Source of the DNA: a virus
DNA: 64,000 nucleotides
IMG/VR virus record: IMGVR_UViG_3300032223_001943
Location: 1-64,000 of that record
Strand: one strand, 5' to 3'
Part shown: positions 1 to 64,000 of the stretch, piece after piece
How the letters are laid out: the number at the start of each line of letters is the position of its first letter
Position numbering within the stretch: position 1 is the first letter of the stretch
The notes under the pieces: model-generated
Databases searched by the model: none
The model's input: only the letters and a program-made list of their open reading frames with translations
Told to the model about the DNA's origin: nothing
Made by a program: the position numbers and the translations under genes

Positions 1-232
1 AGGCAATTAGATGATAAGTTTAATTGTTTTAGCCATAATAATATAAAATCTAAAGTTAATATATTAATATTAAATAATTAATTTATAACTTTAGATAAAT
101 TTTATATAGTTTTGGTATTTAAAATAGATTGTTCAGGTAATACTCAAACAATTGTTCCTCCACACGCAACATATTCGAATGAAAATGGGGAGGATGTTAT
201 TCAATTAAACACTATTCAACTAGGCGGACAAA

Positions 233-643
233 ATGGATTATATACGTAATATCATAAAAAAAGTTTTGCAAGAGGAGTACTCTTCACGTTATATGTTTTT
301 TCAGAATATTGAACAAATCAAAAGACAATGTGAAATACTTCTTGAAATGAACGAAACTGAAATCACAAACATCCTAGAGGATGGACATGATTGGGCTCAA
401 GACCATATCGCCGAAGCAAAAAATAATATGGACCAAGTTTTTGACTTTATTATGAATGAAGTTAAAGGTGAAGATGTTATATTAGATGAAGCAAAAAAGA
501 AGAATACACCAACAAACAAACGTTTATGGGATAACGCCTTAAACTGGGCGAAATCACGTTATAAAGTTTGCCCTAGTGCGTACTGTAATGGTGGTGCTGT
601 TAAACGTTATAACTCCCAGGGGGGTAAATGGGTTAAAAAATAA
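233..643 (+). CDS. Hypothetical phage protein with a basic C-terminal domain (..YKVCPSAYCNG..GGKW)
   Basis: ORF track; acidic N-terminal half, short basic C-terminal domain after ILDE. Confidence 0.7.
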   Translation: MDYIRNIIKKVLQEEYSSRYMFFQNIEQIKRQCEILLEMNETEITNILEDGHDWAQDHIAEAKNNMDQVFDFIMNEVKGEDVILDEAKKKNTPTNKRLWDNALNWAKSRYKVCPSAYCNGGAVKRYNSQGGKWVKK

Positions 644-645
644 TT

Positions 646-1080
646 ATGAAAATCATTATCACCGAACAACAAAACGAATCCTTAACAAAAAAAATCAAAC
701 TGACAATTCAAAAAATTGGGGTTACTCAAGCGATTGATTTATTTGGAAAAGAATTAATTAAAAACGCTTACAGCGAAAACCCAGAATCCTATTTGGATAA
801 CTACAAGAAGTTGAAACGAATTGAAAACGACGAATATGTCGGATATTTTGATGACGACAACAATCTAATATTAATTTATCGTATTGAAGATGAAGAAGAT
901 GGAATCGGTCATTATCGACTAAACTACGATAGAATTTGGACATATTTTGAAAACGTTTTAGATTATGACGATAACGAAATTATTGAAATCTTGGAACATT
1001 ATGTTAGTACCAATCTAGGTATAACCGACCTACCAATCGATTACTTTAAGGAAGAATCATTCAGAAACCCATTTAATTAA
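646..1080 (+). CDS. Hypothetical protein, member 1 of a dispersed paralog family
   Basis: Shares the KI..I.K.G...A..LFG.ELIK.AY..NPESYL motif with ORFs at 23308, 23700 and 31756, more weakly 55157. Confidence 0.75.
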   Translation: MKIIITEQQNESLTKKIKLTIQKIGVTQAIDLFGKELIKNAYSENPESYLDNYKKLKRIENDEYVGYFDDDNNLILIYRIEDEEDGIGHYRLNYDRIWTYFENVLDYDDNEIIEILEHYVSTNLGITDLPIDYFKEESFRNPFN

Positions 1081-1166
1081 AAAATAACGGGGGTTGAATA
1101 AAAAAAATTAAAATTCATATACTCAATTAAACTTTTTTTATTAAATTTGGATATACAAAAACCCCA

Positions 1167-1592
1167 ATGGTCATGAAAAAATTCTTCAAACGTTTATTAA
1201 AACGATTATATGTTAAATGGGAATTAAATATGCGTTATAGAATGTTTAATCACCTAGAAGTTATGGACGACACAAAAAAAACAAGTCTATCCATATGTCG
1301 AAGATTAATTAACCACGATAACTCAAAATTCCTTATCGCTCCACTATCCGGAAAAAGATATATCAAAAATGAAGAAGCGGATCTCTTTATTATAATCTAT
1401 GATAATCACTTATCCATAACAAACCATGTATACCATTATGATGTTGTCTTAAATCAACGGGAAATCGATAAAATCAACCATATGTACGATAATAAGACCG
1501 AACATATTAGACAACAATTCGAAAATGAAATTATGGGACAAATACATAACTCCCTAAAATCAATTCATGAAAAACTTCTAAAGAAGCCTTAA
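1167..1592 (+). CDS. Hypothetical protein
   Basis: 141-aa ORF with phage-like composition. Confidence 0.7.
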   Translation: MVMKKFFKRLLKRLYVKWELNMRYRMFNHLEVMDDTKKTSLSICRRLINHDNSKFLIAPLSGKRYIKNEEADLFIIIYDNHLSITNHVYHYDVVLNQREIDKINHMYDNKTEHIRQQFENEIMGQIHNSLKSIHEKLLKKP

Positions 1593-1745
1593 TATTCGTT
1601 CAACCAATATATCAATATCCGATTCCTTCAATGACTTCTTATACGAAGTCATTTTTGGTTTATTACCAGTACCACTCAACCCATTCATCTATATTGATTT
1701 TATCCATATTCTTTTCTATAATTATAAATACAAACATTACCCAAA

Positions 1746-1985
1746 ATGGAAGATAAATTATACGGAAAATTATTCAACGCAATACCACTACACAATCAAG
1801 ACCATATCGATATAATACTAGATTCGTTAACAAAAGATACCTCAATACATGTTCTAATCCACGCAGTAAAATACGCACATGAAGCAAACATATTCACACT
1901 AGGCGAATCCGAAGTAATATCAAAAGCAATTAGAACTTTAACAAAAATAGAAATGGGGGTTGAACCATCAACCCAACAAGAATAA
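1746..1985 (+). CDS. Hypothetical protein
   Basis: 79-aa ORF. Confidence 0.65.
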   Translation: MEDKLYGKLFNAIPLHNQDHIDIILDSLTKDTSIHVLIHAVKYAHEANIFTLGESEVISKAIRTLTKIEMGVEPSTQQE

Positions 1986-2180
1986 TTATTGTAAATCGTT
2001 AACCAAATTTAATCTATACAACAAATTACCACAATCGTATATTTTAAGAGGCTTATAATTTTTAATCAAAAAATTCAATTAAATCCATATTTTTTTTATA
2101 ATATGTACTATTTATAAGTAACGAATGAATATTTCATTCTTTTATAAATGTAACAATAAAAAATTAAAAAAAAATAAATT

Positions 2181-2669
2181 ATGGCGGATTTATTAATGAA
2201 AATGCCTGTTCCGTATGAACCAAAACGTAATAACCGATTTATCCTTAGATTCCCTTCGGATTTAGGAATTAATGAATGGTTCGTAGAATCGGCAGCTAGA
2301 CCTCATATTACAATCGGTTCAACTGAAATTCAATTCCTAAACACATCAACTTATGTTGCTGGTCGTTTTACTTGGGGCGAAATTAACGTAACATTCCGTG
2401 ACCCAATCGGACCATCCGCTTCTCAAGCGTTAATGGAGTGGGTACGTTTATGTGCTGAATCAGTAACTGGTCGTATGGGTTATGCTGTAGGATATAAAAG
2501 AAATGTTGATCTAGAAATGTTAGATCCTACTGGTGTTGTAGTTGAAAAATGGATTCTTGAAGGGTCTTGGTTAAAAGACGTTAACTTTAATTCATTAGGT
2601 TATGGTGACGATAAGTTAGCAACAATCACAGCACAAATTAGAATGGATCGTTGTGTACTAGTTTACTAA
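2181..2669 (+). CDS. Tail tube protein (T4 gp19-like)
   Basis: EPKRNNRF, W..I.VTFRDPI, LDPTG.VVEKW.L.G.W motifs typical of myophage tail tube proteins; 162 aa. Confidence 0.85.
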   Translation: MADLLMKMPVPYEPKRNNRFILRFPSDLGINEWFVESAARPHITIGSTEIQFLNTSTYVAGRFTWGEINVTFRDPIGPSASQALMEWVRLCAESVTGRMGYAVGYKRNVDLEMLDPTGVVVEKWILEGSWLKDVNFNSLGYGDDKLATITAQIRMDRCVLVY

Positions 2670-2736
2670 TATAATTGGTTTATATATTAAAATCCATATC
2701 ACCCATTAATATGATGGGTTATATGGATTTTTTTGT

Positions 2737-4419
2737 TTAATCTTTTTGAATTAACAATTCATACTTATATAACCCACAATTCCAAATTTTACTAAAACCC
2801 AATTCTTTAGTTAACACACTTTCACTTTTACTGAAGTCAAGATGGGGGTATTTCTTCCTCATATTGTTTTTACCAAATACGAATTTGTGAAATCTTTTGT
2901 ATCTATTATATTTTGAAGAATAATAAAAATATTCTGGTTGTAATACTTTAACTAAACTAAAACCTAATTTAGTGTATAGATTATCATCCCCATCAATTGT
3001 CCATCTACGATCAGCAAAACTAATAATACTTTTTGGGGTGTATTCTTTAATGAATTTGGTGATCATTTTTGAGGCTAAACCGCTTATGATATATTTATGA
3101 TTTGTTGCAAATCTAGTTAATTCGAACTCCCCTTCATTGGTTTTAGTCATATTCCGTTTCCCATTGAAGGTCATGACACCAACTAATCCGCCCTTAAAAT
3201 AACCACCATAACATATACTTGATTTATCATTTCCTTGTATGTGGTATTGGTTCAAAAATTCTTTTTTTGTCTCGTTATCAATTAATTTTATATCAATTTG
3301 TCGACCACCAATTTTAATCCCGTCACCTTTACCTAATAAATGTTTTATTTTACATTTAGTAATTTCTTTATTTGTCATCCATTCATCCTCAAACACGTGA
3401 TAAAGTTTATAACCTAATTTATGACAATCGATTGTTTTATTTAAGTGATACGTTGAATTTTTCCCCATATCCTCAGTATGGAAATATAAACCATTATATT
3501 CGAAACATATTTTTAATTCTGGAATAATTATATCAATTTCTTTACCTTCCAATGATTTTCTATTTTTCCCTTTAACAGTGTCAAACCCTAATGATTCAAT
3601 ATATTCACGTAATTCAACTTCACCCTTAGAAGTCCAGGTTGGGGTTATTGTTTTATTTATCTCAATAATTTGTTTAGTTAATTTTTCAGATGTTTTTTCA
3701 GATACAATTCTTGAGTTTGGGTATCGTAATTTATATTCACTAATTGTCATATTATGTTGAAACAATAAATGAGTATTAGTTAAACCTACCATTTTCTCCC
3801 CACAAATTTCACAAACAACATGAGAATCTTCCGAATTTAATTTATTTTGTTTGTCATAAACTTGTTTATGAAGATGGATTTCAGTTGGGAATTCAACCAA
3901 ATACTCATAAATAGATTTACCATGTGTATTTTTAACATGTAGTTCAAAACAACCAGTATTATTTTCAATGTCGGTAGTTGTCCAATCACATAATGAACAT
4001 TTTCTAATATTTTTAGTTTCTAATTCAATGATTTCAAAATAGTGTTCATACCATTTTTTACCTGTTTGATTTTCGTATTTTTTTCTTTGGTAATTATTTT
4101 TAGGAATTTCAACTTCGGGTTGAGTTTGAATTATATGTCTAGTTATTTCGCCCGATAAATTATTTACGTCTTTAATAATTTTACCAGTTAATTTACATTT
4201 CAAACCATAACGTGTTGAATCATATTGTATTACTTTATTTTTAGATATGTCAACATCATTCTTAATTTGACCACCTTTTGATCTAATCGGAACATTATTC
4301 TCCTTTAATAGTGTACTAATTTTCTTATGGCCAACACTAAACATCTTTGCTAAAGCATGTGTACCCATACTTTTATTAGTGTATAGGTCAATAATTTCTA
4401 TTATTTTTTCTGATTCCAT
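2737..4419 (-). CDS. Putative free-standing homing endonuclease: Zn fingers + PD-(D/E)XK domain + C-terminal GNAT/Mom-like domain
   Basis: CxxC..H fingers; SKGE..L..EIDI.IPELKICFEYNGLYFH nuclease motif; C-terminal ELTRFA..SIISFADRRW..LY.KLGF; own TATATTTG promoter at about 4424-4431. Confidence 0.7.
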   Translation of the reverse strand: MESEKIIEIIDLYTNKSMGTHALAKMFSVGHKKISTLLKENNVPIRSKGGQIKNDVDISKNKVIQYDSTRYGLKCKLTGKIIKDVNNLSGEITRHIIQTQPEVEIPKNNYQRKKYENQTGKKWYEHYFEIIELETKNIRKCSLCDWTTTDIENNTGCFELHVKNTHGKSIYEYLVEFPTEIHLHKQVYDKQNKLNSEDSHVVCEICGEKMVGLTNTHLLFQHNMTISEYKLRYPNSRIVSEKTSEKLTKQIIEINKTITPTWTSKGEVELREYIESLGFDTVKGKNRKSLEGKEIDIIIPELKICFEYNGLYFHTEDMGKNSTYHLNKTIDCHKLGYKLYHVFEDEWMTNKEITKCKIKHLLGKGDGIKIGGRQIDIKLIDNETKKEFLNQYHIQGNDKSSICYGGYFKGGLVGVMTFNGKRNMTKTNEGEFELTRFATNHKYIISGLASKMITKFIKEYTPKSIISFADRRWTIDGDDNLYTKLGFSLVKVLQPEYFYYSSKYNRYKRFHKFVFGKNNMRKKYPHLDFSKSESVLTKELGFSKIWNCGLYKYELLIQKD

Positions 4420-4446
4420 ATAACAAATATAAACAAAAAAATCAAT

Positions 4447-4482
4447 AAGAAAAAAAAAAGGTCAGATTTCTCTGACCTTTTT
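4447..4482 (-). terminator. Intrinsic terminator after the major capsid gene
   Basis: AAAAAGGTCAGA-ttt-cTCTGACCTTTTT hairpin with A/T tails. Confidence 0.8.
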
Positions 4483-4502
4483 AAGTATAATTAAATAATC
4501 GA

Positions 4503-6290
4503 TTATCTCAATTCTTTAATATCAAATGTACGAACACCGTCAACAGTAATTTTCGCGTAAAATCTTGAGTTAACCATCTTTTTCGCGTACCTTGTCATTA
4601 TACCTTTAATTGGTGTAAAGTTAAATGGATTGTACATTGTTGGTGTTAATTGTAATGGAACATATGGAGCATAGATGTAACCAGTATCCAATAAAGATGT
4701 TCCTTTGTGTCCTAACAATACAGTGTTTGCTGGGAAGTAAGGATCACGGAATACTTGGTAACGACCAGCTAATGTTCCAACTCTTTCAATACCCATGTTG
4801 TATTGGTCTTGCTCTGGTGAAGCGTTAGATACGTGGAAGTATTCTAAATCATCAAAAATAGCAGATACTTCAGAAGAAACTACGATCCAGTTAGCACCAC
4901 CTCTTAAAGTAGATTTGTGGATTTGTGCTGACAATTGATTAATAGCTGTAATCAATGTTTGGTTCCAATCTTTTTGAGTATAAGAAGTAGTTAAACCATT
5001 AACTCTTCTCCATCCATTGTAATCCCATCTTAAAGACCAAGCAGCACCTTTACGTAAGTCACGTAAAATTTCACGGTCAATTTCTGCAGCAACTTGCTCA
5101 GACAATAACGCTGTTAATTCAGCTTCAGCATCGATATTATGGAATGCCGCAACGTCTTGAGCTAATTCTGGAGACCATTGAGCTCTTAATTTTCTTTCAG
5201 TAACAGAAACTGTAACAGAATCCAAATCAAAAGAAACTTCACCAATTTTATCTTCAAATTCTAAATCAGCATATCTTCTGTAAACAGCTGTAAATGCTGT
5301 AGCTGCAGTTAAACCATTGATTGTTGCACCTGTGTAACCATCTAAAGTATCGTTACCACACTCAGCACATACTGGACAAGATAAATCAACTTCTAAATAG
5401 ATACTTCCTTCAGCATCACATACATTGTTGTAAGAACCACCATTTCCTGTAGAAGGGAAAGAAGTTGACGCTTGACTACCATATTTTACGATACCTTTAC
5501 CATATTGTTGAGTTACTACTCTAAACAATAAAGATCCTGTTCCTAATGCACATGGTGTAGAAGCAACATTGATACCTGCACCAGCGATGATATGTAAATC
5601 AGATAAGAAAGCTTCAGTATCCATTTCATTACCATCTGGTCCGATTAATTTACCAGCACCAGAATTAGCGAAGTTACTTAATTTAACGATTAATTTACGT
5701 TGGTTAGTACCATTTAACGCAGTTCCAGTATAGTTTTCTAATTGACCATTATTCCAACGTTGTACGGTAGTACTAGAAGTGATTGCAGACCATTGTCCTT
5801 TAGAATAATCAAAAAGACCAGCTGGATCCATTCCTGGTTCAGAACCTTCGTAGAATAAATCATATAAGTTTTTAGCAAATCCTGCGGCACCATAACCATC
5901 ACCTACAGCTCCTCCAGCACCGATTGGTGAGAAGTGTTGGTTGTTTGTATCATAACCTTGAATTTTAGGTACGAAGTAGAACAATTTACCGATTGGTAAG
6001 TTCATAGCTTGTACAGAAACGATTTCGTTAGCTAACAATTTAGAGAAAACACGTCTTACGATTGGGAAAACAACAGTTTCAAAAGCTCCGTTAGAACCTT
6101 CTGAAGTTGCTTCGTTAATTAAGTAAGATGCTTGGTTTTCGTATAATTGTGCTACGTTTTCTTTTAAGTGACCTTTAAGACCGTCTAAGAATCCTAATTT
6201 GTCCCATTTGTTAATAGTATCTTCTTTGATAACTTTAAGGTGTTTTAATCCGATGTTACCAACAAGACCTGATTCTAATAATGCTCCCAT
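4503..6290 (-). CDS. Major capsid protein (T4 gp23-like)
   Basis: FPIVRRVF, VSVQAMNLP.G, RKLRAQWSPELAQD..AFH.IDAEAEL..LLSEQ.AAEIDREI, GYIYAPYVPL, GIMTRY motifs. Confidence 0.97.
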   Translation of the reverse strand: MGALLESGLVGNIGLKHLKVIKEDTINKWDKLGFLDGLKGHLKENVAQLYENQASYLINEATSEGSNGAFETVVFPIVRRVFSKLLANEIVSVQAMNLPIGKLFYFVPKIQGYDTNNQHFSPIGAGGAVGDGYGAAGFAKNLYDLFYEGSEPGMDPAGLFDYSKGQWSAITSSTTVQRWNNGQLENYTGTALNGTNQRKLIVKLSNFANSGAGKLIGPDGNEMDTEAFLSDLHIIAGAGINVASTPCALGTGSLLFRVVTQQYGKGIVKYGSQASTSFPSTGNGGSYNNVCDAEGSIYLEVDLSCPVCAECGNDTLDGYTGATINGLTAATAFTAVYRRYADLEFEDKIGEVSFDLDSVTVSVTERKLRAQWSPELAQDVAAFHNIDAEAELTALLSEQVAAEIDREILRDLRKGAAWSLRWDYNGWRRVNGLTTSYTQKDWNQTLITAINQLSAQIHKSTLRGGANWIVVSSEVSAIFDDLEYFHVSNASPEQDQYNMGIERVGTLAGRYQVFRDPYFPANTVLLGHKGTSLLDTGYIYAPYVPLQLTPTMYNPFNFTPIKGIMTRYAKKMVNSRFYAKITVDGVRTFDIKELR

Positions 6291-6320
6291 TTTATTTTTT
6301 ATTTGTTTTTAAGTTTATTT

Positions 6321-7700
6321 TTATTTAAGTTTACCCATAAGATCCTTCATTCTTAAGAATTGTGGATTTTCATAAGTTTTTGATTCAATTAAATTAGCTG
6401 CAGAACCTGTTGCTGGTGTGTTAGCAATAGCTCTCTCAACTGACTCATTAATTGAGGTTGTATTTGTTGAACCTTTCAATTCATCTTTAATTGCGTGATA
6501 CAAATTTTTAGATTCTTTTAATGTTTCAACATTATCAAATCTTTTTAAGATATTGATCTTTTCATGTTTAGTTGTAGTGTGTTCAGTGAACAAACGTGTA
6601 GCGTAAGCAAGATTTGAGTTAAATATCGCCACTTCATTTAATTTATCTCTAAATACATTAAGTGCTTTTCTATATTCCTCATTTTTCTCACGAAGAAGTG
6701 TTAATTCTTTTTCGTTTTGACCTTCTTCTAAAGCTGTGTTAAATTTAGAACCAGCTTTTGGTTTAGGAAGTCCTCCTTTTCTACCTACTCTACTACCAGC
6801 ACCTAAAGTTCTAGAACTTTCTTTTGTCTCAGTTTTCTTAACGGATTTTTTAACTGGTTTGAATTCACCATCTAGGTTTTCACCTTCTGAGTATTCAAAC
6901 TTAGCTTTTCCAGTTCCAACAGATTTTGGTGCTTCTTTCATCTTAGTTTTGAAACCTTGACCTTGATTTGGTTTTGATGAATATTTGAATTTATCCGCTT
7001 TACCCATTCCAACACCTTTAGCTTTGAATGATTCCATAACTTGGTCTAAGTCCAACTCTTCACCTTCATTATCGTCATCTTCAAACTCCTCATCGTCCAT
7101 TTCAATTTCATAAACGATTTCAGATTCATTTGCGTCTTCATTAGCGAATACTTTGTCTACGATACTTTTAACATCTTCGTCTGAATAATCTTCATCAGAT
7201 TCAAATTCCATAAGATCTTTATCGTCGTACATATCTTCTTCAGATTCACCAACAACCATATATTCTTTGTTAGTTTCGTTGTCTTTAATATTGATATTCC
7301 CAGACTCATCTTTTTTAACTACGATTTTATCGTTTGGACCAAGTAATTCAAACACTTTAAGAATATTGTCAGTGTCTTCTTCCCCCGTTAAGTCAATAAC
7401 TGGTTCTTCCATGTCCTCCATTTCGTCGTCCATATCAATATCCATGTCTTCCTCATCTTCCATGTCAAAATCACCTTCCATTTCGTCAGATTCATCCTCC
7501 ATTTCGTCTTCGTTGTCCATGTCAACATCCATTTCAATCTCATCTTCTTCATCTTGTTCAGTTAGAGATTCTTTTACTAGGTCTTTGATTTCTTGCTTCA
7601 TTGTAGATGCAAGTATTCCTTTTGCGTTCTCAGCAACCGTTTCTTCCAAATTCTTCATTTGGATTAGTGCTTCTTCTACCAAAGATTTTTCTTTACTCAT
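6321..7700 (-). CDS. Prohead core/scaffold protein (gp22-like)
   Basis: Highly acidic, coiled-coil; lies between the prohead protease and capsid genes. Confidence 0.75.
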   Translation of the reverse strand: MSKEKSLVEEALIQMKNLEETVAENAKGILASTMKQEIKDLVKESLTEQDEEDEIEMDVDMDNEDEMEDESDEMEGDFDMEDEEDMDIDMDDEMEDMEEPVIDLTGEEDTDNILKVFELLGPNDKIVVKKDESGNINIKDNETNKEYMVVGESEEDMYDDKDLMEFESDEDYSDEDVKSIVDKVFANEDANESEIVYEIEMDDEEFEDDDNEGEELDLDQVMESFKAKGVGMGKADKFKYSSKPNQGQGFKTKMKEAPKSVGTGKAKFEYSEGENLDGEFKPVKKSVKKTETKESSRTLGAGSRVGRKGGLPKPKAGSKFNTALEEGQNEKELTLLREKNEEYRKALNVFRDKLNEVAIFNSNLAYATRLFTEHTTTKHEKINILKRFDNVETLKESKNLYHAIKDELKGSTNTTSINESVERAIANTPATGSAANLIESKTYENPQFLRMKDLMGKLK

Positions 7701-7831
7701 TTTCTAAAATTTATTTTATTGATAAATATGTAGTAGTTTAGAAAAAGTCAGGAAATGAATAATTTATTTTATTATAAAATAAAAAAGGAGGGTAAAAACC
7801 CTCCTTATTGTTAATTAAATTATTTTATTGT

Positions 7832-8047
7832 TTACTCAATTACTTCATCAATTTTACTTTCTACAATGCCGGTGATTCTCCAGTCCATTGTATAATTTTC
7901 ATAAAGTTTAGTAACTTTTGTTTCAACATCGGTTGGTGAATAACCTAAAACCAATTTTTCTTCACGCATTTTTTTTACTTTACCTGATTCAGTGTCCAAT
8001 AAGTCTGAACAGATTTTCGCCACAAAATATTTTTCTCCTTGTTCCAT
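7832..8047 (-). CDS. Small hypothetical protein (DUF4494-like)
   Basis: YF.AKI...GKVKK.RE..LV...S.T.VE pattern recalled from the Bacteroidetes DUF4494 family. Confidence 0.55.
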   Translation of the reverse strand: MEQGEKYFVAKICSDLLDTESGKVKKMREEKLVLGYSPTDVETKVTKLYENYTMDWRITGIVESKIDEVIE

Positions 8048-8052
8048 AATAA

Positions 8053-8763
8053 TTATCTATTTCCCAAATAATGATTTAATTTTTTCATTAAGTCAAGGGA
8101 TTTGTTATCATTACTTAATCGATCTACTTGTTCTTCTTCAATATTTTCGTCAAATTTTTGCCTATCTTCTGGGTTAAGAAATAGATACGCACCAGGTGTT
8201 GATGGTGATGACACTAAATCAAAACAAATTAATTCGAAATCGTCTTGTACTTCATTTTGTTCCCCCACCTTTTTCAGTGAACCCACACCTCTAGATGATA
8301 TTCCTAGGGTTACACCTTGACGTAGGTAGTTTGCTGCCATATCACCTTTAGTTGACACGATACCTCTTTCATGGAATCCAGGACTCGTTAATAGTTTTAA
8401 TTTACCCATTAAGATATTCCCATCCCACCACACTTCCGTAATGATATGTGACACACGATCAAGATCAATTAAAGAAGATTCTGGGTGATTTAATTCGGAC
8501 AGTGAAATACCTTTTTCAATCATTTTTTTATAGTTATCCGCTTCACGTTTTAATATACGTTCAGGATATACTCTACCATTTCTATTTGGGGTATTATATT
8601 TTTGTAGAACCGCGTAAAACTCAAAAGGTTTTGAATGATCCATAGAATTTCTTGATTCCATGATATATTTGTTATCGTCACTAGTTGGGGATATGAACCC
8701 AGCGTCCTCCTCAATTAATATTCCTTTTCCTATTTCATTTGGTCTTAATATCTTTAAGCTCAT
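8053..8763 (-). CDS. Prohead protease (T4 gp21-like)
   Basis: NRNGRVYP, ELNHP, VSHII, GISSRGVGS, FDLVSSPS.PGA motifs. Confidence 0.95.
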   Translation of the reverse strand: MSLKILRPNEIGKGILIEEDAGFISPTSDDNKYIMESRNSMDHSKPFEFYAVLQKYNTPNRNGRVYPERILKREADNYKKMIEKGISLSELNHPESSLIDLDRVSHIITEVWWDGNILMGKLKLLTSPGFHERGIVSTKGDMAANYLRQGVTLGISSRGVGSLKKVGEQNEVQDDFELICFDLVSSPSTPGAYLFLNPEDRQKFDENIEEEQVDRLSNDNKSLDLMKKLNHYLGNR

Positions 8764-8895
8764 GTTTTTTTTATTAATAAATATTAAGCTAATTCCATTT
8801 GTTTAATTTCTTGTTTATTTTTGTTAAATGGGGGAAGGGGGGAGGGGATATTTATTTTGATACAAATTGTTTTTATGAGTTCTATGATATATCTA

Positions 8896-9299
8896 TTAAA
8901 TTGGAAGATTAATTTTCTTTAATAATTGGTTTGAAACATGAGTATATATTTCAGTAGTTTTAGATGATGAGTGACCGGCAATTTTTTGTATTATACGAAG
9001 ATCTGTCCCATTTTCTAATAAATTTGTAAAACATGAATGTTTTAATGTATGTATATGTCCGTTAGGATCTATATATTTTTTGAATATATTTTGACATGAT
9101 TTTGTTGAGATACCGAGGTAAAACTATAGTTATCTAAGTAAGATTGAAAATCATTTGAGTTACAATGTATTATTTGTTTATCATTTAAACTTTCTAGAAA
9201 ACATTTAATATGTGATAAATAATTTTTCCTAGTTAGTATTGAGTAGTTCAGATATATAAACTTTTCCTCACAAATCTTTATAATTTTTTGATTTTTCAT
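8896..9299 (-). pseudogene. Decayed tyrosine recombinase (integron-integrase/XerD-like) with internal deletion and frameshift
   Basis: 9299-9100 encodes a SAM-like N-terminus (YLNYS..T.KNYL). A different frame at 9078-8896 reads KYIDPNGHIHTLKHSCFTNLLENGTDLRIIQKIAGHSSSKTTEIYTHVS..LPI*, the box II H-x-L-R-H / GH / Y motif with R>K. The central box I region is absent. Confidence 0.9.
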
Positions 9300-9335
9300 T
9301 ATGTAACTTATTTATAATTAATGATTTACAAAAAG

Positions 9336-9366
9336 GTTCGTATATATAATAGTTATATTCAAGTTT
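9336..9366. other. Integrase-proximal recombination half-site (attI-like)
   Basis: GGTTCGTATATATAATA-GTTATATTCAAGTTT; the GTTATATT.. part is the inverted complement of AAACCTAAATATAAC at the far end of cassette 1. Confidence 0.6.
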
Positions 9367-9676
9367 ATTTTTGTTTTGATTTGTCTATATAATTTGATTT
9401 GTCTATATAATAGTTACTTACAACATTATAATAATCAGTATTTTTACCTACTGATAATCTACTAGGATTACTATTTGTTCCTGAATACTGCAAGGAATAT
9501 ATTTTATTAGGATTTGTATCATTCAGTAAAAAATAATTAGCTGTAGCCATATAAAGTGATATATCATATAAAGTTATATCAAATTCTATATTATCAACAT
9601 CTGGAAACATATAGTGTTCATTAACTTTTGGTTTATCACCCCAAAATACTTCATCAATTTTAAATAGCCAAATCAT
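9365..9676 (-). CDS. Cassette 1 ORF, hypothetical
   Basis: 103-aa ORF filling the unit between GTTATATT (9352) and AATATAAC (9723); stop codon abuts the inverted repeat. Confidence 0.65.
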   Translation of the reverse strand: MIWLFKIDEVFWGDKPKVNEHYMFPDVDNIEFDITLYDISLYMATANYFLLNDTNPNKIYSLQYSGTNSNPSRLSVGKNTDYYNVVSNYYIDKSNYIDKSKQK

Positions 9677-9716
9677 AATCTTCTTTTTTTTAATTGTAAA
9701 ACAAAAATAAACCTAA

Positions 9717-9770
9717 ATATAACAAATGATAAACAACATTAAAACGATTGTTTATCATCGGACGTTATGT
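9717..9770. repeat. attC-like hairpin, copy 1
   Basis: ATATAAC-aa-ATGATAAACAA-cattaaaacga-TTGTTTATCAT-cggac-GTTATGT; 50-bp core identical to 10203-10252. Confidence 0.9.
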
Positions 9771-9776
9771 ACAATA

Positions 9777-10166
9777 CTACGATAGTTCTTCGATTGAAGA
9801 TACTCTATCATGTGCTGAATGGTTATCCCCACATTTAGTACAAACACATCTATTCAAATCTTTGTATTCATCTTTTTTATCCCAATTAAGAATATACCCA
9901 ACAAGTGTAGTTGTATGTTGTTCACATCCACATTTAGGACAATATTTATGTTTTTTATGATACTCTTTCATAAACATATCATATTGTTTTGAACTTTCTT
10001 CCGTATGTTCACCTAAAATATATGGTGCTAATATATATCCTTGCTTCCCTTCTGCTATTTCTTCTGACGATAAATGTTTTATTATTGGTGCGTTTTCAAC
10101 ATTAATAACACCATAAAATTTACCATCTACCATTTTATTTGCGTAATTTGTTTTAATTTTTTTCAT
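9777..10166 (-). CDS. Cassette 2 ORF, Zn-ribbon protein (CPKC...CTKC)
   Basis: ORF between the two hairpins; likely ATG at 10166; stop codon abuts GTTATGTACA. Confidence 0.75.
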   Translation of the reverse strand: MKKIKTNYANKMVDGKFYGVINVENAPIIKHLSSEEIAEGKQGYILAPYILGEHTEESSKQYDMFMKEYHKKHKYCPKCGCEQHTTTLVGYILNWDKKDEYKDLNRCVCTKCGDNHSAHDRVSSIEELS

Positions 10167-10200
10167 ATTTTTAAATTTATCTGTTAATAATCCGTACTGT

Positions 10201-10254
10201 ACATAACAAATGATAAACAACATTAAAACGATTGTTTATCATCGGACGTTATAA
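10201..10254. repeat. attC-like hairpin, copy 2
   Basis: ACATAAC...GTTATAA with the same 50-bp core as copy 1. Confidence 0.9.
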
Positions 10255-10339
10255 AATATCAAATCATAATTAATCTCTTTGAGTCTCTCTAGTTGGGTCA
10301 CTCTCTCAATTATGGTCTTATAATTTGACATTTTATAAC
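10248..10339 (-). other. Third cassette-like unit (92 bp), possibly encoding a 30-aa peptide MSNYKTIIERVTQLERLKEINYDLIFYNVR
   Basis: Ends are 16/17 inverted repeats (GTTATAAAATATCAAAT / ATTTGACATTTTATAAC); ATG at 10331, TGA inside hairpin copy 2. Confidence 0.55.
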
Positions 10340-10341
10340 AA

Positions 10342-10349
10342 CAAATATA
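10342..10349 (-). promoter_or_regulatory. Bacteroidetes-type -7 promoter element pointing into the cassette array
   Basis: TATATTTG (TAnnTTTG consensus) directly upstream of the first GTT on the minus strand. Confidence 0.6.
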
Positions 10350-10424
10350 AGAAATAAGTTTCTATAACCAAAAAAAAGAGTGATAAAATCACTCCATATA
10401 TTTACGATCGTTAAGCACATGTCA

Positions 10425-10922
10425 CTAACTGGTTAACAATACTTCTAAAAATTTTGGATCATTCGTTGTTTCAGTTCGTCTTTCATATTTTTTGTTTTTT
10501 GTTAAATGGAAGGTGAAGTACTTATTTTGATAAAAATTGTTTTTATGAATTGAATCCGTTATTTTCATTAATTCAGATTGTAAACCGACGGATTTAAATT
10601 CGGTGGATGGTTCGTTGAGGTAGAAATTTATTTCAAGATTCATAAATGATTTTTTACCGACTTGAATTCCACTTGGTCTTAAGTCCAAGTCAACGATATA
10701 GTTGGATTTAAAAATATCGGAATTTAAGGATTCCAATATTGAATGTTTTATTTCTCTACTTAAGTTCAACGCAACCCTAGTCCAATTTTCATTTTCATAT
10801 TTTGGTTCGATCCAAGTTTGAATATTTAGATAAAGTGATTTTAACAAAACCGAATCAACGGTTCCATATGTTATTTTTGAAATTTCATATCCAGTTATTT
10901 TTGAGGTTTTTCCTTTTTTCAT
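10425..10922 (-). CDS. Conserved hypothetical protein divergent from bS21
   Basis: 165-aa ORF; its 3' end is duplicated in degenerate form at about 8790-8885. Confidence 0.8.
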   Translation of the reverse strand: MKKGKTSKITGYEISKITYGTVDSVLLKSLYLNIQTWIEPKYENENWTRVALNLSREIKHSILESLNSDIFKSNYIVDLDLRPSGIQVGKKSFMNLEINFYLNEPSTEFKSVGLQSELMKITDSIHKNNFYQNKYFTFHLTKNKKYERRTETTNDPKFLEVLLTS

Positions 10923-11012
10923 TATATTTCATAGTCTACAATGTTTATTTTTTAATAATATAAACATATTTATAGTTATAGTCAAAAAAATAAAATTTAA
11001 TAAGTAATTAGT

Positions 11013-11207
11013 ATGCTGATAGTTAAGGTGGGGAATGATAAAAATATTGAACGAGCATTAAAACAATATAAGTCTAAAATAATTAAAACTAGACAAATGA
11101 CTAAATTAAATGAAGGTAAAGAATTTATTAAACCTTCCGTAAAAAAAAGAAACGTGCTCAGCAAAGCCAAACACGTTAATAAAATCTATAACAAAAAAGA
11201 AGATTAA
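11013..11207 (+). CDS. rpsU: Ribosomal protein bS21
   Basis: MLIV.V...NIERALKQYK.K..KT...L....EFIKPSVKKR, 64 aa, Bacteroidetes-like S21. Confidence 0.92.
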   Translation: MLIVKVGNDKNIERALKQYKSKIIKTRQMTKLNEGKEFIKPSVKKRNVLSKAKHVNKIYNKKED

Positions 11208-11917
11208 ATTTCTTCCGATAAGTTTTTAAGTTTGAAGTATGTTATTTTAGAATATTCTTCAGACTTAACTTTTTCTATTGATTCATTAATTGTATCAATC
11301 ATATCACCCTCGGATTTTTCTTTAATGGTATTAAGTTTGGTTAGAATACCTTCCTTAAGTGGTTCGAACTTAACTTTAAGATCTTCATCACTTGATTCGA
11401 AAATTAAGTTAAATTCTTTTTTATCGGATTCATTTAACCCCTCGTAATATTTAGTAATAGTCTTATTAGCGATATTAACCATTGTTGAAACAGGTAAATT
11501 AATAACTTGTTTCTCAGTTTCACCTGGTTTAGTCAATGATTCTCTAATCACATTCTTAGCGATAATACGTCCCTCGATATTTAAGACACTTCCATTAAAT
11601 AAATTATCAATCATATCATAATTATTCGTCACATTAACATGATTAACCCATTTCTTAATAGTTAAGATATCTTTATCTTCAATCTTATTAATAGTGTTTT
11701 CATAAAAAGTTATTGATCCATGAATAAAGTCGTTAGCGACATGTTCATTTAACCCTTTATTAGACGACAGTTCATCGTATAAATAAAAAAGTTTAGCAAT
11801 GTTTCTATTACCCAAAACATATTGGTTAAACTTCTTTATTTCATTCTTAAACGAGTCATTTCCATAAGACTCGTTTAATATATGTTCAATTTTTGTTTTT
11901 AATAACCCGAATTTCAT
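11204..11917 (-). CDS. Conserved hypothetical head-cluster protein
   Basis: ORF downstream of portal; start MKFG at 11917 follows an ATATTTAT motif. Confidence 0.75.
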   Translation of the reverse strand: MKFGLLKTKIEHILNESYGNDSFKNEIKKFNQYVLGNRNIAKLFYLYDELSSNKGLNEHVANDFIHGSITFYENTINKIEDKDILTIKKWVNHVNVTNNYDMIDNLFNGSVLNIEGRIIAKNVIRESLTKPGETEKQVINLPVSTMVNIANKTITKYYEGLNESDKKEFNLIFESSDEDLKVKFEPLKEGILTKLNTIKEKSEGDMIDTINESIEKVKSEEYSKITYFKLKNLSEEI

Positions 11918-11939
11918 ATTTACTTTTTTATTATAAATA

Positions 11940-14900
11940 TCAATCATTCAAAAGTTTGTTCAATTGTTGTTCAATATCACCTAAAGAATTTCTCGCTTTT
12001 GACAAATCAATGTATTGATCCTCCTCAAATAGATTATCATTTTCTAATAATATGGATAAATTATCCCTAGTTTTACCTTCAGGAGTTACACCCGCTTCAC
12101 CACCAACTTCTGGTCCTGGTATAGGAGGCATTGGAGGTAATCCCATATCACTACCTATACCAGATGGTTCTCCTCCTGGCGGTGGTGGGGGAGTTGCTGT
12201 TACGGATTGTGTACTACCAGTTTTTGTCCCATATAACTTATCGATATTATCAAATAATCCAGTGTGTGTTATAATGGTCGCAGTATTAGTTAACTCGGCA
12301 GCTACCGCCCGTTCAATACGTTGTTGTTGTAAATCTAATTTAATTTCTTCATCTGAAAAACCTAATATATGTTTTTTAGCCCAAGATGCCGACACCGGTG
12401 CAAAAGTGTCTTGTAAAGGTGTAACCGCGTCTTTATACAATAACATTTTTTCCTTCCAAACATCAATTTTTAATAAATCCGCTTGTGATGAGGGATTTGT
12501 TAGATTTAGAGTAAATGAACGTAATTCATCTTCAAAACCTAATAGGAATAAATGTATGATTGCGATCTTATTTAATTCCGCTAATGCACACTTCTGAATT
12601 TTATTAATTGTTCTAGCAAAACGGATATCCATTAATGATAAATCTTTACCACCACCAACTGGTTCTTCAAACCCTAAAAAGGCTTTTGGAACACGTAACG
12701 CCGTTAATAATTTTTTCTGAATATATTCAATATCTGAAATTTCTCCAAGGTTGCTATTTTTAATGAAAACCCCCGATTCGACAGCAAAAGTGTGGAAATT
12801 ATGGTATAATTCATCCCCATCTACCGTTATTGTTCCGGTGTCCATTCTATCATTTAAGTACTCAATCGCAACAATTTTGTGGTTATAAAGAATTTCAGAT
12901 TCTGTTTTGTTTTCTTTTACAATATAATATCTCCACGCACGTAAATTTTTATAACCTATTTCATTCGCGGTTGTTTTTGACCAATCTCTGTAGTTTTTGA
13001 ATCCACGTTCTTTTAACATCTTTTCAAGATGGTTGTGTGTGAATTTTTCAAGATTGGTTAATGAACTTCTAATTTCTAAGTTTGTGTTCACAAACTCGTT
13101 CATAAAATCGGTTGAATTGTTTAATTCAATTAAAGCTAAGTCGGCACGACCAGTTTTATTGAACATATCAAAAAACATTTGGTAAAGTTCTTCAGTGAAT
13201 GTTAGAGTTTGTTTTTTAGAAAAAACTTTTTCTTTATATTCATTAACTTCCCACATTTGTTTTGAAATTTTAGAAAAATTTTCCTTAAACTCAATTGTGG
13301 ATTTAACCTCACTAATTCGTTCACCTCTTTTTTTAATGATTTCAATTTTATTAGGACTATTATTAATAACCTCGTTAATCACCGCTTGATGGTATTTAAA
13401 GTGATCTTGATTATTCATCCACACAATATTTGATGGATTATTATTAAATCTATTAAAATCCTTATGGTGTCTAACTTGTTTAGTGTTGTTAACGAATTTT
13501 TCTTCATGAATCATTTCACCAATAACACCAAATTGATCTAGATGGTCAACCACAAATCTATGTGTGAATACCCATTCTTGTTTTTCAGTATCCCAAACTT
13601 GTTCATATTCATTACTTTTTTTACTAATACGTTCATTACGTTTATAAAACGGCATTAATGAATCACCAACAACTAAATCTTGTGCTTCAACAAATCCTTT
13701 TGTTCTATGAACCCACTTATGGTCTGGGGTTGTGGTAATTGATTCCCCATTATCCAATGTGATTTTAATAACTTCAGCATCTTTACGAGTAGTCCCCGCC
13801 CATGTTATCATACCTGGTGCTAATTCACCAGTTTCAGGGTTACAAGAATAAACCCATAAATCACGATTTCCGTTATCCCATTCTTCGATTATTTGTTGTA
13901 ATTCTAACACTCTACCATCCAATAATGGAATTCTCGTATCTAAAGCAATACAAGCCCCTGGTAGAGTTTCAATTGGTGATGGCGACGTTGGGTCACGAAC
14001 TGGAATAAAGTAGTCTTGATCTACCGCCATTTGGTTAAAACGCATATCAACATTCCCTGTTGCCGAATCAACCACTTGGTCTCGTTTGAACTTATTTGCA
14101 ACACGTTGTACATATGGTTCAACATCTTTATCATCCATATTACCAACAAAAACCTTAAATACTCTACGTTCAGGTGCTCTACTAGTTCGGTAGATTAACA
14201 TGGCGTCCTCAGCTAAACAATTGTGTACAACTGAACCATTTGCGATAAAATTATGTAATTCAGATTCAACCTCCAAGTCCCAAACTGGTTCATCATCATT
14301 TTCAGTTATGTCAATAATCTTTTCAAATGATACATTATCAAGTGAAGGTATTACTAAGTTATCTTCATCGATTTTTATTTCATTTAACGTCTTATATTCA
14401 AAATCACCATCACAATAAACAAGTACTTGATGATCATCTGTTATATCAATTGAATTGTATCTTGTTCTAACATTAAATGTTTTTTTAACGCCACTTTGCC
14501 AACAATCTTTAACCTTCGTTGAAATTAATTCGTTATTATTAAAATCATATGAATAAATTATCTCACCCGATTTAATATCTTTAATCATCTTATAACCATC
14601 GATTGTCCAAACTTTTGTATTTTCACTAACACACAATTGTTTCCACACACGTCTAGCCTTCTCTAACATTGACGTGCCATATGGCAATTTTCGGTCATCC
14701 CCCAATAATCTAAAGTGGGCAATTTCCCAAGTATTAAACTCCATATCTTTAGCCTTCCACTTGAATCTAAGACCTTTATTTTCAATTGGTTCGTCGGTAT
14801 TAATACTTTTGGCTGCCATTCCACGTTCAAACCGTTCAATTTCAATGTTTGGTAATTGAGTACAACCGATAATACCTTTTTCTGGATCTAATTTAAGATA

Positions 14901-16337
14901 AACGAAGTTATCACCATATTTGGTCATATTACGAATCCACATTGGTAGATTTGTATTAATATCTAATGAATTGTTGAATAAATCGGCTAATACCGACTTA
15001 ATACGTTTTGATTCGGAATATATTTGTAACATGAAACCGTTTTCATCAACCGTTGTCGATTCTTCGGAATAAATGTCCAATGCTGCGGATATTTCCGGAG
15101 TGTTATGTGAAAATATGGTGTCTGTTGCGAAATTTTTATATCCAGGTACTGTTATATCATAAACTGGTACAACACCAAATGGTTCAATTGATACGATTTT
15201 ATGGTTAATTGCTAATTGATCCCCCTTCGCTTTAGCTGTGGAGTATTTAGATTTCTCAATTTTATACGCTTCCAAGAATGTCGACCAATCTTTATAACCG
15301 GCATTAACAATGTCCCGTTGAATTTTTACATGTGATACACCTAAAGCGACCGCTGTCTTTTTTAATGTTTTATGTTGTCTTGCGGTTTCGATGATGTTAT
15401 CAAAAGGAATACTAAAATACACAGGATTATTTTCTTTTGCTCTACGTCCATCCCAACTAAAATTCTTTTTTGAACGAGCAACAATCTTCATTTTTTCACG
15501 ATATTCAGGATTACCCCATAATTTTTCGTTATTAATTTTCGCGTGATACGATTGGTGTTCAAACTTATCCATAATAAGTAGATTCTCTGGGTTATTATTT
15601 TTCCCGTTAAAATCACGATGATGAACAACTTCATTAGATTCAAGTGGTCTGTAAAACCACTCGGCTATTAAATTATGTTCGGACACCCACCCATGATGAC
15701 CAACTTTACTATTACAACTATACACCCAATGATATTTATCTTTATCATAAAATGATTTTCTATAAAAAGGCATCATTGAATCACCAGGTTTTAGGTTCAT
15801 AACACGTTCAAACGAACCATCACGCATCATCAATTGATGTTCCCATGTTGCGATGATATGATTACCATCGTCAAATGTTATTTTATAGGTCATTTCATCC
15901 CTAGTGTAGTGAGCATTTCTTGCTTTTGCTGGTATTACACGTTTTTCATTGTGATCATATGAATAAACGATAAATTCGTTATCCCTACCTTTATCCGCAA
16001 GTTCTTTAATTGTGATAAACCCATCTGGTGTTGCGATTTTTGTATCACCATGCAAACAAAACTCCATTGATTCCAGATCGAAGAATGTTGCCAATCTTGT
16101 TGGTTCATAATATACTGCTTGGGAATATAGGTTAGTTTCAATCTTCGCCCATTGATTCCCTAGGAAATAGGTTTGTTGTGCTTGAAGTTTTTCACGTTCG
16201 TATTCTTGTTTTGACGTGGTTTTTAATAGTTCAGTTTTGTCAAACTTATATGTTGGGTAATCCTGGTTCAGTAATGAATTGGGACCAAATGCCTTGGTCA
16301 GTCGTTGCCATACCGTTAAATTTTTATCTTGTTCCAT
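11940..16337 (-). CDS. Portal protein (T4 gp20-like) with three inteins
   Basis: PEISAALDIY.EE, KYGD.F, PYG.S.LE.AR..WKQL, EDAMLIYR.SRAPERRVF, DYFIPVR, IETLPG, ALRVPK.FL motifs. Confidence 0.95.
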   Translation of the reverse strand: MEQDKNLTVWQRLTKAFGPNSLLNQDYPTYKFDKTELLKTTSKQEYEREKLQAQQTYFLGNQWAKIETNLYSQAVYYEPTRLATFFDLESMEFCLHGDTKIATPDGFITIKELADKGRDNEFIVYSYDHNEKRVIPAKARNAHYTRDEMTYKITFDDGNHIIATWEHQLMMRDGSFERVMNLKPGDSMMPFYRKSFYDKDKYHWVYSCNSKVGHHGWVSEHNLIAEWFYRPLESNEVVHHRDFNGKNNNPENLLIMDKFEHQSYHAKINNEKLWGNPEYREKMKIVARSKKNFSWDGRRAKENNPVYFSIPFDNIIETARQHKTLKKTAVALGVSHVKIQRDIVNAGYKDWSTFLEAYKIEKSKYSTAKAKGDQLAINHKIVSIEPFGVVPVYDITVPGYKNFATDTIFSHNTPEISAALDIYSEESTTVDENGFMLQIYSESKRIKSVLADLFNNSLDINTNLPMWIRNMTKYGDNFVYLKLDPEKGIIGCTQLPNIEIERFERGMAAKSINTDEPIENKGLRFKWKAKDMEFNTWEIAHFRLLGDDRKLPYGTSMLEKARRVWKQLCVSENTKVWTIDGYKMIKDIKSGEIIYSYDFNNNELISTKVKDCWQSGVKKTFNVRTRYNSIDITDDHQVLVYCDGDFEYKTLNEIKIDEDNLVIPSLDNVSFEKIIDITENDDEPVWDLEVESELHNFIANGSVVHNCLAEDAMLIYRTSRAPERRVFKVFVGNMDDKDVEPYVQRVANKFKRDQVVDSATGNVDMRFNQMAVDQDYFIPVRDPTSPSPIETLPGACIALDTRIPLLDGRVLELQQIIEEWDNGNRDLWVYSCNPETGELAPGMITWAGTTRKDAEVIKITLDNGESITTTPDHKWVHRTKGFVEAQDLVVGDSLMPFYKRNERISKKSNEYEQVWDTEKQEWVFTHRFVVDHLDQFGVIGEMIHEEKFVNNTKQVRHHKDFNRFNNNPSNIVWMNNQDHFKYHQAVINEVINNSPNKIEIIKKRGERISEVKSTIEFKENFSKISKQMWEVNEYKEKVFSKKQTLTFTEELYQMFFDMFNKTGRADLALIELNNSTDFMNEFVNTNLEIRSSLTNLEKFTHNHLEKMLKERGFKNYRDWSKTTANEIGYKNLRAWRYYIVKENKTESEILYNHKIVAIEYLNDRMDTGTITVDGDELYHNFHTFAVESGVFIKNSNLGEISDIEYIQKKLLTALRVPKAFLGFEEPVGGGKDLSLMDIRFARTINKIQKCALAELNKIAIIHLFLLGFEDELRSFTLNLTNPSSQADLLKIDVWKEKMLLYKDAVTPLQDTFAPVSASWAKKHILGFSDEEIKLDLQQQRIERAVAAELTNTATIITHTGLFDNIDKLYGTKTGSTQSVTATPPPPPGGEPSGIGSDMGLPPMPPIPGPEVGGEAGVTPEGKTRDNLSILLENDNLFEEDQYIDLSKARNSLGDIEQQLNKLLND
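12756..13952 (-). mobile_element. Portal intein 3 (399 aa) with HNH endonuclease, ending in KN
   Basis: PGA|CIALDT ... TPDHKW ... VRHHKDFNRFNNNPSNI ... HTFAVESGVFIKN|S. Confidence 0.9.
14220..14633 (-). mobile_element. Portal intein 2 (138-aa mini-intein)
   Basis: KQL|CVSENT ... T.DH ... VWDLEVE..HNFIANG.VVHN|C; no endonuclease domain. Confidence 0.92.
15102..16058 (-). mobile_element. Portal intein 1 (319 aa) with HNH endonuclease
   Basis: MEF|CLHGDT ... VYDITV...NF....IFSHN|T; internal VVHHRDFNGKNNNPENL. Confidence 0.92.
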
Positions 16338-16374
16338 AAGTTAATTATAAGTATATTTTTTTAATTAATAAATA

Positions 16375-18141
16375 TTATCGTCTACCAAATAACCACCCAT
16401 ATTTCTGGTAGTCATCCCTAGTTATTTGTTGTTGACCATATGGATTTTGTCCATTACCATATGATGGTACATTTGGGTTAAAATCTAAATTTTGTCTTGA
16501 CGCATCGTTATTATTTACCGACCAAGATTCCAACATTGCTTTTGCTTGTTCGGTAACTTTAGTTAATTTACTAAATGATAATTCTGCCACGTATAGACAC
16601 ATGGCAATTGACATAAGCATATCATCGTGCCTACCTTTTTGGTGATCTGGTCGTCCATTGATATATACGAACGTATCCATTTCATTGTATAACCTACTAC
16701 TATATATCTTAAAATCATGACGTATCGCTTCTTCAAACGCCGCAATAATTTGCACACGTTTATTGTTGAAGTTTAACCCTGGTATCTTATCCATGGCTTT
16801 TGGGTTATACTTCCAGGAATTGGCAATATCCTCACCATCAACATATAAATCCCTATAACCAAGTTCTTGTAGTTTTCTAGAGGTTGCTACGCCCATTCCT
16901 CCGGTGATATCAATGACAATATACGCCGAATACATGTTTGCCCATTTATAACAAACTTCAGCCATATTATCGGGGGGTAGTTTTCCAACGAATTCGGCTA
17001 CTTGTTCTCTAGTTTCAAAATCTATTATCTGAAATGCACTAAAATCTTCACTATCCCCCCTTGAAATGTCGCCCCCGAGTATATACCTATGACCAACAAT
17101 TGGTTCCTTCCATATCCATAATTGACCTCCCAACATTTTATTTTCGGGTTCTTTAAGGTAGTTTTCTTTAATTTTACTCATTAATCTTGAGTCAAATACG
17201 TTATCACCAGACCCCAAAAAATTACATTCAAGTTCCTGGGATACTTTTCTTTTGTCGTATTTAAGTTTTTTAACCATTCGTTCAAGCCAATCTGAACATG
17301 GTTTATAACCTTCCTCAATTAGTTTTTTCGCTTCGTTGAAGTCTCGATCCTTAAATTCGATACTATTCCAACTAATGAATTTATCATTAGTATAATCTTC
17401 TTTATTTAATAGGTAATGTATGATATCATCCGTTTTAACGAAGTATAGATCTTTAGTATATCTAGGATCCCTATACCAATACATTTCCGTGATTTTGAAG
17501 TCATTCATTCCACGTAATGCTTGATCATATATTTCATAATATATTGGGTCATTACCATTGGGTGTTGATACCACAATCACTTTACCCCCCGTTGATAGGG
17601 AGGCCATACACGCCGACCAGAAATCACTATCCGCATCAATGAAGGCAGCTTCATCGAATACAAGTATTGTTGGTGTAAAACCCCTTAAGGCATCTTTTGA
17701 TGTTGCCACGGCTTTAACTTCACAACCATTTATTAACTTATAATGTTTTGTTGATTTTTTGTTTGGGTCAATTCCAACATTCATCCATGCTGGCCATTGG
17801 GTTACGAACGCACGTATTTTGTTTGCCATTTCAACGGATGTATCCAATTTGTTGGCAATGATAAGTATTTTTTCTGGTTTTTCTTTTTTTGCGAACGCCA
17901 GTTTTTTTGATATCCATGCGGAGGTTACCGTTGATACACCCGCCTGTCTATATTTTAATGCGATATTTTCATTATAATCTTCATAATCTTGAAGTAATGT
18001 TATCTGGTCAGGGAATAACTCTAATGGTACGTATTTTGACACTGTATTATCGTATGTTTGTAGATACGCACTTAAAGCGTATGGGGTATCACGCATACAC
18101 TTTACATATTCCAATACTATTTGTTCTTTTGATAAACTCAT
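16375..18141 (-). CDS. Terminase large subunit (T4 gp17-like)
   Basis: KYRQAGVST (Walker A-like), ILVFDEAAFI (Walker B), STPNG, QELECNF, D.S.G..ED.S, HDD motifs. Confidence 0.95.
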   Translation of the reverse strand: MSLSKEQIVLEYVKCMRDTPYALSAYLQTYDNTVSKYVPLELFPDQITLLQDYEDYNENIALKYRQAGVSTVTSAWISKKLAFAKKEKPEKILIIANKLDTSVEMANKIRAFVTQWPAWMNVGIDPNKKSTKHYKLINGCEVKAVATSKDALRGFTPTILVFDEAAFIDADSDFWSACMASLSTGGKVIVVSTPNGNDPIYYEIYDQALRGMNDFKITEMYWYRDPRYTKDLYFVKTDDIIHYLLNKEDYTNDKFISWNSIEFKDRDFNEAKKLIEEGYKPCSDWLERMVKKLKYDKRKVSQELECNFLGSGDNVFDSRLMSKIKENYLKEPENKMLGGQLWIWKEPIVGHRYILGGDISRGDSEDFSAFQIIDFETREQVAEFVGKLPPDNMAEVCYKWANMYSAYIVIDITGGMGVATSRKLQELGYRDLYVDGEDIANSWKYNPKAMDKIPGLNFNNKRVQIIAAFEEAIRHDFKIYSSRLYNEMDTFVYINGRPDHQKGRHDDMLMSIAMCLYVAELSFSKLTKVTEQAKAMLESWSVNNNDASRQNLDFNPNVPSYGNGQNPYGQQQITRDDYQKYGWLFGRR

Positions 18142-18234
18142 TTTATTATCCTTTATTAATAAATATTGAATTATATGAAATAAAAAACCCCCCATTTATT
18201 ATGGAGGGTTTAATTGTTATATTTTTAATATGGA

Positions 18235-19656
18235 TTAATCTTCACCCATCCAACTCATATCATCATCCCACTTATCTTCATCTTCTTCTTCTGGCTGGTT
18301 TTTAAGGTATTCTTCAATTTCACCGATCATTCGTTTAATCATTTCTTGTGAATAAGAATCACCACGAAGGATTGAATCGGTTAATTTTTTCATATCTTCC
18401 GCCGATAATCTACTGAATCTATTAAATAGATAAAGTTGGATATGACGTTTATCGTCCTCAAAAACGTTTGCTGGGATAATATTTTGGAATTTTGACCATA
18501 ACACTGGTCCTAATAATGAATCCCATATTTCTCCAGGTAGAGTATCTTCAGCACCCAATACCATTTGTGCTTGTTTTTCATTTTCTGGTAAACTATCCCA
18601 CGCCATGAAGTCAAACAAACCTTTAACTAGTTCATGAACTAATAATGGTAATGTTGGGGCTTTTGCTTTAATAACAAATGGTCCTCCTTCATCTTCCGGT
18701 TCTTCAAAAGACGATTGACCTAATTGTCCACCACCACTACCAGCCATTTGTTCCATATCTGGGTATAACCAGTATAGATGTTCCATGATTGATTGCGAAA
18801 TGTTATATAACTCCATTAATCTAGGATCAATAGCGTTAATTTCATCTGTTAATGTTTTATATAGGTGACCCATACTGAAGGCAGCACCTTGAATCATAGT
18901 GTTAACCATTCTTCTTTTACCACGTTCACCTTCAAAAGATTGTAGAGCATCATCTTCCATTTTTTTACCAAAAACTTTTTCAGCTTGTTCGGAATCAAAT
19001 TCACCACCCAATTCTTCTACTTCACGAGCGAAGTCGGCAATTTCTTCTTTATGTTTTTCGGCATTTTTGAAGGCAGTAATAACCTCTTCTTGTGAAAATT
19101 GTTCCGATGATGTACGCATCCCTTCGGCAGCACCCATTGGACCAGAAGTTAATGTTGCTTCTAATCTAACACGTTTATTCCATGGCGATTTGTCTAGGTT
19201 GAAATGTGACGTTACAAGGTTTTCAGCAAGTTCTTCAATTTCTTCTTTACGTCTACCTTGTATCCCCATAATTGATTGAAGATCACGCATAGCCAACATC
19301 ATAAGTTGCATAAATACTTGTTGTGGATTACCTTCAACAACGGCAGCTTTATCCCCTAACGCACGTTTAACTTTTTCAATAGACTTCTTAAACCCTTCAC
19401 TCGCCAATAGGTCAACTAATTCTTGTGATACACCATATTTTTTATATGGGTTTTCACCAGTTTCGAATTTTCGTTGACGACCAGGTTCCATTCTAGCACC
19501 CCCAACTTCAGAATAATCGATTGGTGCTTCATTAATCCTTTTGTTAATATTATCCAAAATAGTTTTTTCGGATTTTGTTAAACCTTCCGTCATTAATTTT
19601 TCTTCCAAGACTTTTTTCGCCTTGTTAAATTTTTCCATGTTGCCGTTTGAATTCAT
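18235..19656 (-). CDS. Hypothetical protein (probable virion/head protein)
   Basis: 473-aa ORF co-oriented upstream of TerL. Confidence 0.75.
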   Translation of the reverse strand: MNSNGNMEKFNKAKKVLEEKLMTEGLTKSEKTILDNINKRINEAPIDYSEVGGARMEPGRQRKFETGENPYKKYGVSQELVDLLASEGFKKSIEKVKRALGDKAAVVEGNPQQVFMQLMMLAMRDLQSIMGIQGRRKEEIEELAENLVTSHFNLDKSPWNKRVRLEATLTSGPMGAAEGMRTSSEQFSQEEVITAFKNAEKHKEEIADFAREVEELGGEFDSEQAEKVFGKKMEDDALQSFEGERGKRRMVNTMIQGAAFSMGHLYKTLTDEINAIDPRLMELYNISQSIMEHLYWLYPDMEQMAGSGGGQLGQSSFEEPEDEGGPFVIKAKAPTLPLLVHELVKGLFDFMAWDSLPENEKQAQMVLGAEDTLPGEIWDSLLGPVLWSKFQNIIPANVFEDDKRHIQLYLFNRFSRLSAEDMKKLTDSILRGDSYSQEMIKRMIGEIEEYLKNQPEEEDEDKWDDDMSWMGED

Positions 19657-19667
19657 TTCTATATCTA

Positions 19668-20531
19668 TTATTTAATTCCTATTGATGTTGATTTAAACCA
19701 GTCTGGAATATTTTCCGTTTCTGCTTTTGGTGCTGGTTTCGGTTGAATTCTTTTCCCAGGTCTAAATGGATCGTTTTTGTCTGGTGTTGTTGTTGGTTTT
19801 GTCCCAGGTTCTTTAATGCCAGGTTTCGTTGGAGCAATTGCCGGTTGTTCATTAACTTCCTTTTTCGCTTTTGGCGCTGGTTTTGGTTGAACACGTTTTC
19901 CTGGTCTGAATGGGTCATTTTTATCTGTATCTTTTTCCTTCTCTTTTTCTTTTGTCCCTGGTTTTGTAGGAGCAATTGTCGGTTGTTCATTCATTAAACG
20001 TCCAATTGTTTCCATTAAATCATTTTTAGTCATTGTAGGAAATAGTTGTGATTCAATAATTCTTGATAAAGATTCTTCAATTTGTTTATCTTCCGCTTTT
20101 TTTGGTAAACCTTTATGTTTTGTTGAAGCGAAATCTTTAACATCTTTTTTTGTCATATCTTTTGCAACTTTACCAGCTTTACCTTTTTTCGGTAAATCAC
20201 CTTTTTGCATCGCACTGACAACTCCGAAGAATTTTTGTTGTTGTTTTGATACCGCTTTTTCAGTCATTTCACCTTCGTTCGCTTGAGTGATAATTGTTTT
20301 ACCCCCCTTATTAGAAACCGACATACCACCTAGACTTGTTGAAGTACCAGCGGGTAATTCAGTTTGTTTAACAGTTTTTGTTGTTGTTATTGGCTGAGCT
20401 TGTTCCTTTTGTTCCTTTTTTGATTCTACTAATCTATTATGTAAAACATTAACTTGATTTTCGTTTAATGAAAAAACAAAAGATGGTTTTAAACCACTCC
20501 CAATTAACTCAATTTTTTTATCATTTTTCAT
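19668..20531 (-). CDS. Hypothetical protein with a DUF3008-like segment and a duplicated Pro/Lys-rich repeat
   Basis: AVSKQQQKFFG..KDFASTKHKGLPKK; two copies of NEQP.IAPTKPG...DKNDPFRPGKR.QPKPAPKA. Confidence 0.75.
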   Translation of the reverse strand: MKNDKKIELIGSGLKPSFVFSLNENQVNVLHNRLVESKKEQKEQAQPITTTKTVKQTELPAGTSTSLGGMSVSNKGGKTIITQANEGEMTEKAVSKQQQKFFGVVSAMQKGDLPKKGKAGKVAKDMTKKDVKDFASTKHKGLPKKAEDKQIEESLSRIIESQLFPTMTKNDLMETIGRLMNEQPTIAPTKPGTKEKEKEKDTDKNDPFRPGKRVQPKPAPKAKKEVNEQPAIAPTKPGIKEPGTKPTTTPDKNDPFRPGKRIQPKPAPKAETENIPDWFKSTSIGIK

Positions 20532-20931
20532 ACACTACTTTTTTTTCAAACTCTAAAACGATATCACGTTCGTATAATTTATCTTTAACAGTTTGTTCAT
20601 CATCACCATAACGAAAAACTAATCTTTTATTTAATCCAAAATCAATTTCATTATCATCATTTTCCCATCCCAACGCGATCACTCCATCAATGGCATCTGC
20701 CATACAAAAATAATCAGAATTTTGAATCACAGCTAAAGTTATTTCATTATTTTTTAATACACCAACTTTTTTTACATATTCGATATCTGGTGGTGTTGGG
20801 TAACCATTAGCTGGTCTAGCATCCCAATTTTCACCCCAAATTTCGTCGTTAGAATCTTCAGTGAAAATAAATTCGTATATATTTTCACCTTTATAATTCG
20901 GACCAAGTTCGTTGATGTAAATTAAATTCAT
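20521..20931 (-). CDS. Hypothetical protein
   Basis: 136-aa ORF in the same operon. Confidence 0.75.
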   Translation of the reverse strand: MNLIYINELGPNYKGENIYEFIFTEDSNDEIWGENWDARPANGYPTPPDIEYVKKVGVLKNNEITLAVIQNSDYFCMADAIDGVIALGWENDDNEIDFGLNKRLVFRYGDDEQTVKDKLYERDIVLEFEKKVVYEK

Positions 20932-20933
20932 TA

Positions 20934-22169
20934 TTAAATCACTTTATAACCACCTTTTGTTGATACATTCAACTTCATATCTTCAACTTCAAACACTAAA
21001 CCTTTACTAATTGTTTTACCAACAAATTTAGCGTTAGGATATTTCTCAACAACTTTTAATGAAGAAAATTCTTGTGTTGTATTTTCAGATAATTGTTTGA
21101 TTTTATCAATTGTATTTTTTCTAGTTTCTTTTTTTGTTGATTCTTTAACGATTTTTTTGTCAAAATATTTGTTTAACACTTGATCAACTTTTGCTTCAGA
21201 AAATATTTCTTCAAACATTTCTTCAACTCTAGAAGATTCATCGTCCGATAAGTCATGGTGTATTTTTTTTCTAGCACCACGGTTTTGGTGTGTGTTGTAT
21301 TCTTCTTCAAAATAATCTTCGTCTGCGAATTCTGAAGCTTCAGCCATTTCACCTTGAGGTTCAGCGGGAACTTCTGGTTCAACTTCATCACCTAAATCAA
21401 AATCATCTTCCATACCCAAACCTTCTTCAGATTCAATATCTTCCAATTTATCAATAATTGATTCTCTATCTTCTTCTTCTAATTTATCCAACTCTAATGC
21501 AGATAATATTGAATTGATGACGTATTTCATATCGTTTGAAGATAAACCTTGTTCATCTTGTTGGTTAAATTCTCTAACTTTTTGAGCCAATCTTCCAGTT
21601 ATCTTTTGGATTGTCTTAACCGATACTACTTCGTCATCTCCTTCCTCGCCCATATCAAGATCCATATCTTCCACTTCATCACTTACTGGTAATTCTTCTC
21701 CACCCTCTGGTGCTGGGGCTGGAGCTGGTTGTGGAACTGGTGCTGGAGCTGGAGCTTGTTCGTTTGCTTCAGTTTTTTTACCTAAATTAAGGTAGTACGA
21801 TACATTGTCACTTTCAGTAAATAAAGAAACATTTTTTTCGTATCCTTCATTAACGTTTACTTCTTTAGCAACTATGTTCAATCTTTTGAATGCTTGAGAA
21901 TAGGAATTGTAATATTTTCTATTTTGCATTGGTTCAAGATAATCAAAATTTTCTTTTGATTCTGAAATGGTTTTTTTAATCACATACCCATTTTTTTCTT
22001 TATCAATTCTATATGTATTACCATCCGCTAACGTGATTTTATACTCAGTAGATTTATTTTCATTCACTGGAGTAGGAATATTTTCGTTATAGCGAGCAAT
22101 CTCCATAATACGATTGATTTTCGCCATTCCATCAAGTTTTTCGCTACCAATTGGTTTTAATCCGCCCAT
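20934..22169 (-). CDS. Acidic hypothetical protein with PA-rich linker
   Basis: 411-aa ORF; ATATTTAT motif upstream. Confidence 0.75.
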   Translation of the reverse strand: MGGLKPIGSEKLDGMAKINRIMEIARYNENIPTPVNENKSTEYKITLADGNTYRIDKEKNGYVIKKTISESKENFDYLEPMQNRKYYNSYSQAFKRLNIVAKEVNVNEGYEKNVSLFTESDNVSYYLNLGKKTEANEQAPAPAPVPQPAPAPAPEGGEELPVSDEVEDMDLDMGEEGDDEVVSVKTIQKITGRLAQKVREFNQQDEQGLSSNDMKYVINSILSALELDKLEEEDRESIIDKLEDIESEEGLGMEDDFDLGDEVEPEVPAEPQGEMAEASEFADEDYFEEEYNTHQNRGARKKIHHDLSDDESSRVEEMFEEIFSEAKVDQVLNKYFDKKIVKESTKKETRKNTIDKIKQLSENTTQEFSSLKVVEKYPNAKFVGKTISKGLVFEVEDMKLNVSTKGGYKVI

Positions 22170-22246
22170 TGTTATATGTTTTTAGTAAAATTATTTTTTT
22201 TTAGTTATCTATAAATATATAGTATTATGTAATAATTATCAATTAA

Positions 22247-22999
22247 TTAATTTTTTAATTCCTTCAATGACAATTTTTTATCTATTAACTTATTTTTTAA
22301 TGTTCTAATTTTTTCCAAATAACCATTTCTACGTAATACCTTAAACACTAAATTTTCATCCGAATATTCACCACCTTTTTGTAAACCACAAACTCGGTAT
22401 TTGTTTAATTTATCACTGTATTTTTTGATTAATTTTTTTGCGGATTCAATATCTTCATCTTCGGTATTTTCAACAACACCGTCAATTATTTTCATCCATT
22501 TTTTTGCTTTTGCTTGGATTCTGGAATAATTGATTTCCATATCTTCTTTTTTTGGATTAACCAACCATTCATTTAATAATATGGAGTAAATTCCGATATC
22601 TTTTGGTTTTTCAATAACTGAATCATCTTCAATATAAACCTCAACATCATACCCATAAATGGTAATATCATGGTTTTTATTATATATTGATTTTTTAAGA
22701 TAAAACAAATCATCATATAAATCCTTCTCCTTCTCGTTGAATTGGTCATAATCAACCATTAAATGAATATCCACGTCAGAATAATCCGACCAGTTATAGT
22801 TTGCTAAAGATCCAGTCATAACAATATCTGAAATGACAACATCGACTTCTAGGGATTCAATAAAATCATTGGCAATTTCTAATAAACGATTTCTAACTTT
22901 ATCGGTTAATATATATTGATCACCAACTTTTTCCCAAAATTTGGGGTTAAGTTCGTCTTTAATCTTAAAACTAGTCAATATTGATCTTAAATTATTCAT
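22247..22999 (-). CDS. Pol-beta-family nucleotidyltransferase
   Basis: hTGS-x-NYN.S.YSDVDIH (GS..DxD) motif plus a later VEVY acidic residue. Confidence 0.8.
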   Translation of the reverse strand: MNNLRSILTSFKIKDELNPKFWEKVGDQYILTDKVRNRLLEIANDFIESLEVDVVISDIVMTGSLANYNWSDYSDVDIHLMVDYDQFNEKEKDLYDDLFYLKKSIYNKNHDITIYGYDVEVYIEDDSVIEKPKDIGIYSILLNEWLVNPKKEDMEINYSRIQAKAKKWMKIIDGVVENTEDEDIESAKKLIKKYSDKLNKYRVCGLQKGGEYSDENLVFKVLRRNGYLEKIRTLKNKLIDKKLSLKELKN

Positions 23000-23029
23000 C
23001 TATAATAAATATTGAACAATTGAATAAAA

Positions 23030-23272
23030 TTATAATTTTTTGTATTTAAACGTTCGTGCAATTTTTGTGGAGAAGAATTTCCCTTGTGATTCTGCCATTC
23101 TGAATTGTGTATATGTTTGTAATGGTACTTGTTCATATTCATATGTTAAACCATTCTTAAACTCAACCAATAAGGTGTTTAATTGAACATCATATGTTGT
23201 TTTAACAATGTTTGATGATTCTATTTGGTTGATGATTTTTGACCCATCAATAACTTCATTAATAATTCCCAT
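23030..23272 (-). CDS. KTSC domain protein
   Basis: SSNI....YD.....L.VEFKNG..YEY..VP...Y..F..AES.GKFF. Confidence 0.9.
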   Translation of the reverse strand: MGIINEVIDGSKIINQIESSNIVKTTYDVQLNTLLVEFKNGLTYEYEQVPLQTYTQFRMAESQGKFFSTKIARTFKYKKL

Positions 23273-23307
23273 AATTTTTTTATTTAATTATAGGATAGTA
23301 TACGTGT

Positions 23308-23685
23308 TTAATCAATGAATAATATCGGTGAATCTAAATTAAACTTAATTTTCAACCAATCATTAATAATTTTACGAGTATCATCAAAATCCTGATCAAT
23401 AATATTAAGAAAAAAATCAAAAATTTCAGGTTTAACCCTAATAAATTTATCCATTGATGATATTTTTTTAATTGGTATAAAGAATACTAATTTCCCTCTT
23501 TTATCCATATAATTAATAAAGACAAAATCCTCAACAATTGTTAGTTCCTTGAAGTTATCCAAATAAGATTCTGGATTGTCAATATACGCTTGTTTGAGAA
23601 TGTCCACACCGAATAGGTTCAATGATTGATCTAATCCCAACATTTCAACTGTTGATCTAATCTTATATTTCAATTTTTCTTCCAT
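23308..23685 (-). CDS. Paralog family member 2
   Basis: MEEKLKYKIR...LG......LFG.D..KQAY.DNPESYL. Confidence 0.75.
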   Translation of the reverse strand: MEEKLKYKIRSTVEMLGLDQSLNLFGVDILKQAYIDNPESYLDNFKELTIVEDFVFINYMDKRGKLVFFIPIKKISSMDKFIRVKPEIFDFFLNIIDQDFDDTRKIINDWLKIKFNLDSPILFID

Positions 23686-23699
23686 AAGATAAACATTAT

Positions 23700-24086
23700 T
23701 TAATAGGGAATCCATTTCGGGGATAACTCACCCAAATTATAATTAACTTTTAACCACCCCGTCATAATTTCTTTAATTTCATCGTGGGTATAACCCATAA
23801 TTTCCTCAAGAAATTTTATAATAATATCACGTCTTATCCAATAAAACCCATTTTTTGAATCTTGGTCTGTTTTATAATAACTAAATAAAATTTCATCGTT
23901 ATTATCAACATAAATAACATCACCATCTTCTTCAACTGGAGTTAAATTATTAAATTGATTTAAGAATAATAATGGATTATTGTTATATACTTGTCGGATT
24001 ATATCATCACCAAACATTTGTCTGGATTGTTTTAACCCTAATTGTTTAATTATTAACCCAATCTTATATTTCAGTTTTTCTTCCAT
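23700..24086 (-). CDS. Paralog family member 3
   Basis: MEEKLKYKIG...LG..Q.R..FGDD.I.Q.Y..NP. Confidence 0.75.
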   Translation of the reverse strand: MEEKLKYKIGLIIKQLGLKQSRQMFGDDIIRQVYNNNPLLFLNQFNNLTPVEEDGDVIYVDNNDEILFSYYKTDQDSKNGFYWIRRDIIIKFLEEIMGYTHDEIKEIMTGWLKVNYNLGELSPKWIPY

Positions 24087-24104
24087 AAAACAAATATAAT
24101 AAAA

Positions 24105-24133
24105 AAACCCCAAACTTATTAAGAATGGGGTTT
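24105..24133. terminator. Repeated terminator hairpin (identical copies at 24247-24275 and, inverted, 31709-31737)
   Basis: AAACCCCATTCTTAATAAGTTTGGGGTTT; each copy is followed by TATATTTG. Confidence 0.8.
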
Positions 24134-24140
24134 TATTTTT

Positions 24141-24230
24141 ACCTAGGGGTGGGGTTTTAAACCTTCATCGGATTACGCCAGATGACCTACGACTGGTATT
24201 ATTTAGTGATTGAACCAGCAACAATCATAT
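24141..24230 (-). ncRNA. Candidate structured small RNA
   Basis: GC-rich ~90 nt between a TATATTTG promoter (24237-24244) and a terminator; stems CUGGU/ACCAG, UAGG/CCUA, UCAUC/GAUGA, GGUU/AACC. Confidence 0.45.
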
Positions 24231-24298
24231 TATGTACAAATATAAAAAACCCCAAACTTATTAAGAATGGGGTTTTATTTGTTCATTAACAAAAAAAA

Positions 24299-24790
24299 TT
24301 AAATAAGGGTTACAGTTTTTTTCTTGTCTTTTTTGTTTTTAGGTAAAGTGATAGTTAACACACCATTAGTTAATTCAGCATTAACTTTTGTTGAATCATA
24401 TTCATAAGAAGTTAAAGTAACATTTTCGTTAACTGTTTTTGTGTACGTATTTTCACCGTAACCATATTCTCTTTTTCCTTCAATTGTTAAAACGTTATCG
24501 GTAATTTCAACTGTTAAATTTTTCTCGTTAAAACCAGGTAAATCAAACGTTAAATAAGTTGCGTCATCGGTTGTATAAGTTTGAGGAGTCAACCAATTTG
24601 TGAACAACGGAGTTAATGAAGTTGTTCCAGCAACTGTTGGCCAAGTTGTGTTAGGTCTATTCCAGTTATTTGTTGGCCAGTTGTGATTAGGAGTGTTTAA
24701 TTTACGGGATGAATCTCTGAATTCGTTAACGAAATTTCTCAATTCTTGGTCAAAATTATAACCTAATAAGTTCTCTAATGTTTTTGTCAT
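24299..24790 (-). CDS. Small heat-shock protein Hsp20
   Basis: DLPGF....L.V.I....LTIEG.R ... A.L.NGVLTITLPK alpha-crystallin motifs. Confidence 0.92.
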   Translation of the reverse strand: MTKTLENLLGYNFDQELRNFVNEFRDSSRKLNTPNHNWPTNNWNRPNTTWPTVAGTTSLTPLFTNWLTPQTYTTDDATYLTFDLPGFNEKNLTVEITDNVLTIEGKREYGYGENTYTKTVNENVTLTSYEYDSTKVNAELTNGVLTITLPKNKKDKKKTVTLI

Positions 24791-24930
24791 CGTTTTATTT
24801 TTTTGTTAATATTTATTTTATATCACAACAATAAGTGATGAATACTCAAAAGTCAAATTTTGTCAGATAAATTTTTATTTAATTGATATTTTACGGCTTT
24901 TGGATTAAACTTAAATTAAATAAATTATTT

Positions 24931-25224
24931 ATGATTGAATCAACAGATAACGACGGACGCGGTAGTAAGAATAAGAATTCTTCAGAATCTTCAACTCCAG
25001 TTTTAGATAACTTCAGTAAAGACCTTATTAAATTAGCCGAGCAAGGTAAAATTGATCCGGTTATTGGTCGTGAAAGCGAAATAACCCGTATCGCACAAAT
25101 ATTATCTAGAAGAAAAAAAAATAATCCAATCATAATTGGTGAACCAGGATGTGTATTGGGGGATACTTTTATCGAAGTTGAAAAAGTATCGGAGGTTAGT
25201 TCACATAATATTGAATTAATGTAA
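24931..25224 (+). CDS. clpC: ClpC/ClpB ATPase N-terminal fragment plus 24-aa N-intein
   Basis: [40 protein letters not shown] then CVLGDT (intein block A) and TAA. Confidence 0.9.
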
Positions 25225-25263
25225 TATTTATTGGTGTGGGTATTTCCCCACACCTGGTATTAT

Positions 25264-26433
25264 ATGGAAATATTATATAGAAAAAAGGTGATATCCGAAA
25301 TTTGTGTTTATAATGAATTAGAAAAATTCATTATTGATAATTCATTTTACAAATATTTCAAAAAATTCCCGAATGAAAAAATCACCGAAATTCAAGAAAT
25401 GATTGAAAAAACAAATTCACTGTCATATAAAAATATTAAACCTTGGTTAAAAACAATATTAAAATACCCCGAATCTATTAATGATAAAAAATTTCTTTTA
25501 TGTATGGGGTGGGATGAAGATGAAGTTGTTAAATTTATTAGTGACAATCAAAAAAACAATTCTAAAAAACTTATAATCAAAAAAACAGAATCCCCCGAAA
25601 AATATTATAGTACTAACCCTAAAAGGGTGGAATATTGGATCAATAAAGGATATTCAATTCATGACGCTAAAATAAAAGTATCTGAATCACAACGAACCTT
25701 TAGTAAAGATATCTGTATTAAAAAATATGGTGAAATAGATGGGTTACATATCTTCAATGAACGACAAACAAAATGGATTAAATCGTTAAATAATTTAGAA
25801 AATTATGATGATATTCAGAAGTTAAAAAATTCATACGATTATAATAAAAAGTCAACCCAGGAATTAATAGACCGATCTTCATTTATTGAATCAACTAAAT
25901 TTATAATAAGTGAAGGGGTAAAATTAAAAACGATAACAGAATTCATTGAATTTGTTTTAAGTAAAGTTGATTATAAAACATTCAATGATATTCAACCATA
26001 TATTACTAGTAAAATAATCCAAAACCATTTTAATATTAATAGTGAAGGTATTAAACATATTTTTTATGAACTAACATCACACAATTTAATTCGGTCATTA
26101 TATGGGACTCCGGTTTATCACAACGGTATTAGATTTAAAAGTGTTAAAGAGTATAAAATTGCGTTATTATTAGAATATAAAAATTTGGAATATATTTATG
26201 AAAAAGGTTATCCAAATAGTAAATATAAATGTGATTTTTATATACCTTCAAAAGATTTATATATTGAGTACTATGGTATGTTAGATGGTAAAAATTTTGA
26301 AAAATTAAATAATAATCAAATATATTATTTAGATAAAATGAATGATAAAAATCGTTATTGTGAATTAAACAAAATAAATTTGATTTATGATACCGATTTT
26401 AATAATCTTTATAAAAGAATAAATAAATTATGA
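25264..26433 (+). CDS. Free-standing putative homing endonuclease between the split-intein halves
   Basis: FKS..E..IA..L....L.Y.YEK.Y.....KCDFY......YIEYYG, a PD-(D/E)XK/Vsr-like C-terminus; YWINKGY and KKYGE repeats. Confidence 0.7.
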   Translation: MEILYRKKVISEICVYNELEKFIIDNSFYKYFKKFPNEKITEIQEMIEKTNSLSYKNIKPWLKTILKYPESINDKKFLLCMGWDEDEVVKFISDNQKNNSKKLIIKKTESPEKYYSTNPKRVEYWINKGYSIHDAKIKVSESQRTFSKDICIKKYGEIDGLHIFNERQTKWIKSLNNLENYDDIQKLKNSYDYNKKSTQELIDRSSFIESTKFIISEGVKLKTITEFIEFVLSKVDYKTFNDIQPYITSKIIQNHFNINSEGIKHIFYELTSHNLIRSLYGTPVYHNGIRFKSVKEYKIALLLEYKNLEYIYEKGYPNSKYKCDFYIPSKDLYIEYYGMLDGKNFEKLNNNQIYYLDKMNDKNRYCELNKINLIYDTDFNNLYKRINKL

Positions 26434-28670
26434 AAATTAAAATTAAAGATTTTTTTGACCTAGTTGAGTCGGAGGGAGGGTCTTATAAAATCAAAACCCC
26501 ATCTGGTTATAAATTAATTGGTAATTTATATAAAAAATTAAATAAGGAATGTATTAAAATCACATTATCCAATGGAATGGAGTTGTCTGGTTCTATTGAT
26601 CACCTTGTTGAGGTTTCTAAATCAACATTAAATCCAACAGTTGTTTTTGAAAACGAAGCACTATGGATTAGTTTAGGTAATATTACTGAAGGTGAATTTA
26701 TCTACACTGAAGATAATGAACTTGTTGAAATTGTTAAATACGAAGAAATTGGTATTCATAATACTTATGACCTTGAAGTATTAGACACTGAACGTAAATA
26801 CATTTCCAACGGAATTGTATCACATAATTGTGGAAAAACCGCGATTGTTGAAGGTCTAGCGATCAAAATATTAAATGGTGAGTGTCCTAGAAATTTAATG
26901 GATAAACGTATCGTATCATTGGATATGACTTCAATTGTCGCTGGGACAAAATATAGAGGTCAATTCGAGGAACGTATGAAGGTTATCATTGAGGAGTTAC
27001 AAGCAAACCCAGATATCATCGTTTTTATTGATGAAATCCACACCATTGTTGGTGCGGGAAACACATCTGGAACAATGGATGCTTCTAATATCTTCAAACC
27101 AGCATTAGCTAGAGGTGAAATACAATGTGTTGGTGCAACAACATTGGATGAATATAGGAAGAATTTTGAAAAAGATGGTGCATTGGAACGTAGATTCCAA
27201 AAGGTGATACTTGATTCCACAACAAAAGAACAAACATTGGAAATTCTTAAAAACGCAAAAGAACGATATGAAAATTATCATAAGGTAATATATAATGATG
27301 AAATCTTAATCACTTGTGTTGAACTAGCTGAACGTTATATCACCGATCGTGAATTCCCAGATAAAGCTTTTGATATTTTGGATGAAGTTGGAGCTCGAAG
27401 TCAAGTTGAGGTTAAGATGCCAAAAGTGATTGAGGATCTTAAACAAGAGGCGAAACAAATTAAAGTTGAAAAAATTAGTGTTGTTAAACGTCAAGACTAC
27501 GAAGAAGCAGCAAACCTACGTGATAAGGAAAAACGTGTGTTAAATAAATTGGATAACGAGAAAAAGAAGTTTGAAGAAGAATTAAATAAAAACAAACGTG
27601 AAATTGCGGTTGAACTTGTTTATGAAGTTGTATCTAATATGACAAAAATTCCAATTTCAAAATTAAACTCGGATGAAGCAAAACAACTTATTGGTCTTGA
27701 AGATGCTTTAAATCAAAAGGTTATCGGTCAATCTGAAGCGGTTAAGAAAATTGTTAAGTCAATTAGAAGAAGTAGAATCGGAATTAAAGACCCAAATAAA
27801 CCTATAAGCTACATCCTATTGGGTCCGAGTGGTGCTGGAAAAACACATTTAACAAAAGAATTAGCAAAACAAGTTTTTGGTAGTGAAGATGCGTTGATTA
27901 GAATTGATATGTCAGAATATCAAGAACAACATTCAATTTCAAGATTAATCGGTTCACCCCCAGGATATGTGGGCCATGAAGAAGGTGGTCAATTAACTGA
28001 ACAAGTTAAAAACAAACCTTATTCTGTTATTTTATTAGATGAAGTTGAGAAGGCGAATAAAAACATTTATCAAGCGTTCCTACAGATGTTGGATGATGGT
28101 CATTTAACGGATGGTTTGGGTAGAAAAATCAATTTCAAAAATTGTATTGTTATTATGACTTCAAACTTGGGGGTTCGTAAACTACAAGAATTCGGTACTG
28201 GTATGGGATTCTCAACGGGGGATAAGAAATACGCTGAGGAGGAACAAAAACGTGAGATCTTGAAAAAAGAGTTACAAAAATTCTTTGCACCAGAATTCCT
28301 TAATAGAATTGATGAAGTGATATTCTTCAACAAATTATCAAAAGAAAATGTTAAGGAAATCGTTAAACTTGAGGTGGAAAAATTAATCCAACGTATTAAG
28401 AAAATTAATTATCACTTCTTAATTGACGACAGTGTTGTTGAACTTATCGCTGAGGTTGGGTTTGATGAAAATTATGGGGCAAGACCACTTAAACGAGCAT
28501 TACAAGATAAGGTTGAGGATTATATTTCCGAAGAAATCTTAAATGGTATTATTAAGGAGGGTCAAGAATATAAAATTATTGCGGTGAATGGTGAAATACA
28601 AATTGAACAACCAACCGAACAAATAATTGAAAAACCTAAAAGAGGTAGAAAAAAGAAGGGGGACGAATAA
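26430..28670 (+). CDS. clpC: 133-aa C-intein plus ClpC/ClpB ATPase C-terminal fragment
   Basis: TPSG, S.DHLV (block B), TYDLEV, YISNGIVSHN|CGKTAIVEGLA; AAA1 FIDEIH and GATT; AAA2 GPSGAGKT, LLDEVEKA, PEFLNRID, YGARPL. Confidence 0.93.
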   Translation: MKIKIKDFFDLVESEGGSYKIKTPSGYKLIGNLYKKLNKECIKITLSNGMELSGSIDHLVEVSKSTLNPTVVFENEALWISLGNITEGEFIYTEDNELVEIVKYEEIGIHNTYDLEVLDTERKYISNGIVSHNCGKTAIVEGLAIKILNGECPRNLMDKRIVSLDMTSIVAGTKYRGQFEERMKVIIEELQANPDIIVFIDEIHTIVGAGNTSGTMDASNIFKPALARGEIQCVGATTLDEYRKNFEKDGALERRFQKVILDSTTKEQTLEILKNAKERYENYHKVIYNDEILITCVELAERYITDREFPDKAFDILDEVGARSQVEVKMPKVIEDLKQEAKQIKVEKISVVKRQDYEEAANLRDKEKRVLNKLDNEKKKFEEELNKNKREIAVELVYEVVSNMTKIPISKLNSDEAKQLIGLEDALNQKVIGQSEAVKKIVKSIRRSRIGIKDPNKPISYILLGPSGAGKTHLTKELAKQVFGSEDALIRIDMSEYQEQHSISRLIGSPPGYVGHEEGGQLTEQVKNKPYSVILLDEVEKANKNIYQAFLQMLDDGHLTDGLGRKINFKNCIVIMTSNLGVRKLQEFGTGMGFSTGDKKYAEEEQKREILKKELQKFFAPEFLNRIDEVIFFNKLSKENVKEIVKLEVEKLIQRIKKINYHFLIDDSVVELIAEVGFDENYGARPLKRALQDKVEDYISEEILNGIIKEGQEYKIIAVNGEIQIEQPTEQIIEKPKRGRKKKGDE

Positions 28671-28689
28671 TCCCCCTTTTTTTTATATG

Positions 28690-29487
28690 TTAAACCAAAA
28701 TAGATTTTAACGGGTATAATTTACAACCCAACTTTTCAATCATATTTTTTCCAGTTTTAATTCCATTAAACACATCTTCAACAACAACGTATTCATTTTT
28801 AGTATGGTAGTTATAATAACCGATTGCGAAGTTAATACAGGAGAAGTTATATTTACGTTTTAGAGCCATAACATCTGTATATGGGTGTGATTGATAATCA
28901 TTTCTACTATTAAATCCTTCAGTTAATACATTATCACAAACATTAAAGAATTCACTATCCCTATCAAACAATTGAACCCCCCAACAATATTCGGTAACCA
29001 TGGAATTTCCTGGTGCATCAAACTCAATAACATATCCGACGTTTTCAAAAAATTCATCATCGGCATTCATTGATCCGTGACAACCGGTTTCTTCGGATAC
29101 AAATAAAGCGACCTTTAAGTTTGGTAGTTGATCCAATAATGTTAAACACGCAAATACACCGCATTTATCGTCACCCCCAATTCCGGTGGGGTTGTTATCA
29201 TCATTATATGCTTTTAAGGCAAGTTTGATTTCCCCTTGTTCATTTGGTAGTTGTTCTTCAACGATGTTTATTGTATCGATATTATGAACGGTATCGGTAT
29301 GTGCAACAACGCATGGGAAGTATTCAACATCATCTGTTTGTTTGGTGATGTATACATTATTCATACCATCCAGATAATATTCATATTTTTTTTCATGAAG
29401 ATAATTCACCAAAAAATTGATCATCATGGTTTCTCTATAGGTTTTTGTCGGAATGGACAAAACTTCCTTTAATAATTTCGTTTCCAT
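28690..29487 (-). CDS. Zn peptidase/hydrolase (M28/M20-like)
   Basis: AHTDTVH, GGDDKCG, SEETG, GYYNYHT..E motifs. Confidence 0.8.
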   Translation of the reverse strand: METKLLKEVLSIPTKTYRETMMINFLVNYLHEKKYEYYLDGMNNVYITKQTDDVEYFPCVVAHTDTVHNIDTINIVEEQLPNEQGEIKLALKAYNDDNNPTGIGGDDKCGVFACLTLLDQLPNLKVALFVSEETGCHGSMNADDEFFENVGYVIEFDAPGNSMVTEYCWGVQLFDRDSEFFNVCDNVLTEGFNSRNDYQSHPYTDVMALKRKYNFSCINFAIGYYNYHTKNEYVVVEDVFNGIKTGKNMIEKLGCKLYPLKSILV

Positions 29488-29516
29488 AAAACAAATATAA
29501 TTAAAATTTCAATTAA

Positions 29517-31217
29517 TTAAAAATTTATTTTCACTCCTGGTAAAGTTTGGTTGGATATTGGATTTCGTTGTAGGGTTATTTTGAATGTTGGGTTTAATTT
29601 CAATTCTGCGGTTGTAATAATCTTTTGAGTACCATTTGGAAGTACGGGTAAACCGAATAAATCAATTTTCAATTTTGAATCCGTTGGTGTGTTTAATACC
29701 GTTTCTAGATTTAAGGTTGGTTGTTTTGGATTTTGATTATTATAATCATTAATCATCTTATTAAGGTTACCGATTGGTTCTTGTTTTGAAGTTGGTTTTA
29801 AGGTATCCATAAATTGTTTGACCAATATTTTATCACGATTGTTATTTAGTTGTTCATTGATTATTTTCGTATGATAATTCTTTAATCCTTCAAACAATTC
29901 ATATTGGGTTAAGAACCTATTAAATTCATCTGTTGTTAATGAACGAGTATCTTTTTTACTACCATCTGGATTATATAATGATACGACTATTTTATTTGTT
30001 TTTTCATCCACACCATCAATAACAAATGTTCGTTTTTCAGTTTTATCACGATCTAGTGGATATAAATTATATACACCAATTTTATATTTTGATGTTATAT
30101 AATCATAAGTTGTTTTACAACCAGAAAAGTCGGTATATCGTTCTTCAAACGCTTCTTCCATTTTTGAAATCCAATCCTCCGCGTCGTTATTAAATCGTTC
30201 AGAATTAAAATCACCTTGATATGGGTATTCATAAGATATTTCAGAATTGATGCTATACCCTTTTTTTTCAACCAATCGTTTAAGGATTTCAAAAATCGTT
30301 AAGTCTTTATCTTTAAACCAATTAACCATCAACCTTAATAGAATGTTAACACTAGTGACATACTTATACATTGGACTTTGCTCCATTATCCCATAATTCG
30401 AAAAAGGATCACCAAAATCTTGTTCAATTAATTGTTCACTATATTGATTACCAGCAATGTTAATTTCATTAACATAGTCTTGACACAACCCCTCAACTTC
30501 TTCTTCAAAATTATCATGTAACAATGTAGAAATCACAATTTCATCATTAAGTTCGATTTTTGGATCGATCATGTTAACTAAATTGTTTATTCGTTCCCTA
30601 TTTTCATCATTTAAATATGGAAGAATATACCCTTCATTCCATTCATTACTAACAATACCATAACCGCTCATGAATTCATAACCTTCATACCCTTGAATAT
30701 TATCAATAAACCAACGATCGTCAGGGTCAATCTCAAACATATCAAAAAAATCATCTTCGGAGTCAAAAACTATTATAACTTTTGATAAAAGTGGATTTTT
30801 TGGGTTGGTGTGTATATCATAAATTAATTTATCATAATCATTATATGATCTATAGTCCACTTCTTCACCTCTACCTATTTTTGTTAACAGTTGATATAAC
30901 TTCCCATAACCGGTAATATTCTTCTGGATGAAATTAAAGTCAGTAAATTCATTATATTCCAATTCTGACTTAAATTCATTTTTTTCAACATCATCAAAAT
31001 CTTTATTATAATATTTAACATTTCCCTGTTTATCCTTGTATATAAACCAGCGATCATTCCCATTAATAATAATATAAAAATCACCATTTCGGAAGACTTT
31101 TCCCCAATCATCTATTAATTCTTTTTCAATATCCTCTGGGGCGTATCGTTCAATATCTTCTTTTGATTGTACGTCGACAATCATCCATCCGTCCTGGTCA
31201 TATATGATATTTTCCAT
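29517..31217 (-). CDS. Large acidic hypothetical protein
   Basis: 566-aa ORF; ATATTTAT motif upstream. Confidence 0.75.
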   Translation of the reverse strand: MENIIYDQDGWMIVDVQSKEDIERYAPEDIEKELIDDWGKVFRNGDFYIIINGNDRWFIYKDKQGNVKYYNKDFDDVEKNEFKSELEYNEFTDFNFIQKNITGYGKLYQLLTKIGRGEEVDYRSYNDYDKLIYDIHTNPKNPLLSKVIIVFDSEDDFFDMFEIDPDDRWFIDNIQGYEGYEFMSGYGIVSNEWNEGYILPYLNDENRERINNLVNMIDPKIELNDEIVISTLLHDNFEEEVEGLCQDYVNEINIAGNQYSEQLIEQDFGDPFSNYGIMEQSPMYKYVTSVNILLRLMVNWFKDKDLTIFEILKRLVEKKGYSINSEISYEYPYQGDFNSERFNNDAEDWISKMEEAFEERYTDFSGCKTTYDYITSKYKIGVYNLYPLDRDKTEKRTFVIDGVDEKTNKIVVSLYNPDGSKKDTRSLTTDEFNRFLTQYELFEGLKNYHTKIINEQLNNNRDKILVKQFMDTLKPTSKQEPIGNLNKMINDYNNQNPKQPTLNLETVLNTPTDSKLKIDLFGLPVLPNGTQKIITTAELKLNPTFKITLQRNPISNQTLPGVKINF

Positions 31218-31315
31218 TTTCTAAATAACTTTTATAATAAATATTAAACCTTCTTGATATATGTCAATATTTATTATATATTTGTATTATAAATGAAACC
31301 GTTCATTGAATTATT

Positions 31316-31700
31316 GGGAGGAATTTGGCTATTGACTGGCATGGTTAGTTGTTCGGGGCACGCAGTGAAATGATATCTATCACTTAAATCCATGGTATCG
31401 ATCTACAAACGGCAACGTTTTAAACAAACTTTCTAAAATCGGATTAATCCGTGAAGAAGAAGTTGTAGTAGCTTAAGAAGTTATAACAACGCGGGTCGGA
31501 GTACATACACCCAGGAACAGAAGTACCTATAAAGACGGAAAAACGATCGAGTCAGGAAATCGGATCGTCCATTGGTTGTCATAGTTACGATGGTGAAGAA
31601 CAAAATGACTATTTCCGGAATGTTAGAAAATATTGTCCTAAGCGTGTAGTCCTTAATGGTTAAGATGACCAACACACGGGATCGTTACCCGTTCCTTCCA
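31316..31700 (+). ncRNA. ssrA: tmRNA
   Basis: 5' GGGAGGA...GG.TATTGAC pairs with 3' TCCTTCC-A, giving a G3:U70 Ala identity pair; T-arm ACGGG-ATCGTTA-CCCGT; tag frame 31411-31476 GNVLNKLSKIGLIREEEVVVA*; TATATTTG upstream and terminator downstream. Confidence 0.88.
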
Positions 31701-31755
31701 CAAAAATGAAACCCCATTCTTAATAAGTTTGGGGTTTTTTTATTATATTTGTTTT

Positions 31756-32130
31756 ATGGATGATAAATTGAAATATAAGATTAGGACATCGGTTGAAAAG
31801 TTGGGTATTATACAAGCTAGAGAATTATTTGGTGATGAACTTATAAAACAATCGTATGTCGATAACCCAGAATCTTATTTGGTTCAATTTAAGAATTTAA
31901 GAAAAATTGAAGATTTATTTATCAATTATATAACTAACCATAATGATGAGTGTGTTGTTTTTTTTTATAACCCTAATAATAAACGTATTTTTTTCAATAA
32001 TACTTTAGTTTGGGATTTTTTTTATGAAATCATGGATTATAATCAAAAAGAAATTGAAAAAATCTTAAGAATTTGGTTGGATGAAAATTATAATATAAAA
32101 TATTCTTTACCTGTTAAAATGATCCAATAA
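31756..32130 (+). CDS. Paralog family member 4
   Basis: MDDKLKYKIR..VEKLG..Q..ELFGDELIKQ.YVDNPESYL; 52-nt upstream block identical to that of member 3. Confidence 0.75.
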   Translation: MDDKLKYKIRTSVEKLGIIQARELFGDELIKQSYVDNPESYLVQFKNLRKIEDLFINYITNHNDECVVFFYNPNNKRIFFNNTLVWDFFYEIMDYNQKEIEKILRIWLDENYNIKYSLPVKMIQ

Positions 32131-32164
32131 AAAACCCCACCTTTTTATTGAGTGGGGTTTATTA

Positions 32165-33229
32165 TTATTTTATATATCTAAAATCTTGGTTGTTTTGAAT
32201 TGATAATAGGGAATGGTATAATAATTTAATGACCGTCTTAACATCCTTTTTGTCCACAGTTTCAATTTGACTGTGCATGTACTTCAAAGGAAGTGAAATC
32301 AATTGTGAAGCAACACCCCCATTTGTTTTATATATAGCTCCGGTATCTGTCCCTGAATTCCCATTATATGTTGCACGTTGAAATTTAATTTTATTTTGTT
32401 TGGCAACTTCAAGTACTTGTTTATGTAAATTCAATTGGATATCCGCACCCCTAAATATAACTGGACCTTCGCCACATTTTGTATCACCAGCTGTTATTGG
32501 ATCCATTAATGGTGTTGATGTATCATGACAAACATCGGTAACTAAAGCAACATTTGGTTTAATGGATGTTGCGATCATATGTGCACCAACCAACCCAATT
32601 TCTTCTTGAACGGCATTTACGAAATATACACTAAAAGGTAGTTCAATATTATTTTCTTTTAACTTTTTAGCAACTTGTGCAATCATGTAACCACCAATTC
32701 TATTATCTAACGCCCTGGAAATATAACGACCTTTACGTTCAACAAATTTGGTATTATAAACTAATGGAGCTCCAACGTAAATTCCCATTTCTTCGACCTC
32801 TTCTTTTGATTTTGCTTCAATATCAATAAAAAGATTTTCAACTTTTGGTGTTAATTCGGCTTTACCACCTTTACGTTCATGAATTGCCAACCATCCAAAA
32901 TGACCATCCACAATTCCTTTTTCACCTAAAATCTGAACTGAAGTCCCTGGTGCTATTTGGTGATCACTTCCCCCATTTCTAACAACCCTTAAGAATCCTT
33001 TACTATCAATGTGTGATACTGTCCATCCAATTTCATCTGAATGTGCTTCTAACATCACCTTATATTCTTTTCCCGGGTTTACAACACCAACCGCAGTACC
33101 ATATACATCTGTATAAACTTCATCAACATATGGTCTAATATAATCCAACCAGATTTGTTGTCCCTCAACTTCCATTCCAGTTGGGGATGTTGCGTTAAGG
33201 TATTTTTCTAAAAATTCTTTTTTCTTCAT
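32165..33229 (-). CDS. M42 family aminopeptidase
   Basis: AHSDEIG, ALDNRIG, VQEEIGL.GA, TDV, GTD, PLKYMHS..E motifs. Confidence 0.92.
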   Translation of the reverse strand: MKKKEFLEKYLNATSPTGMEVEGQQIWLDYIRPYVDEVYTDVYGTAVGVVNPGKEYKVMLEAHSDEIGWTVSHIDSKGFLRVVRNGGSDHQIAPGTSVQILGEKGIVDGHFGWLAIHERKGGKAELTPKVENLFIDIEAKSKEEVEEMGIYVGAPLVYNTKFVERKGRYISRALDNRIGGYMIAQVAKKLKENNIELPFSVYFVNAVQEEIGLVGAHMIATSIKPNVALVTDVCHDTSTPLMDPITAGDTKCGEGPVIFRGADIQLNLHKQVLEVAKQNKIKFQRATYNGNSGTDTGAIYKTNGGVASQLISLPLKYMHSQIETVDKKDVKTVIKLLYHSLLSIQNNQDFRYIK

Positions 33230-33289
33230 TAATATTATTCTTTAATAGGTATATTCAATAAAAAACCCCCATGTTTTATGGGGGGTTTT

Positions 33290-33562
33290 TTATTTATTAT
33301 CTACGTAGTTTTTTAATTGATCGTATCGTTTATCGATTATACGATGAATATCGTTTACATGATCTATTAGATTTCTATTGATATCTTGAGAATCATTTGC
33401 AAAATCACGATATAAATTATCAAACCTACGATTAAAAATTTCCGATTCCGCACGAGAATCATTTTTGAGTCCATTTAACTTAACCATCCCAATAATAACT
33501 GTAACTACTAAAGTAATAACAACTACCAAAAGAATACCCAAACTAAAATATAATCCTTCCAT
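33290..33562 (-). CDS. Small membrane-anchored protein
   Basis: N-terminal hydrophobic helix followed by coiled coil. Confidence 0.7.
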   Translation of the reverse strand: MEGLYFSLGILLVVVITLVVTVIIGMVKLNGLKNDSRAESEIFNRRFDNLYRDFANDSQDINRNLIDHVNDIHRIIDKRYDQLKNYVDNK

Positions 33563-33584
33563 ATCCTTAATTTGTTAATAAATT

Positions 33585-33746
33585 TTATGCTATTTCTTGG
33601 TTGTTTTTCTCAACATAAACATTATCCGTACCATAATAATGTGCCCTAACTTCAGCTAACTCAACGTTTGAAGTGTACAATTTGTGACCTTTTTGTGTTT
33701 TGTAGAAAAATATTAAATTTTCAACTACTTGTGTTTGTTCTTCCAT
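33585..33746 (-). CDS. Small hypothetical protein (53 aa, below the ORF-track cutoff)
   Basis: MEEQTQVVENLIFFYKTQKGHKLYTSNVELAEVRAHYYGTDNVYVEKNNQEIA*. Confidence 0.55.
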   Translation of the reverse strand: MEEQTQVVENLIFFYKTQKGHKLYTSNVELAEVRAHYYGTDNVYVEKNNQEIA

Positions 33747-33807
33747 ATTATTTAATTTTAATTTTTATAATTAAATCTTAAACAATTCATATTGGATAGT
33801 CAAGTTA

Positions 33808-34947
33808 TCACTTCAATAATCTTTTAATTTTTTCAACTTCTTCATTTATATTTTTAGAATATATATTTTTTATTCCAGGAATATCCCCCTTATCATATAT
33901 ATTCTTTATTGAAGTGTCATCATTTTTTTTATATACATTTTTAATCGGAGGGATGTCACCTTTATCGTATATATTCTTAATTGTTGAATCATTTTTAGTT
34001 GGTGTTTTTTGTTTTTCTTCTTTTTTAAACCATCTTCTTAAGTCCCCACCATCTACTTCAATAACAATTTTTTTAGTTGCTGTATAACCAATAATTTCAC
34101 CACGTCCTAAAGTTGACCCTTCACTAACTTTTATATTTGTTAAGTTTTTTATGGTTATATTAAATTGTTCATATTTCTGAGTGATTGTTAATACAATACT
34201 ATCTTGTTTTTTTTCAATAACTTCAGCATTATATGGTGAAACAACTTTTGAATTGGGTTCAACCCTTAACCCAACAATTTGTTTTGATAATGAAGTTATT
34301 TCAGTATATGATACTGGTTTTGTAAATTCATCGTATCTGATTGATTCGGTTAGAACTCTTGATAATCTTCGAAATCTATTAACTTCTTCGTTTATCCCCA
34401 TCGTATTTAATCCTTTTTTTAATGGTGATAATAAAGTATTCCAGGTAATATCCCCACTTTTAGTATCAGTTGTGGATGTACTTGCCCCCGTTGATGTTGA
34501 CACACCACCCCCACTTTTTCTAGAAATATGAATATGGTTATCGTGTCCTGGGGAACCAAAAGTTAAAACCGCTTTATCATTACCGGATTCTTGATTTTGA
34601 ATGTAACCCATATTAACAAGTTCATTTACGAATTTCATAATTCCATCGTAAATACCCAACGATCTTGCTTGTTGTTCACCACCAGAAAAACCTTTACCAT
34701 TAACCATCGCAATATCCACAGCGTTCCCTTGTTCGTGTCTTGAACCTTTATCATGACCACTAACAGCGGTAGTTATGGTAACCTTAATACCTGCTTGTGT
34801 TGCCGCTTTATCAACATCCGCCAATAGGGATGGGTTAATAAGATCTTTTGTTGGTGTTGAACTACCAACAACTTTATCCTTAAAATCGGTGTTTTTATAT
34901 AAAGACGGGTTAACCGCTTGAACATCTTCGTTGAAATTTTTCTTCAT
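33808..34947 (-). CDS. Peptidase M15-like cell-wall hydrolase fused to a degenerate M23-like domain
   Basis: SRH..GNAVDI...H.NHIH.S; V.SPY..EV...IKV..G..L.RGE.IG; C-terminal IKNIYDKGDIP repeats. Confidence 0.65.
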   Translation of the reverse strand: MKKNFNEDVQAVNPSLYKNTDFKDKVVGSSTPTKDLINPSLLADVDKAATQAGIKVTITTAVSGHDKGSRHEQGNAVDIAMVNGKGFSGGEQQARSLGIYDGIMKFVNELVNMGYIQNQESGNDKAVLTFGSPGHDNHIHISRKSGGGVSTSTGASTSTTDTKSGDITWNTLLSPLKKGLNTMGINEEVNRFRRLSRVLTESIRYDEFTKPVSYTEITSLSKQIVGLRVEPNSKVVSPYNAEVIEKKQDSIVLTITQKYEQFNITIKNLTNIKVSEGSTLGRGEIIGYTATKKIVIEVDGGDLRRWFKKEEKQKTPTKNDSTIKNIYDKGDIPPIKNVYKKNDDTSIKNIYDKGDIPGIKNIYSKNINEEVEKIKRLLK

Positions 34948-35002
34948 ACAAATAAATATCTTTATAATATAAAAAACCCACCTTTATAAGATGGGTTTAA
35001 TT

Positions 35003-35353
35003 TTATATTTCCGAATCATCAATCCGTTTAACCATTTCGGATTTGGTATAAACTTCTTCACCGGTATCGAATTTCAATAATAAATCTAAGGTTATTTCCG
35101 TATCCAATAATTCCTCCAAATACCTATGATTGCAGTCGGTATCAATCACAATTGCTGTTTGTTTGAATAAAGGATCGATTCCGGTATAATGGACTCCGGT
35201 ATTTTTTTCAACATTATACGACCCATCCCACACCAAAACACGATCCCCGATTTCTTTAACTCGGTCATCCTTATGTTGTCGTATATATTCCTGAACTTCA
35301 TCAATAAATTTTAATACTTCCGAAATGTTAATTTTATCTTTTTCTTCGTCCAT
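35003..35353 (-). CDS. Hypothetical protein
   Basis: ORF track. Confidence 0.65.
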   Translation of the reverse strand: MDEEKDKINISEVLKFIDEVQEYIRQHKDDRVKEIGDRVLVWDGSYNVEKNTGVHYTGIDPLFKQTAIVIDTDCNHRYLEELLDTEITLDLLLKFDTGEEVYTKSEMVKRIDDSEI

Positions 35354-35553
35354 GACTTTTATTTTTCTAATAAACAACTAAATTCATTGAGAATATTATC
35401 ATCAATATCTTTTACAATAACTGTTAAGTTATTTCCATCTGTTTTGAAATGGATTGAACCATTCCCTAGATCAACCGATCCGTCTTTTGGACCGATTGTT
35501 GTTTTTGTGTTATTTTTAATATCCCAATAATTCATAATCCAAATATATATAAT

Positions 35554-36396
35554 TTATCTTATTCCACCAAATATATGTGCGATAACATCAACTGTCCAAC
35601 CATCACCTAATACACACGCCGCATCATTTCTTGACACCATTGATGTATAATCCATTGGCATAGTTTGTGCTCGTTCCATTTCTCGGTGTGTCATATATCT
35701 AACATCACCTTCTTCGGCCAATCCATAATCTTCTTTTAATTTATTATATGTTTCTTCATCCCTAAAAATAACTTGCCAAAACCCATATAAAAAATATCTT
35801 CTAGCGATTTTAACTGGGTTCTTTAAAGGTCTAGAATACGATTCTAATAAACATAAACCTTTTTCTCGATCAACATAACCATTATCAATAATATCACCCA
35901 ACTTAACACCTTTATCTTTTGGTAAACCATCGAATGGAATATTCGTCCAATAAAAACGATCACGCATCGCACCGCTAACTAATGAACTATTTATCCTAAC
36001 TGGTTGTACCCCCAATTCTTCACTAATCAAGTCTTGCCATTCTTTTTTCATTCTAACATTTTCCAACAAGAAATAGGTTGGTTTAACTTCTCGTAAAACT
36101 CTAATGTACTCCCAAAATAATCCGGATTTTTCACCATCAACACCTTTTTGTACTTTATTCGCCCTACTGAAATCTTGACAAGGTGAACCACCAAATAATA
36201 AATCTATTTTTGGTAAATCATCACCCTTCAATTCTTTTATATCACCCAACTGAATCGTATTTGGATAATTATGTTGTGTGATGTTAATGGCGTGTGGTTT
36301 TATTTCCGACGCATAATATTTATCGTACTCTACGCCAGCACGATTGAGGGCAACTTGACCACAAGAAATACCATCAAAAAGACTTAATACATTCAT
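35554..36396 (-). CDS. DNA cytosine-5 methyltransferase
   Basis: VLSLFDGI..G, GGSPCQDFS, LLENV, R.R.YW and C-terminal GDGW motifs. Confidence 0.93.
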   Translation of the reverse strand: MNVLSLFDGISCGQVALNRAGVEYDKYYASEIKPHAINITQHNYPNTIQLGDIKELKGDDLPKIDLLFGGSPCQDFSRANKVQKGVDGEKSGLFWEYIRVLREVKPTYFLLENVRMKKEWQDLISEELGVQPVRINSSLVSGAMRDRFYWTNIPFDGLPKDKGVKLGDIIDNGYVDREKGLCLLESYSRPLKNPVKIARRYFLYGFWQVIFRDEETYNKLKEDYGLAEEGDVRYMTHREMERAQTMPMDYTSMVSRNDAACVLGDGWTVDVIAHIFGGIR

Positions 36397-36413
36397 TGTA
36401 AAAATATAAGATA

Positions 36414-37361
36414 TTACTTAAAGTTATCAATAATGATTTTAACAATTTCACCCCCAATTCTACCTTGAGCTTCATTTGTCGCGGCACCGATATGGGGTGT
36501 TGAAATTATTTTGGGGTGGGATAATAAATCCTTATTTGGATTTGGTTCATTTTCAAAAACATCTAATCCTGCTGAAAATACTTTATCGTTATCCAAATTT
36601 TTGATTAATTCTTCTTCATCAATAACTCCACCCCTTGAAGTGTTAATTAATATAACGTCATCCTTCATTAATTCGAATTCAGATTTACCAATAACCGGTT
36701 TATTTCCTTCTTGTTTTGGTACATGTACCGAAATATAATCACAAATTGGTAGTATTTCATTAATATCAGTTTTAACGTCAATATAAGTCGTTAATTTATG
36801 TTTATCACTTGATATGGACACACCAACCGTTTTTTCTTCAATATCAATTGCAACAACATCCATTCCAACACCAATTGCGTATGACGCTAAAGTTTGACCA
36901 ATTCTTCCAAAACCAATTATTCCCAATGTTTTACCCCTCAATTCAATCCCTGAACCATATTCTTTTTTAAGTTTATTAAAATCACCAGATTCAATATTTC
37001 TAGATGAACTACCAATAAACCTTGAAGTACTAAACATTAATCCAATAACAAGTTCCGCAACGGATTGGGAAGATGACGCTGGTGTGTTAAATACAAATAT
37101 CCCCTTTTCCCTTGCGTAGTTAACATCAATATTATCCATACCAACACCACCCCTTCCGATGAATTTAATCCCTGGACAATTGTCAATAATATCTTGTCTA
37201 ATTTTTGTGGCACTTCTAACTAAAATACCTTCATAATTTTCTTTATTGATAACCTCAATTAAATCTTCTTGATTTACTTTTTCGGTGATAACAATAAAAC
37301 CTTCTTTTTCTAATTCTAGTTTTGATTCACTAGAAATTCCGTCATTTGCTAATATTTTCAT
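36414..37361 (-). CDS. serA: D-3-phosphoglycerate dehydrogenase-like 2-hydroxyacid dehydrogenase, no ACT domain
   Basis: ILANDG, VRSATK, RGGVGMDNID, GIIGFGRIG, INTSRGG, LDVFENEP, TPHIGA.T.EAQ. Confidence 0.85.
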   Translation of the reverse strand: MKILANDGISSESKLELEKEGFIVITEKVNQEDLIEVINKENYEGILVRSATKIRQDIIDNCPGIKFIGRGGVGMDNIDVNYAREKGIFVFNTPASSSQSVAELVIGLMFSTSRFIGSSSRNIESGDFNKLKKEYGSGIELRGKTLGIIGFGRIGQTLASYAIGVGMDVVAIDIEEKTVGVSISSDKHKLTTYIDVKTDINEILPICDYISVHVPKQEGNKPVIGKSEFELMKDDVILINTSRGGVIDEEELIKNLDNDKVFSAGLDVFENEPNPNKDLLSHPKIISTPHIGAATNEAQGRIGGEIVKIIIDNFK

Positions 37362-37779
37362 TTAATACTTTTTTTAATTCATTATATGCTTTATGATATT
37401 TTTGTAAACGTTCAAAATCTTTTGATGTTAATTCTTTTAATCTGGTGATGTTCATATTATCTTCCAGATCCGATATTTTAACTACCAACGATAATGAATT
37501 GTTTTTAACTCGGTTTAGATAATCACTATATTTTTCCCCCTTTATTTTGGTTAAACAAACCACCGCGTCAACAATATTCGTTGGAAATTCTAACCTTAAA
37601 TCATCTTCCGTCCATTCTTCACAATCCTCCAATAAATCATGGAGTAAACCAACAACTATTTCATCTGTCTTTTCTAATTTACCACTAACCCTAATTAAGT
37701 GGTGAAGATAAGGATGACCACCCTTATCCACTTTATCGTGAAACGCTTGTTCAACTATTTTAATCGCCTTATCAATCAT
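37342..37779 (-). CDS. HD-domain protein, small (p)ppGpp-hydrolase-like
   Basis: DKGG.PY..H..RV, LLHDLLED, VK..DL.DN motifs. Confidence 0.85.
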   Translation of the reverse strand: MIDKAIKIVEQAFHDKVDKGGHPYLHHLIRVSGKLEKTDEIVVGLLHDLLEDCEEWTEDDLRLEFPTNIVDAVVCLTKIKGEKYSDYLNRVKNNSLSLVVKISDLEDNMNITRLKELTSKDFERLQKYHKAYNELKKVLNENISK

Positions 37780-37782
37780 AAT

Positions 37783-38238
37783 TTATACTGTATGTTCGAT
37801 TTGTATTCTAACACAAGTTTGTTTTTGACCTTCGTTCTTTAAGAAATTGTTAATATAACCACAGATATTACCCGAGCCGACTGGATTATGTGAGTGAACA
37901 ACAACTTCAGGAAATTTAATTGGTGTTTGTTTTTTTTCCGAACGAGTCATTTCAATTCTATCTGGGTTTTTATTATAGAATTCATCTACCAACCATTTAG
38001 CAACATCATACCCAGTTTTTTCCTCAATGTTATTATAATCTATAGTATAGTTTTTAATAGTGTTACTAAAGTATTCCTTCATAGCAGTATCACCCAAATC
38101 ATGATCCAACGATATTAAAGAAATGTTTTCAATACCTAACTTTTGAACTAGGTTAACACACTCGTGGAAATTTCTAACCACCAACCAATCTTTTTCAACT
38201 GGTGTACGTAGGTCATCTAAATAAATTTTCGATTTCAT
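37783..38238 (-). CDS. Cyclic-phosphate-processing receiver-like domain protein
   Basis: IYLDD.R, ISLDHDLG, TGYD, VHS.NPVG motifs. Confidence 0.8.
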   Translation of the reverse strand: MKSKIYLDDLRTPVEKDWLVVRNFHECVNLVQKLGIENISLISLDHDLGDTAMKEYFSNTIKNYTIDYNNIEEKTGYDVAKWLVDEFYNKNPDRIEMTRSEKKQTPIKFPEVVVHSHNPVGSGNICGYINNFLKNEGQKQTCVRIQIEHTV

Positions 38239-38335
38239 AATTTTCGTTTTATACGAACAAATGTAGTAAAAATAATTAAATAAAAAAATCCGAACTATTA
38301 ATTCGGATTTAATTGTACGTAATGATACGTACTTG

Positions 38336-38422
38336 AGGAAAAGGAGGGATTTGAACCCCCGGAACCCTTTCAGGTTCGCGGCTTTTCAAGAGCCGTGCAA
38401 TCAACCACTCTGCCACTTTTCC
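38336..38422 (-). tRNA. tRNA-Ser(TGA)
   Basis: GGAAAAG acceptor, TGGCAGAGTGG D-arm, CGGCT-CTTGAAA-AGCCG anticodon arm, long variable arm, GGTTCAAATCC T-loop; CCA not encoded. Confidence 0.95.
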
Positions 38423-38452
38423 TTAATATTATAACATTAAATATAACAATTT

Positions 38453-38998
38453 TTATTTTTTTATCAATACATATAAATTATTTGTACCATATTCGGTGGG
38501 GGAATTAACATTAATCTTAATCATTTCATCATTCAATTTCCCTGACTTAAACATCTTCCTAGATAATACCAAACATCCTTTTGGGATTTTAGCATATATC
38601 ATTTCATCAATATTCGTTGGAAATAGTGTGTTGTCGGTATATATTACGGTGGCATCACTTATATCAACATTTACGAAATTATCATTAATGAATTCAATGT
38701 TATTACCAGGACTAATACCAACCGAATAATTATATCGTTCAACACTATATTCAATACCACAAGATTTTTTAAGATTACATCTTAAACCAATATGAATAAC
38801 TAGTTTACCTAAACCTGAACCTAGATCATAAAATACTGTGTTTTCATTAAAATAATCCTTGAAGGTTTTAATTATTTCTTCAACGGAGTCATATCCAATT
38901 TCACCATAACCTTCAGCCCCTACAACAGCTCGGTTAAACTCGGTTTTATTATAAACTTGTTTATTATTATTCCGATATAGTAGTTGAATTTCGTTCAT
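38453..38998 (-). CDS. Class I SAM methyltransferase, DOT1-like
   Basis: YGEI, FYDLGSG.GK, GIE....R, F...D...ATVIY..N..F motifs. Confidence 0.75.
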   Translation of the reverse strand: MNEIQLLYRNNNKQVYNKTEFNRAVVGAEGYGEIGYDSVEEIIKTFKDYFNENTVFYDLGSGLGKLVIHIGLRCNLKKSCGIEYSVERYNYSVGISPGNNIEFINDNFVNVDISDATVIYTDNTLFPTNIDEMIYAKIPKGCLVLSRKMFKSGKLNDEMIKINVNSPTEYGTNNLYVLIKK

Positions 38999-39380
38999 TT
39001 TTGATTCTACTAATTAATTGTTTAATTATTTTTAATCTAATCTTAAATAAAATTGGATTCATTTTAAGATTTTCTCGACTGGAAGGACATGTACCTTTTA
39101 TTATTTGCTTATTTTTCATTTCTTAAATTGGTTAGATAAAAAACCCCCATCTTATTCAAACGGGGGAATTTAAAAAAAATATTACGACGGTTTAACGAGA
39201 CTTTATTGAACCAAATATATTTATTTGGTTAAAATCAATTCATTACAATTATAAATATACATAAAATAACTTAAAGTCATTTTTTTAATGAAATATAACT
39301 ATCAAACTCGTACAGATATTGTAAATATTCTGGTGAATTGATAAATTCTTCATGTAGTTGTTGATGAATATCGCCCATAA

Positions 39381-39557
39381 CTATATTTTTTTAACTGAAT
39401 AAATATGTCCAGAATCTGAATTGGTTTCAAACGCATCTTTAATACCCATTGCAGATTCAAAATCATTAAATTCCCAGATTTCAGATTGGGAGTTCAATAA
39501 AATCACCGGTAATACTTTACCATTTTTCTTCTTAACATTTTTCACTATTACAAACAT
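39381..39557 (-). CDS. Small hypothetical protein (58 aa)
   Basis: MFVIVKNVKKKNGKVLPVILLNSQSEIWEF...KKI*, preceded by TATATTTG at about 39576-39583. Confidence 0.6.
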   Translation of the reverse strand: MFVIVKNVKKKNGKVLPVILLNSQSEIWEFNDFESAMGIKDAFETNSDSGHIYSVKKI

Positions 39558-39742
39558 AACCTTTAATTTTTTCTACAAATATAACTATTTTTTTCTAATA
39601 TCCTAACTTGTTTTTAGATAAATAAAAATTTATATTTTTTAATATCAAGATAAACATGGACAACGTTTTAGTATTTAATCCTGAAGTGTATCGGATTTTT
39701 GAAGAATTCAAAAAAGAAATATATTTATAGTTAAAATAGAAT

Positions 39743-40132
39743 ATGGCTAAGATTGTTAAATTAACAGAATCCGATATAAAAAGATTGGTTAATAAAGTTA
39801 TAGAAGAAAAAGAAATTGAAGAAGGTATTTTTGATCCAATTAAGGATGTTTATCACGGGGTTAGAGGTTTAGTTCGTGGGCAAGGATATAATTATTCCAA
39901 ATATACCAGTTCACTACAAAATTTGGTGAAGGATCTTCAACGTCTGGATAAACCAAATCATAAAATAATGGAAGAATTGAGCAAACTACGAACTAAAGTA
40001 GATGGTAGTAATATGCCGATGGAACGTAAAAATGAATTGTTACGTAATATCGATGGGGCTATTCGTTATTTCAAAGTTTATGCGGATTTTATAAAACGAA
40101 TTGATGATTTAACTACAAATACATTGAAATAA
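39743..40132 (+). CDS. Hypothetical protein with KIVKLTESD leader
   Basis: ATATTTAT motif upstream; terminator downstream. Confidence 0.75.
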   Translation: MAKIVKLTESDIKRLVNKVIEEKEIEEGIFDPIKDVYHGVRGLVRGQGYNYSKYTSSLQNLVKDLQRLDKPNHKIMEELSKLRTKVDGSNMPMERKNELLRNIDGAIRYFKVYADFIKRIDDLTTNTLK

Positions 40133-40165
40133 AAAAAGGGGTTGTTTAACCCCTTTTTTTATTTA

Positions 40166-41728
40166 TTAACTTAATGCTTTTTGTTTTATTGTGTCTAATT
40201 GTTTATCCATATTAAGACCAACTTTACTTAATGCTGGACAAATTAAAGAATTTATTTTTTCTTCAATATCGTGAATAAATTCCGTTTTAGTGAATGTTTC
40301 GGCCATTGTATTTCTAATAATATCAGCAAATGGTCCTGAAGCTTGTTTTTCAATCATGAATTTCCTAACAATACCTTCAGATACCGATTTAGCAATGAAA
40401 TCTGTTAAAAATTGACAATTTGTTAATTTACCTAAATCGGTATATGGTATATTACCTAAAGCGGTGATAACTATATTCCCAATAAATGTATCATTTTTAA
40501 GTCCGAATTTACTCAATAACCATTCAGCGAATTGTTCCTTAAAATAACTTAAAATACCCTCACCTGAACTACCGAACATACCTCTAATGAAATCGAATAA
40601 TCCTTCGTTGATAACTTCTGAATCAATTCCTTGTTGGTGTAGAATTGCTGTTTCAACGATAAGATCATTTACGAATTTAGTGATTTCTTTTTTTGTTTTA
40701 GGAGTTTCACCCTCAACTAGTAAATTAAATCTATTTTTAACTATTGTATTTTCAGTAATAACCTCTTTTTTCTTTTGAATTAAATTTTCTTTAATCACTT
40801 TACTCAATTTTTTATTTTCATTCATTGATTGTAAATTTTTAAGAAATTCACCTAAACCATATTTAGAATAATCTTGAAGTAAACTATCTAATTTTTCTTT
40901 AGTGTTACCACCAAACAACCCTAAATCAACTTTATGTTTTTGACACGCCCAAACCTGTCTTTTCAAGGTCATAAGATCTTTATCGTCGATATCCGATTGT
41001 TTATCAAGATAACTATATAAGGTTTCGATAGTTGTTTTACAAGCGTTTTTATCTTGTTCAGCTAGTTTTTGTGTTGGGTAAATGTATATAGGTTCACCAG
41101 TACCACCCAATTGTTTATAGAAGTTTTTATATTTACCCCCCATTATTTTGGTAATATCTACTCGTTCATCATATAATGAAGATGTTATCGCAGGTGTTGT
41201 TAAACTATAATCTATACTAGTTAACATTTGTTCAATTTCAGGTTGTTGCTCAATTTTAGTATTAATTGATGAAATTCTTTTATAGATGAATCGTTCCCCT
41301 GGTTTGAATAGTTTAGAATCTAAAGTCGATAAATCAACTTTATCATATTTACGACCAATTTCGTATGGTTCATCAACTGTTTTAACATATTCTTTATTAT
41401 TCTTAATAAGACCATCAATAAACTTATCTTGAGTATTACTTGTTGATGGTGATGTTTGACAAGACCAGAATTTTGAATTTCCATTAACTTGGTTCTTATA
41501 AACGCCATTAGTTTGTCCCGGTTCTGGTGCGTAAAACCAAACAATTTCACCTTTACTATTTTTACCAGTAATAACAAATTTACCTAACGATGTTTTTTTT
41601 GGTTGTTTACCACCATCAATAGTAAACCAAGTGTATTTTTCGTTTGAAAAACAACCATTATTAAATGATTGTTCCATATAACTTCTAGCGTCAAAATTTT
41701 GACTTTGTTCTTGTATATTCTTTTTCAT
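40166..41728 (-). CDS. Large hypothetical protein (probable virion protein)
   Basis: ORF in a co-oriented run; several IxE motifs. Confidence 0.7.
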   Translation of the reverse strand: MKKNIQEQSQNFDARSYMEQSFNNGCFSNEKYTWFTIDGGKQPKKTSLGKFVITGKNSKGEIVWFYAPEPGQTNGVYKNQVNGNSKFWSCQTSPSTSNTQDKFIDGLIKNNKEYVKTVDEPYEIGRKYDKVDLSTLDSKLFKPGERFIYKRISSINTKIEQQPEIEQMLTSIDYSLTTPAITSSLYDERVDITKIMGGKYKNFYKQLGGTGEPIYIYPTQKLAEQDKNACKTTIETLYSYLDKQSDIDDKDLMTLKRQVWACQKHKVDLGLFGGNTKEKLDSLLQDYSKYGLGEFLKNLQSMNENKKLSKVIKENLIQKKKEVITENTIVKNRFNLLVEGETPKTKKEITKFVNDLIVETAILHQQGIDSEVINEGLFDFIRGMFGSSGEGILSYFKEQFAEWLLSKFGLKNDTFIGNIVITALGNIPYTDLGKLTNCQFLTDFIAKSVSEGIVRKFMIEKQASGPFADIIRNTMAETFTKTEFIHDIEEKINSLICPALSKVGLNMDKQLDTIKQKALS

Positions 41729-41732
41729 AATT

Positions 41733-43103
41733 TTATACTTCATCTGTTGATGGTTCGTCATTTACCAATTCTTCTGGTTTTTGTATCGGTTGTGTTGTTT
41801 GAGTTGTTGTACCACAAATTGTGTTAATATCCGCATCAGTAAATGAAGATCTACCTAATTTAGATGTAACGGCACCTTTTGTTTCCGGTCCAAATAAACC
41901 ATCCGCTGTGATTCCTAAACACCCTTGCGCTTTACGAATAACTTCAGATTTACAATTTTGTTTATATGTTCCAGTACATTCAGTGAATTGTGATTTTCTT
42001 ATCGGTGTTGGAGTAATAGTTCCACCACCATTATTTTCTTTTTTAGGTTTTTCTTCTTTTTTAGATTTGACTTCTTTTTTTAATGGATATTCTTCACCAT
42101 TAAATTCAACAATTAGTTGATTCCCATCACACTCCCACGTACCTTCAAAATCACCATTTTTTGCGGTACCGTTATTTCTTAAATAAAGTTGACCCGCTAA
42201 ATCTAATGATGGGACACCTGTTTTACCAATTAAAAATGATAAAACGCCACTACCTTGATCAAAAATTCTATTAACTTTGAAATTTTCATATCCAACATAA
42301 TCAATTAAACATTGACTCCATTGTTTTGGTTTATCAGTAAACCAATTTCTCCATAAATAGATTAATAACCAACCACCAATACCGTAAGTTAAGACTTTTC
42401 TCCACCCTAATTTTTTAAGGTATTCTAAAGTTTTAATCCCTTGTTGACGTGCGAATTTTCCAAATCCTTCCCATTTACCTTTTTGAGTGGTTAAATTTTT
42501 TACTTCTTCAACTGAATTAATTTTTCTCGCTTTAGTTATATCTTCAACTTCTTTAGTGGTATTAACACCTTTAGTTTTTTGACCTAATTGACTTCCTTGA
42601 AGTGCGTCAGCCAACATTGTTTCAACTTCTTTTTCGGTGATACCAAATTGTTTGTAATAATTTTGTGCTGTAGATAACGCTTTAGCGTCTGCTCCCATGA
42701 CAGCACCATTAGGGTAAACTTTTTTAGCTATTTCAAGAAATGATGGTGATTTACTAATCATCCCTTTTAATTTAACAGCAATTTCAGGTGTTTTAGCCAA
42801 ATTTTTACCAATATTAATCATTTCGGCATTATTTATCAACGCACCTTCTTTACCCACCCCCTCTAAAGCTTTAATCAATTCATCTGCGTTATTAAAACGT
42901 CTAAACGTAGGTATTTCATTCTTAAATGTTTGGAATAACCCTTTTTCGGTACCTAAAACATCTTTAAAGGTTTGAGCGACAGTTTTAGCAACTTCATTAG
43001 CTTGTTCAGTTAAAATAGTGTTATCATAATTTTCTGTTAATGTACTTTTCATATCATAGTTCATTAACAACTTAACTCTATTTAATATTTCTTTTTTATC
43101 CAT
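41733..43103 (-). CDS. Membrane protein with C-terminal peptidoglycan-binding-like motif
   Basis: One TM helix (VLTYGIGGWLLIYLW); IRKAQ.CLG..ADG.FGP.T..AV. Confidence 0.7.
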   Translation of the reverse strand: MDKKEILNRVKLLMNYDMKSTLTENYDNTILTEQANEVAKTVAQTFKDVLGTEKGLFQTFKNEIPTFRRFNNADELIKALEGVGKEGALINNAEMINIGKNLAKTPEIAVKLKGMISKSPSFLEIAKKVYPNGAVMGADAKALSTAQNYYKQFGITEKEVETMLADALQGSQLGQKTKGVNTTKEVEDITKARKINSVEEVKNLTTQKGKWEGFGKFARQQGIKTLEYLKKLGWRKVLTYGIGGWLLIYLWRNWFTDKPKQWSQCLIDYVGYENFKVNRIFDQGSGVLSFLIGKTGVPSLDLAGQLYLRNNGTAKNGDFEGTWECDGNQLIVEFNGEEYPLKKEVKSKKEEKPKKENNGGGTITPTPIRKSQFTECTGTYKQNCKSEVIRKAQGCLGITADGLFGPETKGAVTSKLGRSSFTDADINTICGTTTQTTQPIQKPEELVNDEPSTDEV

Positions 43104-43104
43104 T

Positions 43105-44340
43105 TTATAAATTATTTAATTGATTTAATAAATCATTATTAATTGTATTCGCGATGTTGGGATTACTGATTATTTTATCCGCAATATTAGTTCGTTTAAT
43201 ATCTTCTTTTTCTTTTTGGTATTCACCATATGTGCCAACACCACCAACTAAACCAGCAGTAGTTAAACCAGTTTTAAGACCTTTTTGTGTTTTTGTTGCG
43301 GTAGCCATTGATTTAATACCCAACATTTTATTTAACATATTACCAATTTTTGTTAAAAATCCACCTATTGACCCTAAAACATTATTAATGAATTTAGACC
43401 CTTTTGGGAATTTTGACGATATTGATGAACTAATTTCACTTAATTTACCAGGAACTTCAGATAACCCATTTTTCATTTTTGTTAAAATCCCTTTTATTGT
43501 TGGATTTTTAGATACAACCTCAACCATTTCAGCTTCAGTACGAGCATTTGTTAATGGTTTAAGTGCTAATCTCGCCGATTTAGCTGCAACTCCTGCGAAA
43601 ACTAAACCAAGAATATCAACCCCTAAAAATAATAGACGTTGCCATAATGGTATATTTTCTTCATAATTCCCACTAATTAATTCGTAAACATCTGTAGCAA
43701 CAACAATCCCCCATAATACAGCTTGAGCTACTTTACCGATACCTGTTGCTACTAAAATAGCATCCAGTATAAGTCCAATTGGATTGTATAACGCTGAACG
43801 TATTTTTCTACCCAAATAAAGAAGTCCTTTACCTATTAAACTAAAAACTTCAGACCATTCACCTTTAGATACTCTATTAATTAATTCTTCACCCCCCTCA
43901 ACTGAAGTTTTAAGAAAATCCTGAAAACCTTCCCAACTTGATTTACCGGTGTCAACCGCCCATTTCTTGAATGATGACCATAACCCTTCATTTAAGAATA
44001 TTTTAAGATCTTCTTTAATTAAAGATAAATTTCTAGTTTGTTCAGTTAATATAAAATTATTCAAGGTTGAATTAATTTCTTCTTTAATGAATTTTGGTAA
44101 AGAAGATACGTTGAATGAATATTGTAGAAAAAACTTAAGATTATCAAAATTTTCCCAGATATTCCCTAATTTAGTTTTATTTTCTATATCATAAAGTTCA
44201 TCTAGGAATACAACATATTTTTCATCTGGTGATAACCAATCAACAATTAAGGTATCATTATTAAATGAACCGTTCACCCCTAACTTATGTTGGGATAAAA
44301 TACTTGTTTTATCGGACTCACTTAATAAAAATTTTTTCAT
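43105..44340 (-). CDS. Hypothetical protein with hydrophobic helical hairpins
   Basis: Gly/Ala-rich hydrophobic stretches (LILDAILVATGIG.., LLFLGVDILGLVFAGVAA). Confidence 0.7.
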   Translation of the reverse strand: MKKFLLSESDKTSILSQHKLGVNGSFNNDTLIVDWLSPDEKYVVFLDELYDIENKTKLGNIWENFDNLKFFLQYSFNVSSLPKFIKEEINSTLNNFILTEQTRNLSLIKEDLKIFLNEGLWSSFKKWAVDTGKSSWEGFQDFLKTSVEGGEELINRVSKGEWSEVFSLIGKGLLYLGRKIRSALYNPIGLILDAILVATGIGKVAQAVLWGIVVATDVYELISGNYEENIPLWQRLLFLGVDILGLVFAGVAAKSARLALKPLTNARTEAEMVEVVSKNPTIKGILTKMKNGLSEVPGKLSEISSSISSKFPKGSKFINNVLGSIGGFLTKIGNMLNKMLGIKSMATATKTQKGLKTGLTTAGLVGGVGTYGEYQKEKEDIKRTNIADKIISNPNIANTINNDLLNQLNNL

Positions 44341-44579
44341 AATAATGTATTGGCTTTACCTCTAGTTATTTTATAACTATCACTCCATTTTGTATTACCG
44401 ATTTGATTGCCAGCACCCCTGGTGACCCCACTTTCCCATTTGGTAACGGTAGGATAATCTGGTTTAACGGCACTCGCGTCAGTGGATGTTTCACCACCAC
44501 CTTCTTGTTCCTCAACCTCGTCTTTAATTGGGGAATTGGATATATCGTTCATAAGTGATATTAAAAAATCAATATTCAT
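44337..44579 (-). CDS. Small hypothetical protein
   Basis: Internal repeat KW....TRG.AN; ATATTTAT motif upstream. Confidence 0.7.
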   Translation of the reverse strand: MNIDFLISLMNDISNSPIKDEVEEQEGGGETSTDASAVKPDYPTVTKWESGVTRGAGNQIGNTKWSDSYKITRGKANTLL

Positions 44580-44641
44580 TACTATAAATATGAATTAAGT
44601 CGAAAAAAGTTGTATATTTGTTAGAAATAAAACTATAAACC

Positions 44642-45142
44642 ATGAAACACATTTTAATCCTATTAACAATTGTATTATTTGGGTGTTCCAAATATGACCA
44701 ACCAAAAACATTACAGATAACTGGGGAATATGTTGTTGATCGTATTACAGTGTCCACGAATGGTAACTTATCATCTAATTATAAATACGTTTACAATCCT
44801 GGTGATGTTATGATTGACCCAAATGGGACGTTCCCATTGGATTCAATATCTGTTGGTTTTACAAAATGGATGATCACTTATTACGATATTGGTTTTAACC
44901 CCCTTCCAACACCAACTGGTAAAGTGGAGTGGTTAAATAGGTATTACTATAGAGTAACTAATCAAACGATACATGATTTGGGTTATATGGATATAACCAT
45001 GGGTAATGGCTTGAGAAGGGTATTTCATATCCTTGAGGATGGGTTTGAGTCTTTAACATTAAGAACTACTGGTCAATGGCCGAATGGGCAATATGGGGAA
45101 CAAATTTCAATGACCATTTATTTAACTAGAGTTGGACCTTAA
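44642..45142 (+). CDS. Putative lipoprotein
   Basis: MKHILILLTIVLFG-C lipobox; TATATTTG promoter at 44613-44620. Confidence 0.75.
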   Translation: MKHILILLTIVLFGCSKYDQPKTLQITGEYVVDRITVSTNGNLSSNYKYVYNPGDVMIDPNGTFPLDSISVGFTKWMITYYDIGFNPLPTPTGKVEWLNRYYYRVTNQTIHDLGYMDITMGNGLRRVFHILEDGFESLTLRTTGQWPNGQYGEQISMTIYLTRVGP

Positions 45143-45453
45143 AAGAATTCCACTTTTGGAACTCGTTCAGGGTATACCATATAATATTCGTTGAGGAATG
45201 ATATTACTTCATGCATTAGATTGTCATCAAACACACTATCGAATTGAAAATAATAGTTATCCCCATCTTCTTCATCATCTTCGAACATTGGGTCTTGGTT
45301 TAGGATATAGTCGTATGCCATATCCCAAACCTCCTTAACCTCAATATGATCTTGACGAATTTCGTCGTATGAATCGTTGATACATCTAAACGAAACGTCT
45401 AGGGATTGTGTGGATTCATTAATGAAATAAGTTATGATTTCTTTAACTTCCAT
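45139..45453 (-). CDS. Acidic hypothetical protein
   Basis: ORF track. Confidence 0.7.
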   Translation of the reverse strand: MEVKEIITYFINESTQSLDVSFRCINDSYDEIRQDHIEVKEVWDMAYDYILNQDPMFEDDEEDGDNYYFQFDSVFDDNLMHEVISFLNEYYMVYPERVPKVEFF

Positions 45454-45461
45454 TGAATGTT

Positions 45462-46091
45462 TTAGTAGTTTTTAAACCTTTTGAACATATCTAGGGTTTT
45501 ATTCACTTGTTCGGATAAGTCAATTACGATAACATCGTCATCTAATTCATCCGTTAACTCGTCCATATCAAAAGCGTAGTCCTCCGGATTTTCCATTGTA
45601 CCATGAATTAGGTCGTTTGGTCCATCACCAATCCCATCTTTTGGTGGAACTTGTTCAAAAGTTTCTTCAGGATCAAAATCCGCTCCAGCATAGAAATCTT
45701 CATCCAACTCAATATCGAATTTGGTATCATAATCAATTGCGTGTTTTGGCCAATCTTCAGATGGATCTTCTTCGTAATGAAATGGTCTTTTCGCCGATTT
45801 ATTGAAATGTTTTTTTATATCCGATTTGGCAGTTTTTTCAGCTTCCCCTGAAAATAAACCGGTGTCTTTATTGTCAAAACGCATTTCATTAATATGCATA
45901 TTTTTATATTCGGACACTTCACCTTTATTGTTTACAGTAATACCCCCTTTATCTTTTGCGAAATCTTCGATATATAATGGTTGTTCGTTATTTTGACCAT
46001 ATTCGGTCTTAAACCCATCATATATTTCTTTATGTTGGTTTTTAATTGCCTCACGTTCCTCGTTTGTCAATGTTAAAAAATATGCGTTCAT
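45462..46091 (-). CDS. Acidic hypothetical protein
   Basis: ORF track; ATATTTAT motif upstream. Confidence 0.7.
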   Translation of the reverse strand: MNAYFLTLTNEEREAIKNQHKEIYDGFKTEYGQNNEQPLYIEDFAKDKGGITVNNKGEVSEYKNMHINEMRFDNKDTGLFSGEAEKTAKSDIKKHFNKSAKRPFHYEEDPSEDWPKHAIDYDTKFDIELDEDFYAGADFDPEETFEQVPPKDGIGDGPNDLIHGTMENPEDYAFDMDELTDELDDDVIVIDLSEQVNKTLDMFKRFKNY

Positions 46092-46118
46092 TTTATAATT
46101 GTTTTTTTATAAATATGT

Positions 46119-46352
46119 TTATTTTGTTTTGGTGGCAAGTTTCCAGATGTCTGTACTAGAAATTAAGGCTAAACTTGAAATTTCTTCACCAACATTGTCT
46201 TGATCACCATCATCCCAAAATACGACGTATTGGTCATCCCCAAATACATGACTGACAGTTTTAACGGTTCCCCAAGTCCCAGGTGATAACGATTCACCTT
46301 CCATATATAAAAGACGAACACGATCCCCAGGTTTTAATTTTTCATTTGCCAT
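46119..46352 (-). CDS. Small SH3-like protein (DUF4314-like)
   Basis: LKPGDRVRL..M......PGT.GTV..V......V.WD.G....LAL pattern. Confidence 0.55.
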   Translation of the reverse strand: MANEKLKPGDRVRLLYMEGESLSPGTWGTVKTVSHVFGDDQYVVFWDDGDQDNVGEEISSLALISSTDIWKLATKTK

Positions 46353-46583
46353 ATTATTAATTTTTTCTATAAATATAAACCTTATTTGCCTTTTTTTGGA
46401 TTGTATCGTTATTAAATTTTTGATTATTTTCGTTTTCACGTTGGAGGTGGGCTTGACCCAAACAACCGAATAACAATAAAATCCCCCAGATTATCAATAA
46501 CACCTTGATTAATGTTCGGTTGTTGTTTGACTTTAATTTTTCATAAGTCATAATATTTTTTATATATAAATATATTTATAATC

Positions 46584-47213
46584 ATGAAGGTGAAGGTTAT
46601 AATTAGTGAATCTCAAAAAAATAGAATAATAATTGAGTCCATGGGGGATCAAATTAAGGATGAATTGGAGGAAAAAAAGAAATTAATTTCTCGAATTTCT
46701 AAAGAGGCATCCGAACAAATAAAGTTCGACTTATCCATTATGTTGACCTTCAGTGCCCCGATAGCGGGGTTTATTGGACCATTGGAAGATTATCTTAAGG
46801 GTAAACACCATGAATTAACTTCCGTTGAAATATCACTAATTTTGTCTGGAATTATTTTTCAATATATTAAAGATAATAACGAAATTTTACGTAAAATTAA
46901 GAAAAAAATTAAGGATATGGGATTAACCGTTTATTTTAGAGACGCGTTAAGTAAAAGTGAAGAACTTAAAAATTCATTCTTAAACTTCCTTGAATCAATT
47001 GGTGTTAGTATACAAAAGACTTCCAATATCATGGGATTTACCTTCTTAATCCCAATCATACCATTGTTATACCATGGAATTCAGAATGGTTCAATCACAC
47101 CAGAAAATATTTATGAAATTGTTGAACGTATCGGATTATTTATGGGTGCAAATTATGGGGGAACAACTTTACGTGAAATTCTATCGTTATTAATTCGAAA
47201 ATTAAGACAATAA
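46584..47213 (+). CDS. Hypothetical membrane protein
   Basis: VIISESQ leader; hydrophobic segments. Confidence 0.7.
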   Translation: MKVKVIISESQKNRIIIESMGDQIKDELEEKKKLISRISKEASEQIKFDLSIMLTFSAPIAGFIGPLEDYLKGKHHELTSVEISLILSGIIFQYIKDNNEILRKIKKKIKDMGLTVYFRDALSKSEELKNSFLNFLESIGVSIQKTSNIMGFTFLIPIIPLLYHGIQNGSITPENIYEIVERIGLFMGANYGGTTLREILSLLIRKLRQ

Positions 47214-48146
47214 GATTTCTATCACCCCATCCATTTCATCTTGATTCAATTTGTGGGTTGTTTTGTGTGTTTCAAACCATTTTTTAACCACTTCTTCATA
47301 TGGTACTTTTTTTAGTTTGGAAATACGTTGAAATCCTTTTTTTTGTGCGTTTATTTCGTGTGGTTGTGTGTAGTATGTAAAAGGATCTGTTGGTTGTTCA
47401 CCACCTAACTCAAACTCACCTGAATTATGTTGACTAACATGTTCCATTTCATGGGCCAATACTTCATTTAATTCACCCACCAAATCATATAGATTCTGGG
47501 TGATTGTATTTGGATTATAGTTAACACCGATTTCAATAACATCATCTTCAGTGGAATAATACCCCTCAACTTCAAACCCCTCAATATCTGACTTAACTAA
47601 CGTTAACTCAATACTATAGTTTATTTTTGAGTTTGAGAAGACATATTCAGGTTCACCATCAAGGTCTTCTGGTAGATAGAAATTCCCCTCACCATTTTCT
47701 CTAATGATCATTAAGATATCTTTAATCATTGTTCGTAGTGCTAAACGATTCATTTTGGCTTCAGTTAAATTAGTTTTTGGTTCATTTACTTCTGACGAAT
47801 ATATGAAAATATTTTCAATTATTATTGGTTTTATATCAATCATTCTAGTAAAAGATTCAACCTCCTCTAATAAACGGTGGTATATTTTTAGATTTTCAAT
47901 GGATTTGGTTATATTATAAACACCATTATTTTCATCATGTTTGGATTTAGTAAACTTCAACATACGTTTCAGATGATCGTTCGTATTAAATATGGTTACG
48001 GAACAACCATAATAATTAATAGCATTTTTTATTATCGTATCGTCCAATAATATGATATAATCAAAAGAAAATAACCCATCGTCATATTGATGGGTGATTT
48101 GTTCAAGTTTACTTGAAATTATTTGTAATAGTTTGGTACTTAACAT
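47202..48146 (-). CDS. Zincin-like metalloprotease domain protein
   Basis: LAHEMEH..Q ... Y..QPHEI.A motif. Confidence 0.65.
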   Translation of the reverse strand: MLSTKLLQIISSKLEQITHQYDDGLFSFDYIILLDDTIIKNAINYYGCSVTIFNTNDHLKRMLKFTKSKHDENNGVYNITKSIENLKIYHRLLEEVESFTRMIDIKPIIIENIFIYSSEVNEPKTNLTEAKMNRLALRTMIKDILMIIRENGEGNFYLPEDLDGEPEYVFSNSKINYSIELTLVKSDIEGFEVEGYYSTEDDVIEIGVNYNPNTITQNLYDLVGELNEVLAHEMEHVSQHNSGEFELGGEQPTDPFTYYTQPHEINAQKKGFQRISKLKKVPYEEVVKKWFETHKTTHKLNQDEMDGVIEILLS

Positions 48147-48418
48147 TATATTACATTAATTTTAATTTTTAACGATGATCCCCCTTTAATAACCCGGTGG
48201 TACATTCCTTCAGGTATAATATATTGTTTACCAGGTAATAATGGTTTTGGTAGTTCATTGTCAAACTGTATAAACCAACCGTCACCTTCGATCACCTCAA
48301 CCAATCTATCTTCACGATCACGATGCCATTTTAATTCTTCATCGTTCACTTTAGGTGTAAAGATACGCAATTTTTCGTTACGTTCATTAATTTTTTCTAT
48401 ATAAGGTTGTTTTTTCAT
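48146..48418 (-). CDS. Cupin-like small protein
   Basis: WHRD.EDR.V.V..G.GW.....ELP..L.......IP...YHRVIKG. Confidence 0.65.
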   Translation of the reverse strand: MKKQPYIEKINERNEKLRIFTPKVNDEELKWHRDREDRLVEVIEGDGWFIQFDNELPKPLLPGKQYIIPEGMYHRVIKGGSSLKIKINVI

Positions 48419-48420
48419 TT

Positions 48421-49392
48421 TTACCAGTTACTTGAACTTTTTAATCCCAATTTTTTAGCAAATCTTCCGACGTTGCAGGCCCAGAACCCAGCAGTTGTTC
48501 GATCCTTCTTTTGATCACATTTATGCCTTGCTCTGAACGATTTTGCGGCCTTTTTATTAGCGTTCCTAACTCTTAAATTTGGGTCACCAAATGTAACCTT
48601 TTTAATTGTACCTTTTGGTGTTTTAACATATACCGCAAACTTTTTTGGTCCACCAGGAGTTCTAAATGGACTATTTAATTTCACTTTTTTCCCTCTATGT
48701 ATTGCCTCACCCAACATTTCATCTTCTTTTGGTGAATATTCATATATTTTATCAATATCAATTGGGTCAATATCAAACCTAATTCGACTTTTATCCATTG
48801 GTCCAACTAATCCGGTTGTGATAAATTTAGGTTCATTTGGGAAAATAATTGTTTCATATCTGGGGGTGAAAATAAAAAAATCAAAATCTAAATCCAATTT
48901 AGTCATAAAATGATTAACACCATCAATAAAAAAGAATTCATGTATACCACGATCTGCGGATTCACGACCAAGACCAAATCTATAAACATTACCCATAATA
49001 CAATTTTTGGTTATACCATCGTTGGTTAAAGAAAAATATTTAATAGACCCAAAATCCTTAATCATATCGACCTCAATTTCATCATCAAGTTTTAACTTTT
49101 GACGGATTTCATTTATTTCTTGTTCGTATTCTTCGTTGAGGTAGATTGGTACGTCCAACCATACTTGACGACCATCTTCAAGTAAAACTTTTTTACCCAA
49201 ATCCGATTCAACCAACCAAATATCATCTTCAGTTAATCTTATTAAGTTGTTATCATATAAATCACGAACTTCATTGATTAAAGCGAAATATTTGTCCGAA
49301 TATATTCTGAATACATTTTCAGATAATGTTAACCCATTCTCAAGGTGATACATTAATTCGTTCGATATATTTGTATTTTGACTTAAACGCAT
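48421..49392 (-). CDS. Hypothetical protein with basic C-terminal domain (KKFAVYVK..FGDP..KSFRARHKC..FWAC)
   Basis: ORF track; C-terminal domain recalled from large phages. Confidence 0.7.
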   Translation of the reverse strand: MRLSQNTNISNELMYHLENGLTLSENVFRIYSDKYFALINEVRDLYDNNLIRLTEDDIWLVESDLGKKVLLEDGRQVWLDVPIYLNEEYEQEINEIRQKLKLDDEIEVDMIKDFGSIKYFSLTNDGITKNCIMGNVYRFGLGRESADRGIHEFFFIDGVNHFMTKLDLDFDFFIFTPRYETIIFPNEPKFITTGLVGPMDKSRIRFDIDPIDIDKIYEYSPKEDEMLGEAIHRGKKVKLNSPFRTPGGPKKFAVYVKTPKGTIKKVTFGDPNLRVRNANKKAAKSFRARHKCDQKKDRTTAGFWACNVGRFAKKLGLKSSSNW

Positions 49393-49485
49393 TATTGTTG
49401 TTTTATCATAAATATTATAAGATTTATAAACCAATCATAAATAATTCAATTAATTAAACTATTTATAAATAAACAATTAGTTATT

Positions 49486-49992
49486 ATGGCAAGAGTTATA
49501 ATTAGCGAAGAACAACTTCGTAAAATCATACGTAAAAATATATCCGAACAAGAAGTTAACCAACCACAAGAGTCACAACAAGAACGTTGTTTAACAAATA
49601 ACACAATTCCATTAGAACACATCGTTGGATTAAACGATGAATTCCAAAATTATACATCAAAATTATATAAAAGAAGTGGTGGTATTCGCGGAATGATTGA
49701 CGCATTAGATATATTGAGAACAATCCGTCTACATGACGAAATTAATGATAATGGTGAAAATTTAGCATACGACTTAATGAACCACCTAAAAACATTTCAA
49801 GGAAAAAATTATTTTGATGACACCACAAGTAAATGTAGTAAAGCGATCGATAAAGTAGTTGAACTATATAAAGAAAATGAACATGGTGAAGAACTTGTTA
49901 AAGATATTGAAAAAGTATTAGGTCATTCAGACCCCTCACAAAAAACCAAGGAGTATCTTAAAGCTTGCTTGGAAATTGTTAAAGGAAAATAA
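49486..49992 (+). CDS. Hypothetical protein with VIISEEQ leader
   Basis: ORF track; TATTTAT upstream. Confidence 0.7.
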   Translation: MARVIISEEQLRKIIRKNISEQEVNQPQESQQERCLTNNTIPLEHIVGLNDEFQNYTSKLYKRSGGIRGMIDALDILRTIRLHDEINDNGENLAYDLMNHLKTFQGKNYFDDTTSKCSKAIDKVVELYKENEHGEELVKDIEKVLGHSDPSQKTKEYLKACLEIVKGK

Positions 49993-50105
49993 ACCCCAAT
50001 TTAATTTGGGCAATTAGGACCGTTGTTGATTATGGCAACGAAAAAAGGGGAGGTTCGCTACCATCCCCTTTTGTATTTTAAACACTATTTATAATCAAAA
50101 ACATT

Positions 50106-50366
50106 ATGGAAAAATTAAAGTGGTTTTTCGGTGAAATAATGAAATTATATTCACCTCAAAAATCTTATTTCTCGAAAAAAAGAATTGAATCCGGAATCGC
50201 GTTCATCATCGCACAATGGGGTATGATTTATTACATGTATTCCAATTATTCAAAATTAACTATGGAAGATGTTGTCCTATGGGCCGGAGTTGAATTCGCA
50301 ATGGCTGGTTGGATGATACATAAAATCCAAAAAGAAAAAACTGGAACCGATTCTGAAGAAAATTAA
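50106..50366 (+). CDS. Small two-TM membrane protein (holin-like)
   Basis: Two hydrophobic helices and a charged C-terminus. Confidence 0.6.
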   Translation: MEKLKWFFGEIMKLYSPQKSYFSKKRIESGIAFIIAQWGMIYYMYSNYSKLTMEDVVLWAGVEFAMAGWMIHKIQKEKTGTDSEEN

Positions 50367-50377
50367 AATAATTGGGT

Positions 50378-50899
50378 TTAAGATAAAAACCCAATTATTT
50401 TTTCTTTAACACCGCATTGTTTGATACCTTCATTGTGTGGTCGTTTTGTTTGAACAAAATTTTCTAATTCAGATAAATCCATATCGTCAACCGCAACCCA
50501 GTGTGTAACTTCTGGGTGATCTTCCAAATATTTATTAACCTCCAAAACACGAATTGTTTCAATATCGATAGTTGATTTTAATAAATGATATTTTTCTTCA
50601 TCAAAATCTTTTAAGTTGGGGGTATAATCAATGGGGGGTTTAATCCCACGAGTAATATACATTTCCTTCATCTGTTCCAAGGTACCAGGTAATTTCCAAT
50701 CCGAAGAAATTACAAGTTCACAACCAGTGGTTTCAATAATATTGTTTAGAATTTTAATAGCCTTAAAATCAAAATTATCCATTCTAATATCCAATGGTGT
50801 TAAAGGGTTTGAATCAAAACCCTTCTTCTTAAAACGACTCCCCCATTGATCGGATAAACAAATTACACCATCGTGATCCAAAAAAATTATTTTTTTCAT
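50378..50899 (-). CDS. HAD-family protein (RNA-repair 'Swiss army knife' type)
   Basis: IIFLD.DGV, VISSDW, WVAVDD motifs. Confidence 0.8.
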   Translation of the reverse strand: MKKIIFLDHDGVICLSDQWGSRFKKKGFDSNPLTPLDIRMDNFDFKAIKILNNIIETTGCELVISSDWKLPGTLEQMKEMYITRGIKPPIDYTPNLKDFDEEKYHLLKSTIDIETIRVLEVNKYLEDHPEVTHWVAVDDMDLSELENFVQTKRPHNEGIKQCGVKEKIIGFLS

Positions 50900-50928
50900 T
50901 TCTATTATTGTTTTTACGAAGATACGAA

Positions 50929-51117
50929 TTATTTGCAATCATTGTCAATTATCCTTGAGAAATATTGAGCAACTAAACCCATAATACCTGAAGAAAACCA
51001 GGCAATAGCTTCAGAAGTTAATCCGTCCAAGGCGATTGTTAAAAAACATGCGATAAATGAAACTACCGAGTTTAATGTAAAAATATAAGTTAAAATTAAA
51101 TTCAAAAAATTCTTCAT
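50929..51117 (-). CDS. Small membrane protein
   Basis: Two hydrophobic segments. Confidence 0.55.
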   Translation of the reverse strand: MKNFLNLILTYIFTLNSVVSFIACFLTIALDGLTSEAIAWFSSGIMGLVAQYFSRIIDNDCK

Positions 51118-51198
51118 GTTAAATAATAAAAGTTAAAGGTAATGAAAAACCCAGGATAATAAAGATTAACCTGGGTTAAAAAGTGAATTTATGACTTT

Positions 51199-52476
51199 TT
51201 ATTTCACTTCCTCGTAGTCAACATCTGAAAATTCATCACCTCCGGTCGTGTTTTCGGAATTCGTTTGTTCAGACAATACTTGTGTGATTTCATTGAATTT
51301 ACCATTAAGGTTATCAATCTTATTCTGGATGTTTGTAACATCTTTATTATTGTACGAATCCTTTAATTCCGTAATTAACGTGTTAAGGTCAGTTTTTTGT
51401 TCTTCGGTTAATTTATCTTCAATATCTTTTACCGATTTTTCAGATTGGAATATCACACCATCCGCTTTATTTAACAACTCAACTTCTTCACGTAGTTTAT
51501 TATCCGCGTCAGCATTCGCTTCAGCTTCCGCCTTCATTCGTTCAATTTCTTCTTTTGATAACCCAGACGAAGCTGTAATAACGATTTTTTGTTCTTTACC
51601 TGTAGCTTGATCTGTTGCACTAACATTGATAATTCCATTTGCATCCACATCAAAATTTACGGCTATTTGCGGTACCCCTCGTTGTGCTGGTAAGATACCA
51701 TTCAATTGGAATTTACCAATAGTTTTATTATCTGCCGCCATTGGTCGTTCACCTTGTAGTACGTGAATATCCACCGCGGATTGGTTATCTGACGCCGTTG
51801 AGAATATTTGTGATTTTTTGGTCGGAATTGTTGTGTTAGCATCAATTAATTTCGTAAATACACCGCCCATTGTTTCAATACCCAATGATAATGGGATAAC
51901 ATCTAATAATAACACATCTTTAACATCCCCAGCTAGTACACCACCTTGGATTGCAGCACCTAACGCTACTACTTCATCCGGATTAACCCCTTTTGATGGT
52001 TCTTTACCGAAGAATTTTTTAACCGCATCCTGGATTGCAGGAATTCTTGTTGAACCACCAACTAAAATCACTTCATCAATATCGCTAGTTTTTAATCCGG
52101 CGTTATCTAATGCCGTTTGACAAGGTTTAATTGTTCTGTTAATTAATGATTCACACAATTGTTCAAACTTCGCTCTAGATAAAGATAATACCAAGTGTTT
52201 TGGTACACCATCAACTGGCATTAAATAAGGTAAATTAACTTCCGTTGTTAATGAAGATGATAACTCAACTTTAGCTTTTTCTGCGGCTTCTTTTAATCGT
52301 TGTAACGCCATTGGATCTTGACTAACATCAATACCATTTTCATCCTTAAATGATTCAACCAAATAATCAATAATAACCTGGTCGAAGTCATCCCCTCCAA
52401 GGTGGGTATCCCCATCTGTCGATAATACTTCAAAAACACCATCCCCTAATTCAAGGATTGAAACATCATGTGTTCC
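51199..52476 (-). CDS. dnaK: DnaK exon 2
   Basis: [52 protein letters not shown]. Confidence 0.95.
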
Positions 52477-52814
52477 CATATGTTATCGTTAAGCTCTTTA
52501 TCTTAACTTCTTATATTTTCATATAAGTTCAGACTATATCTTCACTTTTACAAGTGATCGGTGTTCGTGGTTATTTCATCTTGTTTAAGACTACTTTAAC
52601 TAGTCGTTGAACGTTCATCTTATCACTAAGACGCTTCGCTGCGGATTGCCCAATGTTAATCTATTTTACCATACCCAAATCATTATATTTGGCCACAAAA
52701 TGTATCACTACTTTTGCTTGGTTGATCAACCTCTAAGGGGTTCCCCGTCAATTAACCGATTTTTAATTATTTCTTTTGTTAGTTTAAACAAAAGGCGGAG
52801 GCAGATAACAGTTT
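52477..52814 (-). mobile_element. Group I intron (338 nt, no ORF) in dnaK
   Basis: Exon 1 ends GGT GGU and the intron ends in G; P AATTGACGGGGAA, Q AATCCGCAGC, R GTTCAACGACTAG, S AAGATATAGTCT; removal restores FDCGGGTHDVS. Confidence 0.93.
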
Positions 52815-53396
52815 ACCACCGCAGTCAAAAACGACAATTTTTGCGTCTTTTGATTTTTTATCTAAACCATACGCTAACGCTGCAGCTGTAGGTTCTGAAA
52901 TTATACGTCTAACATTAAACCCCGCAATTTCCCCTGCTTCTTTTGTTGCTTGACGTTGTGCGTCATTAAAATATGCTGGTACTGTAATAACCGCTTCAGT
53001 GATTGTTGTCCCCAAATAATCTTCAGCCGTTTTTTTCATCTTTTGAAGAATTGTCGCTGAAATTTCTTGTGGTGAATATTCTTTACCATCAATTGACACT
53101 CTAGGTGAATTTCCACCCCCTCTAACTACCGAATAAGGTACGCGTTCAATTTCACTTTTTGATTCGTCAAAAGTTGTTCCCATAAAACGTTTAATTGAGT
53201 AAATCGTTTTTGTTGGGTTAGTGATTGCTTGTCTTTTCGCCGGATCACCAACTTTACGTTCATCATTTACAAACGCTACCACTGAAGGTGTCGTCCTTTT
53301 CCCCTCACTATTTGGAATGATAACAACATCATTACCTTCCATAACAGCACAAGCGGAGTTTGAAGTTCCTAAATCTATACCTAAGATTTTTCCCAT
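52815..53396 (-). CDS. dnaK: DnaK exon 1
   Basis: [48 protein letters not shown]. Confidence 0.95.
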
Positions 53397-53444
53397 ACTT
53401 AATTTATTATTTATTTGTTTATTTTTTTGTTTGGTAAAAACATA

Positions 53445-53459
53445 ATCAAAATCATACCA
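53445..53459 (-). promoter_or_regulatory. Possible sigma-54-type promoter upstream of dnaK
   Basis: TGGTATGATTTTGAT compared with consensus TGGCACRNNNTTGCW; two CCTGACAA copies just upstream. Confidence 0.35.
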
Positions 53460-53542
53460 ATAATCAAATTAGGACAAATTGTCAGGAAAAATATATACTT
53501 GTCAGGTTTTTTTTATTAAAAAAATATTATTATATTTGCTAC

Positions 53543-53704
53543 ATGGCAAAAAAGAAAATAGAAAATGAAGAAATTCCCCAACAATACGAAAAAGTGATGG
53601 AATATGATGATTGTACTATCATCTGGAAATATGATAAAAGAAAAAGTCATTTCAACCCCTACGAAGTTGAAATGAAATATAAGAAAACGAAATCAAAAGA
53701 TTAA
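53543..53704 (+). CDS. Small hypothetical protein (53 aa)
   Basis: MAKKKIENEEIPQQYEKVMEYDDCTIIWKYD...; TATATTTG immediately upstream. Confidence 0.6.
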   Translation: MAKKKIENEEIPQQYEKVMEYDDCTIIWKYDKRKSHFNPYEVEMKYKKTKSKD

Positions 53705-54141
53705 TCGTCGTTTTTGATATCTTTTTTGATTTGTTTGAATTTTCGAATCATTTCCGCAAAAACAATCCAAATACTTCTATTACCCAACTTAACGGATGTT
53801 TCATCCATTGACTTCACTTCAATGTATATGAATGATACCGCCATCGCTTTAGTTAAGATAAATTCAATATTCATGATTTTAGTACCGTTCAATATGAACT
53901 TATCAATGAAAAACATACCAATAGTCGCACCTAGATAAAAGAATAATTTAACAACAACGTTAAACAATTTCGTTGATTTCAATCCCTTAATTCCCTCCAT
54001 CCTAATAACACGATAAATACCGAATACGGTATCCAATAAAGTAAAAAATAATAAAGTGTAAATAATTCCTGAAATGGGAGCCAAAAACGTCCCTATTATT
54101 CCAAACATTTGGAATATATGTTTTGAGATAATACTCTTCAT
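53701..54141 (-). CDS. Phage holin family protein
   Basis: FLAPI, LD...GI, S.KL.....K...Y, IE.KS.DE pattern; three TM segments; adjacent to endolysin. Confidence 0.75.
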   Translation of the reverse strand: MKSIISKHIFQMFGIIGTFLAPISGIIYTLLFFTLLDTVFGIYRVIRMEGIKGLKSTKLFNVVVKLFFYLGATIGMFFIDKFILNGTKIMNIEFILTKAMAVSFIYIEVKSMDETSVKLGNRSIWIVFAEMIRKFKQIKKDIKNDD

Positions 54142-54308
54142 ATGAAGGTTTTATTAAAAGTAAAGTTTTATTGACAATAAATATTCATCATTTTATAAAA
54201 AATTCATTCAATAATCATTATTCTTTTTTATCCTCGATTTTTAATATCAAAACAATTAAAAAAACTTTTATTATTCTTTTTGAGAATATTTATCTTAAAA
54301 GAAATCTT

Positions 54309-55121
54309 ATGTTAAAAATCGGTTCAACTGGTGAAGATGTTAAAAAACTTCAAACCAAATTGGGTCTAACTCCAGATGGAGTATTTGGACCAGCAACAGA
54401 ACGTAAAGTTAAAGAATGGCAACGTAGTAATGGTTTAACTGACGATGGTATTGTCGGACAACAAACCTGGGAAAAATTAAAGTTGGGTATGATGATTAAA
54501 GAAGATGTGAAATCAACATCAAAATTCAAAATCGATAAACTTAGGGGGATAATACCTGAAGAAGTTATTAACCAAATTGAATCTGTTTGTGATAAATTTA
54601 ATATTAACACACCGATCCGTTTAGCACACTTCTTAGCACAATGTGCCCATGAAAGTGGGAATTTCCGAGCAACTGTTGAAAATCTAAATTATTCGTCGGA
54701 TTCATTAAAAAAAGTATTTCCAAAATACTTCCCAAACAACCTATCCGAATCATATGCTAAAAACCCAGAAAAAATCGCTTCAAGGGTATATGGGAATAGA
54801 ATGGGTAATGGGGATGAACTATCTGGTGAAGGATGGAAATTCCGTGGTCGTGGTTATCTACAAACTACCGGTAAAGAAAATTATCGATTATTGGGTCAAT
54901 TTCTAAAAGAAGATTTAATTTCAAACCCCGATCTTGTATCAACCAAATATTCATTGGCTTCCGCGGCGTTTTTCTTTAATTCTAACGGACTTTGGAGTAT
55001 TTGTGATAAAGGAATATCGGAAGATGTTGTTAAAGCTCTTACGAAGAGAATAAATGGGGGATTTCATGGTCTTGAAGATCGGATAAACCAATTCGTTAAA
55101 TTCTATAATATTCTGAAATAG
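54309..55121 (+). CDS. Endolysin: peptidoglycan-binding domain + GH19 chitinase-like domain
   Basis: LKIGS.GEDVKKLQ..LG..DG.FGP.T; AHFLAQCAHESG.F..ENLNYS; FRGRG.LQ.TG..NY; T.RINGG..GL.DR. Confidence 0.92.
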   Translation: MLKIGSTGEDVKKLQTKLGLTPDGVFGPATERKVKEWQRSNGLTDDGIVGQQTWEKLKLGMMIKEDVKSTSKFKIDKLRGIIPEEVINQIESVCDKFNINTPIRLAHFLAQCAHESGNFRATVENLNYSSDSLKKVFPKYFPNNLSESYAKNPEKIASRVYGNRMGNGDELSGEGWKFRGRGYLQTTGKENYRLLGQFLKEDLISNPDLVSTKYSLASAAFFFNSNGLWSICDKGISEDVVKALTKRINGGFHGLEDRINQFVKFYNILK

Positions 55122-55156
55122 AAATGATAACCCCCACCTTTTGGAATGGGGGTTTT

Positions 55157-55552
55157 TTATTTGTCATATCTAAAAGAATTTCCGGCGGTAGTGTTACCTA
55201 ATTCGGGATAATATTCATGTAACCATTTTGATAATAATTCTTGAATATCATCGTACATCATTCCTTTTATCGTTGCGAAGTATTGCCAAATCTTATCATG
55301 TGAAAAAAATGTATATGGACTTTTTAGATCGGTGGTGAAAAAAATAACATTATCAAAAGAATCCTTATAAATCAACATCTTTTCATCGTTAACTATTGAA
55401 CTAATTCCAATATAATCATCCATGAATCTAATTGGGTCTTCACCCTCAAAACATTCTTTAATCAATGATTGAGTTCCAACAAGTTGAATGGCGGACTTAA
55501 TATCATTGAATTTAATGAAGTATTTTAACCTAGATTTCAATAGTGGTTTCAT
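55157..55552 (-). CDS. Divergent paralog family member 5
   Basis: AIQLVG...LIK..F....P..F.D.Y ... IW.YF.......YDDI..LL..WL...Y..LG resembles members 1-4. Confidence 0.6.
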   Translation of the reverse strand: MKPLLKSRLKYFIKFNDIKSAIQLVGTQSLIKECFEGEDPIRFMDDYIGISSIVNDEKMLIYKDSFDNVIFFTTDLKSPYTFFSHDKIWQYFATIKGMMYDDIQELLSKWLHEYYPELGNTTAGNSFRYDK

Positions 55553-55553
55553 G

Positions 55554-56264
55554 TTACATAAAAACTATTTCATTGGTAATAGGATTCCAATCAACATTCC
55601 AAGGTGATTGTGTGTAAATGTATCGTTCGTTCAATACTGAAGTGTTGAAGTAGTGTGTATGGCCGTCGAAATAATGACCATATCCAGTATGGATGTGGCC
55701 GCAAATGTGAATTTTAGGTTTAATTTCCTTGATTCGTTCCGCCAATAATTCACACCCCAAGTGTTGTCCTCGTTTACCTTCAACATCATCCAAGAACCCA
55801 TAAGCCGGACCATGTGTGATTAAGATATCCGTATTTTCTGGAATCATATTCCATTTGGATTGTAACCCAGGTCCATTTTTGGGTAAGTTAAACGCCCAAT
55901 TATAAAATTCTGGTTGCCATGGTGTACCATAGATACGAATATTTTCTTCTGGTTTATCACCATTCGGACCATCAAGGTATAAAACCAATTCTTCATCTTC
56001 CAAATAATCAACAGTTTTATAACCGGTTAATAAACCTCTACATTGATCTGGTTTTGTTTGGAATCCCCAATCATGATTCCCTGCGATAAATACTTTTGTG
56101 TCGTAGTTATCGATTTTATCGAACCAAGTTAAGAAATCTTCAATTTCTGGTTTATACCCCATCGAGGATATATCACCAGCATGAATTAATATGTCACCAC
56201 CAGGTAAATCACCAGTTAATGATTTGTGTTTATTGTGTGTGTCGGAAATAAAAGTTAGTTTCAT
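55554..56264 (-). CDS. Calcineurin-like metallophosphoesterase
   Basis: ISDTH, HAGD, AGNHD, ITHGP, CGHIH motifs. Confidence 0.93.
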   Translation of the reverse strand: MKLTFISDTHNKHKSLTGDLPGGDILIHAGDISSMGYKPEIEDFLTWFDKIDNYDTKVFIAGNHDWGFQTKPDQCRGLLTGYKTVDYLEDEELVLYLDGPNGDKPEENIRIYGTPWQPEFYNWAFNLPKNGPGLQSKWNMIPENTDILITHGPAYGFLDDVEGKRGQHLGCELLAERIKEIKPKIHICGHIHTGYGHYFDGHTHYFNTSVLNERYIYTQSPWNVDWNPITNEIVFM

Positions 56265-56277
56265 TTTGTTTAATTTT

Positions 56278-56781
56278 TTATAAAGATAACAATTTTTGTT
56301 GATTAATTGGGAAAATCATTTCTTTATCTTCCAAAAATAGCAAATCATTTTGGGTTAAAGATTTTTTTCCATGTTTCAATATTTTATCCAGGATATCGTC
56401 TTTTGTCATGTAGTTGTTTCTATATTGGAAAAATGTAAATTCCATATCCGATTTTGCGAATCCAAATATATTACAGTCAAACATATCGTAAAGTACGGAT
56501 TCGGTTATTTCTTCAATAGTTGTGTAACCTTCAAAACCTTCATGTAGTTTATCGTCAATTCCCTTGAATTGTTTAATTTCCGATTCGGTCATGATTAGTA
56601 CTGCGTACATTCGATCACCCTCCTCCCAGTCACAAACGTTGCCGTCATATAAAAAGAAATTATTATTATAATCATCAATGATATCATCGGCAATTTCATT
56701 CTCGTGTTGGGTCAACCTGGTTAATCCTAGTTCAGTATCTTCAGTTGAATAAGTTGATATTACTTTATAAATTTTTTTCAT
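56278..56781 (-). CDS. Hypothetical protein
   Basis: ORF with C-terminal D.ILDKI...G..SLT..D..FL motif. Confidence 0.7.
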   Translation of the reverse strand: MKKIYKVISTYSTEDTELGLTRLTQHENEIADDIIDDYNNNFFLYDGNVCDWEEGDRMYAVLIMTESEIKQFKGIDDKLHEGFEGYTTIEEITESVLYDMFDCNIFGFAKSDMEFTFFQYRNNYMTKDDILDKILKHGKKSLTQNDLLFLEDKEMIFPINQQKLLSL

Positions 56782-57084
56782 TTTTCAGTTAGTTCGCGAT
56801 TATCTATTTTTTGAAATATGGATTCGTTGAAGTTATCATTTTCAAACCAAAATTCGAATCCATCAAAAAAATAAATTTTCCAATTTTCTTTTAAGCACCA
56901 ATAATATCCAACAGCACGCATTATATTAATTTTTTGAAATCTTCAAGGTTGAAACTATTTTCTTTTTTTCCAAGGTTATAGGTTGTATATGATTTATCTT
57001 CATTTTGAATTTTGATCATAAGATATCCCAATTCAGAAACATAAATGTTTTCCAGTTCACCAATTCCTTTTTGTGTTTTAACTT

Positions 57085-57687
57085 TTAATCCCACCATTTT
57101 TCGATATTATTCTCCATTATCTTGAAAAGTAATTTACGACATCTAGCTTGATTTTCGTAGGAAATTTCCATCGCAATAATTTGTTTATCTTTTTCTTCAA
57201 TGGATCTATTGAATCGATTAACTTCACCAGACATTACTCGTTTATATTGAATAGGATATTTTTTGAAGTATTCATCAAAATTTTCAGATATTAATTCAAC
57301 ATCCATTATTTTTGAATCTTTATATTTCGTTGGAATATCGTCTTCATCCGTGACATCTAACCAATTGATTTTAGATTCGTGATAATCCATATATTCCATA
57401 TCATAATAATCATCCTGACAACGTTGAATTAGTTCACAACATAACTTCATTATTTCAGCATCACGCTTCGCTCTTGTGTGTCTATCTTTACCTCCGATAT
57501 AATCCGCTTGTTTCTTTAACTTGAATTTAATTATTTCATAAATGAAATTATGATCCCAATCACGATCCTTCCATATAACTGGAACCCATTTAACTAAATT
57601 TTTAATACCTTCCCTTAAATTATATGGTAACTCCTTGAAGAACCCCTCGATTTTCCAATATAATTCTTGTATTTTTAGATTTTTCAT
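57085..57687 (-). CDS. Hypothetical phage protein (W..DRDWD ... WWD family)
   Basis: ORF track. Confidence 0.75.
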   Translation of the reverse strand: MKNLKIQELYWKIEGFFKELPYNLREGIKNLVKWVPVIWKDRDWDHNFIYEIIKFKLKKQADYIGGKDRHTRAKRDAEIMKLCCELIQRCQDDYYDMEYMDYHESKINWLDVTDEDDIPTKYKDSKIMDVELISENFDEYFKKYPIQYKRVMSGEVNRFNRSIEEKDKQIIAMEISYENQARCRKLLFKIMENNIEKWWD

Positions 57688-57810
57688 AAAAAAATTATTT
57701 TTTTTTGGTTTTAACTATTGACTTTGAAAAATTTGCATTTAAATATATATTATATATTAACTAGTTAATAATAAATAACCCATTTAAATATAATAAATTA
57801 ATCTAAATTA

Positions 57811-58026
57811 TTAAATAATTTCTTTTAATTTATTTAATCTAATATTTTTTAATTTATTAAAATTATTAGTTAATTTAATTAGTATTATATTACTAATAAA
57901 GGCCCCCCATTTGCCCAAAAAGTTCTGAAACAACTTTTCTGACGTTTCTAGTTGTGAAAAAGTGGTGGAAGACTCCATAACTTTAACCACCCATTTATAT
58001 TCAATATCAATTTGTAAAAATTCCAT
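57811..58026 (-). CDS. Hypothetical protein
   Basis: 71-aa ORF with very AT-rich 3' half. Confidence 0.5.
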   Translation of the reverse strand: MEFLQIDIEYKWVVKVMESSTTFSQLETSEKLFQNFLGKWGAFISNIILIKLTNNFNKLKNIRLNKLKEII

Positions 58027-58134
58027 ATTATTTTTTTCTTCAAAGATAATACATTTTCAATCATTATTCAAACAATTTATTTATTTATCAATTAAAATTT
58101 TTTGTCTATTTTTTAGTTGTAATGTTATTATTCA

Positions 58135-58404
58135 ATGAAGGAAGCAATCCAGTTACTTATTAATCGAATGAAAAAAGATGAATTAGTTTTATTGTTTGGT
58201 GAAAATAGTAAAGTTGAGGTTAACTACGTGAAATATTTAACAAATAAAAAAATTCATCATATCGATTGTAAATTATATGTTGGTTCCTTCAACGAAGAAG
58301 AATTTTTATTCTTATATCCTGAAGCTATGAATTCAATAATATATGAAGTTTGGAATTTCATCGGTAACTACGAACCTCTATCCATTACATTATCCTATGA
58401 ATAA
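58135..58404 (+). CDS. Hypothetical protein
   Basis: ORF track. Confidence 0.65.
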   Translation: MKEAIQLLINRMKKDELVLLFGENSKVEVNYVKYLTNKKIHHIDCKLYVGSFNEEEFLFLYPEAMNSIIYEVWNFIGNYEPLSITLSYE

Positions 58405-58516
58405 GGTTATTTTCCTTGGATTTAACGAACTTTTAGACCAATATTCGATTCAACCCCTTGACAAACCAAAAAAAACCAATTAAACTTAACTTATAAAACT
58501 TAATTAAACATTTATT

Positions 58517-58945
58517 ATGAAAAAAGCTGAAAACGGAAATTCAATCACAGTTCATTACACTGGTAAATTTGAAAATGGTGAAGTATTTGATACATCATTA
58601 ATGGAAGGTAGAGAACCTTTAACTACAGTATTGTCAGAAGAAACAAACCTTATTAAAGGTTTTACTGAAGCGTTATACGGATTAACTGAAGGTGAGAAAA
58701 AAACTATTGAACTTAATCCTGAAGAGGCGTATGGTGAAGTGTCTCAAGACTTAATTTCTGACGTTCCATTGGAAAATATGCCAGAAGGTGTTAAAGTTGG
58801 TGATACACTTCAAGCACAAGGACCAGATGGGGTATTCAACGTAACAGTAACTGAAGTAAATGAAACTACAGCTAAAGTTGATGCTAACCACCCATTAGCA
58901 GGGAAAAAATTAATTTTTGACCTTGAGGTTGTAAGCGTAGACTAA
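58517..58945 (+). CDS. FKBP-type peptidyl-prolyl isomerase (SlyD/FkpB-like)
   Basis: VHYTG....GEVFDTS, LI.GF.EAL, PEEAYG, VDANHPLAGK.L.F.LEV. Confidence 0.93.
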   Translation: MKKAENGNSITVHYTGKFENGEVFDTSLMEGREPLTTVLSEETNLIKGFTEALYGLTEGEKKTIELNPEEAYGEVSQDLISDVPLENMPEGVKVGDTLQAQGPDGVFNVTVTEVNETTAKVDANHPLAGKKLIFDLEVVSVD

Positions 58946-59021
58946 TTGTTATCACAACAAAAATAACCCCCAACTAAACCCTGGGGGTTTTTAATTAAAA
59001 TAAACCAATAAATTCATTAAT

Positions 59022-59354
59022 ATGAACGAAAAATTAAAATCGTTTTTGGAAACAACAAGAAAAGTGGTCAACAAACTATTTCTTTATGTTGTTATCGCGG
59101 GATCTATCATTGCCGCATACATATTTGGTGCGGAACATACCAAATTAACCCAAAAACCAGTCAAACATAAGGTTGAGGTGTTAAAAATTAAAAAATCGGA
59201 TGTTAATCTGGCAATTGATGAAGATAACCACTTAATCATCATTAATAACAAAACTGGTAACTATACCATGTATCAAGATTCTATTGGTAAAACAATATTC
59301 AAGTTGTACGCTAAAAATGTGTGGGGTCAAAATTCCACATTAATGGTTAAATAA
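59022..59354 (+). CDS. Membrane-anchored hypothetical protein
   Basis: Single N-terminal TM helix. Confidence 0.7.
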   Translation: MNEKLKSFLETTRKVVNKLFLYVVIAGSIIAAYIFGAEHTKLTQKPVKHKVEVLKIKKSDVNLAIDEDNHLIIINNKTGNYTMYQDSIGKTIFKLYAKNVWGQNSTLMVK

Positions 59355-59360
59355 TATATT

Positions 59361-59909
59361 ATGAAGTTACGTGAAATAGTTTTATTGATCCTTATAACAT
59401 TTTCTTCAATAATTTATATTTCATATGATAATATTGAATCAAAAAAACACTATAATTATATTGATATTGAGTTGGGGGATAAGAAGTTGAATATCCCCCA
59501 ACCCATTTCAATGAAGATGTATGATGAAATATTAAGATATTCAAAAAGGTATAAAGTACCGAAACATATTGCGTTTAACATTGCGTATATGGAAACAAAA
59601 TACCGGGGACCATTTCATTTTGATTATGAACATAATTTATCATCTGGGGCTGGTGCTGTAGGTCCAATGCAAATTAAACCTAGTACTGCCAATTATGTTC
59701 ATGATAAACAAATATCTTCACACCATTTACGAAATAATGTACGGTTGAATATTCAGACTAGTATGAAGTTATTACGTTTGTTATACGATAGATATCGTGA
59801 TTGGAAGGTCGCTTGTGGGTGTTATAATACAGGTAGACCAATGATTAATGGTTACGCGTTATTTTGTGTGAATAATAAGGATTATAGAAGATTTTGGCAT
59901 ACGGTTTAA
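59361..59909 (+). CDS. Lytic transglycosylase (SLT) with signal anchor
   Basis: IA..ET, S.AGAVGPMQI.P.TA, NI..S.K.L, YNTG motifs. Confidence 0.85.
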   Translation: MKLREIVLLILITFSSIIYISYDNIESKKHYNYIDIELGDKKLNIPQPISMKMYDEILRYSKRYKVPKHIAFNIAYMETKYRGPFHFDYEHNLSSGAGAVGPMQIKPSTANYVHDKQISSHHLRNNVRLNIQTSMKLLRLLYDRYRDWKVACGCYNTGRPMINGYALFCVNNKDYRRFWHTV

Positions 59910-60154
59910 CCTAATTTTAGAGGGTTAGATTTAGTTAATTCTATAAAATTATTATGTGCTCGTTCCAACATTTCCTTATGTTGAGTTGAACTTGGTATAT
60001 AATAATCACCAATATTATCTTCATTCATTTCAATTTCAACCCCGTTTTTTCTAAAAACCCATACATTTATTCCAACATCATTAACCCCTTGAGTTATCAA
60101 TTCATAACCCAATTCTTTTTGTAAAAGAATGGCTAATAACTCGGATTTATTCAT
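59906..60154 (-). CDS. Hypothetical protein
   Basis: ORF track. Confidence 0.6.
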   Translation of the reverse strand: MNKSELLAILLQKELGYELITQGVNDVGINVWVFRKNGVEIEMNEDNIGDYYIPSSTQHKEMLERAHNNFIELTKSNPLKLG

Positions 60155-60162
60155 TTGGGGGG

Positions 60163-60582
60163 TTATATTAATTTTTTCAATAAATTGATGACGATTTGTT
60201 CATACATCATTTCCTCCATTTCTGGAAAATGTTTTTCAAACTTCTTAATCACTTTACCAGCTTCGGCGTTTGCCTCATCTTCATTTTGTCCACCGATATC
60301 TGGACCATGTTCACGATTAAGAATGGTCATTTGGTATTCATGAACCCATTCATGTGCTAGGGTGCGACAAATATCACGATTCATTCGGTTTTTAGTTAAT
60401 ACTTTAATTTCATTGTCATTACGACTACCAGTTGTCATTGAACCAGTACGATCACCCAAAAAACTAACAATAACGTCACCCTTCAATGGGTATTCTTTTT
60501 GTAGGTATTTAACAAATTCATTATAGAAATCATAATGTTTTTTATCAATACCAGAATTTTTATGTTTAACTATTACCTTCAT
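60163..60582 (-). CDS. Zincin-like metallopeptidase
   Basis: RTLAHEWVH.YQ ... EDEANA.AG motif. Confidence 0.75.
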   Translation of the reverse strand: MKVIVKHKNSGIDKKHYDFYNEFVKYLQKEYPLKGDVIVSFLGDRTGSMTTGSRNDNEIKVLTKNRMNRDICRTLAHEWVHEYQMTILNREHGPDIGGQNEDEANAEAGKVIKKFEKHFPEMEEMMYEQIVINLLKKLI

Positions 60583-60620
60583 TTATTATAAATATTAATA
60601 TTTATAAAAAAACATTTATC

Positions 60621-61319
60621 ATGACGCGAAGAATTATTATTAGTGAAGATGAAAAACAAACAATTAAGAATTTATACCATATAAATGAACAAGATGATCT
60701 TTATAATACTTTTGTTCAAGGTATTAGTCAAAGTTGGAATGAACTAATGGCGAATAAGGGTAAAGGTATTAATAGTTCATCACCTTCATCAACAAGTAAT
60801 AAACCAATATCTGAAAAAGGACAAGAATTGTTGAATAATCCAATATTCAAGGAGAAATTGAAGGAAATTTCACAAGCAATTAATATTGATGAACAATATA
60901 TCATTAAATTGATGAATCATGAATCTGGATTAAACCCAACGATAACAAATTCTATTGGGTGTGTTGGATTAATACAGTTTTGTCCTGACTCCGGAAATTC
61001 AAAAACAATAAATGGTGTTAAATATGATTTGGGTCAACTTAAAAATGATTTAACACTACAGATGGATGCGATTAAAGAATTTTGGTTATCTGGATATAAA
61101 AGTGGTAAAATAAAAACACCTGAAGATTTATATACTTATAACTTGTTTCCAGTGGCTGCCGGTAAACCAGATGATTTTGTATTACAGACAAATAGTACTT
61201 CCGCTCAAACAATTGCTAAAGCAAATCCGATATTCAATAAAAAGTTGGGTAGATCGATTGATACACCATTAACGGTGGGTGATCTTAATAGATATTATAA
61301 ACAAGAAGGAATGGTATAA
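60621..61319 (+). CDS. Lytic transglycosylase-like (probable virion-associated)
   Basis: LM.HESG.NP...NS.G.VGLIQF.P; IIISEDEK leader. Confidence 0.75.
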   Translation: MTRRIIISEDEKQTIKNLYHINEQDDLYNTFVQGISQSWNELMANKGKGINSSSPSSTSNKPISEKGQELLNNPIFKEKLKEISQAINIDEQYIIKLMNHESGLNPTITNSIGCVGLIQFCPDSGNSKTINGVKYDLGQLKNDLTLQMDAIKEFWLSGYKSGKIKTPEDLYTYNLFPVAAGKPDDFVLQTNSTSAQTIAKANPIFNKKLGRSIDTPLTVGDLNRYYKQEGMV

Positions 61320-62446
61320 TGAAAAAGGAAATTAAAGAAGTTGTAGGGGTACCTGCCGGGATATTAAAAAGTGCTGAAAATTTGTTTGATAACATTGTTA
61401 CCGTATTGGAAGATACTAATGATGAAGATTTTGAATTTAAAGGTACGTTTACGGATAATTTATCATTACCAATAACTGTTATAATTAACGACTTAACTAT
61501 TACATCCGTTAATGTTGCGGTAACATTTAATGTTGGTGACTATTCAAAACTTGAAATCGCTGGCGCGGGTTATTCTTCAGAATTGGGTTTAGATTATAAA
61601 ACACTTAAATTAGTTACGATTTTTGACCCATCTGAAATTGGATTGACAATGAACTTCTTGATTCCAAATACTGGTGAATATATTTTCAATGATATTATTA
61701 CATATATGTTGAAAAATCGTACATTGATCACATCAACATTAGCACATGAATTAAAACACGCTTACGATAATTATAAACGACCTAATCGTAAAGTTACCGA
61801 CCAGGTGGATTATAATACAAACATTAGCTCCAAGGGTTTAGCTATTCCTGCTTTTAGAAGGTTTAATCGTATGTTATATTTGGCAACATTCATTGAACAA
61901 TTGGTTAAACCGACAGAATTAGCCTCAAGGTTAAAAGCTGAAAATGTTTCACAAAAAGAATTTTTGGAGTTTTTACTAAATGATCGAACATATAAAGAAT
62001 TTATTCAATTAAAAAAATATTCAATCAATAGTTTAGTTTCCGAATTAATGGCTCATGAAGATGAATTAAAGTCACTTGACAGATTTAAGGGAAAAGTGAC
62101 CGAGGAAATTATCAATGACCTAATAAATTTGGCTTACACCCAATTTACGAATGATAAAATTGAAACTTTAGAAAAATACATTCTTAGGGATAATGATTAT
62201 TTATTAAAATCATTGGGTATGACATCCGTTAACATGGATTATTTCCTCAAACAAGTGGATAAATATCAAAAATATTCCAAAAACCCAAAAGATTTCTTTA
62301 ATAATGAAATTAAATTTCTTAATTTTGTGGGGGATAAGATGATAAAGAAGTTGGGAAAACTTTATTCAATTGCCAATGAAGATAAAACACAACAAGCAAA
62401 TATCATCAAGAAAATTTATAATAAAGTGAACCATGAACAAGGATAA
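61319..62446 (+). CDS. Hypothetical protein with HExxH motif
   Basis: LAHELKHAYD. Confidence 0.7.
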   Translation: MKKEIKEVVGVPAGILKSAENLFDNIVTVLEDTNDEDFEFKGTFTDNLSLPITVIINDLTITSVNVAVTFNVGDYSKLEIAGAGYSSELGLDYKTLKLVTIFDPSEIGLTMNFLIPNTGEYIFNDIITYMLKNRTLITSTLAHELKHAYDNYKRPNRKVTDQVDYNTNISSKGLAIPAFRRFNRMLYLATFIEQLVKPTELASRLKAENVSQKEFLEFLLNDRTYKEFIQLKKYSINSLVSELMAHEDELKSLDRFKGKVTEEIINDLINLAYTQFTNDKIETLEKYILRDNDYLLKSLGMTSVNMDYFLKQVDKYQKYSKNPKDFFNNEIKFLNFVGDKMIKKLGKLYSIANEDKTQQANIIKKIYNKVNHEQG

Positions 62447-62615
62447 TAAAGAATTTTGGATTAGGGATTATTTCGGACCATATCCGATAGATTGGGATTT
62501 ATACGATATCGCAATGGGTCGAAAACCAGGTGAAAAAACAATAGATATCATTAGTTATATGGAATCTGAAGAATATAAAAACTTTTTTAAGGATAAGAAA
62601 ATCCCTAAAAAATAA
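62433..62615 (+). CDS. Small hypothetical protein
   Basis: 60-aa ORF overlapping the upstream stop codon. Confidence 0.5.
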   Translation: MNKDNKEFWIRDYFGPYPIDWDLYDIAMGRKPGEKTIDIISYMESEEYKNFFKDKKIPKK

Positions 62616-62616
62616 T

Positions 62617-63291
62617 TTAATTTTCCAAGTCGTGGGATATCCCCAAATTTATGGAATGGATTAGTTTAACATTGGAAAAACTATTATAATTAAAAATATC
62701 AATAATTGAAACCCCAAATCCATTTATCTTATAAGTCAATTTAATAGTACCATATATTAAATAATCTTTATAATTCACAAAATTCGGTTGGTAATAATAT
62801 TCAATATTCCAGTTATAATTTATTGTTTTTTTAATGATCTTTATTCTAAAAGAATTCCGCAATCGATTAATATCTTTATTTGTGGTATACTGCCACAATA
62901 TCGCATAAGAATAGTTTATCTTAACATTGGAAATAGAATCCCTTATACCATAACCAAATCCAGTTAAATGATCCAAATTTAGATTTCTGGTTAACGAATA
63001 ATTTGTTTGATAATTCAAAAAACCACTATGTTTATTTTTAGAAATACCAATTGATAGTTTATTGGATACTTCATTTTGAATTATCTTATCCGTAAATGAA
63101 ATATTCTGGTTCAAAATATTATTTACCGAAAACCATTTTTTCTGAAAACTCGTTGAATTGTTTAAGTTACCTGAATAAGTACTTGACTTATTATCATTAT
63201 AATTAAACCCAAGCGAAAAATCATTTTTAAGGTTTTGTGATAATGTTGGTACATTAAAAAATAAAAATAATAGGATCAATATTTTTTTCAT
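62617..63291 (-). CDS. Secreted outer-membrane beta-barrel-like protein (DUF481-like)
   Basis: Signal peptide followed by Q; alternating aromatic beta-strands; YYQPN..Y.DY. Confidence 0.6.
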   Translation of the reverse strand: MKKILILLFLFFNVPTLSQNLKNDFSLGFNYNDNKSSTYSGNLNNSTSFQKKWFSVNNILNQNISFTDKIIQNEVSNKLSIGISKNKHSGFLNYQTNYSLTRNLNLDHLTGFGYGIRDSISNVKINYSYAILWQYTTNKDINRLRNSFRIKIIKKTINYNWNIEYYYQPNFVNYKDYLIYGTIKLTYKINGFGVSIIDIFNYNSFSNVKLIHSINLGISHDLEN

Positions 63292-63944
63292 TTTATTGTG
63301 ATTTTCAACGAATTTTTATTTATCGATATAACCTTGAATAAAGTTACCATATCAATAACTTTAACTTCCCCCGTAACATTATCACCAATCCAACAGATAT
63401 AATCATTTTTACCAAAAACCAATATCTTATAATATAAAATCGGAATTTTAACCCTGGAATTATTAAGATATGTTTTTTTTATATTATCATATATTACACC
63501 AGTAACAACAATTGCGTTCTTATTTCTTTTTTTAATTGAATCTTCCACCGATTTTTCCAATCGCATCCATCCCCCTCGATTAAACTTCCCTAGTTGGGGG
63601 GATTGATTAAATAAACTAAAAGAATGATAATTTAATGTGTCATCATACGATGTTATATTGGAGGGGGTTAAATGTCCCAAATCATATCCGGTACCTTCAT
63701 AATATTTTAACTTATATGGTCCAGTCGGTTTTTCCTTATGCCACTTATCACTACGAATACCATCCAATTTTTTAATGTTTTTAATCAATACCTTATGTAC
63801 CGATACATAACTGTTTGTGTCTTCATCCAAATATAAAGTTATATCACCATGTTTAATGGTGAATTTGGTTGATTCGATTTTAACTTTTTGGGTGAATGAA
63901 AAAAATGTAAATAATATGAAAATGGTAGTTATTAAAGATTTCAT
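63288..63944 (-). CDS. Secreted DNA/RNA non-specific endonuclease (NucA/EndA-like)
   Basis: Signal peptide; GYDLGHL.P, N.SPQ...FNRG.W..LE, VVTG.IY, IP..YYKI motifs. Confidence 0.88.
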   Translation of the reverse strand: MKSLITTIFILFTFFSFTQKVKIESTKFTIKHGDITLYLDEDTNSYVSVHKVLIKNIKKLDGIRSDKWHKEKPTGPYKLKYYEGTGYDLGHLTPSNITSYDDTLNYHSFSLFNQSPQLGKFNRGGWMRLEKSVEDSIKKRNKNAIVVTGVIYDNIKKTYLNNSRVKIPILYYKILVFGKNDYICWIGDNVTGEVKVIDMVTLFKVISINKNSLKITIK

Positions 63945-64000
63945 TATTTTTCTGAATATAGAATAAATATATAATCAAACCCAAATCTTCGTTTAATGGT

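Follow-up and report, generated by a model that had tools for sequence, protein, structure and literature searches.

A probable integron-like gene-cassette platform, with a different tyrosine recombinase, in the head module of a T4-like phage

The stretch of viral DNA analyzed here (the window: positions 1 to 64,000 of IMG/VR record IMGVR_UViG_3300032223_001943) contains, at positions 8803 to 10551, an island that very probably holds one copy of a phage gene-cassette platform, operating like an integron with a different tyrosine recombinase. The platform belongs to a widespread, integron-like gene-capture system of phages, whose enzyme is both shorter than and different from that of integrons. 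All three of its components are present in the window: a recombinase of Xer-like type (as a remnant), a TAAC docking junction preceding the recombinase, and an array of co-oriented cassettes with hairpins as their bounds. Read along the minus strand, on which all ORFs of the array region lie, the order is a head-module gene, a decayed hairpin site, three cassettes with two identical sites between them, the docking junction, and the recombinase. The features, with the evidence for each in parentheses, are as follows:

10425-10922, minus strand: gene A, encoding a 165-aa protein, the head-module neighbor upstream of the array (ORF list)
10481-10551, minus strand: direct-repeat copy 1, inside the working 3' end of gene A (repeat families D2/D8, pattern search, pairwise alignment)
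10336-10413, minus strand: distal decayed long-loop site, TAAC-GATCG-...-TT-GTTA (sequence)
10248-10339, minus strand: cassette 3 body, a near-palindrome of 92 nt; ORF of 30 codons at 10239-10331 (inverted repeat I2)
10204-10251, minus strand: short hairpin site of type 1, TAAC-GTCCG-ATGATAAACAA-loop-TTGTTTATCAT-TT-GTTA (structural scans, permissive and strict)
9764-10207, minus strand: cassette 2 body, with a 130-aa ORF (9777-10169) containing CxxC...CxxC motifs (terminal repeats, ORF list)
9720-9767, minus strand: short hairpin site of type 1, identical to the copy at 10204-10251 (same scans)
9352-9723, minus strand: cassette 1 body, with a 103-aa ORF (9365-9676), adjoining the docking site (inverted repeat I1)
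9335-9355, minus strand: attI-like docking junction, composed of the TAAC of cassette 1 (9355-9352) and TATTATATATACGAACC (9351-9335)
8899-9299, minus strand: tyrosine recombinase remnant (PF13495 on 9069-9299 and PF00589 on 8899-9123, in different frames)
8803-8885, minus strand: direct-repeat copy 2, which is the former 3' end of gene A, now displaced and lying shortly before the protease gene (repeat families, pattern search, pairwise alignment)
8053-8763, minus strand: T4 gp21-type prohead protease, the neighbor downstream of the island (PF03420, E 1.2e-23)

The island and its recombinase remnant

The genome into which the island is inserted has a T4-type head module (recognized by the PF03420 match) and is 123,201 nt long with direct terminal repeats; at only 123 kb, and with such termini, this T4-like phage is therefore not the jumbo phage that the sequence-only reading (an earlier annotation made from the letters and their ORFs) had taken it for. 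Gene A, for which no family was found in Pfam or PHROGs, has homologs next to gp21 in a more distant relative (L052) and next to another array in L048. In L052 the site is empty: nothing is inserted between the same two genes, and gene A continues straight into the position of repeat copy 2, 37 nt before gp21. In the window, the last ~40 codons of gene A (10551-10425) are a copy brought in with the island. The two versions of the 3' end are about 75 to 90% alike over 70 to 85 nt, and the duplicate could be either a scar of integration or the product of recombination with another phage.

A tyrosine recombinase had been reported to follow the array; one is present there, only as a remnant in two frames. 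Its N-terminal part is a 76-codon ORF (9069-9299), whose PF13495 match (E 9.9e-5, 23.1 bits) lies under the Pfam gathering score of 27, and its C-terminal part comprises 75 codons (8899-9123). Intact homologs measure about 265 to 268 aa; the remnant is without about 128 codons, among them those of the Lys and of the first Arg of the catalytic set, and has Lys (HTLKHS) in place of the second catalytic Arg. Contigs from three other studies (one of 6750 nt, plus contigs from two further studies) contain 387 nt more, exactly at the deletion. Because of the internal deletion and the mutated catalytic residue, the array of the window is frozen, and close relatives have the longer gene together with different cassettes.

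Comparison of an intact homolog (L012, 268 aa) with Vibrio cholerae IntI4 (2a3v) aligns residues 21-180 with 18-181 and residues 210-267 with 259-316, and L012 has 29 aa where IntI4 has 77; the IntI-specific segment is therefore absent, and the enzyme, considered in the sequence-only reading as a possible bearer of that insertion, is instead Xer-like and about 265 aa long. With the NCBIfam model for integron integrases (TIGR02249), whose cut-off is 265 bits, the score is 151 bits, split over two stretches. Xer families match best, all of them under their curated cut-offs (NCBIfam XerA, 184 bits), and the best structure match is XerA (4a8e, E 1.4e-37). Being Xer-like and without the IntI-specific segment, the enzyme places the system outside the classical integrons.

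Sites, cassettes, and their linkage to the recombinase

As had been claimed, the elements of 50 nt at 9719-9768 and 10203-10252 are identical, and they are the sole matches in the window at up to 3 mismatches (0 expected, 100 shuffles); a search of all 123,201 nt of the genome likewise gave 2 copies only. They correspond to the short hairpin sites of the array, which occur as two identical copies of 48 to 50 nt. At 9720-9767, the minus strand folds at -9.1 kcal/mol (z -3.45), with TAAC/GTTA closure and a 3-nt bulge, and the plus strand at -7.7 kcal/mol, with the central stem only. Plausible sites in the whole genome number three, all within the island.

The third site, at the head of the array (10336-10413), is absent from the sequence-only reading. 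Detected by the permissive scan and missed by the strict one, it does not fold as a single hairpin; its right arm is homologous to a strong site with an 18-bp stem in L008, and the site as a whole is common to the window and L048 at 97% identity. An intrinsic terminator (10370-10394) lies in its loop, as does, on the minus strand, the box TATATTTG (10342-10349), which is the TAnnTTTG box already recognized at the array head and is predicted to be a promoter.

The unit-specific inverted repeats are real and longer than first described: 26 nt at 92% in cassette 1 (I1, 9352-9377 and 9698-9723) and 22 nt at 91% in cassette 3 (I2, 10248-10269 and 10318-10339), with the ends of cassette 2, GTTATGTACA (9764-9773) and TGTACATAAC (10198-10207), extendable to 14/15. 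The ORFs stop at the repeats, as had been noted, in or just before the 3' arm (TAA at 9365-9367, TAG at 9777-9779). For the 103-aa ORF of cassette 1, nothing was found in Pfam or PHROGs. Homologs of this cassette exist in L033, L058, and L104 (53 to 55% aa identity); the 3' arm is near-identical in L033 and L058 but leads there into a type-1 site, and in the window into the docking site, while the X3 contig has 1097 other nt in place of the cassette. The 130-aa ORF of cassette 2 has no Pfam or PHROGs family, and the cassette shows a 72% DNA match to a 642-kb uncultured phage record. Cassette 3 folds at -12.8 kcal/mol (z -4.9), and its 30-aa ORF has no PHROGs match; its position is taken by a cassette of 165 to 190 nt in L048 and in the X2 and X3 contigs.

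The hairpin that had been described as the site is real, but it is only the commonest member of a structural class, and the site is defined by structure, not sequence. In ~200 phage contigs, it follows the formula TAAC-N5-stem/loop/stem-N1-2-GTTA, with 390 distinct cores over all loci, 139 distinct 11-nt stems among the first 111 loci, and lengths from 48 to about 290 nt. Besides TAAC/GTTA, the elements observed are a spacer (5 versus 1 to 2 nt), a stem, and a loop that varies; extrahelical bases as a separate element were not found. When 934,522 nt were scanned under strict rules, 364 palindromic TAAC..GTTA sites came out, versus 33 and 18 in base-swapped controls, and the spacers were 5/2 in 251 of them and 5/1 in 57; the reversed asymmetry is almost absent, so the sites of one locus all point one way. 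A permissive scan (G:U allowed, 9-bp stems) gave 25 and 43 matches against 33 to 51 in controls and, as a site detector no better than these controls, was kept for stem ranking only and replaced by a tightened scan.

The gene strand folds better in 329 of 344 cores, with stem mismatches on this strand of the G:T type in 632 cases and of the A:C type in 107, a bias that is confounded because the folding strand is also the mRNA sense strand, such that RNA hairpins (e.g., terminators) could explain it. An Rfam search with the sites found no family, with one unrelated sub-threshold match (E 0.22). Hairpins sit directly after stop codons; next come promoter-like sequence, a leader rich in A, and an ATG. 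The boxes (TAnnTTTG or TTTTAC-like, putative promoters) lie in sites or in cassette heads, some site loops containing TAnnTTTG, and of 266 cassettes with long sites, 101 have an ORF whose start lies within the upstream site.

Across 80 IMG/VR loci chosen by recombinase alone, 322 sites lie upstream on the same strand as the recombinase and none downstream; on the other strand, there are none upstream and one downstream. Where at least 1.5 kb of upstream sequence exists, 53/56 loci carry a site, and site density drops with distance from the recombinase gene. The largest arrays comprise 15 ordered, co-oriented structured sites in 7 kb, and the longest ORF is co-oriented with the recombinase, pointing towards its gene, in 521 of 540 cassettes. 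Arrays and intact recombinase homologs are thus tightly linked, which points to the recombinase as the probable agent of cassette recombination. The layout is indeed non-canonical, as first remarked, in that the recombinase lies downstream of the cassettes in the same orientation and long cassette-specific repeats are present. The hairpin stands beside other genes in >119 IMG/VR stretches (five large records of 123 to 465 kb have 1 to 4 copies of the short hairpin each), and genes for DNA methylases, Mom, and a Thoeris inhibitor are among the cargo sampled at other loci.

Over the 14 nt beyond GTTAx, both ends of the same cassette agree at 9 positions or more in 131 of 212 cassettes; in the controls, this level was reached by 3.5% of comparisons between the flanks of a single site (n=311), 2.4% of those skipping one cassette (n=210), and 3.6% of random pairs (n=19,657). 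An initial repeat test that used exact short-hairpin copies as markers, in which 3/14 neighboring pairs matched at >=7/10 positions, was weak because intervening sites of other types were missed; the structural scan replaced it.

At the recombinase end of the array, the docking junction TAAC^TATTATATATA (the caret marks the point of joining) is conserved 60 to 90 nt upstream of the recombinase start in 16/16 loci and, by a loose rule, lies upstream of the recombinase in 71/80. Identical right halves of the docking site are joined exactly at TAAC^ to different cassettes in L159/L160/L162, L152/L154, L165/L166, L189/L190, L131/L137, and L183/L184, and homology with the X3 contig reaches 9357. 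Homology on the 3' side ends <=3 nt from TAAC in 9/18 informative homologous cassette pairs. The G^TT that the sequence-only reading cited for attC sites is not strictly the point seen here: the crossover maps to TAAC^ (^GTTA on the plus strand). On the 5' side, homology often stops 7 to 53 nt inside the upstream core, at no single point. Among 83 homologous cassette pairs, both cores are the same in 64 and both different in 11, with 4 pairs scored left only and 4 right only, and we found no consistent pattern of the hairpin traveling with one neighbor. With scattered 5' breakpoints and inconsistent co-travel, a single 5'-side crossover is not claimed: either both borders are used, or homologous exchange also contributes. 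In one instance, a 211-nt body that is 99.5% identical in L069 and L070 has different hairpins on both sides.

In near-identical relatives (L048 and contigs of other samples), the cassettes differ, and the breaks fall at site borders. L048 is 97% identical from 10320 onward and has other cassettes, and in the 6750-nt contig from another study, 9358-9716 is replaced by 1097 nt and 9776-10329 by 165 nt. The Polaribacter phages Freya_1 and Freya_10, whose flanks are 99.8 to 100% identical, are told apart by a 4.9-kb block (20-nt overlap) located immediately before their homologous integrase. Locus content thus differs among relatives, and the ORFs are not simply shared without the repeats. At each of the three points where the sequence-only reading was exposed (hairpins beside other genes, linkage of intact homologs, and the state of the locus in relatives), the findings agree with it, and gene capture is upheld with the corrections given above. 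Parts of the island that are uncovered in the compared runs do not count as evidence of absence; joints at 8632>10626 and near 8096-8190 and 10656-11118, with short sides or low depth and maybe from other organisms, were left unused. The four runs compared are labeled lake, estuary, and aquatic metagenomes.

Proposed mechanism and alternatives

Read on the minus strand, the cassettes of the platform all face one direction, and their array runs up to the fixed docking site (TAAC^TATTATATATA...), some 50 nt ahead of the recombinase gene. Each body starts with GTTA-X and finishes with X'-TAAC, X and X' being complementary and cassette-specific, and between neighboring bodies lies a structured site of the form TAAC, 5 nt, stem, loop, stem, 1 to 2 nt, GTTA. 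In the mechanism that we propose, a cassette would be excised as a circle in which X'-TAAC, the hairpin, and GTTA-X form one long palindrome, and the recombinase, probably using a folded single strand, would join this palindrome to the docking site or to another site by a crossover right after TAAC. The hairpin would then come to lie on the 5' side of its gene, longer versions bringing a promoter and sometimes a start codon, and the mRNA-like strand would be the one built to fold.

Homologous shuffling through conserved stem-loop/promoter motifs has been proposed for T4-type phages, a PeSL being a stem-loop just upstream of a promoter and tied to indels and mini-circles (PMC4122927, in its available sections). 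Transferred to the present arrays, this would make the hairpins terminators followed by promoters, have genes shuffled by homologous recombination between the conserved motifs, and leave the recombinase uninvolved. Much of the anatomy would suit it: the T4-type head module (PF03420), the hairpins right after stops and ahead of promoter-like sequence, A-rich leader, and ATG, the TAnnTTTG boxes in some loops, the terminator and promoter box of the distal site in the window, the lack of a single fixed 5' breakpoint, and the identity of the 48-nt short hairpin in many contigs, which could therefore support homologous exchange. We nevertheless regard it as very unlikely. PeSLs are scattered through hyperplastic regions, whereas copy number here is low (2 in the window genome and 1 to 4 in the 123- to 465-kb records); exchange occurs between sites without shared stem sequence (139 stems, 390 cores); the docking site has no cassette-side homology, yet the join is exact at TAAC^; and the sites are all co-oriented, have a fixed 3- to 4-nt spacer asymmetry, and are restricted to the upstream side and strand of the recombinase. 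Cassette-specific inverted repeats, moreover, are not predicted by homologous recombination.

The closest cultured homologs of the recombinase (37 to 40% identity) are annotated as integrases, such integrases have been taken as signs of a temperate lifestyle (PMC8776804, in the parts accessible to us), and a diverged second copy of the 3' end of the target gene brackets the island, a situation common for integrating elements. The locus might accordingly be read as the lysogeny or integration module (Int + attP) of a phage or small element, with small genes as an accessory pile-up beside attP. That would account for the enzyme, not the array: a T4-like phage has the system, the records that contain it reach 465 kb in length, arrays reach 15 ordered sites, cassettes have their own terminal repeats, and isolates of one cultured phage differ by a block exactly at the array site. 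As a full explanation it strikes us as extremely unlikely, though it is compatible with the gene-cassette reading, since the docking site could serve both purposes. The terminal inverted repeats on every unit, together with the L069/L070 body between unlike hairpins, could also suggest that each unit is a small non-autonomous transposon (GTTA...TAAC), moved by a transposase encoded elsewhere and preferring hairpins as targets. This has scarcely any likelihood: the repeat arms vary between cassettes beyond GTTA/TAAC, so that no single transposase could read them, the sequences examined contain no target-site duplication, no transposase gene was noticed in the window island, and the units are uniform in orientation and confined to arrays upstream of one recombinase.

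Returning to the gene-cassette platform, we tentatively extend it to a broader proposal, which is possible though less likely than the platform itself: phages of Bacteroidota-like hosts may have their own integron analogue, in which a minimal Xer-like recombinase would act on folded single strands at TAAC to serve a counter-defense bank and two-part genes. The bank would comprise methylases, Mom, and the Thoeris inhibitor; in two-part genes, the site loop would give the promoter, start codon, and leader peptide (e.g., ...ENLNISDV), and the cassette body, read through GTTA, the second part. That this leader might act as a capsid-targeting signal is offered purely as an idea.

Integrons are the textbook bacterial gene-capture device; the IntI-specific segment is thought to be needed for hairpin recombination, and the phage system bears on the origin of integrons and on their need for this domain. 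If the proposal is true, integron-type gene capture arose twice, or the phage system is near its ancestral state, and the small cassettes of the window (103 aa, 130 aa) are candidate anti-defense genes. The integron logic (docking site, hairpin-bounded cassettes, one-way array) is very probably run in phages by a shorter, Xer-like enzyme, with hundreds of natural site variants on hand for comparison. Given the methylases, Mom, and Thoeris inhibitor among the cargo, the arrays look like a phage counterpart of the bacterial defense-gene banks (chromosomal integrons) and provide a ready list of small candidate counter-defense genes. The window amounts to a natural experiment, with a dead-recombinase lineage set against close relatives that have a longer gene and other cassettes, and the signature TAAC-N5-hairpin-N2-GTTA could serve as a simple finder of accessory-gene hotspots in uncultured phages. 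We found no description of this cassette system in the literature searched, the supplements of PMC9892861 and PMC8776804, which might bear on it, lying outside that search.

Comparison with known systems

The phage enzyme is closest to Xer recombinases, and the duplex of X'-TAAC, 5 nt, and the left stem resembles, by eye, two inverted 11-nt arms with a short spacer (8/11). Xer/dif sites are 28- to 30-bp duplexes with two inverted arms and a 6- to 8-bp spacer, and in pdif modules, host XerC and XerD act on 28-bp duplex sites; such modules are not known to have a hairpin, a docking site, or an array next to a recombinase dedicated to it. Those of Acinetobacter plasmids consist of genes flanked by inverted Xer sites (PMC7399989, in the portion available).

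Phage attC sites and CALINs likewise bound cassettes in virulent phages, including a phage of the flavobacterial genus Polaribacter, and share methyltransferase genes in their cargo with the arrays described here (Qi et al. 2023, PMC9892861, in its accessible text). Those sites were detected with the classical-attC models of IntegronFinder and HattCI and tested with the bacterial IntI1, and that text, supplementary tables aside, mentions no phage-encoded dedicated recombinase family or docking site. PeSLs (Arbiol 2010; Comeau 2014) are also found in T4-like phage genomes and are likewise tied to sequence inserted, deleted, or replaced from one close relative to another; for them, mini-circles have been either detected or proposed (PMC4122927; PMC2839356). 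In a PeSL, the stem-loop stands immediately before an early promoter, a ribosome-binding site, and the start codon of a small accessory ORF; the promoter-like sequence that follows the present hairpins is of another type (TAnnTTTG or TTTTAC-like). As the available sections of these sources portray them, PeSLs are many per genome (versus 2 short hairpins and 3 plausible sites, all in the island, in the window genome), have a sigma70-type promoter and loosely conserved stems, and come without a dedicated recombinase, a docking site, the TAAC/GTTA frame, a fixed spacer asymmetry, or cassette-specific inverted repeats.

With integrons, especially sedentary chromosomal ones, the platform shares a tyrosine recombinase of the Xer/IntI branch, a docking site at the 5' end of its gene, and a one-way array of small cassettes in which new cassettes appear beside the docking site. 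The position of attI also has its equivalent, in that TAAC^TATTATATATA lies upstream of the start codon and identical right halves adjoin different cassettes. The attC features of AAC...GTT triplets, paired boxes, unpaired spacer, variable loop, and conserved structure (PMC5027507, in the part available) have partial counterparts in the phage sites, in which AAC...GTT triplets come with two paired boxes, outer and inner, an unpaired spacer between them, and a loop that varies; one strand folds better, with a G:T excess, and cassette ends are complementary. The differences lie in the enzyme (about 265 aa, without the IntI-specific segment), in the spacer (5 versus 1 to 2 nt, where attC, as described in the available text, has 5 to 6 nt per arm plus separate extrahelical bases), and in the cassette-specific complementarity, which extends over 14 to 26 nt rather than the 6 to 7 nt of integrons. 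Cassettes of the classical integron are promoterless and transcribed away from intI from a common promoter, whereas phage cassette genes point towards the recombinase and have their own putative promoters, often in the site loop. Classical integrons recombine one folded single strand, with replication resolving the product; for the phage sites, the strand bias described above, confounded as it is with RNA folding, would be an indirect hint of such folding. Unlike in integrons, finally, the folding strand is the coding strand, and the hosts of the system are phages.

Anatomy of the island

All genes of the locus lie on the minus strand, and the locus is therefore read here in the minus direction, with order taken 5′ to 3′ along that strand. 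From gene A, the head-module neighbor upstream of the array, to gp21, the prohead protease gene downstream of the island, the features are as follows.

10922–10425, minus: gene A (165 aa; no Pfam or PHROGs family), whose stop lies 12 nt ahead of a TAAC
10413–10336, minus: decayed long site (TAAC, GATCG, weak AT stem, TT-GTTA), from sequence
10394–10370, minus: intrinsic terminator in the loop of the decayed site, from sequence
10349–10342, minus: TATATTTG box in the same loop, from sequence
10339–10248, minus: cassette 3, a 92-nt near-palindrome with a 30-codon ORF
10251–10204, minus: short hairpin site, first copy
10207–9764, minus: cassette 2, with a 130-aa ORF containing two CxxC pairs
9767–9720, minus: short hairpin site, second copy, identical to the first
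9723–9352, minus: cassette 1, with a 103-aa ORF
9299–9069, minus: N-terminal SAM-like domain of a recombinase remnant (PF13495, E 9.9e-5, below the Pfam cut-off)
9123–8899, minus: catalytic C-terminus of the remnant, in another frame than the N-terminal piece (PF00589)
8885–8803, minus: after the remnant, a diverged 83-nt copy of a stretch within the gene A 3′ end (10551–10481)
Next after the diverged copy, minus: T4 gp21-type prohead protease (PF03420)

The TAAC of cassette 1 is followed by TATTATATATACGAACC in place of a hairpin, and the recombinase remnant, which starts 52 nt beyond, is ~128 residues short of intact homologs (265 to 268 aa) and reads HTLKHS, versus HTLRHS in homologs. The two 50-nt elements that the sequence-only reading reported as identical (9719–9768 and 10203–10252) are indeed so: they are the sole two matches at ≤3 mismatches in the window (0 expected by chance), and no further copies occur in the full virus record, a 123,201-nt genome carrying direct terminal repeats. 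The inverted repeats that it assigned to each unit are also present and exceed the lengths it gave (unit 1, 26 nt at 92%; unit 3, 22 nt at 91%; unit 2, 10/10, extendable to 14/15). The three island sites alone stand out in a permissive site scan of this genome, and the minus-strand matches of a strict scan are the two short sites only. On the plus strand, the strict scan returned a 10-bp stem spanning 280 nt (24033–24312), at the limits of the scan and probably a chance hit; duplicated terminator-promoter blocks had been observed near it in the sequence-only reading.

Several smaller features accompany the island. In cassette 1, six codons (NYIDKS) are doubled by two exact tandem copies of an 18-nt unit (TTTGATTTGTCTATATAA; window 9375–9410) within the ORF's 3′ end. 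The displaced copy of the gene A 3′ end contains a run rich in C (window 8826–8846; minus strand, CCCCTCCCCCCTTCCCCC) that the working copy lacks; at this run, contigs from other samples have lost 5 nt or gained 2 nt. On the opposite strand, between gene A and the next head-module gene, lies a ribosomal protein S21 homolog (11013–11207, plus; PF01165, E 3e-9), which the sequence-only reading had reported too. A Bacteroidota host is probable, judging by the promoter motif and by cultured relatives.

Sites, cassettes, and strand bias

The exact-stem hairpin pattern occurs in more than 119 IMG/VR stretches among the matches listed, and its 11-nt loop is identical in 127 of the 136 matches listed, the window's own included; among these matches, the conserved block takes the form (A/C)TAAC-GTCyG-stem-loop-stem-TT-GTTA(T/G). 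Copy number is low (4, 1, 1, 2, and 1 short hairpins in five records of 123 to 465 kb). Homology ends no more than a few nucleotides from the block in most locus pairs, and 3′ of the block promoter-like sequence is followed by an A-rich leader and then by an ATG, a layout that first suggested a likeness to PeSLs, the promoter/stem-loop cassettes of T4-type phages (as described in PMC4122927).

The wider class of sites (TAAC-N5-stem/loop/stem-N1-2-GTTA) was reached by tracing, for every cassette head, its inverted counterpart: this counterpart, X′-TAAC, often precedes other palindromes in the same frame. A strict scan of 934,522 nt (stem ≥11, ≤1 mismatch) recovered 364 TAAC..GTTA sites, versus 33 for the CAAT..ATTG control, 18 for ATTG..CAAT, and 151 for GTTA..TAAC, the last of which we take to be, putatively, the short cassettes' own repeats. 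Spacers in these sites are 5/2 in 251, 5/1 in 57, 6/3 in 13, 6/2 in 11, and 4/1 in 10; the mirror-image asymmetry is almost missing, and sites within a locus therefore share one direction. A looser scan of the same loci (stem ≥10, spacer difference of 3 to 4 nt) recovered 388 sites, at most 18 per locus; these comprise 230 different cores and 139 different 11-nt stems, and pooling every locus yields 390 distinct cores.

Terminal repeats are specific to the cassette. Comparing the 14 nt past GTTAx, the two ends of the same cassette agree at ≥9 positions in 131 of 212 cases (mean, 8.9), a level reached by 3.5% of the two flanks of one site (n=311), 2.4% of pairs with one cassette skipped (n=210), and 3.6% of random pairs (n=19,657). 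An earlier test that used no site list agrees (≥15/18 in 17 of 52 cassettes, versus 1 of 43 in the control); the first, crude test was weak (3/14). Such repeats are expected if a cassette passes through a circle, a stage at which X′-TAAC, the hairpin, and GTTA-X would form a single long palindrome.

The median cassette measures 295 nt, and the longest ORF (median, 85 aa) has the same orientation as the recombinase in 521 of 540 cassettes; a stop codon precedes the X′-TAAC end in 360 of 365. Nine of the 20 longest distinct ORFs had no match in a Pfam scan, and the remainder were assigned as follows.

Pfam assignments among the 20 longest distinct cargo ORFs (out of 363)
N6/N4 DNA methylase: 4 of 20
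C-5 DNA methylase: 1 of 20
Methyltransf_24 with DUF3310: 1 of 20
Mom: 1 of 20
Thoeris inhibitor Tad6: 1 of 20
RNA ligase: 1 of 20
Weak or uninformative match: 2 of 20

Of 266 cassettes with long sites, 101 have an ORF that begins within the site upstream of them, and starts inside sites often produce a leader ending ...NISDV, encoded via the right stem and GTTA. Because the leader is encoded in the site, one cassette body can stand behind different leaders; the leader peptide may matter in itself or may merely reflect the conserved stem. In several long sites (those of L069, L070, L199, and L095, among other comparison loci), the loop and right stem carry the start codon and a leader ...ENLNISDV that continues through GTTA into the cassette body.

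Folding differs between the strands. On the minus strand, the fold of the short site (−9.1 kcal/mol, z −3.45) is closed by TAAC/GTTA pairing and includes a 3-nt bulge; on the plus strand (−7.7 kcal/mol), only the central stem forms. Over the 390 distinct cores, stem mismatches on the gene strand are of the G:T type in 632 instances versus the A:C type in 107, and the gene strand gives the more stable fold in 329 of 344 cores. A bias of the same type, toward the recombined strand, is reported for attC sites (PMC5027507). In the present sites, however, the favored strand coincides with the mRNA sense, so RNA hairpins could explain the bias. We infer that a folded single strand is recombined here.

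The recombinase and a probable crossover point

In loci selected by hairpin, 16 recombinase genes gave an N-terminal match; every one shares the strand of the sites, lies 0.3 to 2.5 kb downstream of a short hairpin, and has TAAC|TAT..ATATAT upstream. An independent sample of 80 IMG/VR loci, fetched through the recombinase alone (57 to 100% identity), contains 322 sites upstream of the gene and none downstream on the gene's own strand, and on the opposite strand 0 upstream and 1 downstream. At least one site is present in 53 of the 56 loci having at least 1.5 kb upstream. With distance from the gene, the sites per kb number 112, 79, 50, 35, 22, 14, and 10. This linkage suggests that the recombinase takes part in cassette exchange.

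The enzyme combines PF00589 and PF13495. Its best NCBIfam matches all fall below cut-off (archaeal XerA, 184 bits against 220; XerD, 156; integron integrase, 151 in two stretches against 265), and its best matches among solved structures are XerA (4a8e, E 1.4e-37) and IntI4 (2a3v, E 7.7e-26). It has 29 residues in place of IntI4's 77 and thus lacks the IntI-specific segment. Eight intact homologs share invariant Arg, Lys, His-x-x-Arg, His, and Tyr columns, which by our reading of the motifs are probably the catalytic residues. Among bacterial and MAG relatives of similar length (L204–L283 of a genome collection; 40 to 49% identity; e.g., Nitrospirae MAGs and a Desulfitobacterium chromosome), 24 structured TAAC..GTTA sites occur on the opposite strand, all within 14 of the 80 loci, and only 1 on the gene's own strand; in the multisite loci L206, L209, and L218, the opposite-strand sites lie downstream of the recombinase relative (e.g., L206 1953–5347 and L218 7726–12156). 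This arrangement may represent a differently laid-out cellular counterpart.

A docking (attI-like) junction is present in 71 of 80 loci under a loose rule, a few of whose picks (L124, L139, L143, L148, L150, and L200) are a TAAC closer to the start codon. Several groups of loci have an identical right half of the docking site and different cassette ends, joined precisely at TAAC|. Breakpoints near a site occur in 18 of the 161 distinct homologous cassette pairs; for 9 of the 18, homology on the 3′ side ends ≤3 nt from TAAC. On the 5′ side, homology frequently stops 7 to 53 nt within the upstream site. The exact docking joins and the 3′ homology ends give good support to TAAC| as a crossover point; breakpoints at the 5′ border appear variable. 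Homologs of cassette 1 (53 to 55% aa identity) occur in L033, L058, and L104; L033 and L058 have a near-identical cassette 1 3′ arm, followed by a short hairpin instead of the docking site. The hairpin is not bound to a single neighbor: in 83 pairs, both neighboring cores are the same in 64, both different in 11, left only in 4, and right only in 4. One 211-nt cassette body, 99.5% identical, is flanked by unlike sites on both sides.

Relatives, rival readings, and known systems

In L052, a phage locus with ~69% DNA identity to the window, gp21 follows gene A after 37 nt and the site is therefore empty. L048 matches window 10320–12752 at 96.8%, decayed distal site included; left of 10320 it carries other cassettes and other sites, each cassette with its own repeats. 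Contigs from four runs of four studies, which cannot display circles, were aligned on window 8000–11500. An X3 contig spanning both flanks (6750 nt, depth 85) has 1097 nt replacing 9358–9716 and 165 nt replacing 9776–10329; X2 shows the latter replacement as well. Exactly at the overlap of the window's recombinase pieces, 387 additional nt are present in contigs of X2, X3, and X5; the deletion is thus private to the window's lineage, and the length suggests an intact gene in the other three. Short unitigs of the hairpin in X3 reach depths of 1575 and 3172, versus 85 for the phage, so the hairpin stands in many further contexts within that sample.

Among cultured phages, the closest homologs are integrases from Cellulophaga phage Ingeline and from the Polaribacter phages Freya, Leef, and Danklef (37 to 40% identity). 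Freya_1 and Freya_10, isolates of one phage (L122 and L284–L286), have flanks 100% and 99.8% identical. What separates them, with a 20-nt overlap, is a block of ~4.9 kb, made up of ~12 small ORFs, immediately upstream of the integrase. The sites of these two isolates appear to differ in detail from the others. The paper on Freya, Leef, and Danklef takes the integrase to indicate a temperate lifestyle (PMC8776804); the words cassette, insertion, and indel do not occur in its main text.

Read as a lysogeny module, the recombinase would be accounted for and the array left unexplained; this is compatible with a phage integron-like platform, and as a rival we consider it highly improbable. PeSL-type homologous shuffling of genes, itself very unlikely, accounts for the promoter and terminator content. 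It leaves unexplained that copies are few, that unlike sites exchange, that joins are exact at a docking site lacking homology, that orientation is uniform, that repeats are specific to each cassette, and that the sites are strictly linked to the recombinase. Least probable is that the units are transposons, a reading that fails because the repeat arms are cassette specific and no target duplication was found in the sequences examined.

On these comparisons of sequence, we infer cassette recombination itself, by a phage integron-like platform. Our literature searches turned up no description of a recombinase-linked phage cassette platform; the related phage elements that they did turn up are classical attC sites and CALINs (per PMC9892861), with PeSLs as further published elements (per PMC4122927).
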